Assembly (NCBI GenBank): GCA_024679065.1
Contig: JAGIQG010000023.1
Coordinates: forward strand, 41,230,001 to 41,294,000
DNA length: 64,000 nucleotides
Source: Sphyrna mokarran
Lineage: Eukaryota
Reading direction: 5' to 3'
Shown here: positions 1 to 64,000 of the stretch, piece by piece
How the letters are laid out: each line of letters opens with the position of its first letter
Numbering within the stretch: position 1 is the stretch's first letter
Position numbers and translations under genes: made by a program
The notes under the pieces: generated by a model
The model's input: the letters and a program-made list of their open reading frames with translations, nothing else
The model's database searches: none
Told to the model about the DNA's origin: nothing

Positions 1-119
1 TCGAGAAAATATTCAAAGCTAAACTTAAAATTGCTAAAATTAGGATACTAGAATATATATGGAGATAAAAGTTATGTTTGTTATATAAAAACATATTAGA
101 CAATTCCCCCTCCCTCCCC

Positions 120-560
120 CTGAACACTTAGCAGTTTTGGGCACCACACCTTAGTGGGACATATTGGCATTAGAACCAATGCAGTGTAGATTTACCAGAA
201 TTTACTGGATCCAAGGATACAATTATGAGGAGAGATCTCAATTTAGGAGTGTATTCCTGGAATTTAGAAGGCTTCTTGGTGAACAGTAGATGGAGCAACA
301 ATATCTCCTGTGGTTGGGGTGTGAGAAAATTTAAAAATTATAGTCAGACCTTTTAAGAGTGAAATTGAAACATTTTAATGCACAGAGAAGTTTGGAACTG
401 CCATTTCTGGAAGAGAATCAATATTAGATAAATTGTAAACTTTAAAACTCATGTTGATAGACTTTAATGAAAGGTATTAATGGATACACAAAGATGATGA
501 TTATATGGAGTTGGGTTGCAGATTAGATGTGAAATGAGAGGGTCAGACTTGAGATTCTTG
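120..560 (+). mobile_element. Old CR1-type LINE 3' fragment
   Basis: Degenerate version of the RT C-terminal sequence seen intact at 24700-25182 (cagttttgggcaccacac, agatttaccagaat, tatgaggagagat). Confidence 0.7.
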
Positions 561-1747
561 GCTAAATATTAAGGGAATTAATTTCATTTTCTCATTGACT
601 ATTAAAAACACTTCCTTGTATTTTTGTTCCATATAAACATGAACAATTTTTTATGTTCCCTTTCCTGAATCTGCTTAGCAGATCAGCCCCATCAGTTCTT
701 CACCCAATTTTGTCTATTTTGATGTGAATCTGGGTAGTGTCTGTCAGCAACTTTGCAGGCTACCACAGTCAAGCCTAATATTAGTCACAACTAATGTCCA
801 CTATTTATACACACATCTTGAAGCAAGAATGCTCTAGCTGCTTTTATTTTCATTCACATAACACAGGGGTGATAAAACTTGATTACATTACACCTAGCTC
901 ACCATCAGCTGACATAAGACCAGAGTGGCTGAGGCTCTTTGCTTAATTTTTGAAAAATTCTGAGTTTGCAAAGTTGTTCAACTGAATTCCATTGGCATTC
1001 ATTTCAGAAAGCTGTTGTGAAGTGGTGACAGGTTCTCTGGTAATCCTCAAGTTAGAGTGGGAATCCCAGGGGATTGTAGCAGAATGCTGCATGAGTAATT
1101 TCCAAGAATGCCAAAAAAAATCCTTGTTCTGCACTAAAGGGATTTCCCCAAGCTATTCCCCACTTCATATCAACTGCTTGAAGCATAGCTTCATAGAATT
1201 GCACGTGGTCTTGTAAATGCATAAATCATTATGCCAAGCTTTGGCAGAGACTTTGGTAAACACCTGCCAAACCAATATAAACTTCTCTGTAAATGGAAGA
1301 AGTGCCTTTCTCAAGCCAACAGGTTAAACTTTACAAACTGAACTTGCGCGTATAAACTGACTTTCAATTCTTTGACGTTTTGTTATATTCCCCAGCTTAG
1401 GTAAAAGTATTAATGTTATGGTAATTAATAAGGGTGTACAAAGTGATTTAATTGCAAGTTGTTCATGCAATTAATGGAGGAAAAGCTGTTAATAATTGAA
1501 TGGAAACATTATTAACCCATTCCTAAGTATTAGAAATTGCTTGATCATGTATCTACTGGAAGGAATGCACTGCACAGTGGAGAGGTTGTGCATGTATGGC
1601 TTTCTTAGTGTTTTCCATATTGCAAGCTTTGAAGAGCTTGATAGTGTATATGGGTTTTGTCTGATTGTGGAAATATAGTTCAGTGCCACCTTCTCATAAC
1701 AAGAGACAGCTTAAAGGTAGAGGCCCACACTCTCCTTCATTGATGCA

Positions 1748-1773
1748 CCCCCCCCCCCCCCCCCCCCCCCCCC
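1748..1773. repeat. C26 homopolymer (G-run on the minus strand)
   Basis: Direct read. Confidence 0.95.
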
Positions 1774-4407
1774 AACCGATCCTCATGCTTCCTGACCCCA
1801 CTCAGCCTCGCTTTCAGAAGGCAAAGGCAGAAGCCGTAAAAATATGCATATTTTTGTAGATGACTACTTTTTAACTTGTAAAAGCGTATGAATAAATGCT
1901 GAATTGAAATCCAGGCTTGGCCCTCGTCAGAATGATGGTAAAGATGATCAATATTGCAGTGAGTCCTGAGGCAAGCAAATACGGAACTTGCTATGCAGCC
2001 AGTGACATAATTGCCGTGCAGGCAGGATGAGCTAGTCCAGTGCAGGAGCAACTACTCCACAATCAACAAAAGGCACATGCTACCATTCAGCATGTTTGAG
2101 TCTGTTTCAAAAATAAAAGTTAATTTCTGTACTTCCACTCTTAAAATCAAAGAAGTTATTGCTGTAAATTCATGTCAGTGGCATGTCCAATGAGTCCAAG
2201 TCAAATATCAATGGCTTGGTCTGGCAAGATTCTGTTCTTTGTCCCAGAGACTTTCTGAAGGCCAGTCTTGAGTGATGGTGGTTAGAATATTCAGCATGTA
2301 CCACTGCAGCCATTATGTCCAGCCAGCAATGGTCCATTTTTAAAATAGAATACTGAAAAGAGACAGATTTTTAAGATTTTCTTGCTTCATCTCTTGTTGG
2401 CATGGCAGTTTAGATTTTACCAGTTTTTGATGAGTCTGAAAGAGCCCAATAGGAGTCTGACTTTGCTGCTGAAAGTAATCAGCCTCTGATTGGATGACTA
2501 ATGCATTGACCTTGTTGCCTTTGGGAATAAGGACACTGTGGTTCAGGGAGCTATCATTCAAAGCAGTGAAAACAGTTTTTCAGTAACTGAAAAATCTTGC
2601 ACAAAAATAATGCGCAGTAAATGTATTGGCGAAGTTGTATACACACTCATTTTGTAGGTATTCTCTTTTGCTTCAATAACCCTTTAGGGTTGAAATTGTA
2701 CTTCTAACAAGAAATGTAGCAACATTTCAACTGAAGTGTCACAGGGAGCAGTATAATAGTTGGGAGTTATAAATTTCACATTGCAGTCAAATACAAATTC
2801 AAGCAAGATAGCCATGTGATAGCTTGGTTAGGGATTCCCTTGGACTTCCCAATCATTTTCCAAATGTTACTTAGATCTTCAATATTATGAGAAGGTGAAT
2901 TTTCCAGGTAGTAGCCTTTTGCATTTAAAAATTAAACACTTGATGTCATTGCATATGTAATGTTCTGTCCTGCCCAGAAGAAAAATGCTGGCATTATCTG
3001 ACTGGCACCAATGCTATAGCTCCGGTGGAATTAACACCAAAAGAAAATTACAGTTTCTATTCAAAGAAATGCACAACACATGTAAATAGATAACCTGCAG
3101 ACATCTTGAATTCAGTGCTGCTGTGAATATTTATTAGTGGAGTTTTGAAGAACAGACTTTGGCTCCTGCTGTTCATAGTTACACTGAATTTAAGCAAACT
3201 TTGGAACACTTACTCATATCTGAGCAAAGGTTAAAAGTTTATATAACTGTGTCTAATAGCTTCAAGCTAGATTGAAGTGATTGAGTTCTCAAGTTTAGAA
3301 TAAATAATAGATTTAAGTAAAACATAAGTGGAGATATATAAAACTTCAAAACCAGCTGTACTGAGATTTTAAGACTCAGTACAAAAAAGAATTTCTACTA
3401 CAGCGTTAGTTCTGGTTTTTTTTTGAGCTGTGTAACACTGACATAAGGTACTGATGAGTACAAATCTGTTGCTTTGGGAGTAATCTAAAGCAATAAATCC
3501 AAGAGTTATATTGCAATTTAATCTATCAATTTTAATTTTACTAATTCCCTTCCATTGTCAACTTTGAACCAGATTATGCACGTGCTTTGTTAGTTTGCCA
3601 AGGTAATCACTATTCATCTGTGAAGTGTTGCCAAGCTGTTTGGCCATTTGATGGAACACTATCTTTTTTCTGCTCCCTCCTTTGCTTCTCTTCCAGTCCC
3701 TTAGAATGGATATTTGAAAATATTGCAGCATTTTTACTAGTTCTGTCAGCAAATTTAGCAGACACCAATGGTTAAATCTAGACCTAATTGCTCTTAGTGA
3801 TTCAGCTGCTTATGAGGTATGTTGCTGAACTTCTCGGTTGTTTCATTATACAACGGTAAATCTTTTGACTTTATTGGTTTCGTTCAAATCATATGATACC
3901 AAAAAACAAATTTGGCCTATTCAGCAATATCCAAAGAAAACACTGTCCTAGATCCTAAAATGGGTTGCAATTTTTGAGCTCTGGGGCAGTGTACCTGGGA
4001 ACTATCCTCCAATAGTGCTGGGGCCACCTCCACCAACCTAAGAAGTTCCCAAGTAAAGTTTGTATAGCAGTTGCCTGGGAAATGCAAACTTCCTTTGGGT
4101 AACTGCTCTGCATCACTCAAAAATGTCATTTAAATTTCAAATTTCAGATGGTTCTGACTGTGTTACATCAAGTTAGAAGGATTAAAGCCACTTCTAATTT
4201 TGGATAAGTATTGTACAGACTAGCACTGACCCCCATCCCCTTCTCCTCCTCCCTTCCTACTTGGACTTTCCCCACCCCTAGACCACCAGGAGATAACCTT
4301 TTCTCTCCCTCCCTTCCCTAGAAGAGTTTATTTTCCCTATTTTTCAGGAACATAATTGAATCTTGATTAGCAAAAATGATTCTGTATGACCAACCTGAAA
4401 GAAATCA

Positions 4408-4575
4408 AAAGATGTGCAAGTTAAGCTGTTTGACTATGCTAAATTGGCCCTTAGTGTCAGGGGATCAACAGGATCGATATGTGGAGTTACTGGAGTAAGG
4501 CCTGGCTGGGATTGTGATTGGTGCAGGCTTGACTTACTGAATAGCGCCTCTCTGTGTTGTAGAGATTCTATGAAT
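4408..4575 (+). mobile_element. Truncated HE1-like V-SINE 3' part
   Basis: aaagatgtgcaagttaag...tgctaaattggcccttagtgtc, similar to the copy at 45410-45600. Confidence 0.65.
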
Positions 4576-6178
4576 TCTTAGAGATGATGGAAACAGTAGA
4601 TCAGGATAATGTAGTAAATATCTCGTATGGGCTTTTCAACAGGCCTTTAATAAGGTATCACAGGGTAGACTCATGATAAAGATGGTATGGGGACAAATAA
4701 CTGGGTGGCTAACTAGCCAGGAAATTAGAAAGCAAAGAGGAGGAATAAGTATAATTCTTCCTTTGGGGAGCCAGCGCAAGTATGGTAACCTACATAATCT
4801 TGTTCTGTGCTAAACAATTTTGTGATTCTGTTTTAATTAGTGTTTAACTGCTTTACTGGCAGAAAATGAGCAATTTGATCATTGATGCCTTGGAGAAAAA
4901 TAGATTCGTTCTGATTTTGCTTTTTAAAATTTAATATTAAGGACATCTCTGAAATGTAACTGTTTTTTAAAAAAATGACTCCCAGAGGCAGTGGTAGACA
5001 GATGACCAGAATTGCTTGAAAAAATAAAAAATAATGCTATTGCAATTCTCTTGGCATTAAAAATCACAAATGGCATCTTGCCCTTGACCTCTTTCTGATT
5101 GTCCTGAAGTTGCTGCATTTTCATGTTAATTGCCCATTAAATTTGCTGCTGGAAGTCAAGTTTAATAATCAACAGCTGAAGTACCCTTTTAATGAGATGA
5201 TAATTGTTAATGACTGGCAATTAATCTCTCAGAAAATGAAAATATCTGCATGTCTTATTTCTTCATGCTGAATTATTAGAGATCTTAATGTCATTTTATT
5301 TTTAATTTAGTCTTAATTTTTCTTTGTCTTTTCTTTCTATAATCGTTTGTCATGGAAATTCAGTGCTAATTTACCATCTTTGTCAGACCTTCCTATTTGT
5401 TTCTCATCCACTAGTGACCATGGGTGAGGGTAAGGAGATACGCTGTTACATTTCCTGTCAAAGTCCCAGATGCCTGTTGCCTTTGCATTTTCATTATCAG
5501 ATTGCCCTTCCAGTAACTGCGGGCAACTTGTTCATGCAAGTTTTGGTTCTAATAGTGCATATCATGAGATGCCCTCATCTAGCAAAACCTGGGCTATAAT
5601 TTTAAGGTTTAATACTTGGACAATACCTGGCTGCGTTCATTGGTATTTTCTGCCCCTTCCTCTGCTTTGTAACTGGCCCTTTTCCTCTGCTCTGTCACAA
5701 ACCTCTGCTCCCATGCGCCGTAGCTAATCAGCTTCCCCCTTGCCCATCCCAATCTGTCTTTAACCCCCCCTTCCCCACCACTTTCCAGAATTAATATTCT
5801 CTTCCCCTGCTCTGTTAGAAAGTCTTCTCCTCCACCTGATAACAAACTAAACTATCCCTCCCTGCTTTGTAGCTGACCTCCTCTTCTCCCTGTTCACATT
5901 CAGAGTTTGACACAGTCCTGTCCATGCCAACTTGTCAAAATGATATTCTGGACCTGGGCAACTTTTTTTTGCACCTTTCCCATTATCTTAGTACTAATCA
6001 TTTTTGATCTCAGTAAATCATAACCGTAATCTATTTGAATTAGAACATGGGTAGCTATAACCTTCAATACTGGTGCACAATTAAATGGAGAAGTTTACCA
6101 AGTTTAGAAATTGATTTCCAGCATTATTTAGAATATATAGATATTTGAAGGAAATGTGATGTATTGCTAGTAGTTAGC

Positions 6179-6751
6179 AAAGCTTGTGGAATGGAGGGGT
6201 ATATAAAACTGATTTAAAATAGGGATCGTGAGCCTTGGGAGTCCCTGGGAAGTGTGTAAATAGATGATGATATTGATGTACTTGTTTTTATCCTACAGGT
6301 GCTTTGGTCCACCTTGTTGTCTAACGAGGGCATACACGCGATGGGTCGTGAGAGGACTGCTTTTGGACCTTTTTCGAGAGTATCCTACTGCTTCACATCG
6401 TTAGTGTATGCTTGACCTGGATCATCTGATAGGCAACACGACAGTGCAGTGACTATCGCTGTGCTGTGCAGATACATGGATTTGGGCCTGTGTCTGTGGG
6501 AGTTTGCGCATTCTTCCCGTGCTTGCGTGGGTTTTCTCCGGGTGCTCCGGTTTCCTCCCACATCCCAAAGATGTGCTCTTAGGATAATTGGCAAAACAAA
6601 TTCTCCCTAAATTGTCTCAAATTTGGTTTTTAATCCATAGATCTATAAACATGGACAGGGATCGCGTGCAGGAATGGGAACATCGAGGTAGCGGCATGGG
6701 CTTGTTGGGCCGAAGGGCTGTTTCCCATGCTGTTTTGTTCTTTGTTCTTTG
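6179..6751 (+). mobile_element. 5'-truncated CR1-type LINE with V-domain-bearing 3' UTR (copy A)
   Basis: Last ORF2 codons GMEGYIKLI* (stop 6215-6217), then a segment homologous to 25190-25390, V-domain about 6490-6585, gggccgaaggg tail and (ttctttg)n end. Confidence 0.8.
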
Positions 6752-6979
6752 AATCAGGCTTTGAAAGTAAAATGATCCAAATCTTAAATTTGAGTAGTGT
6801 CAATAATTGAGCTGAAGTAGGGATTGGTGATGTTATCGATAGTTGGGAGCAAGCAGAGGGGTTGCAGGAAGCTGTTAGCAAAAGTAAATCAAATTTTACA
6901 AATTGCAAAGAATCAAAAAAAACTATAATTGAACTGAAGATAGACCTAGAGGACTGTGTCTTCAATTTGTCACATTAGA

Positions 6980-7150
6980 TATGGTGCTGGCATAGTGGTA
7001 TTGTCACTGGACTAGTAACCCAAAGACCAGGGCATTCTCTGGAAACCCAAGTTCATTAAATAATCTGGAATTAAAAGTCAAATGAAACATTGTCAATTCT
7101 CATAAAAACCTATCTGGTTCACTTTGAGGGAAATGAACTTGCATGGCGAC
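6980..7150 (+). mobile_element. tRNA-derived SINE fragment (related pieces near 8690-8870, 11830-11950, 15835-15900)
   Basis: ggcatagtggtattgtcactggactagtaacc A-box-like head; aaaacc..ggttcact motif shared with the 8690-8870 piece. Confidence 0.55.
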
Positions 7151-8324
7151 TAGGTTGTTGGATATCCATTGAGCAGCATCTTGATGGGCTGAATGGCCTG
7201 TGAGCTGTTATGACAACTCAATATATTGAAGTTGTAGAATCAGTTAGTGATGAGTCTAGTTCTCTTGAATTTGTCATAGTGAACAAAAGGTGCTTGTGTA
7301 TGCAAAGGTCTCTCTAGTTCAGGCCAAGTCCCTCCATGTGGCCCCAGTTTTCAAAATACTGGTCAAGAGGCTAGTTTCCATGAAAGATTCGTTTTGGAGT
7401 TTACTCCTTCAATCACAGGCCACTCCTGTGTCTCTTTTGTTTCTGATAGGCTCGCAAATCCACCTACCGTGAGGGGAGTGCTTGCTGAGTCTGCTTTACA
7501 CGTGGTCCCCAACTTTTTTCTTGCTCTTACCATCATACACCAACACATGCACGAATGACCACTCACTAATCCACATATGCTGACCCTCTAACACTGGTTA
7601 TTTTTATTACTATTTTACATATTTGTTTATTTATGACATTGCTGTATTTTTGTTTAGCAATTGCTTCTTTTGCTAGACCCTCAACTTTTTTGAAATGCAG
7701 TTTATTGTTATGCTATTCCTTTCTGAAATTAGTTCATCAGCCCTTGAGAGATATGCAAATTTCTCTTCACCACCACTCATTTTCTGTGCGAAAATGTTAA
7801 ATGTTGGGCAGACCTGTTGTAGGTAGAGCACTGTAGAAAACAGGACCATTGCACCCAGTCCAATGCCGGCATCTCCATGTTGCAGATAGATCTCTCAGCA
7901 ATTGTTGGTCTTAACCCAGTGAATTACTGACCAATCTTTCATCGTCCTTGTAAATGGTTTCTTTTAGTCAAGATTATTTAGCTTTCTTAACAAAAAAATC
8001 CATGAGCCCATTCTTAACAAGCATGATACATTTAGATACTTTCAATCCAATTTTAGTGGACCCTGGAAATAACTTAAAAGTCGTGAATATAAATAAGTTT
8101 ACTCCTTTCTGGTAGAAATGCAAATCAATATATGGGAGTAAATATGGAGATTTTCACAGTAACTTCATTGCAATGTTAATGTAAGCTACTTGTGACTAAT
8201 AATAAACTTTAAATTGCTTTCTTGCAAGAGACAATAAGCTTTGTTTTTTTCAGAAGCTTAGGAACTTCTGAGAGTTCTTCAATGATTTCATTGAACCCAT
8301 GCTTTGAACATCCTAGCAACATGA

Positions 8325-8415
8325 CACGAAAAGAGAAAATGCTGGAAAATCTCAGCATGTCTGGCAGCATCTGTAAGGAGATTGATGTTTCAAGTCCAGT
8401 TGACTCTGTCAAAGC
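8325..8415 (-). mobile_element. Short Penelope-like fragment with 14-bp target-site duplication
   Basis: tcctagcaacatga at 8311-8324 and 8416-8429; body homologous to the arm of 30341-30561. Confidence 0.7.
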
Positions 8416-9179
8416 TCCTAGCAACATGATAGTTTGGTTAGAGTCTAAATGTTGTTGAAATCAAACAAATTGTATTATGGCATGTGTCCTTTCAGAAATT
8501 ACCTGATGCAAAGCCTCATACCTTTGTTTTGTAAGGTGTCGCTGTTGCAGCCCTGCTGTGATCAAAGCTGTTTCTTGCCAGTTTAACCATGAAGCACTGA
8601 AATCAAGAGTGGCATTTTTATAATTTTGATGTTGAGTTGGAGAACAATGTTGATAAAATGGTGCTAATCTAATAAACTAGAAGACACCAGAACAGCTGAC
8701 CATGAAAGCTTAGATTGTTGTAGAAACCCTCCAGGTTCACTGTCCTTTAGGGAAGAGACCTACCATTATTTGCTTCGGCTTGTATGACTGCAGTCCTATT
8801 ACGTGTGATGGTCAGCTTTTAATGCGTCTGGCATCAAAAGAGGCATAGAAAATATTGCCTTGCCAGTGACACTAACTTAAACAAGTTAAATTAAACAAAA
8901 TTTGAGGCTTTTGTTGTACACTAGTTAGCACTGTTTGTGTAATTTTTAACCATGTAAACATCCTGTTTGATCATACATATACTGTTGTATACTTAAAAGG
9001 ATTTTCATGGGAATTACTGTTGATCCAATTAACAAACTAGATAGTTTTATCTACAGCATTGGTCTTTTAAGATTGACTACAAGCAGCTTAATAACTAGAT
9101 GATCTGAAGACAAATATCTACCACTTGGTATTTAATTGTAGGTAGTTAAGTTTGTTTTGAACTGTGTACTTTTACACTA

Positions 9180-9530
9180 CATTGACACTAGACACCATCT
9201 CAGAAGTGCAAAGGTGCCATCTTTCAAACAAACATAAAAGTCAAATTCCCATCTGTTCTTTTGGGCAGATGTAAAAAAATCTTCTTTCGCTATTTGAAGA
9301 AGGAAGTGGGTTGGGTAAACAGGTATGATGTTCTCATGATATCCTTATCAACATTATTCCTATCTCAAAGTCACTAAAATTGATCTGGTAATTCATCTCT
9401 CTGTTGACAAGACCTTGCTGTGTGCAGATTGGCACCAGATTTGTTCGTATTATAATAGTCACTATGTCATTAACTGCGAAACACTTTGGAGTGCCCTGAG
9501 TTTAAAAAGTACTATATAAATGTAAGCATA
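9180..9530 (+). mobile_element. DeuSINE-like (SacSINE1-type) element
   Basis: aggtgccatcttt...gatgtaaaa...ctatttgaagaa...ctatataaatgtaag; homologous to 26825-27170, 50618-50990 and 58925-59170. Confidence 0.65.
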
Positions 9531-9783
9531 TCCTTTATACGGACCTGATCACAGAGTATGTATTTAAGTTCTTCCTGCCAGCCTAAGTTTGATATTTTTC
9601 TCCACAATAACAAAAATTAAGCACTGAAACCAAATGTTTAAAGTGTCACTTCAGGTAGCACACAAGAGCATAATAAAGGAGTTTAAATTTTCACTGGTTC
9701 AACTCCCTGACTGAGAACATAAACTTGATCGTTTTCACTGGGATTTACTTTTGTTAAATTCACCCATGTTTTTTGCTTTGCAG

Positions 9784-9900
9784 ATATCAATTTTTAGAAG
9801 AAGCATTTCAAAACCAAAAAGTTATTATTGAGACTTTAATGGCCAAGCTTCAAGAAAAGAAGAATTACGTGCAGTATGCAGCCAGTCAAGTACAGAATAG
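9784..9900 (+). CDS. TRIM33: TRIM33 coding exon, start of coiled coil (equivalent to human exon 5)
   Basis: ttgcag acceptor and gtatgt donor; 117 nt, phase 2/2; reads [39 protein letters not shown], matching the TRIM33 coiled coil. Confidence 0.96.
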
Positions 9901-10159
9901 GTATGTTTACCTTACTAAATGAAGCATAGCCATGTGGTGGTACCCTCATTTTTATTTCAATTATCATATCAGGGGTTTGATGTTTTCAGAATATGTTTTA
10001 ACAATTTGAAAGGGCACGCAAATTACTGTACCCTATAATTTGTTGTTACCCACACTTGGATATTGATTTGTTTCTTAAAATTGTTCTTATTGCAAAAAAA
10101 GAACTTTTGCTACCAGGTTGCAAGTGTTGAAATTTACTGGATAAATCTCCCAAGAATGC

Positions 10160-10640
10160 AACATAAGAACAGGAGTAGACCACATGGCCATCGAGGCTGA
10201 TCTGTCATTCAGTATGATCTTGGGTTTCGACCGCTTGCTCCCTATTGTCCTTAACTTTGAAAGACCAAAAATTATTATCCTTAGCTTTGAGACACCAAAA
10301 ATCAGTGTATCCCAGTTTTAAATGTATTCAATGCTGAAATATCTATAACACTCTCGGGTAGATAATTCCAAAGATTTACAACCTTTCAGTGAAGTAATTT
10401 CTTGTCCTCTTGGTCCTATATGATCGGTTTCTTATCCTGAGATTGTGCTCCAGTTTTAGATTTCCCGACCATCAGAAACAGCCACTCGTTCACCCTATCA
10501 AAACCCTTCAGAATTTTGTGTTTCAGTTAAATCCCTGTTGCTTATAACCTCTATAGGCCCAATTTATGAAATCTGTCATAATAGAATAACACCCTAATCC
10601 CAAGGACCAATTCAGTAAACTTTCACTGCACTGTTTCACT
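10160..10640 (-). mobile_element. CR1-type LINE 3' fragment
   Basis: Begins acataagaacaggagtagacca (reverse of CR1 tail), followed by reverse RT C-terminal sequence. Confidence 0.7.
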
Positions 10641-12799
10641 ACTGTTGTTAAAAGTTAACTTTCTCATTCAAAGAATATACAATCAGTTTAGGCTCCACTT
10701 AAGCCTCTTCCCAAGTCTACTTGCAGCTCTAACTCTATTAACACAGTCCTCAATCCTCGTGTTTTTCTAGCTCCTATTTCAGTGCATCTATACTATTTAT
10801 CTCAACCATTTCCCATGGTTTCCCTTTGCCAGCTAAATAGGTATGAGGCATGCCATTCTTTTGTCCCTCTCCACTCTAAAAGGGGAAAAAAAGGGTCAAA
10901 ATGCTCTTTTTGTACCTCCGGTTTGTCTGCAGTCTATTGCTTCAATAGTTAATCAACTTCCATATTATTTAATGGACATGTGGCTACCAGTTTCTTTTGG
11001 AAGATTTGTACAAAGCAACAGCATGTCCTCAAGTTATGCACATTAGAATTGATCAATGTAAAATAACGTTTTGCATCTTTTAACTCATTTTCTACTGCAG
11101 ATGTTATGGAGGTACACACATCTGATCATGAACGCTATGCTTAGTTACTAATAATTACTAAATCACAGTACAGAAAACAAATGCTGAGTGTTTTCATATT
11201 TGCCATGAATCTAGATATGGTACAATTAAAAATATTTCAAATGTTCATTGTCCAAAAGTCATCAACAATGTGGATGAATATTGAGCAAGAGGATGCAAAG
11301 ATGAAAATGAAATGGACAAAAATGATGATGTACTGAACATGTCTGGAAAATCCCAAATTTATGTAGAAGGAATCTTCAGAGATAAAGCCCAAACAGCCTA
11401 AAAGCAGTTAGTATGGAACTGCAGATGCTGAAGTAAAGACTCGGGTCGTTCGGTTTATCAAAACGAAGATTATTGCCAAAAAATAATAGAAGTCCTATAT
11501 TCTCAGAGTGGTAAGATGGACAGAAAAGTTCCAACTTGTCAATTTGCAACCAAGAAAAAATCTAATTTTCTATGTTTGAGTTTATGCTCTCCTTTTTTAA
11601 TGTGGATATTTATGGATTTTAAAACAGTGAAAAGAGTGTTGTCAGATGTTATTAGGGTGGAGGTTTTCAAGTTATTTGAGTCCATTGTGACTTTGGATGA
11701 AACTGAAAAGTCATGACTTCATGTTCCACCATAGCAAATAATGCAATTGAATTCAATCCAGAAATTGCAAGTTGCGGTCAGAAACATTGATTTGGAAAGT
11801 TGGAGTGTCTTGAAAAATTTAATTTATTCACTTAATATCCTTCAGGAAAGAAAACATGCCACCTCTAACCATCTGATACTATATATGACTCCAGTCCCAT
11901 TCTGCATACTTGATTTTTAATGCCTTGCTATTGTCACCCACATTCTAAGAAGAATTTTTTCAATTATATGTTTACCACAAACTCCATATTTTCTAGCGTA
12001 TAGATAATAAAGGAATGTGGGAATTGTAATTGGATACTGGTTTTCAGCTTTCAATGTATAATTTTATCCAGTGAGCCATACTTGAATTGGAGGTAGACAA
12101 TGCAGCCTTCAAACTTTGCTTAACAACACAGTTGTCAGTGGACTACAAGGAAAACACCTCAGAATATGCACTGTGAATTTCAGACAACAGTCTTAATATT
12201 CTCTGTAGTTTCGATGTTGCACAGTGTTAACACTCTCAAATAGCTATATTTTTGGATAGCTAGGAGACTAACTCTGTTGAAAGAGCATCTCTGGAGCAGA
12301 TATATCATTGGCCAATGGTACAAGGAAGGTAACCTTAGCACCAAGAGGCAGCAGGCTCAAAGCACAGCTTAAGCTGTTTGGCAATGGACATGAAGTTCTA
12401 TACTGAAAACAGAGCAGGGTCTTGGCATACCAAAAACCACAGTTAAAATGTATCAAGTGCCTTGACCTACAGAAACCAAGATCAATCCAGATTCATTCTC
12501 TAACATTACCACGTGTCTTGTTTGTCTCCCCATCATCAGTAGGATTAAAGATCAGCAATGGTGCAAGTAGAGCAGCACGTTTTCCTCAAAGGAATCGCGT
12601 TAAAAATCTTTGCACAAGATGATTGGAATTTTCTATTTGAGCGCAGTCAAATCTTTTTAGTCTTGAGTTAAGATGCTTAAAGGTAGCTTTCAAATTCGAA
12701 ATCTGGCATGATTCATTTGTGAAAGCCTTAGAAAACGTGCAATCCCATGATGCACTTCTGGCCACACATCTGGACCATTACTGAGGCATTATCTTACAG

Positions 12800-13110
12800 A
12801 ACAAAGAAATGTACTGAACAAGAACAAGCCCTTTGGCCCTCTAAGCTTGTGCTGATCGTGATGCCCTAACTAAACTAACAAAAAACCTTTTGCCCTTGAT
12901 CCGTATCCTCTATTCCCTCCCTATTCATATACCCATCCAGATGTCTCAAGTATTGCTAATATTTCTGCTTCCACCACCTCTGGCAGCACGTTCCAGGCAC
13001 CTACCATTCTCTGTGGAAAAACCTATCCTGCACATCTCCCCTAAACTCCCCCCTTTACCTTGAACTTGTGCTGCCTTGTATATGACATTTCCACCCTATT
13101 ACAAAGCCTT
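12800..13110 (-). mobile_element. CR1-type LINE 3' fragment
   Basis: gaacaaagaa...aagccctttggccc tail; gttccaggcacctaccattctctgtggaaaa is the reverse of FFTQRVVGAWN-type coding. Confidence 0.75.
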
Positions 13111-13124
13111 TCACCAGATTTGAC

Positions 13125-13590
13125 TACTCTATAACTTGTCTGCCTTATGTTCTATAATTTGACCTGGAAGTCACCCAAAACTTTTTGTATACCAAGTCTC
13201 ATTCACCCAGAATCCCAATACGCACTAGATTGTTGGCACCTGGTTAAAAAATGCCTCGATGTTAAAATGCTCAACTTTTCTTCAAACCCTTAATGGCCTC
13301 ATCCCTCGCTAACTCTAATTTTGTTCAGTTCTACAAGTCTCCAAAATGTCAAACTCCTTTCATTTCTGGCCTCTTGAGTTCCTCCATTTTAATTTTCCAC
13401 CATTGATGTCCATACTTTTAGCTGCCAAAGCAAAAGCTCTCAAACTCCTGCCCCAAATAGTCTTCCCTCTTTTTAAAGATGCTCCTTACAATCTTTTTTT
13501 TTTGCATAGCTTGATGTCAAATTTTGATGTCAAGTTTTATACCAGTGCCTTCAGGCAACTTTAGATGCTTTACCATATTAAAGATGCATG
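13125..13590 (+). mobile_element. L2-like LINE 3' fragment
   Basis: Degenerate cattcaccca...gcctcgatgttaaaat...ttcaaaccct, resembling the L2 HITP...LHWLP...RIDFKIL region. Confidence 0.5.
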
Positions 13591-13720
13591 TGGGTAAATA
13601 TTACTTTTCAAAGATCTTGAGATTTTGGTAAAGTAAAGGAACATTTCAAATTCTTTTGTGAATCAGATTTTAGAAAATGGTTTCTGCTCGATGACATTTA
13701 TTTACTTATTTCCATGTTAG

Positions 13721-13835
13721 GTTAAATGAAGTAACCGATACGAACAAGAAAGTTGAGCACGATATTAAAGTTGCCATCTTCACTCTCATTAATGAGATCA
13801 ACAAAAAGGGCAAGAATCTATTGCAGCAACTAGAG
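13721..13835 (+). CDS. TRIM33: TRIM33 coding exon, coiled coil
   Basis: tgttag / gtatga; 115 nt; [38 protein letters not shown]. Confidence 0.96.
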
Positions 13836-13926
13836 GTATGATGTAGTCAATGTTTGCACAGTAATTATATTCTAATGCTGCTGAAGATAGCCTCACATTG
13901 ACTGTCCTTCACTGCTTTTTCTACAG

Positions 13927-14073
13927 AATGTGACAAAAGAGAGACAGATAAAATTACTGCAGCAGCAACAGGATGTTACCAGTCTTGCAAGGCAGGTGGA
14001 ACACGTGATGAATTTTGCTAAGTGGGCCATTTCCAGTGGAAGCAGCACAGCACTACTTTACAGCAAGCGATTG
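13927..14073 (+). CDS. TRIM33: TRIM33 coding exon, coiled coil
   Basis: ctacag / gtaagg; 147 nt after a 91-nt intron; [49 protein letters not shown]. Confidence 0.96.
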
Positions 14074-14699
14074 GTAAGGCAGTCGCATCTTTAAGTTATG
14101 TCCTTGATGCAGGAAGTGTTGCTTCCTATAATGGAAACATTAAGCTGCTAACCGGTGATATGTTGATGAGGGAGCGATGAAATAAGGTGGCAGGAGGTTT
14201 GTGTGGAGCATCAACAGCTGCTGGGCTGTATTATGTTTCGATGCTGTTAATTGATAGATAACTGATAATCAAAATTAAGACTGCAAAACCAGTCGTTGGC
14301 AGAAAATATTTTTTCTAAATCTTAATAGAAACTTAATGTTATGTATATGCGTGTTTATAATTATTCTAATCTGAATATGGAAAGACAGGTCACAAACTTC
14401 GTTCTTGTGATGACCGTGAAATGATATAAATATTGGAGCAAGGTGATTTCCTAACTGCTATATACTATTGTATGGATGTACTCAACCAATAGGTTTAGAA
14501 GAAAATACAGTCAGGTTAATGTGGAAGTCATCAAGCAAGATAACTTAAGAACTCAAGAAAATAATTTTCATTATTTGAAATAAATTTATGCTTCTTTTCA
14601 AAAGATGAAATACAGATTGTCATACTATACAAGATATACTGAATAAAAGTCCAACACTCCCAAGTGAGAATCACCAGTTTAAATGTCATGAGCAAGCAC

Positions 14700-15190
14700 T
14701 GGTTTCTTTTAGCAGCAGTCTATGCAAGACATCAATTATAGCCACACTTGGTGGGAAAGGTATACTTGACAAACTGCATTTGGTCTTGAAATTACAAAAA
14801 GGATATAAAGATATTGAAGTTGATGTGAAAGAGGTTACAAAGATGATATCAGATGCAAGAGTGTCCTGCTATATTTAAAGGCTAAACTTGCTAAGGCATC
14901 TTTCCTCCAGAATATTAAGGTGAGGGATGATTGAATCGTTGAAATTAAATGGCTTGATATCGTAGATGTGGAGAAAATTTTTCTGCTAGAGGTGGTGTTC
15001 GCATCTATAGGTCATAGTTACAAGATAATGACTATTAAATCCAATAGGAAATTCTGAAGAAACCTCTGGTGAAAAGAATATGGAACTTGCTGCCAAAAGG
15101 AGTAGATAAGGTGAATAACTAATATCTTTTGAGGGGAATTTAGGTGACAAATTGACAAAGAATAGAAGGTTAACCAGATTTAGGAGGTTT
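14700..15190 (+). mobile_element. Old CR1-type LINE 3' fragment
   Basis: Degenerate RT C-terminal motifs (gccacacttgg, gaggttacaaagatgat, atatggaacttgctgcc). Confidence 0.6.
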
Positions 15191-17730
15191 TGTGAAATAC
15201 CAATTGGTGTTCACTGTTGAATCTTCCCCATGACACATGTATACAGCTGTAGTATGCACCTACAATATAGCAGTCCACCTACACGTTAAATATTGTCAGG
15301 CTTATTCTGCAATGCTTTGAGGTAGAGTAAGTTTGTGTGTGTGGGATCAGTCAACCACATTGGCCTATTAAGTTAAGAAAGGAGGAGGCAACTTGCTTTA
15401 CAATAAGTTGTTTCATTCTCATGACTCTTTTATTGGAGTATAAAACATGCTATAAATATGCTGTAATGACTCAGTATGCTTTCATTGAAGAAATACTTGC
15501 ATTTATCTAGTGCCTTTTGTGGTTTTAGGACACCTGAGAGAATGCTTTACAGCCAGTGAAGTACTTTGAAGTGTTCACTGTCACAATACATATAGTGGGA
15601 GATGTATTAAATTAGAACATTTTTAAGAGATGGCACTGTCTTGAACCCCCTGAATAGCCATCAGATTTTTTATTTTTGAAATGAGGTTATGTCAGAATAT
15701 TGATAGTGGCACTTTTACAGAGCAAAAGTTACTCTGGCAATCTTCTTATTGGCCTTGTATGCAGTGGTACTTGGGACGTTTTGACAAGTGGAGAGAGAAT
15801 TCTTCATCTCTTAGTAAGGATCACTGAAGAGGTGAGGGTAATTGGGGATGGGCAATAAATGCTGGCCTAACCATGGAAGTCGATATTTCTTGGATGAATA
15901 AAGAAAATATTTCAGATGGAAACATTGTTGAATCAGATGCCCTACCTTAAGATTAATTCAAGCAACATTCACTATAGTGATAACATTTACAAACCCCAAA
16001 GAGGGGATTTGCTCTTCTCCAGCATCTGCTTGAGGTCAGTTTGAAACCTAGTTGTGTTTAGGTTCATATAGTTATTTAGGTCTTTCATTGCCAGTTTGGC
16101 ATTTAGATCACTAGATGAACTTTATGCATGCATTTGGAAAAACATTAATTGATCATATTTTGGATCTTAGTTCTTAAATTCTTGCACTCCAGTTAATAGT
16201 CTTTAAATGCAAGTTTTTTTTCTTGTATGGAAAACTACTTTTGTTTTAGTTTTCATTTGTAACAACGTTGAATTGCAAGGCCACATTAGGATTAGATGTA
16301 ATTAGTAATTTTGGCAGGCTTTGTGATGCCTATAGAGTTATAAAAAGGCAATGTCCAGTTTTATTTGAATATACACGTTACTTTATTGTTTTATCCACTG
16401 CCACATAATTCAGAACTAGACCTCGTTATATGAATGTTCTTAGAAACTTAAAATCCATATTTTGAGCACCAATATGTGCTAATTACCAATGGCGCAAGAA
16501 GCTAAAACAAACTGTTGAATTCATACTAGGTGAATAATTGAATACTTAGAATGCGACACAGAAAGGAGCTCCTAAGGAGCAAGTTAAATGTCGTTCTAAC
16601 TGTTCAACTGCTGTGCTTGGATATTTCTCTGTTTCCAATTCATAATGTGGGTAAAAAAAAACAATTTCAAGTAATCCTTAGACATTTCCAGTGTATACTT
16701 AACTGGAGCAGGTAACACCATTGGCAGATTTACAAAGAGTGTACTCATTAGTATGTACAATAGCTTTTGCCTGCATGTGGATGATGTGGAAAGAAGATGT
16801 CATGTTATTGACATACATAGTGACCATTTTCAATCAGTGACTCATCCGTGCCATCAGAGGTAGAGTAGGAGTTAGAAAGGCTTGGGAGAGGCCATTTTGC
16901 GATTAGCTAATTTGACTGTCTTGTGACTAACACTAACTTTTCTTTCACATTAATTCAGTATAGATTACAATTACCAAATTATTTCTCAGCATTCTAAACA
17001 TTAGTCAATGATGTTGTGGGCAATATATGATGCAGCTGTCAGATTAGCTGAAGAAAATTAGTTGCCATGTTCTCATCCCCTTTCACCACCAACCCCTGCT
17101 TCTCTTCAATGTGATGTTATTATATAGTTCTCTTATTATTTTGTATTTTGCTGTGCAGCAACATGTGATTTGATCTAAAATTGTTTTTGCAACTGTTGTG
17201 AAATTAAAATTTAAGGATACTGTATTCTGTAGTAGTCAGATGCACTTTTTGGAGACTGTTGCAACGGGTTATTTTAATGACTTTCTAACCAATATTTTGG
17301 ATCATGTCTGTGATTTAACTGGCCTGAGTTGTTTTTATAGTGTTGGAAGTGCATCATGCAAATGCACAATTCATAATACTGCACCAGTTAAGCTTGTAAG
17401 ATTCTCCATTTGTCTAACAGCCTATCCATTCTTTTTTTAAATTTCACAAATGTTTATAATTACAAGTCAACACCATTGATCTTAACCTGATGCAATGCTG
17501 CTATCAGCCAATTTAAAATGATACTGGTTACAGGTCTGTAATTGTCTGTTGTTAACCAACTGAGACAATTCTGCTTAATGTCCATATTGGGGAATTTCCA
17601 TGCTGTGGTAAAAGCAGCAATAGATGAGGTTTTTACCTGCCTCTGAATTTATTTGAACAAGCGCAAGCTGTTTATTTTTCATCGAGAGGTTTCTTTATTA
17701 AATGCTCTATGTGATGTATCCAACATCAAA

Positions 17731-18650
17731 ATTTTTATAAATGACCTAGATGAGGGTGTAGAGGGTTGGATTAGTAAATTTGCTGACGATACCAAAGTGG
17801 GGGGAGTTGTAGATAGCGAAGATGGATGTTACAGTTTGCAGAGGGACATAGGTTGCAGAGCTGGGCCGTGAGGTAGCAAATGGAATTCAATACGGATAAG
17901 TGTGAGGTGATTCACTTTGGTAGGAATAACAGGCATATGAAATATAGGGCTAATGGAAGGACCCTTAATAGTGTTGTCGAGCAGAGGGATCTTGGGTACA
18001 AGTACATAGCTCTTTGAAAGTTGGCACCCAGGTTGATAAAGTTGTTAAGAAGGCGTATGGTGTGTTAGCTTTTATTGGTAGAGGGATTGAATTTAGGGCC
18101 GTGAGGTTATGTTACAACTGTACAAAACTCTGGTGCGGCCGCACTTGGAGTATTGCGTACAGTTCTGGTCGCCGCATTATAAGAAAGATGTGGAAGCATT
18201 GGAAAGGGTGCAGAGGAGGTTACCAGGATGTTGCCTGGTATGGTGGGAAGGCCTTATGAGGAAAGGCTGAGGGACCTGAGGTTATTTTCATTAGAAAGAA
18301 GGTTATGCGGTGACCTAATTGAGGCGTATAAGATGATCAAGGATTGGATAGGGTGGATAGTGAGAGCCTTTTTCCTCGGATGGTGATGACCAACACGAGG
18401 GGACATAACTTTAAATTAAGAGGTGGTAGTTATAGGACGGATGTCAGAGGCAGGTTCTTTACACAGAGGGTGGTGAGGGTGTGGAATGCCCTGCCTGCAG
18501 CAGTTGTGGACTGGCCTACTTTGGGGGCATTCAAATGTTCGGTGGATAGGCATATGGATGATATTGGAATAGTTTAGGTTAGAGGGTCCACTGGCCAGCG
18601 CAACATCGAGGGCCGAAGGGCCTGTACTGCGCTGTTATGTTCTATGTTCT
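17731..18650 (+). mobile_element. Young 5'-truncated CR1/HER1-type LINE with short 3' UTR
   Basis: [24 protein letters not shown] motif through FFTQRVVRVWNALP with a few frameshifts; CpG-rich; gggccgaagggcctgt and (ttctatg)n tail. Confidence 0.93.
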
Positions 18651-19242
18651 AACATTTTCAGAAGTGATGCTGGTTAGAATAATTCTTTGGTAATGCCCAG
18701 TGACAAAGATAGATGATATGTTTTCATCAGATCATAATTTTTTGCAAGGAAGCATTTTCCCTTTGTCTCGTGAACCTCTCCCTCATTAGTCCTGGATCAA
18801 CATGTTTGACCCATAGACTGTGATGGCTCCCTTCTACAAAAGGCAATTAGCTTATTTGACTTCTGGTTTCCACCTAAAAAAGCATTCATTTCCTTTGATT
18901 TTGTAATTCTGCTGGCTAGTCATGGTTGAGTGTTGGATGCTCAAGTTTTGCACTAACTTCCTTTGTTAATATACTTAATGATCAGTGTCTATTTTCAGTT
19001 TCTTTGCGGACTTGCGCGCGTTAAAAATGCTTTATAAGTAACTATCAGTAGTAGCACTGGTAAGTTGTGACAATCAATCCAGTGTGATTGATTGCAAGGC
19101 AAATCTTGTTGAACTTTAAGGAAAAATTGCTGGAAAATCAATACTTGTGGCAAGAATCTATTACCATTTTGGGTCTATGACCTTGCATTTTTTTTTGATG
19201 CTGGTGGAAGATGGAAGGGGGCAGGAATAACTAGTTTTTTCA

Positions 19243-19531
19243 ATAGAATCTTACAGAAGGAGGCCATTTAGCCCATCGAATCTTCACGGCTTTATTCTTG
19301 AAACCGCAAATATTTATCCTGCTAATCCCCCTAACATGAAAGGGCAATTTAGTGTGGCCAGTCGACTTCCACATCTTTGAACTGTGGAGGGAACCGGAGC
19401 ACCACACAGATATGGGGAAAGTATGCAAACTCCATAAGGTTAACCCAAGGCAGGAATTGAACCTGAGTCTCTGGCACTGGCACTGAGAGGCAGCAGTGCT
19501 AATCACTGTCACCGTGCCTCCCACTGTGCCA
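19243..19531 (-). mobile_element. HE1-like V-SINE
   Basis: Reverse of tRNA-like head (ggcacagtgg...agcactgctgcctc...ggttcaattcc), V-domain (ggagtttgcatactttcccc...tgctccggtt) and LINE tail. Confidence 0.85.
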
Positions 19532-20299
19532 TTTTGTGATATGGTGATGGAGATTAAATAACAGAAGACTTCATGATGCAATAACCAATAAGAGTAGGAA
19601 TAGCTATGGTAAAGAAACGGAAAGTTACCTCTAAATGCAGCATAAGTGACTATGTAAATTCTGAATGCAACGTGAAAGGATTAAAAAGAAACCAGAAAGT
19701 CCAAACCAGTAAAACAAATAGAAAAGCAAAACAGAACAATAAAAGTAAAGGCTATGATTTACAGTTGTTGAATTAATTGAATCCAGAAAGCTCACAATCT
19801 GATGTACTTTAATCTCAACATCAGGAAGCATTGTTGATCAGAATAGTAGTTGTATTTTGTAAAATGTTAGAATCTAAAATGGCAACCTTTTTCCTATTAT
19901 TTACATTTCAATTATTATCAAACAATAATCCTTTTAAGCAGCTGGAAATCCTAAGTTGTAGATCTAAAAATGAAATCCAAGCTGTGATAAATGCTTTTGT
20001 TCACGTTCCCAGAAGCAGACTTTGCATAACCTATGAATTGGAGTATACCTCTGCTCCACAATATCTGGTTAAATAATAAGTGTGATTTGAACCCCCAACA
20101 ATACAATGCTTCCTATGTACTGAGTACTATAATCTCTTCTGCTGCCATGTTATCCAGTCTTTTGGAAGGCGAACGGAAAAACAATTTGGAGAGATTAAGT
20201 GCAATAATAAACTACAAATTGGTTCTTTTACATGAAATAATTAAATAATCAGACTATAAATTTTGCAACAAGATTTGTGTATTATCTGTTGTCTTATGG

Positions 20300-21600
20300 A
20301 ATAATACAAAAGACGCAAGAGCAGAAGTTGGCAAGTTAACCCATTCTTGCCAAAGATTGCTCTGATGTGATAATCCTCAACTCCACTTTCCTGCTTTATC
20401 CCCATAACCCTTGATTCCCTGATTGATTAGAAATTTGTCTTTGTTAGCCTTGAACGTACTTAATCACGCAACCGCTACAACCCTCTGCGGTAAAGAATTT
20501 CACAGATTTACTACCCTCAGAATAAATTTCTCCTCATATCCATCTTAAATGGGTGCCTCCTTACTCTGAGATTATGCTGTCCGGTCCTAGACTGTCTCCA
20601 ATTTGTCAAGTTCCTGACTAATCCTATATGTCACAAAGTCACCTCTCATTCTTCTAAACTCAAGTGAGTGGAAGCCTAACCTACCCAAGTACTTCTCATA
20701 AAATTTGTCCATACTCCAGATCAGTCTAGTGGACCTCATCCATACTGCCTCCAAGGTCTTGGGTAGGGACCATAACTGTTCACAGGATTCCAGGTGTAAA
20801 CCAGCTAATGCTTTGAATCATTTTAGTCAGACTTCCATATTTTTGTACTCCATTCCTTTTGAAATGAGGGCCAACTTTCCACTTGCTTTCCTTACAACCC
20901 GCTGAGCTTAAATGCTAGCTTTTTGTGATTTACGCACGAGGAATCCACCAAATCATTCCGGACTGCAGCTTTCTGTAGTCTTTCTCCATTTAAATAATAT
21001 TCAGCTCCTTTATGCAGTCTGGTGGGAAGAATAACTTATTTTCTTACATTATATTCCATCTGCCAAATTTTTGCCCACTCAGCTGACCTGCTTATATCCC
21101 TCTATAAACTATCATCTTACCACTTGTCTTCTCACCTATTCCATCCCCACCTATCTGTGAACTTGGCATTGCGTTCATTTCTCTCATTCAAATCATTGAT
21201 TATATGTTGTAAATAATTACAATACTGAGCCCTGTGGCACCACTGATTGCAGGTTCCCATTCTGAAAATGCCCCTCTTATCCCAACTGTGTCTTCCGTTT
21301 GTTAGCAAATCCTCTGTTCATGCTAATATACTGCTCCCAACACCTTGGGCTCTTTAAATAGCCTTCTACATGGTAGTTCATTGAAAGCTTCTTGGAATTC
21401 AAATACACTGCATCTACTTGTTCCCCTGTACCTGCTCGTTACCACCTCAGAACTGAGAAATTTGTCAAGCATGATTTTCCCTTTGTGAAGCCACATTGAC
21501 TCTGCTTGTTTAAATGTACTACTATTATATTCTTTATAATGGACTCTAGCCTTTTCCCCAATGTCTGATGTTAAACTAACTGGCTTACAGTACCTTTTTT
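20300..21600 (-). mobile_element. CR1-type LINE fragment
   Basis: Reverse RT sequence, degenerate, starting from a gagcagaagt tail. Confidence 0.8.
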
Positions 21601-22442
21601 TTCTTTAACTATAATTGCTACCTTGTTATGTTTGTGAACATTGTCCCTATTCCTATCATTACCTAAATAGCTGACTTATAAAGCTTCCACATGCTTTTGT
21701 GTGTCTTTTTAAAATAACATCATGGAAAGATATGCAATATTCTTTTAAATTCAATTGGAAACAGTCATTGAACTGACCGGCAGTAACCTATCTTACATTC
21801 AAAGTCATGAGCTACATGTGAATTAATAAGAAACTTGTATAATTTTGAATTGGGATAATAGCAAACTACACATTGTCTATGGAATGTGCTGGGTGATTAC
21901 CGTTTTTAGAATGGACCCAAATGAAAAATTATTGGTTTCACCTGGTACGCCAGTTAATGGTCTTAATCCAGAAAGCTTGTTTCTATGGAACTTGGTTCTG
22001 TGACTGTCATGTCATTGTAATAATATAACACATTAAACCATAATCCTCTCCAAGTCAAATGGGTAAAAATTTCCATGTTACAGCTATTCATTTTTACCCC
22101 ATTTAATATTGGGTGTCCATTACAGGATGATATTATTAAATGCTGAAACCATACAAGCTAAATGAGTGCAAAAAAGACCTGGTACAATATCAAGAAGAGG
22201 CCAGATAATTGAATAAACCGAATTGATTGCCTTCCTCCATCACCCCAAAGAAAACTTCAACCACAATTCAAATGTTTGAAGCTACCAAATAGCACTTTTT
22301 TAAAGTAGATTTGCTTTGATTTTGTTTTAAGTGGATAAGCTTTGATTTGCACAAGTTGATAGCAGACATTTATAAGGAAGGTTGGTTAAACTGAGCATCG
22401 CAAATACTGAAGTGCAAAATTGTTCAATATTTTGTTTTTCAG

Positions 22443-22560
22443 ATTACCTTTCAGTTGCGACATATTCTCAGGGCGCGTTGTGACCCTGTACCAGCTGCTA
22501 ATGGTGGGATGCGCTTTCACTGTGATCCCACTTTCTGGGCAAAAAATGTTGTGAATTTAG
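22443..22560 (+). CDS. TRIM33: TRIM33 coding exon, post-coiled-coil conserved TIF1 segment
   Basis: tttcag / gtaagg; 118 nt; [39 protein letters not shown]. Confidence 0.96.
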
Positions 22561-23062
22561 GTAAGGCGTCAACAAAATAAAATATTTGTTAAATGTAATG
22601 TTATCCCTGAATCACTAATGACTGTTCTGTACTTTTCACAATACTCTTTTACCTGCAGATTTTCATCTCCCCCACTCACCCTCAATGCACACATTTTGTT
22701 CATTTTAGTCTTTGTCAACATAAGCGATAATTAAACCTCCAATGATCAAAACTATAAACTTTCTAATGGCACCTGTTTATTTGAAATGCTTAATTCATTG
22801 CAATATCTTGTGGTTTGTAATAAGCCAATCACTCCACTTTGTTTTGATGTAGCATGGATTTAAACTGGCCACTCCACAATTTTAAATCAATATTGTTTAC
22901 CATTATAGTCTTGTATTATAATTGTCTTGCATGTTGTCAAAGCCACAGTTCCTTCTGGAATCAACAGCAATAACTATTACATTGACACTTTTTTAATGAT
23001 TTACATGACCAGCTGCAAATAAAAAATTAACACAGAGGCTTGATTTTTATTTTCTAAAATAG

Positions 23063-23310
23063 GTAACCTTGTGATTGAAAACAAGCCGAACCCTCCAGGT
23101 TATACTCCCAATGTAGTTATTGGGCATGGCTCCCAAGGCCAGGGACCATCTGGGGGGAAACCTCAGGGTCAGATTAATCTTGCACAGCTGCGTCTTCAGC
23201 ACATGCAACAGCAGTTTGCACAGAAGCAGCAGCAGATGCAACAGATGCGGATGAGTCACCCAGTAGGACAGCACCCCAGGACTACAGGGCCACAGATGGT
23301 CCAGCAACAG
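23063..23310 (+). CDS. TRIM33: TRIM33 coding exon, Q-rich linker
   Basis: aaatag / gtacac; 248 nt, phase 1/0; GNLVIENKPNPPGYTPNVVIG...GQINLAQLRLQHMQQQ...PQMVQQQ. Confidence 0.94.
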
Positions 23311-23499
23311 GTACACTGTATGTCATATTACTGAAATGAAGTCCATCCTTTCCTCTTGATAGGAGAGAGATAAGCTGCTTATGAATGTGTAAAGAGTGTA
23401 GGGAGGGTTTTAACTAAATACTTAGCAAAGGGTGTGAGGGAAGATGGGATAAATTAGAGGAAAAGGATAAGGCAACAGAAAGGTAGCAATAAGGATAAT

Positions 23500-24696
23500 G
23501 ACAATGAGACATGGCAAGAAAAGACAAAGCATGCAAACTTAACAATGTGACAGTAACTAAAGCTAGAGTTGGCAAAAGTAGAGATATGACAGAACTAAAG
23601 GCTCTGTACGTGACTGCATATAGCATTCATAACACATAGCTGAATTGTTAGCTCAAATAGAAACAATGGGTGGGATTAATTGGCCGCCAGCTCACCAAAC
23701 TGGAAAATGCCACCTGAGTTCAACGGGCCTTTGTGTGGTGGCCGCCCCTGTCTGCCCGTGCGGTGAGCAGGACAGAAAAATTCTCCATAGTATGTTTGAC
23801 TGGGTGGCCATTACAGAAGCGTGACTACTAGGTGGCACTGCTGGTACCTGAATATTAAATATTTGAGAAAATGTGATACTTTGGAAGGAGAGGAGCCTAA
23901 GAGAGAGCGATGGTATTGCTCTGTTAATTAAAGATAACATTAGCACAATAGAGCTGATGACATTATTTCTGAAGATCAGTTGTAGAAATAAAAAATGGCA
24001 AAGGGGAGAAAGTCGATTTTGGGATAATTTATAGACGTCCTACAGTGCAGTAGGGCAGGATATGCAGAAATAAATAATGGGTGTTTATGAGAAAGATGCA
24101 TCGATAATCATAAGTGATTTTAACTTCATATAGATTGGGTGACTCAGATTAGCAAGGGTAGCCTGGAAAGTGTTTGTAGAACATTTTCAGGACAATTTTT
24201 TTATAACTGCACATTCTAGAGCCAGCCAGAGGAGATTATTTTAGACATGGCAGTTGCAATTACGCAGCATTGATTAATAATCTCATTGTATTGGAACCTC
24301 TAGGTAGCAGAGATCGTAACGTGATTGCATATTGTATTCAGTTTGAGGAAGAGCAGACTGTGCTTCATCTAGCTTTGTCAACTTGTATAAAGGCAGTCAG
24401 AAGCGTTTGAAGGCATTTGGCTAAATGAACTGGGAGAATAGGTTAAGGGGTGTGTCAGTCAAAATGTAGTGGCAAACGTTTAGGGAGATGTGTTCAGCAA
24501 TGATGCATTCTAGTGAGAAAGCAAGACTATCTGAAATAGATACACCATCTGTAGCTAACTAAGGAAGTTAAAGATGATATTAAATTGAAAGATAAAGTGC
24601 ACAATTCTATAAAGATTAGTGGTCGGTCAGAAAATTGGTCAGAATTTAAGAACCAGCAAAGAATAACCAAAAAGAGGAGAAATTAGAATATGAAAG
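23500..24696 (+). mobile_element. Old CR1-type LINE, endonuclease-region fragment; resumes at about 25655-25880
   Basis: ataatcataagtgattttaacttcatatagattgg (GDFN-like motif); sequence continues after the nested younger LINE. Confidence 0.7.
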
Positions 24697-25654
24697 CAGT
24701 TGTATAGAACGTTGGTTAGGCCTCACTTGGAATACTGCGTCCAGTTCTGGCCACCGTACTATCGGAAGGATGTGGAGTCCTTGGAGAGAGTGCAGAGGAG
24801 GTTTACCAGGATGCTGCCTGGTATGGAAGGACTGTCTTATGAGGAACGATTAAATAGACTGGGGTTGTTTTCCCTTGAAAGACGTCGGCTTAGAGGGGAT
24901 CTCATAGAGGTGTATAAGATTATAAGGGGTATAGATAGAGTAAATGGAGGTAAACTTTTTCCACCTTCAGAAATGGATAGGACGAGGGGTCATGGCCTTA
25001 GGGTGAGGGGGGCTATGTATAAGACGAATATTAGAGGGCAGTTTTTCACACAAAGGGTAGTGGGGGTGTGGAATGCACTGCCGAGTAAGGTGGTGGGAGC
25101 AGGCACGCTGGGGCTGTTTAAGGGTCTCTTGGACAGCCACATGAGCGGTATGCAGATAGAGGGATATATTAGGACTGTTTAACTACGGCTTTTTTCCACA
25201 GGTAATTCGGTCCATACTTGACCAACATTGAGCATGCATTCGGCAGGTGGTGCGGGTACAGCTCTTGGATGTTGATTCATGGGTTGCCTGGTACCTCATG
25301 TCGTAAATGAGTGCTTTATGTGGACCATCTGAAGGGCACCATGACAGCTCAGAGACTATCAATGTGGCTGTGCAGACACTTGGAATTGGGCCGGTGTCTG
25401 CGGGAGTTTGCGCGTTCTCCCCGTGGTTGCGTGGATTTTCTCCGGGCGCTCCGGTTTCCTCCCACAACCCAAAAATTCGCTCTTAGGCTGATTTGGGAAA
25501 CAAATTGTCCCTATAGTGAGAGTCTTCCGTATTAGGAATAACCTAAATCTATAATAGGATAATGGAATTGCTACCATATAGTTATGACGGCGGCGCGGGC
25601 TTGTTGGGCCGAAGGGCCTGTTTCCCGTGCTGTGTTGCTCTTTAAAAAAAAAAA
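24697..25654 (+). mobile_element. Young 5'-truncated CR1-type LINE with V-domain-bearing 3' UTR (copy B), nested in an older CR1
   Basis: Uninterrupted 160-aa RT C-terminus ([16 protein letters not shown]...IEGYIRTV*), about 460-nt 3' UTR with V-domain near 25390-25490, A-tail, gaaag repeated at 24692-24696 and 25655-25659. Confidence 0.9.
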
Positions 25655-26390
25655 GAAAGATAGCTGGAAATATTAAATAGATGGGTAAGTGTTTTGACAA
25701 TTTTAAAGAATACACAGTGACCGTGAGTCCAAGCAAGACAGCATCTGGAATGAAGAATGGAAAGAAAGAAAATGGCAGATAGACAGGAAAGTGGAATTGA
25801 TGTCGCATTTGGATTAATTCTGATCTTATCAAATTGCAAACCCAGCTCAAGGGACTGAGTGGTCTACTTCTGTTTGGTTCATGTGCGTAACAAACAATAA
25901 TGATTATCCTTAGCTGCTTAACTTATAAAATGGTCATTTTCCCGAGCTCAAATAATCTGGTTGCTGCACCCTTTGAATAAGTAAATTAATTTTGGGATTG
26001 AGTGAGAAAAGACCATCTGAGCATTCGAACTTTTGGAAGTCTAGATGATTGACCAAAATTATATAAAATTTTTAAATACAATGATTTAGTATTTTTGAAA
26101 CCATATTGCCTCCCATCGAAAGAATTCACTGTGTGGTTATGGCACACAGCCAAATTTGAGAGGCCTTGGGTTCCATGTAGCTGGAAAGCAGATCATTGTA
26201 TTTTAAGTATGGCATAGTTTCTTTGCTTTTCCACCTCCATGCCAATTAGCCAACATCATTAATGCTGGCATTTACTTCTCACCCAAGTCAAAGATGTTTA
26301 TACCTATACTAAATCTAAATGAGAAATTTCTGAAGCTTATTGCAGTGCTGTTTTAAACCCAGCACAAGCTGATTTATATTATCTTTTTAG

Positions 26391-26570
26391 CCTCCACGTT
26401 TGATTAGCATGCAAGCCATGCCTAGAGGAAATTTGAATGGAGCTGCACTTCAGGCCCACCAGGCTCATCAAGCCCATCAGATGAGAATGGCACAAAATGC
26501 TGCTCGCATGGCTGGAATGTCTCGACACAATGGACATCAGTATCCAATGATGCCTCAGATACCACGACAG
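26391..26570 (+). CDS. TRIM33: TRIM33 coding exon, linker
   Basis: ttttag / gtaaca; 180 nt; PPRLISMQAMPRGNLNGAALQAHQAHQAHQMRMAQNAAR...IPRQ. Confidence 0.94.
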
Positions 26571-26824
26571 GTAACATGGTCTCCCTCAAAGATTCGCAAT
26601 TTCCTGGTAATAAAGATCACCATGGATATATTCCTTTTATTTTTTCTCCCCCAAATGAATGGTCGTAAAATAGATTAAAATTACTAATGTAGCCGTTCTG
26701 TTAGTGAACACTTGAAGTTTGTTTGGTTTTTTTGCTGACTTTTAGATCATTTCCAGGTTGGTCATTATGCAAGGATGGAAACTAAAGATCTGTTTTTCCA
26801 TTTGCTAGGTGTTTAGGTGGCAAT

Positions 26825-27170
26825 TTTTGCTCAGTGGTAGCACTATTGCTGTAATCAAGTTTATGGATTCTGAAACCATCACCGAAATTTGAGCACATAC
26901 CCTAGGATTGTATGGTATAAAGGGTATTGCTGCAAGATTGGAGGTGGACATGATACCTTTAGACTCTTCTTGCCCATTCAGGTGCACATGTGAAAATCCC
27001 AAGGCAATATTTGAAAAGAGTTCCCCCAGTGTCCTGACTGACATTTATCCTTAAACAAAACCCAACATAGAGAAACTTGATTAGTTGCACCATAGTTATT
27101 TGTGACAACTTGCAATGTGCATATTGAGTGTAGTGTTTCCTACATTACAGCAGTGACTACTTACTTGCCA
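26825..27170 (+). mobile_element. DeuSINE-like element
   Basis: gctcagtggtagcact head; gagttcccccagtgtcctg; tttcctacattacagcagtgactac. Confidence 0.65.
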
Positions 27171-27736
27171 GCAAAGCCATTTCTGAAATTTCGAAGATCA
27201 GGGAGGGAAGCATTGAGTGAGGCAGAGGCGCTGAGCATGAGGGTCAGAGAAGGAAGTATTAAGAAAGGGGGTCAGAGTGGCCACTGAAATCTTGGAAGTT
27301 TTATTCTAATTTTTTTTGTGTGGCGTAGACTTGAATCTGAAACCCCAGAATTTTGCAGATTTACTTCCAATCCTTTTTCTACCCACTAACTGGAATTTTA
27401 CTGCTCCAATCCCAAAGTGAGTGAGACTCGCAGAACGGAAATCTCCATTGGCCTTGAATGGGATTTTATGATCTCACCCGTGTGAGGTTGTAAAATCCCA
27501 CCCACTCTTCTTGTAGTATTATATTTTGAAGCCAATTTGTTTTAGTCCATGTCCACTGAATTTTTTTAAAAATTGAATTGAAATTTGCAATTTATAGAAT
27601 GGCAGATTGGTTCCACTTTTCTTTCAGATATTTTTGCTGGAAACATCTTGCCAATCCAAGTAAATGGGTAGAGGGAGTTTTTACTGTTTCATCTAATAAC
27701 AAACTAAAATGTGTCACCTGTTTTGTTTCTTGGCAG

Positions 27737-27937
27737 CATGCAAATCCTGGGCACACAGGACCGTTTTCTGCAGCCTCGGTGCACAATAGCATTCCAAATC
27801 CAACCAGTCCCACCACAGCTAGTTTGGCTGGTGCAAACCGTGGACCCACCAGTCCCACAGTTGCCACAATAGAACTGATTCCTTCCGTTACTAACCCAGA
27901 GAACCTTCCTCCGCTTCCAGATATCCCACCCATTCAG
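27737..27937 (+). CDS. TRIM33: TRIM33 coding exon, linker
   Basis: tggcag / gtgagt; 201 nt; HANPGHTGPF...IELIPSVTNPENLPPLPDIPPIQ. Confidence 0.95.
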
Positions 27938-28449
27938 GTGAGTATCACGAGATTTCTGTTGAATAGATTGTTCCTTCTGCCTTGTCAGTTAATAAAATGC
28001 TACAGATGTTGAGTAACCATTGTCATTTGTCAACTACTAATTAAGTTCTGAATCTGAATAAAATAAATTTCCAGTAATGTATGCCATTAAATAGACAATA
28101 GATGGTAGCTGAGTGTCAGCCTTTAATTTAATTTAATTGTAAATCTGTTAGACTGAAATATGACATGATTAAGACAGTTTGAGGGGCAGCATTCCAGTGT
28201 TAACAATCCCTCAACCCAGCATTTTATGATATCATGTATGAGCAATCAAAATTCAAAATATGTACCTCCTGGTTACATGTAACTGTTCCAGCCAGATGAA
28301 CTGCATGTCTGTAGAAATCTTCCTGCAATAATTTGAAGATCTAGTCACATGCAGTAAATGTTTCTGAGTCCAACTGAAAGGATTTGTATTTTTGGCCAAG
28401 AATAATTGCATCTATGATATAGACAGTAATTGTGCATAGTTTCAAAACT

Positions 28450-28960
28450 GTACACCACAAAAACAGATCTTCTGGCTCAATTTTTCTGATGAGTTTATGC
28501 TCCACATGAGCTTCTTTTGACTTGACTTCATGTTACCCTATCAGCATTCTTTTTGCCCCTCATGTATTTTCTCTTCCTTCACCAACACCAAACTAACCTG
28601 TTATTTGCCTCAACTACTCTGGTTCCACATTCTTGTTATTCTTTAGGTAGAGGTTACTCCTGAATTTCCTGTTAGATTTAATAGTAGCTTTCTTATATTT
28701 TTACTGTCTGATTTTGGTTTCATTCTAAGGAAGTCCATTTTCATGTGTGCCCAATCAAACTATTTCAATGTCTTAAATACCTCTGTTGGGTCACCTGTCC
28801 ACTTTCTCTTAGGAGTAAAGAGCCTTAGCCTGCTCAGCCTTTCCTGATAAATGCAGACTTTCACTGTACTAACATTTATGTTATTCTTTATTGTATCTAC
28901 TCAAATTCCTACTATGCCAATTTCATAATGGGGAGACTACAAATATGGGCACTCAAGTAT
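28450..28960 (-). mobile_element. Old CR1-type LINE 3' fragment
   Basis: Reverse degenerate RT C-terminus. Confidence 0.55.
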
Positions 28961-29281
28961 ATCTTTTTTTAAACTGGACCTGATAACCCTGCATTTTATT
29001 TTCACTTGCGTTCTGATCTAGCTCTTAATAAATTTATATTTGTATACTAAATATGGGAATCCAACTATAGAATATCCATTACTTTTAGTTGATATCAGTG
29101 TCATCTGTCTAGTTTCATTCAATCTCAATAGGAAAAGGGAATACACAAGCCCATTGTGTTAAAACAAAAAAACACATTTTAGCCCAGTCAGCCCTTCGTT
29201 ATGTAAGGCTTACAGCATGATTTTAACTATTCTCTTTAAAAAAAAACATTCCTTTGCATATTACCTTTGATTCTTCTGCAG

Positions 29282-29429
29282 CTGGATGATGCTGGATCAA
29301 GTACATTAGATAATTTGTTGAGCAGATTTATCTCGGACAGTCACCACCAGCCGCCACCACTGCCACCACCTTCCTCCTCTGGTTCAAACCCATCCCCAGG
29401 ACCCTCAGCACCATCCCCTGGACCAGCAA
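29282..29429 (+). CDS. TRIM33: TRIM33 coding exon, linker
   Basis: ctgcag / gtaagc; 148 nt, phase 0/1; LDDAGSSTLDNLLSRFISDSHHQPPPLPPPSSSGSNPSPGPSAPSPGPA. Confidence 0.92.
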
Positions 29430-30340
29430 GTAAGCAAATGCATTGTGCTGTGAGTAACTACACAAATATATTGATTTGGCTAGTAAGTACAACCTGTAAT
29501 CTAATAAATATTTTTATGGCACTAATTTTGTACAGTTCTATTAACTACTTCTCATGGAACTCCTACCTGCAATGAAATGTACTGCTAAAAAGATTGAGGC
29601 AAATTGGGTATATACTTGAATGGAAAAAAGGGCTATGAGGAAAGAGTTGGGAAATGGGACGTTTTAGATATTTCTACTCTGGGCATGATGGACCAAATAG
29701 CTCCTTATATTCTGTGATTGTGTAACCTCCAGAATGCTTGTTATGAAGGGACCACTGATTCTCTTGGGTGCATGTTGTTAAAAGCTGAAAGGTTGCAATA
29801 TTTTGAATGATGTTGTGCTGTGAGATAAAATCAGGCAAACACTGTTGATGTGTTTGTTAGAGGAGATTCTCCTCATTGTGGCTTTGGCCCCTTTATGGAA
29901 AAGGGTTTTTAAGATGGAATTTCATGTTTCTGATATGCTGAAAGTCTATACTGTAATTACAAAGGGATTGAGTTTTAAGAAATTGGTAATGTTTCATTTT
30001 TGTTTAAGCTCTCAATGACATTGTAGTAATTGTAATTTATTTCTTGTTGAAAATTTTACTGCATTTAAAGCAGATTGTGGTATATATCTCCCAATTTGAC
30101 AGAAACATTAATACAAGAAACTCGTACAAAATTCAGTTGGTGGTTTTTATTATGTATTATTAATATTCGGATGTCTATCTTCAAGAGCTGTCCACCAGAA
30201 TTGGTTCTGCTGACACTTTTGTGTTTTTTTTGTGCTACAGGGATCAGTTGCACTGTTAACTGGCCCAGCATGTGCCAGCTTCCTAATTGCTAAATTAATC
30301 TCATTTCTTTTCTTCAAAAATCCCACAACAATTAACTCTT

Positions 30341-30561
30341 GCAGAAAATGCTGAAAAATCTCCGCAGGTCTGACAGCAACTGTGGAGAGAGTATGGAGCT
30401 AATGTCTCAGGTCTGGATGACCCTTTGTCAGAGTTCTGTCAAAGGGTCATCCAAACTCTAGGTTGACTCAATACTCCCTCCATAGATGCTGTCAGACCTG
30501 CTGAGATTTTCCAGCCTTTTCTGGTTTTGTTTCAGATTCCAGCATCCAATATTTTGTCTTT
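30341..30561. mobile_element. Palindromic Penelope-like insertion with 14-bp TSD
   Basis: Inverted arms centred near 30433 (tggatgacccttt / aaagggtcatcca); aacaattaactctt at 30327-30340 and 30562-30575. Confidence 0.75.
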
Positions 30562-31888
30562 AACAATTAACTCTTTTTGTACAAGAAAAAGTAGCATCAT
30601 GAAAACGTTGGGGATAGTTTAGAACATTCAGTAGGTAACTGTCATCCTCCATGCAGCACAACTGCTCAAGGTCTCAGCACTATCTCCTGTGACTAGATTG
30701 TAGTTGAGTGATCCAAAAAAACCCCTTTATGGTCACTATTTGTACGAGGCCTGTTTTGAGGTTACTTGACTCTCAAAGCGTTGCTCTGCGAAGCCTACAC
30801 AGGGTAATTCGCTTCTGATAGCCTCACCTCGTGTGTGGCAGAAATTACTAAATTAGATAACATAACTTTCAAGCTCTCAAGTTAGAGTAACTATATTCCC
30901 CAAAGATACACTGGGACATCCCCAATCCAACTGCTGAAAAGTTCCAAGGTAAGGTTTGCACAGCTATTGCCGAAGAAATACAAAGTTACAATGGGAAATT
31001 GTCTGCATTAGAAACTCAAACTTCAGATGGTTACCTACCACAACCACCACCCACCCAGTGCGCCCCCCCACCCCAGTCAGTCCTTTCAGTTCTTGGCAAA
31101 TTAAATAATTTCAGATCAGTCATGTGGGTTTGATTAGATATTATCGAGCACTGGTAACGAATTGTTTCAAAACTGTTGCTACTGGGTATTTAAAATGACT
31201 TGTGTGGAAGATACCTTAGTACTTAACACTTGCCTTACTCTCAACCAATATTCATATTCCATTCAATGTTTTGATTCAAAAGTTATTTCCTCTACTCAGT
31301 ATTTTGTGTCTAAAAGTAGAGTTTACCATTGTGGATGTTGAAAGGGTTAACTGTTATGGGGCTGTATATAGTGGGCCAAAGAAAAATTACATCAACCTTT
31401 TATCCTTTAGGACAGCTACTTGTTTGGAAGGTGATGTCAACTGCACCCAGATTATGGGTATTGAAATTAAATCTTGTTCAAGGACAACATATGATATTTG
31501 GCTGAATTTCATATTAATGGCACTGATGCTTGTAACATTTCTACTGTAACACGTGCCTTCAGTAAGATAATTTTTAAGTACACTTTTATTGAATTTTTGA
31601 TATTCTAGAGAATGTTTGTCATTTTTTTCAAACTGCAGGGAAGACATGCGCCTTGCACTTCATGGTCAAAATCTAAAAATTTGTACACAATAGCAGAACT
31701 AAGGTGTAAGGATTCATATAGTTGACTCAATACACCAAAGCAATCTTAGAGTCCTTGATAGGCATGGGATTTAGAGTACTGGAGGCATAATTCCATGATT
31801 TTCCCACAGGCTATCATACAGCATATTGTAATTTCAATAAGTTAATGTATACAGACAAACCTAGGCAACAATATCTAATATTTTTCAG

Positions 31889-31964
31889 TTGCAGCCTTGG
31901 CAATGGCTAACTCTCACACTCCAGTCAGACCCTCAAGTACCTCCAGCACTGGTAGCAGAGGCAG
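31889..31964 (+). CDS. TRIM33: TRIM33 short coding exon (alternative in-frame start at 31895)
   Basis: tttttcag / gtaagt; 76 nt, phase 1/2; (I)AALAMANSHTPVRPSSTSSTGSRG(S). Confidence 0.9.
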
Positions 31965-32882
31965 GTAAGTGCTTTAAAGGTGTAAAACTTTAATAGCTTA
32001 CTTAGACAGGAATTATGCTGACTTTGCTGTGAAGTTTTTTTGATTGTGTTGCCAAAGAAACTTCAGTATGATTTTGGAGTTTCATCATTTCATCACATTT
32101 TCTTGCATTGCTTGAGAGTAACAGTGTACTGTAGCTTTACAAGTCATATGTGAAAAGTTTCCAGAATGTATACGGTTTCCTAGGAAACTTTTCTTAAGTT
32201 TATTTTAGTTTCTTTTTGTTATAAGGAAGTAAATGATGCTGTTGTTATGCTCAAATTAACAATCCAGGAGCAGAACTCGGCAAGCTTGGTGTTCTTGTAT
32301 TGTTGATCTATGTATGATGATGATAAGATGCAACCACTTTGTGCTTAATATTTGTAGTATAACAGTAAGCTGCAAAATAGTTCAAATCCAGTATTGTATT
32401 GTGCAATTTTTCGGTTTCCATAGAATTCAGGAGGAGTAGGCCATTTAGCCTTTGAAGCCTTCAAATTTAATATCCTGATCTATCTCTCTCTATTTCTCCA
32501 TCCTCCTTCCAAATCTTGAGTTCCTTTTCCTCTTTCAGGAATCCAAATTGAGATTTTTCAACGGTTAACTTTGGTTTTCAGAGCTCCTTTTTCATTCTCA
32601 CTAACTATTACTGAATGCAGTCTCATAGTAAAATAACGTTTCATTTTTGTGTATTTGAAGCTTTCACTCTTTAGAAAGATATGGTAGCAGAGCTACTAGA
32701 GAGTATGTGATATTAAATTGTTTAAATTGGAATACAGTACTTCAATTTAGTATAGTTGAATGCTTTATCCTTTTGCAATAGCATAAACTTGTCTATGTAT
32801 AAATTCTCGAATGATTTTGTCTTCGTGCTTTGTGATGGCATTGCCCTGTCAGGTATCAGCCCACAATTGTTGGACTTCATAA

Positions 32883-33590
32883 TATGACGATGCTGTGCCT
32901 TTAAGAAACTTATTTATATCGTTGTTTGTAAGGGCCGTATTTAAGATTCAGCTCTGTTCACACGGTGCTGATTTGTCTGCACTGGGCAGCTCGTATCTGG
33001 GAATGCAGACTAATGATCGATTTTTAGCTAGGGGTGTGTTTTTAATCTGAGTAATGGATCCTTGTTTGTTTTGGTTTCAGAATCGGGTTTTGATTAGGTT
33101 GATTGATGAGACAGTAATGTGCTAGTGGGAGGTGTTAAGCTTACAGAGAAAAGCCAGCACTTGCTGAAAGAAGCAAGAGGTGCTTCTAACTCTGGAGGTT
33201 GCTAAGTATCAGAAGACAAATGTGTCTCTCCAGAGGTATTCAAAATTTCTAGGACTGTTAGCAAGTAAAAACATGCAAACCTGCGCTGTTTGCTACCTGA
33301 TTTTGAAGAGGCATTTAAGTCTATAAGAGGAATATTGCTTGAATTGGAGGTAATAGAGATAGATTAGCAGTTATGTTTAAGTATTTCAATTGGTAAAAAT
33401 TAAGCTAATTCATTTGTTATAATTAAACTGTATTGTTAAAGTTTGTTTTGATAAAAAGATCTTAATGTGTCAATAGAATCACACCTGGAGTGAAACACAT
33501 TATCCTCACACTAATGTCTGAACAAATAAATAGTTGGAGCCTGGTCTAACTTCATAACATATCTTGGGGTTTCTGATTTGGCCCCTAACA
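32883..33590 (+). mobile_element. Probable solo LTR (Gypsy-like)
   Basis: About 710 bp, ends cctaaca, AATAAA about 60 nt from the end; starts tatgacgatgctgtgcctttaag (decayed TG); flanks ataa / aaaa; left boundary uncertain. Confidence 0.45.
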
Positions 33591-34139
33591 AAAACAATAA
33601 GCAAAACCTTTTAATGTATATTTTTGTTGAGAGAATGTGATAAATTAGAAATGAAGAAAAACCAAGTCAGTTACAATCAGTAAAGGAGTTTGGAAGATGT
33701 CTAAGCTTTAAAGAATGGTTAACTTCCTGGAACATCCCCACACAAATAAACTTTTCAGTTGATTATCACTTTTTTTTGCAAAGAAAAAACTCCTTCTGGA
33801 AACTTGATGGGGTGGTGGAGGCTGGGGAGCAGGGGGAATATCAAATCAACTTTAAGCTAAGATGCAAGTAAAGTCGGCAGTAATCTTTAATGTATCTTAT
33901 ATAAAATGAAAGTGGATGAGGAAAAAAAGGGGAGGGGGGCATTTCATATAGGGGAACGGAAAGTATTGATGTTTTACATTGTTAGTGTGATAGCAACAGT
34001 CAGGAGAGATGTGGAAGGGTCGCTATCTGATGCGCAACTGCAACAGTGATATTCCTTCTCTTGCAATGAATGACAGTTCGGCAGACCACTTTAACCAGAA
34101 GTAGGATAGGTGGCTTAACACAGATGAGACACAGAAATG

Positions 34140-35210
34140 CAGCTTAACTCGCACCCGATTGATGGTGTAGGGGATAACATTGGTATGGATAGGAGATTGG
34201 TTAGCTAATGAGAAACAGAATTGGCATAAATGGGGCCTTTTTCTGGTTGGCAGGATGTGACGAGTAGAGTGCCAAAGGGATCAGTGCTGGAGCCTCAACC
34301 TTCCGCAATTTATAGAAATTACGGATGAGTGAACCAAAGGTGTGGTTGCTAAATTCGATGATGACAAAGACATGCAGGAAAGTAAATTGTGAAGAGGACT
34401 CGAGGAGGCTACAAAGGGATACAAGATGCATCAAGTGAATGGGCAAAGATCTGGCAAACGGGAGTATGATGTGGAGAAATATGAAATTTTCCATTTTGAC
34501 AGGAAGGATAAATAAGCATACCTAAATGGTTTGAGATTGCAGAGTGACTGAAATACAGAGGGATTTTGCTGTTCTAGCGCATGAATCACAAAAGGTATAG
34601 CAAGTAATTAAGAAAGCAAATGTTATCATTTATTGTGAAGGAAATTGATCACAAAAATAACAAGATTTATGCTTCAGCAGTGCAGAACATTGCTGCACTA
34701 CGTCTGGAGGACTGTACAGTACTGGTTTCCTTAAGGAAAGATGTAAAGATGCTTTAGAAGCAGTTCATAAAAGGTTTATTAATACCAGGAATAGGCAGGT
34801 AGTCCTATGAGAAAAAGTTGATAAGTTAGATGTGTATCCACTGGAGTTTGAGTGACAAGTGATTTGATTGAAACCTAAAAGTTCCTGAGGGGACTTAACA
34901 GGTCAATGTGGAAAAGATGTTTCCTCTTGTGAGAGATCTAGAAATATGTGAAACTTTAAAAATCACATTCTCTTTTAAAATGGAGATGGGAATTGTTTTT
35001 GAGGGTTGAGCCTCTGGAACACACTTCCTCAAAAAGCGATGGAAGCAGAGTCTTTAAATATTCTTAAGATCAAACTAGATAAATTCTTGATTATCAAGGA
35101 ATGGAAGGTTATCATAGGCAGACAAACATGGGGTTGCAATTAGATCAACCATGATCTAATTGAATGACAAAGTGGGCTTCAGGGGCTGAGTGGTCTGCCC
35201 CTAATTTTAT
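34140..35210 (+). mobile_element. CR1-type LINE 3' fragment
   Basis: gttgctaaattcgatgatgac (KFADD-like) through tagatcaaccatgatc...ggggctgagtggtctg tail. Confidence 0.85.
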
Positions 35211-38064
35211 GACCCCACATTCTCTAACTGTAGTCACTGCAATAGGTAACCTGGATCTATTGCATTTGTTGCTTGTGTTTCAGGAGCATATTTGTGGCTT
35301 TAGTGTTTGATGCTGATGTGTTGCTTCACCCCCTGATTTTGTGCTACACAGGAACTTGATGCAACCTGATGGTTGGGATATCATTCGACTCTGATGCTTG
35401 GCATGTGTGCTACCGCACACTTTCCCATTGCTCTTTCAATCACAGTTTCTCTCCCACATTTGCTGCTATTAGATATATTTCAGTCTCAGCAAGTGTGGTA
35501 GAGAAGTGGCCTGTGATTGCAGTAATCACTTCTTACAGATTATTACATTCATGTACAAGGCTGACTTTTCTCTCATTGGTTGCCCCCACGATTAAATTTT
35601 CCCAGGCTTTTTGGGGGCTTTTGAGGGAGAATTTGCCTGCTATCCCCATGTAGTTTGAACTCTACCTCCTTCCTCTTTCAATCTGACATGGAAATAAAAA
35701 AATGGGGATATTTCTGGGGACTTCTTCAGAAATAAACCTTTTTGAAAAAATCAGTTATTAAAACACCTATTAGTCTGCCAATTAGATATATTCTAGATTT
35801 CCACCAAGATTAATCCTTTCCATTGAAATACATGTTTTCATAGAGTATGTTACATTTTTAGTTATCTGTAAATGCCTTTTCTAGCTCATTCTGCTATTTC
35901 AAATAAAAAAAATAACTTGTATCTATTTGAGATTGGTGTCATCAGGCTGTCCCAAAGCACTTTACATACAAAGAAATACTAACGTAGAACAGTATAGCAC
36001 AGACAGGCCCTTTGGTCCACAAGTTGTGTCCATCATATCCATACCTACCAGGCTTATTTATAACTCTCAATCCAGTTAAATTGAAGTTTAGTTACTGTTA
36101 TGACAAACACAACAAACATTTTATGAATTTATTTGATCTGTGGATATGGACAACATTTAAGATCCACCCTGAGTTGGGGGCAATGGGCAGGTGGCAATGA
36201 GTTATTTTTATTACTGCAGTCTTTCTGATAGTGTTCCCACAATAATGTTAGGTAGGAATTGCAGGATATTGAACTAGCTTTGAAAGAATGGTGATTGTTC
36301 AAGTGAGGATGGTTTTTGCTTTTGAAAAGAACTTACATATATTGGGATGGATGGTAGAATCTGATTTTTGCAAACCAACTGCCATGTTTCTCTACACATT
36401 AATCACTGCACATTTGAAGTGCTTAATGTTTGTTAATGCACAATATATATTTTTTCTTGCTCACAACTGGGAAGGTTAGGAGAGAACTAACATTTTGTTG
36501 AGATGGTAATGGAATCTTAACTTATTCGGTTGCTATATCAAAGAATGCTGTTTCTTTCTGTAGCAAGCCAATCTGAACTGATCAGCTGAAAAAAGTGCTG
36601 TTGTGTTTCTGGACTCTCAGTATCAAGTTAATATGAAAGCATCTGGTCCTAGTGGATCAAAAAGCTCATCTCTGTAAGGGTGCTAACCACATAAGTAAGG
36701 GATGCCTACTCTTAATCAGTGCTTGATAACATTGTACAATAGATTTCTGTTGAAATAGCAGTCAGCTAAATCATGACTAATTTGACCAATAAGAACACAG
36801 ACGGTTAATTAAGTCAGAGCAACCAAGGAAAGATAACATAATATATAAATCATGGGAACTTGGATTAAATTTTTAAATTTGCTCAAGCAATTCTCAGCTA
36901 TCAGAGCAAAATGCGTTTGATTTCTTTTTGTCTTTCTTTCCTTCTTCTCCCTCTGCCCCCACATTGTAATAACATGTACACTTAAAGTTTAGTCTCTCTA
37001 TTAGAAATGAGATTTTTAAAAATTCTTTCCTTTTGAACTGGTAATGTTATGATAGATCTCACCAGCATGTTTGCTTCTTTAAGAAATCTCGATTGTAGTT
37101 TAGAATTTGTATTGTTTTTCATCTTCTATATCATGAGCTCATAAACCACATCTCCTTGGGCTGGGAGTTTCCAGTCACGCCACTTGCTATTGAGGTCAGT
37201 GGTCCGATGATTCCCATGGTGGGCTGGACCGGAAAGTTTACCCCTTGGTGAAAAGAGACATTACTAAAAAGAGGAACCCAACAATATCCAAGACATTATA
37301 GAGTGCTGGAACTTGCTAAAATGTTCCAGAGAATGATGAACAATGGGCTTGTCCATTTTCATCTTAGTGTGAATTAGACCAGACCTTCAAACTTTATTAC
37401 ATTAATCTTGAGTTGCAAGTGAATGTGTAAGAAATAAGTCTGGTCCAAAATAGTCCCAGAAGAAGCTAGCATTATAATTCACCACTTTACGCTACTGCTA
37501 ATAAAACGTGCATTTTGGAATGGTAGAATTAGTCATGTTTTGAACACTTAAGTGTAGAATTAAGTTGCCCCATGTGCTGTCACAATATTGCATCTCAGCC
37601 TTATCTTCCAAAGCTTTCCTTAGTGTTTATTTCTAACACCAGTTAACTATTGACTTCTCTAAGATAGCTGGTTTCACATGATGCTGATATTTTTTTTTTG
37701 AGTGAGACATGTAAAATTACATTTTGTTGTAATTCTATGTAGTTTGATGGAGAGCGACCAAGCTTATTACATGTAGAGCCATCACAGACGGGCAGATGAC
37801 GTTCATGGGTTCACTTGAGGCAGAGTAATTTATTACTTCCTTTAATTTGGATCTGATCAAAGCAGGGAAATTTGGTTTGAATCATCCTGATTTACATTTA
37901 ATGCAAGTCAGTTTATATGTAGTTCAAGAGCTCTGTAGCAACCATATATCATTGCTATGCATTTTGTATAAAATTTCATAAACCTATGAATTTACATTTG
38001 TGTGATTGAAGTGAACTGGAAATGAATTGAAATGAACTTACTGATAATAAGTCTTCCTTTACAG

Positions 38065-38233
38065 CTGTAGCTCTTCTGGTAAAGCTCAAGGTACAGAGAG
38101 AGGGATCTCAGTCTTCCGACCAGATCAGATCAAAGTGAAGCAAGAGCCAGGCACAGAGGATGATGTGTGCAGTTTCTCCGGTGCTTCTATAAAACATGAG
38201 CATTTAGAAGATGGCCGGAGAAGTGCTTGCATG
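38065..38233 (+). CDS. TRIM33: TRIM33 coding exon with SUMO-type VKQE and IKHE motifs
   Basis: ttacag / gtaaat; 169 nt, phase 2/0; CSSSGKAQGTERGISVFRPDQIKVKQEPGTEDDVCSFSGASIKHEHLEDGRRSACM. Confidence 0.94.
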
Positions 38234-39872
38234 GTAAATTTGAAATACTTCTGGCTTAATCAAAAAAAATCTGCTGCATTTTTCAGTGGCAGTTCATTGT
38301 TTGAATGAGAAGTTAATTCGAGCCACAGCTTAAAATATGTATTTCTTTTAATTGCAGCTTAATGCATTCAGGCCATGTGTCAGCAATGTCTGTAGCCATT
38401 ATTTTAGTGTAGAAGCCAATTGATAGTTGAAAAATTTCTCTAATTTTATACGAAATCTTATAACTGACATTGACTTGTAAAACAGTTTGCAGAACTGGAT
38501 GCTGCTGCACCTTTTTGATAAAGACTATACATCCTTGGTAGTTTCAGATAGGCGGTATATATTTCATTGCCTTCCTAGTTGGCAACTAATAGGCAATGAT
38601 ACTGAGAAGTAAGCTGTATAAAGTATAGTGTTGATAAGCTCTGTGATAGTGTCACTGTAAATATGTGCTTTTCACTCCCATTCATTTGAATATACCTCAA
38701 TTGTCTGAATACCTTCAGACTTGGTTTCTGTCTTAATGCATCATTTACATCGCACAAGGGTATATATAAAAGATATATGCTGCATTTATTTGTGATACAC
38801 AATTGGAACTTTTATTATAAATATTGCGTTATTCTCCTTCCTGCTGTGATTTGGTTGCAAATTGGCAATGTACACGCACAACCTATAAGTTCTCTGTTAC
38901 TAATAAAACAGTTGAATGGCAACAGTGAGAAGCAATCTAAGGGAGAAGTATATTTATAAAAATGATACAATTAGAGAGGTTCAAATGATGAATACAAACT
39001 GCTCAGGTATTCTTCCATCATTTGAAATTTAATCTCAACTCCACTGAATGCGTTACTCCTCTAACGTATTCCTTGGCCCATATTCTGTATAGTACAGGAG
39101 TGTACATTCAGAGCTGATTTCATTCAGATTGCTTTTCACATGGAGAACTTTCTATAAAGAACATTTGGCTTCCTGAATAAAAAGGAATATTTTATCAGAT
39201 TCCTTTTTGTTTACATGAAAGTTGTGCACAAAAGATAGAAATTCCCAAAGAAACAGAGGTGGGTTCAAAGTGAAGCTGACTTCTGAGCTTTTAGTGTTGA
39301 TGACTAGCTGCTTTTTCAATGCTAGTTTTGGCACAATCATCATTTTTTCTGTAACAGTAAAGGTGAGTTAAAGAAGGTTATTAGAATTTAGATAATCAAG
39401 GAAGAATTAGGCCATTCATAGTGTATTTCATTTTTTTGAAGAGAAAGCATTTTAATCTGAATAAGAATTGTATAAGGTAGAACAACAAAACCTCCACCTT
39501 TGAAAGCAACGGAGATATTTTAGCATTTGCCATGATGGCAAGACAACCTTACAAGACTCTTTAAAATTTAAAGTACAATTTTTGCACATGAATATTTTCC
39601 ATATGGAGACTTGGCATTAAGGGAAAATAGACGAGATGCTTGCCTTCAAGGAGAAAGGGGAATCACTAGATTTACTAGAGACAGGCTCGGTCTTCCTGGC
39701 TACCTTAACGATTAGGAGCGTTTTCACTCCCTACACCTTTGGCCAAGTGATAGTGTGTGGGCTGCTGAGTAACTAACTTGAATATTGAGGTTCAAGAGAA
39801 ATTAAATTTCATGAAGTTTGCTTAGAAGATTGATTTCTGAATAATCCACATGCTAACCTCCTCCAAATTTAG

Positions 39873-40225
39873 ATGAGCAGTCCTGAAAGCAGCTTGACAC
39901 CACCTCTTTCCAACAACTTGCACTCTGAGAGCGAGACTGATATAGAGGGTCTTCGGCAAGTTGAAAACCATGTGAAGATGGAAGCTTCTGATAAGACAGG
40001 GAGTTGCAGACAGTTGAGCAACACCATTAATGGAAAGTCCCCAATCCGTAATTTCGCACATCGCTCACCACGAGTAGGAGGGGACAACAGCAATAACAAA
40101 GATGAAGACCCTAATGAGGATTGGTGCGCTGTGTGTCAGAATGGAGGAGATCTACTGTGTTGTGATAAGTGTCCAAAGGTTTTCCACCTAGCATGTCATG
40201 TACCTACACTTCTCAATTTTCCTAG
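39873..40225 (+). CDS. TRIM33: TRIM33 coding exon, linker and PHD finger N-part
   Basis: branch-point-like tgctaac then atttag; donor gtaagt; 353 nt; ...[39 protein letters not shown]. Confidence 0.97.
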
Positions 40226-41341
40226 GTAAGTCTGCCCTATCCTTAACATTAGATAATAGCAGCAGCAGCGAGTTTCAGGTTTATTTCTCCTGAAATGCGC
40301 AGTAAGTAGCAATGATTTATCATATGCGAGTATAATAATTTGTTGTTCAGTTTGCCTTTAATAATATCTTTTGATGTTTGAACTTGTTCCAAATTAAACA
40401 GAAGCTTGTACAGTGGATTTTATCCATTGTATGTATACTGTTCTAAATTTAGCTGCATGATGCATGGGTCTGTAATACATTTCACACTTAATGCTGAATA
40501 TGAACTCCCAAACAAATTTGGCTTTGGGCGCAAACAACTGGATGTTTGAATGTCATTTCAGTGGCCTGTGTCATAAAGTAGCAGGTTTATTGAATATGAT
40601 TTCCTTTTCTCCTTAAAAAGGAGCACTAATTAAATAACAGTACCCTGAACAAGCAAACTTCAGCTTGTATTCACTCACTTATTCTAATTAGAGCCTCCCC
40701 AACAAAGAGAAAGCCCTATTAGCCCTCAGTGCATTGACATTGAAGTTCAGTGCCTGAATCTGGAAATACCGTATAAAGTATTATAATACAGGACAAGCAA
40801 GCACTTCTCAAATTCTGTAAAACTTGTCTCAGGGTACATTTTTTTTAAACAAGATTTAAAGCAACCTTGGGTCCTAATCAGTGATGTATGTTTTATATCA
40901 ATTTTACAAATGAATAAAATCAGTACAGAAACAGACCACTATGCACTTGACATAGGTGCAGTGGCATTGTGACAAGGAATCTAAATCATTCTGTGGATGC
41001 AGGTGTGATGTGCACATACATATTCACAATGTTCAAAAGACAGTTGGAGAAGTAATAGCAAAATCGGAAGAAGTAAAGCAAAATAAGAAATCTGAAAAAA
41101 GAGGAAGATAAAAATACACAAATGAAAAACGTGTAAAAATGGAAAAACAAAACCAGGCCTATATATAGTGCTAAAAATTGGATATGAGTAAAATGAATTA
41201 CTCAGTCCTGCACTGTAAAGTACTCGTAACTTTTGAACCTGTGGTTAATGCCATTAAAATTATTGATATGCATGTTTCTAATTTGCCTAGAGTATTTGAC
41301 GATTAAAGACTATTTTGACCCTCTTTTTGTTCCTACTTAAG

Positions 41342-41465
41342 TGGAGAGTGGATCTGCACATTTTGTCGGGATCTGTCTAAACCAGAAGTAGAGTATGACT
41401 GTGACAATCTGCATCATATAAAGAAGGGAAAAACTGGGCCAAGCCTGGCTCCAGTTGACCAAAGG
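41342..41465 (+). CDS. TRIM33: TRIM33 coding exon, PHD finger C-part
   Basis: cttaag (AAG acceptor) / gtgagc; 124 nt; [41 protein letters not shown]. Confidence 0.96.
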
Positions 41466-42722
41466 GTGAGCGCCATTTATTTAAGAAAAAAAGTTTACTC
41501 TGTAATTATAGGACTGGCTAAGAATTGAAAGGAAACAAAAACAGTTTATTGTCAATGTCGGTAGGAGAGAGGACAGCTGTTTTGGAGAGTGCATTGGGAA
41601 TTGGTACTTAGACCTGTTCTGTGTCAGATTCTAAATTCAAAACCCAACCAATGCTTCAATATTCTAGTTCTAAATTAGAGTGGTTAATGGAGATGGATGA
41701 ATTCCTGATGCTTCGCAAACAAATTTGGAGCACTTGCAAAATTGCTACTCCATGCAAAGATAAAAATTATCAATGAGAACTGTAGGCAGTGCACATTGGT
41801 TGAAAAAATAAGTAGGCAATGAATTGAATCAAAGCCACGAGGGAAAGTAGAGAAGAGTGGACTTGAAATTGACAATGTCCATGTAAATATGTTTGGAGAA
41901 TTGAAAGATTGGTCAGTGCAGTACAGGATAAATCTAGAAAGTATACTGAGACTTTGCAAGCACTGCTTATGACACACTTGAAATGCCGTGTTCAGTACTG
42001 GTTTTCTATGTCACAGAGGGTTTACAGGTATTGATAAGGATAAAGCGAAATGCAGCAAGGTGAAGTATAATATGCTGTGAGGAAAGATTAGAGCAGTTAA
42101 AATTCCTCTTGTCCTCAAAGATTAATGAAGAATGTCAAGGAGTATATCAAACTTTAAATACTACCAGGTAAACTCAATGAAATATTAATTCAAAGCATGC
42201 TAAGAAAATAATTTCAGCTTATAGAAAACAAGTTTAAAAATGGATAATATAACAATGAATTTATTTGGAATTAATCTGCCTATTCCTTTTTAATAAGGAT
42301 GTCTAATGCTGCTAAAAGATACTAATATTTCAAGTTGGGGTTCAAGCCTGGATCAAGTGATAGTGCATGTCATTCTGAGTGCTACTCCATGCAAATCTCC
42401 ATACCCTGTATAGCATGTCAGCTTGTTATGTGGGATTTGAAGTAAATCAAGTGATGTGGAGTTGAGTAGAAGATCATTCATAATTTTATTGAACAGCAGG
42501 GAACGCTCAAGGGACCACATGACCGTTGTCAGCTCTTGCTTGTGTTTGTTTTCACACTTCAAATTTTGTCAGTCAGATACAGTTAGTTAAATTTCTTGAA
42601 TATTTCAAGAGTTAAGTGAACATCTTACAATTGTATCTCAATCAGTTGCATGATATGGAGTCCAGTTTCAAACTCAGTTCTGCAGCTTTACTAACTGGTG
42701 TTTTGTTTGCTTTTTTTAATAG

Positions 42723-42797
42723 AAGTGTGAGCGTCTCCTATTATATCTGTATTGCCATGAAATGAGTATCGCATTCCAAGAACCTGTTCCTTCCTCT
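42723..42797 (+). CDS. TRIM33: TRIM33 coding exon, bromodomain start
   Basis: taatag / gtaagt; 75 nt; [25 protein letters not shown]. Confidence 0.96.
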
Positions 42798-44429
42798 GTA
42801 AGTGTCTCGAGTTTGAAGTCCAGTTCTGAAATATTTCTGTATTTTAATACTTTAAGTATTAATGTTATTTAAAGAGCTACTGAATGTGTACATGATCTGA
42901 AAGCAGTTAGTGTGGGCCTCGTGTCAGTTCTGCTTTGTATGTGGGTTATAGTCCATATAGCTATTTGGTGAAAGATATAAATAGAGATAGACATTATCAC
43001 GGGCAGGGCCAGAAAATTTGGAGAGCTGTTGACTTTAATAGCTCTCCAAATTTTCCCACCCCACTCATGACAACACTCTCTAGTGTCAGGGCCAGAAAAT
43101 CCAACCAGATCTTTAATATACTTTTTATAAGCTTTGTTTTTAACAGATTATTTACAAGCAAATATTTCCAAACTCAACAACTATCATTTGTCGGTGTCTA
43201 TTTTATAGAGTCACAAATGAAATCAAATTAAATGCCTACAATTAAACACAATTAATGATTTGCACATTGTTGTGGATTAATAGAAATGTGGTTTATTTTC
43301 ATTGTTTAACTCCAGGTGGTGCAGTGGTCTATTAAAACAATGCTTCTGCATTGTCTACCACACTGTCTCGCCCTGGCACCTGCTTATACATGCACTCTCT
43401 CAAGCCTGGATTCTGACTTAATCTACCCTCATGCATAGATTTGTTTATGCTTACAAGTCCTTGTTTGTAAGTCTGGGTTCTGGCATCTGCTTGCATATCT
43501 CTTCAGAGTCTCCATTCTGAGAGATATTTCCAAGGGAGCTATACATGGAAAAATGACTGATTTAATTAAGGGTTTTTAGTGCAATTGGCTACATTTTGAG
43601 TCATCATTTTATCCTTTCACTTCTAAAGGTGGCACCTTGTGCTCTGATTTTAAAAGGTACTGGTACCCATTGCTGCACCTGCCTGAGTAGTCTGTCTGTC
43701 TTCTGTGAAGTTACATGAGGAGTTTTGACAGGCTGGTTTATTGGAAATGGGATATTATGATTGATTCCAACTCTACTGAGTTATATATACTTTCCAACAG
43801 GGGTCATTAGAACAGAATCAGGAAAATATCTTCTCAACTGAAGAGTATGTAACGTAGTCAATTTGCTCATTGTGTATTTAAATTCCTTAGCACCAAGTTA
43901 TTGCATCTGTTGGTTCTTACCATATTTATCATATCTCTTCGAATAATTGTAGACTGAGGACACTCGGAACCTGATTGTGGTGAACTCCTATCAGTGCATG
44001 TATCTTTGAAATGTGAATTAATTTCTCTTCCTTTCCCACCCCCTCCCCCACAAAAAAATACCTTCCTTAGTGTATCATTTTTCTTGAAATACCTATTGCT
44101 TTCTCCGTTATGAAATCTACAAATGATGAGTTATTTGTGTGTTGCATTTGGAGAACTATTCAAGTCATTGGGGCAACGTTTTTGGCAGGAATTACTTTTT
44201 AAATGTGTTTATTAAGAAAGCTAAGACTGAATAAATTTAGTATTTCTGTATTTGCCACAAATCTGTAATAAATTACATAAGTGCGTAAGTTTGAACATTA
44301 ATGGTGATTAGTTAAAATGTAATCTTTATTACAAATCTCTACAGTCTAAACTCAAAATTGTACATCAGTGAACAGATATAACTGAAATTTTCATAAAAAT
44401 GGAATCAAGCTGCCTTTTTTCTCTCCTAG

Positions 44430-44582
44430 GTTCCTGATTACTACAGAATTATTAAAAATCCAATGGATTTATCCAGAGTGAAAATGAAATTACAGAAAAA
44501 ACACTCTCAACATTACCAAACACCAGAGAACTTTGTGGCTGATATTAGGCTCATTTTTAAGAACTGTGAAAAGTTCAATGAA
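44430..44582 (+). CDS. TRIM33: TRIM33 coding exon, bromodomain
   Basis: tcctag / gtaagt; 153 nt; [51 protein letters not shown]. Confidence 0.97.
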
Positions 44583-44799
44583 GTAAGTATAATTTGTAAA
44601 TTTCAAATGTGCCAAAAATTCATGTTCTGCTACCTGTTCCTATTGGTAGGATTAAGTTTTGCAATCCAAATTGAGAGTTTATTTCCTCACAATTCTTTTA
44701 AACCAACCCAGATTCGAACTGAGTTTAATTTGAATTTCATCCAGAAACTGGAAGTGAAGAATAGGCAGCATGCGCACCCAATCTTTATTGAATTAAGTG

Positions 44800-45720
44800 A
44801 CAAAGTATAAATGAGAGTGATGTAGCAAATGTATCGATACATGGATTTTTCTCAAGGCTTTTAGTAAGTAGATTCAGGGCTAAGGAGTTAAGTCAGGGTA
44901 AGTTGCAGAGCTGTAGAACAGGGGTTAGGGTTTTACTTGGACTGGCACAAGGTGGGAACTGGTGTGACAAGGATCAGCAACTGGTTTAGAATCAGCAGTA
45001 TAATATCCAAATTCGCAGGTGTCACCAAACTGAGGAAAATACAAGATGACATCAACTTGTAAAATGAATGTTTAGATGTCAAATGAATTTTATTATAGAT
45101 AGACATGAGGTGATGCATTTTGCCAAGAAAATTAAGGGGATCAGTTATACCTAGAGTTACAAATTTGAGTTTAAAAATATCATTATAAGTAACCAGATAA
45201 AGAGCAGGGAATTGCAGTTTATTTCTCAGGAATAGAATTCAGAAACTCAGAAGGATGGCACAGTAGTCAGCATTGCTGCCCCTCAGCACCATGGACCTGG
45301 GCTCGATTCCAGCCTTGGGTGACTGCCTGTGTGGGTTTTGCATATTCTGTCTGTGTGTGCGTGGATTTCCTCCTGCTGCTCCACTTCCTTCCCTTCCCTC
45401 CACATTCCAAAGATGTGCAAGTTAGGACTATGCTAAATTGCCTAGATGTGCAGGTTTGATGGGTTAGCCATGGAAAATGTTTGGGATTACAAGGCAGGAC
45501 AGAGGGCAGGGCATGGGTAACACACTCTTGTGGAGTGTCAGTACAGACTCATACAGTGACTCAGTAGGCCAAATGGCCTCTTTCTGCACTATAGAGATTC
45601 GATAGTTTTAAGATATATTCATCTTATACGGAATCTTGTTTTGACAATGCTTGAAGTACTGTGCTCCGATCTGGTCTCTATATCACAAAAAATATACAGA
45701 ATCAGAAGGAAAAAATAGAT
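44800..45720 (+). mobile_element. Old CR1 fragment interrupted by an HE1-like SINE
   Basis: atccaaattcgcaggtgtcaccaaact (SKFADDTK-like); resumes after 45600. Confidence 0.6.
45252..45600 (+). mobile_element. HE1-like V-SINE, near full length
   Basis: tRNA-like head (tggcacagt...gggctcgattcc), V-domain, ggccaaatggcctctttctgcact tail. Confidence 0.85.
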
Positions 45721-45839
45721 TCAAGAATAACTTATATGTAACATAAATTCTTTATTCACTACAATAGTAAATAGGATAATTAAGTAGGTATTAATTGTTT
45801 ATTAAAATGGCTTTTTTTGTATAGTTGTAGTATCTTAAG

Positions 45840-46600
45840 GATAACACAGGTGCTATTCAGGCAAATGTCTGTGCCAGCTCCCACTCCCCCTCCCTTTGCT
45901 AGTAGCCATGCAAATCTTTTCCTGTTCAGGTGCTAATCTAATTTCCTTTGAAATCCACAATTGAATCTGCCTCCACTAAGTACTTAAGCTTTGCATTCCA
46001 AAACCTAACCACTCATTCCAGAGATTTTTCTTTGCATTATCATTGGTTCTTTTGTTATTCATCTTAAATCAGCGTTCTGTAGTTCTCAGCAGTTTCTACT
46101 CTGTTCAGACCTTTATGATCAAGCCTCTCCTTAATTTTCTTTCCATAAGGACAACAAACACAACTTCTCCAATCTATACATATAACTGAAGTCTCCCATC
46201 TCTAGAACCACCATTGTGAATCTTTTCTGCACCCTTTTTAAAGCCTTCAGTTTCTTCCTAAAGCATGGTGCTCAGAATTGGATGCACAATTCTCCAGTTA
46301 AGGCAAAGCATCATAATAAGGTGGATCCTCATAACCACCTCGTTTTTGTTCTGTTATGCCTCTATTTGTGAAGCCCAAGGTCCAGTAATTCTCTTTAACC
46401 ACTTTTTTAATTTGCCTTGCCAACTTTAAAGTTTTCTCCTTGATGTTTTATCACCTTTGAAATCGTATCGTTCATTTTATACTGCTTGTTCTTTCTGCCA
46501 ATATGCATCATTTCATATCTCTGCATTAAATTGTATCAGCCATATGTTGGCCCATTCCAACGAGCTTTGTCTCCTTGAAGTCTGTCACTATCCTTCCATA
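45840..46600 (-). mobile_element. CR1-type LINE fragment
   Basis: Reverse degenerate RT, homologous to 57400-58750. Confidence 0.7.
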
Positions 46601-46829
46601 GTTCAATTGAGTTGCATAGCATAGATGTGTTCAAGGGGAAGCAGAAAAAGTGAATGAGTTTGAAAGAATAGAAAGATATGATGGGGTTCTGTGACTGCCA
46701 ATGTGGAGCAACTGGATTAAATGTGACTTTTGAGTTGAAACGTACAACCTGAATGGGGTTGATAGGGTAACTGTTGAGACATAGATTCCCCAACCAGCAG
46801 AAACAAAAACATGGGAACAAAGTAACAGA

Positions 46830-47075
46830 CTAAGAAGCTCATTTATGACTGAGATGAGGGAAATAACTTCATTCTAGGCGTTGTGAATCTTTGGAATTCT
46901 CTGCCCCAGAGGGTTGTGGATATTCTGTTACTGTCTACTTTGGCCTTAAATCTATTCTGATTTTTAGTTTCTCAGAAAATAGAGGGATATGGCAACAGGC
47001 GGAGAAGTGGAATTAAAGCCCATGATTGTACTGAATTGCTTGAAAGACCATATGGTTGTCTATTCCTATTTCTTG
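46830..47075 (+). mobile_element. CR1-type LINE 3' end
   Basis: gttgtgaatctttggaattctctgcccc (VVNLWNSLP) and tail. Confidence 0.7.
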
Positions 47076-50000
47076 TGTTTTTGTGCATGCTATAGTAAAT
47101 TTCAGCCTTAAAACTGATGCATAACATTTCAGGAAATATTTTTTCCTCATGTGCTTCACTTCTTGGCTTGTTTATTTTAATATAGGCTTTGGTTCCCCTT
47201 GGCCAACACAATGCCAATGCGTTGTCACTTTTTCTACAGTATGCAGTCTTTAATCTTTGCAAACCAGAGTTCATCAGCATGCTTTCCAAGATAGTTGACA
47301 AAATTGCCCAAAATAAATAAGTGTAAATAAAGTGCTAAAATGGCATCCTATCATAAATCAAGGGCACGTCAAAATATCAAAATCTATTTGGCCAGCCACA
47401 TTGAGGTTCCTCCCCATATTCCAGAATTCCTCAAAACAGCTTAACCTCTGTACTCAACTGAAGAACATTAAAAGGTAGTGAACTTCATTGTGCATTTCGA
47501 ATCACATGAAGATATTTGTGGTCTCTCAAAACCTATGGATCCTGCAGGCATTATATTGACCTGCAGCTAGAAGACCAGTTGATTAATTACTGTTTAGATA
47601 AACGTGTTTTTGTTTATTTTGAAATACAGTCTGACCATTGATTGGAGTTCAAGGTTCTCTTAGTGATCACACCACATGTACAACTCTCTAATAATATATA
47701 GCTTATGGAGTTTAGTGCCATAAATAAAAAATGAGTGGATTCAGGGGGCTATTTTCTATGTACAAGGACCTCATGGCTACCAATTAGTTAAACTAATTTG
47801 GTTATTTTCAACAGTATCTATCTTTGGGGACTTGAATGGCAATTCTCAGGACACATTGCTTATTTTGCTGTTCCTTTTGATTTAACTAATATTTTCTGTG
47901 AAGTTTTAATGGCCTTTTAGGTATGTAATTTACCCTGGCTGACTCTGAAAACTTTTCCATCTGTGCTTTAGTGCAATGCTCTGTGTAAAATAGCTTTCTA
48001 AAACAATGATGTTTATTTCTTGTGTAAAATTCAGTGTCAGAATGTTTTTAACTTCAGTTGTTGAAAATATTCCCTAGACACTACAATCTTCAAACAGCTT
48101 GACAGTTTTGATGGTATTCTGTGCTACTTTAATAGTGGTACAGTTCTGGCGCATGTTTAAATGTCTCCCTATTTAATCCAAATTAAGGTGCTACTTTATC
48201 GGGGAGGCTTATGATTTCAAACTTCTTCCCATTTTCTTTGTAAGAAAGCTATTCAAGGAAAATTGTTCAAAAGGTACCTCGTATATCTGATGAAGTTGGA
48301 GGATGAATTCATGAAGTGCTTTGTAGGTTTGAATACTGTGCCTTTAATTTGTATAACAGTTTGTTAGAATAGGGAAACCTTATTTGTGTGAGTGCCATAT
48401 GTTCATGCAATATGCAAATATCTATTGTCCTTTAACCACACCAGACTCGAAGATGTCAGAGTTAAGAAGTTGCAGTGAAAATTCACAATTATTTATTTGC
48501 AAAGCATAGTTATTGCTTGAGGACTCTAATTGTATGCCACTCAATAAGTAATAAACACTAACTAATCAGTTTTCTTCCCTACCGCTCCCCCAACTATTCA
48601 TGACACCATCCCCAACTTTCTCTTGTTATTCTTCTGTGACAGTACCTTTGTTTTTCCACAATGATGTGTGGGCCAATGCAGGCATGCTGGTCTTGTTCGG
48701 CAATGCCAGTCCCATTGTTGATGAGAAATGTAAATTTCAATCACTGAGACCTGGGTACCGAGAATACTGCTATTTCTTTTCCTAAGCCTAATTCACAGCA
48801 CAGACCAAGAGTTGAATCCAGACTGAGTAGATTTCACTACAGAACCATATGTGTTTACTCTGTGGAAACCTTCAATATTTTTCAGTGTTCCAGACTTAAG
48901 AGCCCACACAAAATAAATTCTCAAGCAATGTTTTGTTTACTCTTCTAACAGTGAGACTATATGATAAACTCAAACTACCCTACACTCACCATATTCACAA
49001 TGAATAGAGACAGGATATGCACAAACATTGCTGCTGTTAGTGATGTAAATTGCCATCTCGTTTTTACATTGAGCAGCGAACTCTTGTTGCACAATCTGTT
49101 CACATTGTAATGTTTCACTTAGATTGCACAAGATGTTGATCACACAAGGAACAATAAACATTTTATAATTCAAGAAAGGATATGGAAGATGAGCTAACAG
49201 CTTGGCAGTTGCCAGTAATATTGATAACTATTAATTGATATATTATGCCACGTCATTTTTGTTTTTTTAATAGACCAGCCTTTTAAGCAAAAAGAGCATG
49301 AATTTTTTGTAGTGCACATACTTAAATGAATATGCACATAAAGGATAAACTGTACAGATATTAAGGAAACTTTGATGTTTGTATTTATCTGTGCAACACA
49401 AAACAAATTTATGTTATGAATTTTATTGTCTCATAAAGGTTACCCTATTACCTGGGGTTCAAAATGGTCCTCAAGTCCTCATGAGGACCAAAGAAAGGGA
49501 AATGAGATCCAAGGTAAAACATCACCCCTGCTTATGGCAGACCTGTTTCTTTCTCTGCAGTGTTTATCAGTTGAATTCGGTTGTTTATGTAAAATTTCCA
49601 GAGGATGCTTGTGGATTAAAAACAGTGTTTCACCAAGGGTATCTCAGAATATTATCTTAGCAATTGTCCATTGTACCAGATGAAATTTATCATGTAAAGA
49701 AGTGACACCCTTTGTTTAAATTTAGGCAGTTGGGTGAGACACAAGTTGTCTTTACTGGCCTTTAAATATCCAACATGACATGTGCTTAACAGCTTCAACC
49801 CATTACCTAATGGATAAGGAGTCAAAACAGACTATTGCTTCTCAGTTAGCACTAAATTAGTAGTCTTGTTGAAGACCAGAAAATGGCAGGTGTGAAAACT
49901 GGAGTATGTCAGTGATGTAGTAGGGAATAATCTTTTGTTAGCCTGAAGACTATAATGTGCATATCCTGGAAATGTTTAATGCTGGGTACTTGAGAAGAGA

Positions 50001-50617
50001 AAATATTCAGTTTATCAGCAGAAATGACTGTTATTTTGAGAAAACGCCAGTACTGGAGCAGCTGGAATATTCTATTGTCAACAACTAAAATGCTTTTGTC
50101 ATTGTCACATTCTTTGCATATAGTGAGAAAACAGGACTGAGATGGAAATTAGTAAATCCAATTCCCAATTTTCTTTCTTCTTTCATTGGTCCCTTTGGAG
50201 CCTATTCATATCCATTACAACTAAGTTAATGTTCTGTGCTACCTTCAGTGTTAGCCTTGATAATACATGAAAATTCAATTCTCAGAAGCGTCAGAAGTGT
50301 GAAATTAGAAAATTCTAATGTTAATGCTTTGAGTGAGGGGTGTGTAAAGGTATTGCTAAACGCACATTTAAAACAAATGCATTCCTCTGTGTACTCCCAT
50401 TGTCTTGAGATTTAGCCACTTGATAGATGATGTAGAGAAATACAACTGAAGTCCATTGCTGTAAGTCCAATTTATGATGCAAATTGTCAGGTGCATAGTT
50501 TCTCCAAATTAAAGGAGCATGTGGTAGTAAGAAAAAGTGAATGCTCAGTGAGAAATAGACATCAAGTTGACATGGCATGTTTATGCATAACCATTAACCT
50601 GGCAATTCTGGTGTCAA

Positions 50618-50990
50618 GCTTGGCTCAGTGGCACCTTTGTCTCAAGTCAGAAGGTGGTGGGTTGACGCCTACACTAAAGACATGAGCACATAATCTAGGC
50701 TGACACTTCAGTGTAATAGTGAGAAACAGTTGCACAGATTTTGGCTCAGATGTTACACTGAAGCTCCATCTGTTGCCTCAGGTAAATGTAAATAATTCTG
50801 TTGCATTAATTTACAAGAACAGAATAGCATCATGTTGAATGTTTGTCTGTCAACCAATCCCTACAGATTATTTGTTCATTTATCTCATTGTTATTTGTGA
50901 AACCTTGTGCACATATTGTCTGCATTTATCTACACTTAAATTTTTCAATTACCTGAAGTTATGAAAGGCCCTATATAAATGCAATTTATG
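50618..50990 (+). mobile_element. DeuSINE-like element
   Basis: tggctcagtgg...gtcagaaggtggtgggttga...gagcacataatctaggctgacacttcagtg...gaaaggccctatataaatgca. Confidence 0.75.
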
Positions 50991-51970
50991 GTTTTCATTC
51001 AGGAATGAAGCCTACACAAGTTAATATCTTTCATGTTTAAGATATAGTTTGTATGGGTACTGTAGTTTGCCAGTAGCTAATACTTTATTTAGTATGAGCG
51101 TGTATACGCATGGAAAGACTTGAATAGTGTAGGAAAGTAAGATTTTTTAATGACATACTGGTATTTTGTTGCGGGCTAGTTGGCTGTAAAGCTCGCATAT
51201 AGATTATTTTAAAGCTAGATTTGGGATCTGCCTACTTGTCCTGCCCCTGAGAGCAAACTGCCACTGACAAAAATTGTCAAATGAAATGACTGAAAATGAA
51301 ACATCAGTTGACAATGAGCCAAGGACCTGTTTTCAGGCAAAGCGCACTCAGCATGCTAACATTGTAAACTAAACGGATTTACCATTATAAGACTTTACAA
51401 ATATGATGGTGTATATTCTACAATTATAAAATAATTACTGAGAAGAGGTTGTTTTCCTTATTCTACTGTTGTATCATATCTACATAGACATGAAACAGAA
51501 CAAGCCACTGGGCTTCATCTTGTGAAAATACATGATTTTAAAATCTCATGTATGTTATTTTGAGTATCTTATGTACACTAAACACATTTTCAAGGATAGT
51601 TCCTCTTTTGCAAGTAGATTTTTGCATGCAAACTGCAACAAATCAAATAATTTATGCCAGTGTTCTGAAGGTGTTCACTTGCAAGAATTTGTTTAACAGG
51701 GTTTAGTAGCCCTTTGTTTTTTTTCACCCAATGAATGTTTGAGAGTTTAGACAGTGAGTGTTAGTGGGCTATTGGAGGTTCACAGCTGACGTCTATTCAA
51801 GCAAAATTTATTGCAGTTATCAATGACTGCCAAGCAGGACCCTTGGCTCATGTCCCACGTTCGCTCCCAAAGCCTAAGAGTGTTAAGCTCAAGAATTCAG
51901 CTTCTGTCTTGGCTGAGATCAGCTAACATAGAATAAATTGGGGAATTGAAGGTCTGTATGGTTTGCCACA

Positions 51971-52184
51971 ATGTGGAAGTGCTGGTGTTGGACTGGGGTA
52001 AACTCAGTAAGAAGTATCACAGCACCAGGTTAAAGTCCAACCAATTTATTTTATACTAAACTCAAGTTTTCGGGAGTTGTTCCTTCCCAGGTGACTGACT
52101 TGACAAAGGGGCAAACCCCGAAAACTTGGGTTTATTATCAAATAAATTGGTTGGACTTTAACCTGGTGTTGAGACTAATTACTG
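51971..52184. mobile_element. Palindromic Penelope-like insertion with hammerhead remnant
   Basis: Arms caccaggttaaagtccaaccaatttattt / aaataaattggttggactttaacctggtg; imperfect 11-bp TSD ggtttgccaca / ggtttgttaca. Confidence 0.75.
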
Positions 52185-52305
52185 GGTTTGTTACAGCAGT
52201 GATAACCTACTAATATTTAAGGGCTTTAAGAAATGTTTTGTTTAAATGGGGATACTGACGTGTTAATAGCAAGATTAAAAACTTTTGTACTGCTTTCACT
52301 TTTAG

Positions 52306-52521
52306 GCAGATTCCGAGGTGGCCCAGGCTGGAAAAGCTCTAGAAAGCTACTTTGAAACAAAACTACAGGTGGTTTATTCGGACAGAATTTTCACACCTTT
52401 GGTGGAATCAGATTCCGACCATGAAGATGAAGCTCATATTAGTGAGGATTCGGACGATGACTTCGTTCAACCTAGGCGAAAGCGGCTAAAATCAGATGAC
52501 AGACCAGTGCACATTAAATGA
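52306..52521 (+). CDS. TRIM33: TRIM33 last coding exon: bromodomain last helix, acidic tail, basic NLS-like motif
   Basis: ttttag acceptor; ADSEVAQAGKALESYFE...EDSDDDFVQPRRKRLKSDDRPVHIK then TGA; this C-terminus is characteristic of TRIM33. Confidence 0.97.
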   Translation, partial: ADSEVAQAGKALESYFETKLQVVYSDRIFTPLVESDSDHEDEAHISEDSDDDFVQPRRKRLKSDDRPVHIK

Positions 52522-55500
52522 TTTTCTCCTCCCTTGGGGTGGAAAGATGAACTTCTTAGACTTTTCCCCTCATTTTGTGTTCACAAGATGTGAGCAAAAC
52601 TCCTGTGGCTATCTGCTTGTTTGTTGTAAAAGCTGATATCCACCACACAGTATTTATTAGAGTTTTAAAATGTTTTTGTACAAATAAACAAGACTTTGTT
52701 GCATTTGTTCATTACCTGAATACTGAGAGTCTTTCCAGATTCTGTTCCTTTTTTAAAAAAAAATCCTTGCCTTTACTGATGTAATTATCCGATTGATTCT
52801 GTGTGCTAAACGTTGTAGATGGCATATATTTTATTGGCATGCACAAGTAACTATTTATTAACTACACACCTTTTAATTTACGTATTTAGAAATGAAAATT
52901 CTCTCTGTATAAGATGGTAACCTACCACACAATCATCAGGTTAGATAAACACAGTAGCTCTTGCCTTCCAGGTGCCTGTTCTCATTCAGTAACCTTTTTT
53001 TAAGCTACCAAGTGTTCAATTAAAATAAGATGCAAAATCTTCAAACGCTATCTGTTGCGTGCCAGAATTTGTTTCTTTAATTCTGGTGCAGTTAATACGT
53101 GCAGTGCAATAATAACTGCCATTAACCACGTTTTGAACTGTTGGAGGACCACTGTAGCATTTGTTCACGTCTTGAAAGTACAAGATTTGTTTATTTTTGC
53201 AAGACAGTTGTAAATAGAATCTTACGTGTAGCTTTGTACATTTTTATTTGATTTCACGGTCAGAAAGAAGTCCAGGATATAACCTGCAAGCCTACCAATT
53301 AATGCCACGATCTGTGGAATGGCTGCAGCATTTTTATCTTTTGTCGCTGTCATGCTGCATCAATAAGTTGAATTTTCAATTGATTTATTTGTGTAGACCT
53401 ATTTTCATAAATTTAAAGTATGGGGATTTCAAGGTAATTGAGGAGTATATATTTTTCCTGATGTGTCAATATGTTAGTCTGGTTCCTTCTGCACTGTTAG
53501 TTTTATCAGTGGGTGCCTATCAAATCAAGTACATCTTGCAACAGAATCTTGGGCTTTTTTTAAGAAAGGACTGATTGGATCTTGCCACTCCTCAACAGGA
53601 GTGAAAAGGTCATGCAATTTATCACCAAATAGCTGAAACAAACATCTTCAAGCTCAACTGTGAATATTAAGAGAAAGTGGTGAGCCATTTGGTGCAATGG
53701 GTTTTTTGTATCCTCTCCCCTTTGGGATCTAGGCTTGAATTCAACAAAGACTGCTGACACTTTTTTCCCTGCAGGCTGAAGCATTGTGACATAAAATTGG
53801 CCAGTCACAATTCTGTTCTTAATGGTATAGGCTCAGAACAAAATTGTTGATACTAACTGTTATCTTATGCATGCAATAAGGATGATTGGTATCAGAAATA
53901 GAGCAAGTAATGCCAATAGCACAACAGGATGTAACATTCACTGGTTACATTGTGCCTTTTTTTGTTAGGTGATTGAACAGGATGTGATTGTAACATAAAT
54001 AGATGCGTCATGAATTTGATTCTGGCGTTTGCTGGCTGGACAGGAAATTTGAAAGTTATATTAAACTATCAACAGCAAGCGGAACTTTCATGGGGCTCAC
54101 GTTATGCTTCAGTCCTGGTTCAGAAAGTGATGCATCAACTGTGTGCTTAAACTTTTATGTAAAAGGAACAGATTTTTATCCGGAGTGAGAATAATGGGCC
54201 GTTGCAGAGAGTTGTGCTCTGCATGTAATCTGCGCTCCCTGACTTTGGGAGTGTATGCCGCTAATGCCAAGAACCAAAGATGGAAGTGTGCACAGCCAGC
54301 AATTAAATCGCCATCTCTCACCTTGATCAATTTGTTCATACAATTTCAAAATAAAAGATGAAAGTGGTGCATTTGGAAGTGGTGTTCTCCAGTTTTGTAA
54401 AATTGAAGTCAGAAGTAGATGGAAATAAAACTATTCCATGCTGATCATTCTCTTAAGTGTACAAGCATAGAATGCTTAAATGCTTGACTAATTGATTTGA
54501 TGCCATCTACGTATGACTTTTGTCAGCTTTTTATCTTGTTACTTGAAGCTTTGATACAGGATAGACATATACCCAGTTAATTAAAACATACAGGTTAGTA
54601 GAGGATTGTATAATGGGAGTACTTTGATTTCCATACTGTTTAAATATGTAAAACCTCAGCCTTTAAACAATATAGATTTGGACTTATTGCACCTTCGTGT
54701 CTTCAGTCTAAACAAATTGATAATTTGAATAATCCATGAGAATTTGCAAAAATACTGCAGAAGAAGCAGTTATATTGATGTAATCAAATGTTTGAGTTCC
54801 ATACTAATGTAAAACAGTATAAGACTGCTCTTGTACAGCACAATCTTTTGCGCAGCTGGTGTGGATATGGAGTTTTCCCTTTACAATTTTTGCTGACTAA
54901 CTTTCGTCTACATCAAAAATGATAACAATGAATAGTGGAGAAAAAAATGAATGGCTAGAATATGTATGCTTGATTGATCATCACATTTCCTTTGAGTATA
55001 TGATACCTTACAGTAAATGTTAACTTCTAACAAGATGTGTATCCACATTTTAAGCATATAGCTGGGCACTGTTGCCTTTCTGGTCAATTAAGCTCTGTGT
55101 GAGTACCAGCTGCTTCTGTTATCCCCCACATAGCACAAACTTGAAAGTCTAATTGAATTTCTAATTCACCAATTTTTGGAAAGCACCCCTTCTAAGTTGA
55201 TTAATCATCCTGTTTGTTTTTACAATTTTCTCTCAACCAGCCTTCTGTACAATTTGGAACACATTTTAAAAGAAGTACATAATCCATAATAAGCTTTCAG
55301 TCAGAGGTAGATAGTTGTTCAAGGTAACATATACAAATATGGTTTCTAATAACCAAGTATTATGCATTAAGATGTAGAATACAGAAATTCATGTGGGATC
55401 TGTTTAATCTAGGATTTACAGTTTCCATGTTCCTCAGTGATACTAGCTTTAACTTGATAATCAATTCACTAATCAAATTTAGGTCATACTGTTGATGTCT

Positions 55501-56500
55501 TGACTCACATCTAACATGTACTGCAATTCCTTTAACTCTGACTTGAAAGGGCTGATGCTGTTACTGTATCCAGTTTGAAAGAGGGAGAAAGCAATTGATC
55601 TAATATTCTATTTAAAAGTGAATTGCTGTTTGACGTTATGAAGCTATGAACAACTCATTTTTAAGTTGTACATTTTTCTGAATCTTTTATTTCATAATGA
55701 ATTTATGCTGTACTTTGACTTAACCAGCTTTAAATTGAAAGCTAAAATGGTAATATGAAGTCCCATTATGGTTATTACTGATGCAGGATTGAAATTGAAG
55801 AAAGTCCTAGCCTCGATTGTGCAGCAGCTATTACTTTCAGTTTTGAAAAGCTGCTTGTGTATGCCATAAAAATATACAGCCTCATTAGCTACTGATCATA
55901 CTCTTTAAAGTCGACCGTCCTATGGATGAATTTTAATCGACTTTCTGTCTTTTTTATGATTGCCAGTTATAACTGTTGCATCCGCTGTGTTTTTTGCTAT
56001 TTTGTAACTTAAAAGTTTACAGTATTTTTGTCAATGAGTTATTTAAAAGCCTGTCAACAGTTTGTAAATATTACCTGTTTTAAAATATCGGAATGTTGTG
56101 TTGTAGACTATGGAAGTTGTTGCATTAGAAACAGACAAAATGCTTTAATTGGAAACTTTCTCCTTAGTCATTTCTATTAAATTGTACAGCTGGCAAGGGG
56201 CATATAGTGATGGAGTGTTTTTCTTGTGCCAAAAATGCAGGTGTGACTTATAGTGCAGCCACAAAGCACAGTCGTAGCTCTCAAATAAAAGTCAAGGTAC
56301 CGTTTCTGCTGAAATAGATGATTTCCCTGTTTGTTTTGTTAATAAGAAACATGCCAGTTTTGTTTAGCCTAGCTGACATATTTCAGTTAAACAGATCAAT
56401 TAGATGTAGGAAATTGAGATTCTGTATTTTAATGCCATCAAAACACCCAAATTTTGCAATGTAGCTGGAGACTATTAATCTTGCACTTTAACCTTGAGCC
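52522..56500 (+). other. Probable long TRIM33 3' UTR (end uncertain)
   Basis: AU-rich, no recognisable transposon fragments for about 4 kb, unlike the introns; AATAAA at 52683, 54350, 54424, 56284 and ATTAAA at 56176. Confidence 0.6.
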
Positions 56501-57190
56501 ACGCAAGTATAATGTTTGGTTATGGCTGCCTTATTTGACTTATTGGAGGAAAAAGTTACAGGAAAACTTCATTAATTGAAATGGCAAAGGGAGAAGATTT
56601 ATGGGTTTTACAGCATCAGAATGCGACTGTTTCAATTCCTTTTCAGCAAAAGGAGAGAGGTACAATTCATATCCATATTTAACTGTGCTGTAGACTTTTG
56701 TAAAGCAACGGCTTGTATATGAATTCACAATGGTTGTTGGCTTTTTTTTGGTTCTGGGTTAAATTCTTTTTTATTCACTTTTGCATTAACTTTGTGTGTG
56801 GAAGGAATCAGTCCACTGGGAAGTGATCTGGTAATATGTATTGATTTTATGATGTGCTAGGTAGAAATATCATGAGTTACTCTGAAAGGTATTAGTCCCC
56901 CCAAATAGATGATAGTGGATCTGAGCACTTAACAGTACTAGGTCAGGAGACATCTTATTTTCCCACATTCTTCTTAAGTTGTTTGTTCTGAGGCAGCACT
57001 TCAGCATTGTTTTTCTCTTCAAAACTCTGTTGTACCTTGTCAAAATATTCAGTCATTGTTTTCCTTGTTAAATTTTAAAATTTCCTCATTTAATCTGTGT
57101 GAAAGGGAGACTGTATTGTCACGGTCCTTGACGACTCTGAGAGCAGTTCAGCCTGTCCTGATCCCCTGCCTTTCCCCCTTAACTGTGCAA

Positions 57191-57386
57191 CTGACTCAAG
57201 AACAGCTTCTTCCCTGCTGCCATCAGACTTTTGAATGGACGTATCTCATTATCTTTCTCTGCATCATAGCTACAACTGTAACATTACATTCTGCACGCTC
57301 CTCCTTTATGTACAGTAGGCTATGTATAGCGCACAAGAAACAATACTTTTCACTGTATATTAATACATGTGACAATAAATCAAATC
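57191..57386 (+). mobile_element. Rex1/Babar-like LINE 3' end
   Basis: Reads LKNSFFPAAIRLLN; ends aataaatcaaatc. Confidence 0.7.
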
Positions 57387-57399
57387 TTCTCTTCAGATA

Positions 57400-58750
57400 A
57401 TGATCTAATTCTCATTTTGAATGTCAAGATTGAATCTCTAAGTTCCTCCACCACACTTTCAGCCACTGCGTTCTCAATCCTAACCTCTCACTTTTAAATG
57501 AAAGGTTTTTCTTTGTGTCATCCTTTGTTCTTTTGCCAATCACTAGTCCGTGTCATTTGATTCTTGACACATGCAGTGTGAACAGTTTCACCCTGTGCAC
57601 AATCTTCTCCGTGCTCTTCAATGCCTTTGCATCCTTCCTGATTTGAGAGACTCAGAAATGATCACTACTCCAGTATAGTCCAAACCAATGTTTCATAAAG
57701 GTTCACCATAACTTTTTTGTTTTTGTACTCTCTGCCTGTCAATATTCTGTATACTTTCCACTTTCTCAACCTGTTATGTCACCTCCAATGATTTGTTCAC
57801 ATACCCCCTCTACTTTTCCATCCCCTTTAGAATTATATTCTTTATATTGTCTTCCATCATTCTTCTGACTAAAATGTATTACTTCAAACATCTCAAAATG
57901 AAAATTGCATTTGTCATGTAACCATCCATTTCACCAGGGTGTGTCTGCTCCTAAAGTGTATCACTCTGCTCCTCTCAGTTCACTAGATATCTACACTTTA
58001 ACCTAGTTTTGTGAGACATCTTAAAGTCCAGCAGGTTTATTTGAAATCACAAATTTTCAGAGTGCTGAGTGAGTTTCAGGTGAGTCTGATGAAGGAGCAG
58101 CACTCTGAAAGCTCGTGATTCCAAATAAACCTGCTAGACTTCAATCTGATGTTGAGACTATTTACTGTACCATCCCAGTCCAAGGCTGGCACCTCCACGT
58201 CATATCTACATTTTGTCATTGAAAGTTTTGCAGTTATGGCTTGTGCACCCAAGTTAGGCTATTAATATAGACCAAGATTGACACTGGTTCTAGTACTGAT
58301 CCCTGAGTAATCCTACTATGTTTTTCAGACTGGAGAAAAGTATAATCATTCACCACTACTTTTATTTACTCTATGTAGGTACTGTCCCTTTTCCATGGGC
58401 TTTAACTTGGTTGACAACCATACTATCCTAATCAATACTCTTACGTTGTTGAAAAATGCCAATCAAATTAGTTAAACATGAATTGGCCTAAAGAAATCTG
58501 TGCATGCTGTCCTTGACTCATTCACATTTGACTAATGACTTAATTTTGTCCTGAATTATTATTTCTAAAAGTCTTTTCACCACCAATTACCAACTGACCG
58601 GCTGATGATTTCTAAGCTTATTCTTGCACCTCTTTTGAACAAAGATATAATATTTGCAATTCTCCAGTCCTTCCCCATTACAGGAGGATTGGAAGATTAT
58701 GGCCATTTTTTCCAATTTCTACCCTTTCCTCAGTATCATCTGATGCAAAC
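57400..58750 (-). mobile_element. CR1-type LINE fragment hosting a Penelope-like hairpin
   Basis: Reverse degenerate RT. Confidence 0.7.
58000..58201 (+). mobile_element. Partly inverted Penelope-like insertion with hammerhead core
   Basis: CTGATGA-A-GGAG-cagca-CTCT-GAAA-GCTC at 58086-58114; arms agcaggtttatttg / caaataaacctgct; TSD atatctacaYttt at 57987 and 58202. Confidence 0.75.
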
Positions 58751-58924
58751 CTGGTGACGTATCAACTTACTTTTATATTTAGTTTTGTAGTGTGTCAATT
58801 TATTCCTCCTTAATTATGAATTTGACCACATCTTCACAACTTTTGATGCCTTATTCAAACCAGTTTTCAACCTATTAACCACACTGTCACAAAAACTGCC
58901 AATTTAAGGTGCAAATGTTAGAAG

Positions 58925-59170
58925 TAATTCTGTTAACTCTGAGTCAAATGATTGTGGGTTCAAGTCCCAAGACTTGAACACGTAATTTAGTCTGGATATT
59001 TCAAAGTCACATGGAAGGACTATTGGCCATGCCAGCTTGCTGATGATGAATCAGAGCTTTGTCCCCTCATTAGGTGGATAGGAAAGATTTATGGTACTAT
59101 TTAAAAAGCAAAATTGTGCAACGTTGTCCCAGTAACACCTGGTCTACAATTTATTTGGCCAACACCACAG
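58925..59170 (+). mobile_element. DeuSINE-like element, degenerate
   Basis: ctctgagtca...gtgggttcaagtccc B-box-like head. Confidence 0.6.
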
Positions 59171-59439
59171 GTTTTCTCTAACTCTGTTTTTTTGTGCATT
59201 TTTCCCACCATTGTGCTTCCTTTCATATCCTCCCTTATCACATTGACCATCAGTCTGTCCTTAATGTTCCTCCTCTCTCGGAGTTTACTTTTTATGACTC
59301 TACCATAGAGCAGTTTTCTAATTTAAAGATGCTGCATAAAATCAAGTTGTTTAAAATAAAGTGCTTTTTATTGAATAAGATTTCTTCAATACTCTGTCTA
59401 ATTTACCCCAGATTCCAATTTTTCCCTACAAAATCCTAC

Positions 59440-60110
59440 AAATTAGCCTGAAAAGATTGCCTTTTGAAAGTCTCCAGTTTCTGTCAATTATTATACATCT
59501 ATGACCTAATTATCAAACCACTTCCCAATTTTGTCAACAGCTCTCTTTCTAATATCTTTATTACCTTTACTGCTCTAGAGCAAACATTTCCACCATCTCC
59601 AATAACTGAAGTGTCTCAACACTGGCTTTTATGACAAACCTCTGGACCACCTCCAAGGCTTTGTCACCCTCCCTGAAGTAGGATGCCTAAATGTGCACCC
59701 AACACTCTGGCTGAGGCCTAACCAGTGAGTTGTAAATATTAAGCAAGATTTTTTCATTCAGTGCATCTATTTGCAAAAAACATGCATCCCATTCACTTAA
59801 CTGCCTCATGAATTTGCCCTACCATCTTCAAAGATTTGTGCATATGCAGCCCATGTCCTCTGCTCTTGAATTTCTCCCCCCAAACCCCCATGAAACAAAC
59901 GCAAAATTTAAAGGTTTTTCTACAACTGCCATATTTTTATTACAAGGTGCATCACTTCACACATACCCACGTTTCTTGACCATTTCCCCAATCGCCCTGA
60001 AGTTGCTACTAAGTTCCTTGATATTTATCATGTTTCTAACTATCATATCATCTGTAAATTTCCAAATTGTATTCCTAACCCAAAGTCTGGGCCATATTAA
60101 TTAAGGAAAG
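59440..60110 (-). mobile_element. Old CR1-type LINE fragment
   Basis: Reverse degenerate RT. Confidence 0.55.
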
Positions 60111-60569
60111 CCATTGCCTACTACAAATGTCCCTCAGTGATATGTGGCCCTGGATAGGGCTATTCCTAACCAGACCTCCCCTTCAATGGTGTGAATGAGC
60201 CACCAGTGGTGGGTGCAAGGTTGGTATTAGTTAAACCCAAATTCTTAGCTTGACCCGATTTTCTCTCCTTCCCTTGTGACCCTTGGAATTGGGGTCAAGT
60301 CTGTCTTCCTCTAGCTCTGTTTAAAGGCCAAAAAGGTTTAATTAGTTAGCTCTGTTGCTTGGCACTTAATGCTAATTAATTTATAAATTAGTCTTTTAAA
60401 AGATCAATGGCTTATTTTTGCTTAGCAAGTTTTGTTTTGCTTTTTATAAAAGGAATGTTTAATATAGTGCTAAGCTGGATCTCAGATAGCTGTCATGAGT
60501 TTCTTGCTGAAGGTGAGTGAGACTCGCAAGAAATCTGCTTTTTGGTGGATGGGGTTACTTTTGGTCCAG

Positions 60570-60750
60570 GAGGAGAGGAAGTGTTGGAAATGCTCAGCGC
60601 GTTTGTTAGGATGTATGCAGAGAGAAACAGAGTTCAGTAAATGTAGTGGAGCTGAAATTCTGACTTTCTGGATGCTACCTGGTCTGCTGAATATTTCCAA
60701 AAATTTCTGTTTGTATATCAATTTCCAGTATCTGCAGTACTTTATTCTCC
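60570..60750. mobile_element. Old palindromic Penelope-like fragment
   Basis: ggaaatgctcagc...gctgaatatttcc...ttccagtatctgcagt, similar to 30341-30561. Confidence 0.5.
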
Positions 60751-61589
60751 TATTACGCACTCCATGCTGAGCATTTGTAAGTGTGATGGGTTTAAAATGT
60801 GAAAATATTTATCATAGTTCAGAATGATTTTGCTTCTGATAAATTCACTTTGTGGATTGAAATGGTACATTGTTACAGGGAGTTAGTTGGTGTTAATTTA
60901 CTGGAAGGTTTTACTATTTTTTAATTAAGAATGAAGCCAGGAGTTATACAACAATAGAATATGTCACTGTTGGGTCCAGATATTCTCATGTACACAAGAT
61001 TATTGTTCGCACGCTTGTGCGGTCCAGGTCATTGTGTGTTGCTATCCGGATATTGCCAGCTTTCAAAAAAGTGATGCTGGTTGCATAATATGAATGACCA
61101 AGTTGTGTGTAATTGTCTGACAACAGGGCTTCTGATGGGTTTTGTAAATAGAGGTGTAGAGTACAAAAAGTAATAAGTTTTGTTAAACCTATATAACACC
61201 ACTGACTATGGTCCCCAACTCTTGAGTATTTTGCATGTGTCCAGATCCAAGTTCTACTTTCACTTTTGTACCCTATGCTTTAATTACCCATTAAGCCTAT
61301 TCTCTCTTTGGTGATTTGGTTGTGTTTAGTCTGCCAAGTTCCAATGACATTTAATAGTAAGGATTGTTGCAAGTTAACCAATCCTGAAAAATCACAGCAG
61401 GCAATTTATAAATGCCAGCCCAACCATTGTTGATTTTCAGTAAAAGCATAATCAGAATGCAAGATTCAACTCTGAAATTAGGGAATTTTCTAATCTTGTT
61501 AAGCGGGAATTAAAGACTGTGTGTGGGTGTGGTAGAGGTCCCAAAAATATTCTGTTTCAGACACAAATAGGAGCTCACATATTGAGTGG

Positions 61590-62219
61590 TGTTGTGAAGT
61601 TGTATGAATAAAGTAGTGGCATGAAGGGAAAATTGGTCAAGTATTTGGTACAAAATAAGGAAAATTGACTAAGCAATTCCAAAATGCCAGATCTCTAAGA
61701 CTTGATAAGACTGACTCTGCATACTTAAAACATGAATAAGACCAGAGAAGTTTAAACTCTGCCTAACCTCTAAAACCTGAATGCTAACTTCACATGTATG
61801 AGTTAGACAAGATAAGGTATGAGATGACAAAGTCATCGGCCTTCTTTTGTTGTATCAAAAGGACAAGATAAAGGTATGAATGATGAGACAAAAGAATTTT
61901 AGGAGATCAGCAAAGAGTTTTAGGAGGTCAGCCAGTTGTATCATTATTTATGATTTTGCTTATGATGCTACTATTCATCAAATTCCTGAATAAGCACTGG
62001 TCACGCGAACTGATAATTATGTATAAATACTGAACTGATTCTTTAGGTAAGCGTAGACTTGAGAAGAAATTAGCAAGTCGTAACGACTGCTCTCAAAACT
62101 CAAGTTACTGCCAATACTGCATGCAGTCTTTTGTAAATAAAGACTAGTTATTTTGTCGGAATTGCTTTTGTTGAGTCTTGCTATCGCAGTCAAGAAGCAG
62201 GAAAATTTCCACTTCAACA
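61590..62219 (+). mobile_element. 5' LTR of an endogenous retrovirus
   Basis: TGTTGtgAAGT...ACTTCAACA near-inverted ends, internal direct repeats, TATA-like tataaata near 62023, AATAAA at 62136, followed by PBS-like TGGCACTGCGAAACAG at 62222. Confidence 0.75.
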
Positions 62220-62588
62220 TTTGGCACTGCGAAACAGAAACCAAAACCCTGGGCGAATTCTTTGAGGGACTGAAGTAATCGAGCCACAACCTGGAGGGAA
62301 GAGACAGATGCTGGCACAAGGTAAGATTCATTTTGGTCTCTCTCTCTCTCTCTCCTCCCCCCCCCGGATTGGTGCTACAACCCCTCGTCCCTGATGGAGG
62401 ACATTAATGTGGTGGTATTCGAATCTAAATTGGACTGAGAGTAGAGTGTTTAGGATCAGGGACCCCTTGGTTTAGATCTGGATCAGGGTTACACAGGCTT
62501 AGTTTGGGTCAGGGACCCTGTGATTTGATTTTGGTACCAGGAATTCTTTTTATTAATGTTCTTGCCAGGGGCACTGTATACTGATGTT

Positions 62589-63360
62589 ATGGGACAGATT
62601 TCAGACAAAATGAGGCAATTCTTTGCTTTTTGTGTGTTCTGACTATCCTGATCAGGAATTTACGTTGATTATCTCCTGCACTAAATAGTAAATTGGGTAA
62701 AGATATTTGGTTGTTAGGAGGCACATGGAACCAGGAAAATTGCACTGCAGCAGTAAAGCTATTTGGACGAAAATTCTCCCCATGCTTTCGTGGGTTTTCT
62801 CCGGGAGCTCCGGTTTCCTCCCACATCCTAAAAATGTGCTCTTAGGCTAATTGGCAAAACAAATTCTCCATAAATTGTCTCAAATTTGGTTTTTAATCCA
62901 TAGATCTATAAACATGGACAGGGATCGCGTGTAGAAGTGGGAATATCGAGGTGGCGGCACAGGCTCGTTGGGCTGAAGGGCCTGTTTCCCATGCTGTTCT
63001 TTGAAAAATGTAGGTTCCAAGTGGAAAATTTTAATTTCAAAATGGAAAAAGAGTTGACTAAGTGCCGCAAACAATTGCTATTAATGAGTTGGCGGGGTAA
63101 CGCCTGTAAAAGAGGAATTGATGAATGTGTGGGTGGGAAATCAAAGGATTGGGAAATTTAAAATTGGAATGTGAACTTTGGGGTAGGAAGCATCATGAAA
63201 TGAAACAACAGGGTGAGGATAAGAACCCATCGGGTGACTGACAGGTTTGGCTCGCCCATCAGATTAAACAACAGGAGGATCCTCCCAGTTGCCGTGGCAT
63301 GCCGCTGTTTTCTCTATTCAGGCAATTTGGAGGAAGAGGAGGAGTTGACCCCTAAACCCT
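62589..63360 (+). pseudogene. gag: ERV gag N-terminal remnant, interrupted by a LINE tail
   Basis: ATG giving MGQISDK (myristoylation-type start); WLLGGTW resembles the matrix WPxxGT motif; stops and frameshifts present. Confidence 0.55.
62774..63002 (+). mobile_element. Heavily truncated V-domain LINE tail (copy C) inserted in gag
   Basis: Closely matches 6511-6751; gaaaa repeated at 62769-62773 and 63003-63007. Confidence 0.85.
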
Positions 63361-63363
63361 CCC

Positions 63364-64000
63364 TTTCCTTGTCAATTGGCTGTTATTGAATGTGTTGCAC
63401 ATGCGAAGAGGAACACTCCTGTGCAATTAGGGAATGCCCTTGCTGATTCAGCTGCCAAGGCAGCAGCTGTATTGGCCTGTATTCAGCTGTGATCGTTCTC
63501 ACTGCAGGCAATCAGGTTCTAAATCGGGTACCTGCATTAGGGATGAAGGGCATGCCAGAGATAACTGAGGCTCAACATTTACAGAGGGACGCCTCTGATT
63601 CTGACCGCACAGTATGGAAGTCAATGGAGTGTTAGTACTCCTTGGCATATGACCTCTGGCTTACTGCAGTTGTCAAGTTTGTATTCCGGATTCATTATTG
63701 CCGGTACTTAGTGATTATTTGCATTCTTGTACTCATCTTGGCAAGGAGGTAATGGTACAGCTACTTCTAAAAACTTGGCATCTACATTTGAATACAGCAG
63801 CCCAAATGTGGCTGGATCGATGCCTTATTTGCATGTGAAATAATAATAAGGGTAAAGGATCAAATGCCCTCCTGGAATCACTCCCTTGCCAGATGGCCCT
63901 TTTGCCTGTATAGAACTTGATTTTATTGAATTACCAAAAGTACATTGCTGTAGATATTGCTTAGTAATAATTGATGTGTTTAGTAAATGAATTGAAGCCT
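63364..64000 (+). pseudogene. pol: ERV pol remnant: RNase H C-terminus and integrase N-terminus (runs off window)
   Basis: PCQLAVIECVAH...LGNALADSAAKAAA (RNase H); LHSCTHLG...RCLIC (HHCC); GPFACIELDFIELPK...YCLVIIDVFSK*IEA (integrase core); stops and frameshifts. Confidence 0.9.

Follow-up and report, generated by a model that had tools for sequence, protein, structure and literature searches.

A V-SINE front in the 3′ UTR of a CR1 LINE lineage of Sphyrna mokarran, and its probable selection

Results

V-bearing CR1 copies in the window

The stretch of DNA analyzed here (64 kb from Sphyrna mokarran, hereafter the window) contains three same-strand copies of a CR1 LINE whose 3′ UTR carries the V domain of V-SINEs, all of them lying within introns of a PHD-bromodomain gene (Table 1). 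Exons for a PHD finger and a bromodomain, which we take to resemble those of TRIM24/TRIM33-type genes, were observed at 39873-40229 and 44430-44580 on the forward strand, and the three LINE copies share the strand of the gene.

In copy 1, the final 161 codons of ORF2 are followed by a UTR of 470 nt and an A-run. An earlier note on this DNA, made from the letters alone, had described the coding part as an intact RT C-terminus of 160 amino acids; the C-terminus of ORF2 is indeed intact (161 codons, residues 829-989), but it is not RT, as the RVT_1 domain ends upstream and the piece matched no Pfam family. The ESM Atlas, queried with the same piece, returned unnamed clusters only. Similarly, of the roughly 200 nt of unique sequence said to follow the stop codon, about 150 nt form a predicted folded domain, but the final 61 nt come from a SINE head that has decayed. 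The V block itself had been named correctly: it agrees with the frog V-SINE consensus available from the supplement of PMC6887750 (window 25404-25474, matches counted by eye), and the V core is 88-93% identical to the majority of 59 free V-SINE copies of this genome.

Copy 2 shows the order of parts and the last codons that had been reported for it, though it starts at 6188 rather than 6179; its UTR is 72% identical to that of copy 1 over 474 nt (E=1e-59). What had been seen as a third tail near 62774 belongs to copy 3, and the ordinary CR1 in the window has the short end ascribed to it, with 73 nt (about 75 had been claimed) after a stop codon at 18575-18577. With regard to surroundings, copy 1 is nested in the decayed ORF2 of an older CR1 that runs in the same direction (about 23600-24696 and 25655-25900; weak tblastn match, E=0.001), and nesting in other CR1s and in SINEs was frequent among the loci that were fetched. 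Copy 3 is surrounded (about 61900-63600) by what looks, by eye, like part of an LTR element or provirus, with the end of an LTR, a primer-binding site and a leader. The target-site duplication at copy 1 is ambiguous (0-5 bp), and none was convincing in 8 full-length copies.

Table 1. Coordinates of the V-bearing LINE copies, their parts and comparison elements in the window.
Feature	Position	Strand	Evidence or remark
Copy 1 (subfamily A), entire	24697..25654	+	Open frame 24697-25179, stop 25180-25182
Copy 1: 5′-truncated ORF2, C-terminal 161 codons behind the RT domain, with stop	24697..25182	+	97.5% identity to residues 829-989 of subfamily ORF2
Copy 1: pyrimidine run and conserved 17-mer (25198-25214), complementary to the element's own 3′ hairpin and also splice-acceptor-like	25190..25214	+	12/17 positions invariant in four subfamilies
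Copy 1: predicted structured RNA domain, closing stem GGTCC/GGACC (25209-25213 with 25322-25326) enclosing a long irregular hairpin (25232-25314)	25209..25326	+	Fold z-scores, covariation
Copy 1: decayed V-SINE tRNA-derived head, A-box side kept, 18 nt including B box deleted; predicted pairing with V domain	25334..25394	+	Alignment to genome's V-SINE majority, shuffles, reciprocal HMM
Copy 1: V domain core	25395..25466	+	88% to genome's V-SINE majority; 62/71 to published frog V-SINE
Copy 1: SINE-like segment after V	25467..25515	+	64% identity to V-SINE majority
Copy 1: AT-rich variable spacer, differing by subfamily	25516..25588	+	A vs. B, 62% of aligned sites differ; subfamily E largely without spacer
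Copy 1: CR1-type tail, GC-rich stem with hairpin 25607-25618, then A-run 25644-25654	25589..25654	+	0/45 differences in all six subfamily pairs; nearest outside matches are short-UTR CR1 tails
Copy 2, subfamily B: last 9 ORF2 codons (GMEGYIKLI*), stop 6215-6217, full composite UTR, GTTCTTT repeats	6188..6751	+	95.4% to B majority over 566 nt
Copy 3, subfamily B, truncated inside V domain	62773..63008	+	92% to copy 2; 94.7% to B majority
Ordinary short-UTR CR1 (comparison, outside the V-bearing family)	17731..18650	+	ORF2 DNA 71% identical; no V
Free V-SINE with tRNA head (comparison)	45248..45603	+	
Second free V-SINE (comparison)	19254-19517	-	

The full element and its subfamilies

The full element is a young CR1 LINE of about 4.6 kb with an esterase ORF1 and an APE-RT ORF2; we take it to be a CR1 from the type of ORF1, the tail, and ORF2 motifs that we presume to be typical. 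On a long copy, ORF2 matched Exo_endo_phos (E=5e-11) and RVT_1 (E=7e-34, at 541-761 of a 981-aa frame), and ORF1 matched Lipase_GDSL_2 (E=4e-7, just below the curated cut-off) and the ORF1 protein of PDB entry 4c1b (E=6e-18). The ORF1/ORF2 junction served to pick twenty long copies, of which 14 were selected for long 5′ extent, and every one ends in a V-bearing UTR; a 989-codon ORF2 is open in seven and both frames are open in two.

A 30-letter motif at the LINE-type V end, which separates LINE-borne from free V domains, has 38,161 exact matches in the genome (control, 0). Among its first 30 matches along one contig, 25 copies reach ORF2, four end in the UTR and one in V, and an intact SINE head stands at the start of none; the seven A-like rows among them all extend at least 437 nt, beyond the stop codon. 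For each UTR type at least 40 genome matches were listed at 97-100% identity. 5′-truncated copies are numerous. One further set of contigs (X1) matched subfamily A closely; in another, from a different organism (X5), ORF2 pieces but hardly any UTR appeared at 80% likeness, which is not evidence of absence.

Clustering of 146 copies, a sample biased towards the best matches, gave subfamilies A (54 copies), E (7), B (68) and D (15) and two singletons, with mean pairwise distances within A, E, B and D of 2.5, 5.1, 4.4 and 8.3%, respectively. Subfamily A is the youngest and B the most abundant; a putative subfamily C merged into B. A midpoint-rooted tree of 10 rows and 448 columns was thinned from 81 stretches of this genome's copies and under-samples short-UTR families; in it, a branch with support 97/96 separates the V-bearing ORF2 ends from the rest, and the sister row shares the GTTCTTT repeat and sits on a long branch. 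GTTCTTT-type repeats terminate 52 of 55 B, D and E copies and an A-run 45 of 50 A copies, the hairpin being present in all. In 40 evenly spaced samples of 10 kb (400 kb), three of 36 CR1 ORF2 ends carry V, the remaining 33 having a short UTR or none, and of 62 usable V hits three are LINE-borne and 59 belong to free V-SINEs.

The junction recurs in tens of thousands of copies from four subfamilies, which is not due to chance, and it is practically certain that the composite UTR is a family-wide unit which moves with ORF2 and is subject to random 5′ truncation. The earlier proposal of a LINE lineage carrying V across at least two subfamilies is thereby borne out, with four subfamilies in one clade. 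The note had asked whether copies continue 5′ into ORF2, which they do up to the full element, and whether the junction between ORF2 and V differs between copies, which it does not in any of the four subfamilies.

Several observations on individual loci are recorded here. Ahead of the ORF1 start, the 340-nt 5′ UTR of subfamily A (L142:887-1230, oriented) carries one TATA-like and two splice-donor-like motifs; ORF1 of this subfamily has an N-terminal cysteine/histidine cluster and overlaps the open frame of ORF2. At L162 (about 1500-2200) a D-type copy is directly abutted by a B-type UTR, forming a tandem of two subfamilies, and at L015 and L009 A copies are in tandem or interrupted. L077:1496-2404 (oriented) is an internally deleted A copy in which the endonuclease region is joined to the middle of the UTR, a single case, and another A copy has as its neighbor a host membrane-protein exon with an open frame of 370 codons (L068:2397-3506, oriented). 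A non-autonomous family based on the 5′ part, hinted at by the greater number of candidates for that part, was not borne out on follow-up.

The segment before V is a SINE relic

The 61 nt preceding V are colinear with the V-SINE head of this genome save for an 18-nt gap that takes out the B box. All four subfamilies share this deletion, a 1-nt deletion and several substitutions relative to the SINE majority, and in subfamily B 15 of the 21 differences from the head are transitions. Identity between relic and head is 54-57%; the alignment score against the 78-nt head was reached by 0-19 of 5000 shuffles and that against the 48-nt front of the head by 2-127 (28-127 in three of the four scores). 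In both long elements tested, the relic scores highest of all windows, and a head HMM applied to it directly gave only E of about 1. By itself the homology to the head, as judged from these alignments, is thus modest. The reciprocal comparison is less biased: with an HMM of the UTR minus V, V-SINE heads were the three best hits outside the family in the 400-kb sample, and with four subfamilies in the model they were the five best (E from 2.7e-5 to 0.47). tRNA calling across the window called none. The tail is nearer to the tails of short-UTR CR1s (best E 4e-9) than to those of V-SINEs (E 0.046). A search for an older subfamily with a more intact head gave 549 matches at up to 2 mismatches and no exact one, and the 20 that were fetched are ordinary B and D copies.

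Because a decayed tRNA head without its B box sits directly before V, the direction of capture can be read as V-SINE to LINE, and we regard a single such event as highly probable. An active CR1 would have received the front of a V-SINE (head, V and following segment) in its UTR, ahead of its own tail, whether by insertion, by template switch or by read-through into a tail-swapped SINE, three routes that are indistinguishable here. Loss of the B box would end transcription by polymerase III, and the SINE piece would therefore now travel only inside the LINE transcript. The reverse proposal, also made in the earlier note, is that the LINE UTR was the source of V and that SINEs arose from it by gaining a tRNA head. 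There is precedent for SINE bodies derived from LINE parts, e.g., the RTE 5′ UTR in Ceph-SINEs (PMC5786205), yet here the LINE itself contains the broken tRNA head, the V-bearing lineage is a minority of CR1s, and one CR1 clade of one genome stands against V-SINEs reported from cnidarians, molluscs, insects and vertebrates in PMC4824008 and PMC5804259. An origin of V in the LINE is therefore extremely unlikely.

Predicted RNA structure of the UTR

In all four subfamilies the roughly 150 nt after the stop codon are predicted to fold into a long irregular hairpin inside the GGTCC/GGACC stem (z-scores of -2.2, -4.5, -3.4 and -4.7), and a short hairpin of 7 bp predicted beside it is lost in subfamily A. 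Across 12 real copies, both partners change in six of the domain's 35 pairs, a result equalled by 8 of 500 shuffles, and 96.7% of cells are paired, as opposed to 31-46% in slid controls; the count of further pair types was not above shuffles (368 of 500). These figures come from four related lineages and a structure derived from the same sequences, and related rows can beat all shuffles, so that the compensatory changes support the predicted domain but do not prove it. The origin of the long hairpin left no informative match in about 1.06 Mb of sequence, and a search of Rfam with the UTR gave no match at E<=5.

The relic and V are predicted to fold jointly (z from -2.5 to -4.0): in the first half of V, the start and the end both pair with the relic, and one C-G/T-G/T-A series occurs in this pairing. 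A further potential interaction links the 17-mer with the tail hairpin: 15-16 of 17 pairs are possible in all four subfamilies, and the 17-mer is the best duplex site for the tail in each, a result matched by 10, 2, 2 and 3 of 100 shuffles. In computed ensembles of the whole UTR the long-range helix has a predicted probability of 0.52 in E, 0.50 in D, 0.13 in A and about 0 in B.

Conservation relative to silent sites

ORF2 of subfamilies A and B is 81% identical over 580 amino acids, with 73 of 181 four-fold sites (0.40) different. Against this standard, differences between A and B are few in the V core (5/72; Fisher P 3e-8), the head relic (10/60; P 9e-4), the post-V segment (9/50; P 4e-3) and the tail (0/45; P 4e-9). 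The folded domain of about 150 nt, with 51 of 146 sites different (0.35), does not depart significantly from four-fold sites, and the spacer differs at 47 of 76 (0.62). In six out of six subfamily pairs, divergence in V (0.01-0.08) and in the relic (0.03-0.17) lies below that of four-fold sites (0.14-0.40). The compared sequences are family majorities, and the constraint therefore acts along the replicating lineage. We consider it likely, from these sequence comparisons, that the head relic and V are kept by selection on the RNA, in cis; recombination among subfamilies could mimic such conservation. Divergence of the hairpin domain in subfamily A equals or exceeds that of silent sites (A-E, 0.21-0.26 vs. 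0.14). Since A, the youngest subfamily, has diverged there and lost the short hairpin, the hairpin domain would not be strictly needed.

Discussion

The reading that we favor, and hold to be probable, is that copy 1 is a 5′-truncated member of a CR1 lineage with a once-captured and selected V-SINE front in its 3′ UTR, which would aid the copying of its RNA. After capture, the relic and V would have changed far more slowly than silent ORF2 sites, with the predicted head-to-V pairing kept and a separate long hairpin domain with compensatory changes adjoining the module. The most likely role of the module would be in cis and at the level of RNA, as stabilization or as presentation of the 3′ stem-loop to ORF2p; such a stem-loop is recognized by ORF2p in stringent LINEs, according to PMC4176376. 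It is from the slow change of V and relic relative to silent sites, and thus from constraint, that we infer a benefit, and for its nature stability or RNP/tail presentation appears somewhat more probable than something else.

A neutral passenger would explain the same arrangement if V had been captured once and the subfamilies had been kept alike by recombination or template switching, either among themselves or with free V-SINE RNAs. Partners for such exchange are plentiful, free V-SINEs outnumbering LINE-borne V by about 20 to 1 among the usable hits of the 400-kb sample, the fetched loci often contain copies in tandem or nested, and most CR1 families do without V. However, all four subfamilies are fixed for states specific to the LINE, the B-box deletion among them, and exchange with free SINEs is therefore not ongoing; conservation is patchy, with the fast spacer between the conserved post-V segment and tail, so that one crossover would be insufficient; and the closest pairs in V (B-D and A-E) are the same as for the ORF2 ends. 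We consider a passive V unlikely for these reasons. The complementarity of the 17-mer invites the further suggestion of a conformational switch, in which the 17-mer either hides the 3′ recognition hairpin or pairs with the upstream domain and frees the hairpin, thereby timing reverse transcription, with V and the hairpins as scaffold. The recurrence of the pairing and of the best duplex site would fit this, as would near 50:50 ensembles in E and D, with 0-4.4 kcal/mol separating the predicted folds, and weak matches (E 2-5.5) to the antisense strand of ordinary CR1 tails suggest that the 17-mer began as an inverted tail fragment. Such an origin would, on the other hand, account for the complementarity without any function. 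The computed helix is also all but missing from B, the most abundant subfamily, and a tail hairpin that is GC-rich and self-complementary finds partners easily. The four tests are not independent, and the modeled switch is improbable.

The same segment resembles a splice acceptor, and a pyrimidine run with CAG/G after the stop codon might yield an ORF-less, SINE-like RNA from the LINE. The pyrimidine tract and YAG/G are conserved in the four subfamilies and the 5′ UTR holds donor-like GTGAGT and GTAAGA motifs, but the first donor joined to the acceptor has 0 genomic matches at up to 2 mismatches, and no such joint occurs among the 15 of 28 contig matches listed. Moreover, the native context is found in 3,578 copies; A or G at -3 occurs in 13, of which eight are point variants and five truncations, a count that concerns subfamily A and reaches exons other than those ending in YAG. 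Splicing at this site is accordingly very improbable. A broader reading joins several of these elements: the LINE would have domesticated its own parasite, V being a cis RNA module that raises the retrotransposition of any carrier RNA and the UTR switching between hiding and exposing the hairpin for ORF2p. We regard this as doubtful; if true, the switch would work through an antisense copy of the element's own tail, possibly pairing also with the tails of competing CR1s and V-SINEs.

Returning to the captured and selected V-SINE front, the carrier resembles canonical chondrichthyan CR1s of the HER1 type, as presented in PMC13343379 and PMC3747384, in its esterase ORF1, APE and RT ORF2 and 5′ truncation, in the GGGCCGAAGGGCC tail hairpin, and in the terminal microsatellite of B, D and E. 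Esterase-type ORF1 is described as typical of canonical CR1, L2 and Zenon of chondrichthyans being without ORF1 (PMC13343379). Subfamily A ends in a short A-run, and the same text gives poly(A) as unique to Zenon among CR1-group elements. The 3′ UTR of 420-535 nt with SINE relic and folded domain is unlike the other sampled CR1 ends, which are well under 150 nt. With V-SINEs of sharks and rays of the HE1 type (PMC4824008 and PMC3747384) the LINE piece shares the order of tRNA head, V and following segment and the closely similar V core; unlike these, it is without a B box, has a strongly diverged head, is not free-standing, ends in a LINE-type tail and has a coding carrier. By the features that define V-SINEs, a central V of about 80 bp is present, and the head with A and B boxes and a short non-coding start at the head are absent.

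The spread of a V-SINE fragment by another mobile element has a parallel in MER6/MER6A, a mammalian Tc1/Mariner MITE presented in PMC6887750 as a dead non-autonomous DNA element without SINE head. Unlike MER6, the LINE is an autonomous retroelement with V in its RNA, where constraint can be measured against ORF2. Closer in kind is Ingi-3_AC, for which PMC5786205 suggests recombination of a SINE into a LINE UTR (a Ceph-SINE/RTE-like piece); that piece is RTE-derived, lies in the 5′ UTR of a single family, and has a direction merely suggested and no constraint shown.

To our knowledge, no function is known for the V domain, which SINEs have kept conserved over hundreds of millions of years. Such central domains were stated to be absent from LINEs in a 2016 paper, and the V-bearing CR1 lineage is a counterexample to this statement. 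Our searches of the literature, several of them poorly targeted and directed at sources other than Repbase and Dfam consensuses, returned no description of a V-bearing LINE. The 5′ motifs of subfamily A are absent from the 400 letters available of each consensus in PMC13343379, the 3′ ends of which lie beyond and may hold a V-bearing UTR. For annotation, the finding means that about 38,000 LINE ends would pass wrongly as SINEs in this genome.

In the LINE, V has stayed conserved in the absence of a working polymerase III promoter, and the conservation follows a replicating lineage and not fixed host loci, which points to a benefit for the RNA itself. With an autonomous carrier, some copies of which have open frames, a standard retrotransposition assay can be run on elements with V removed or exchanged; if the V core helps the copying of the RNA, its job would become directly testable.
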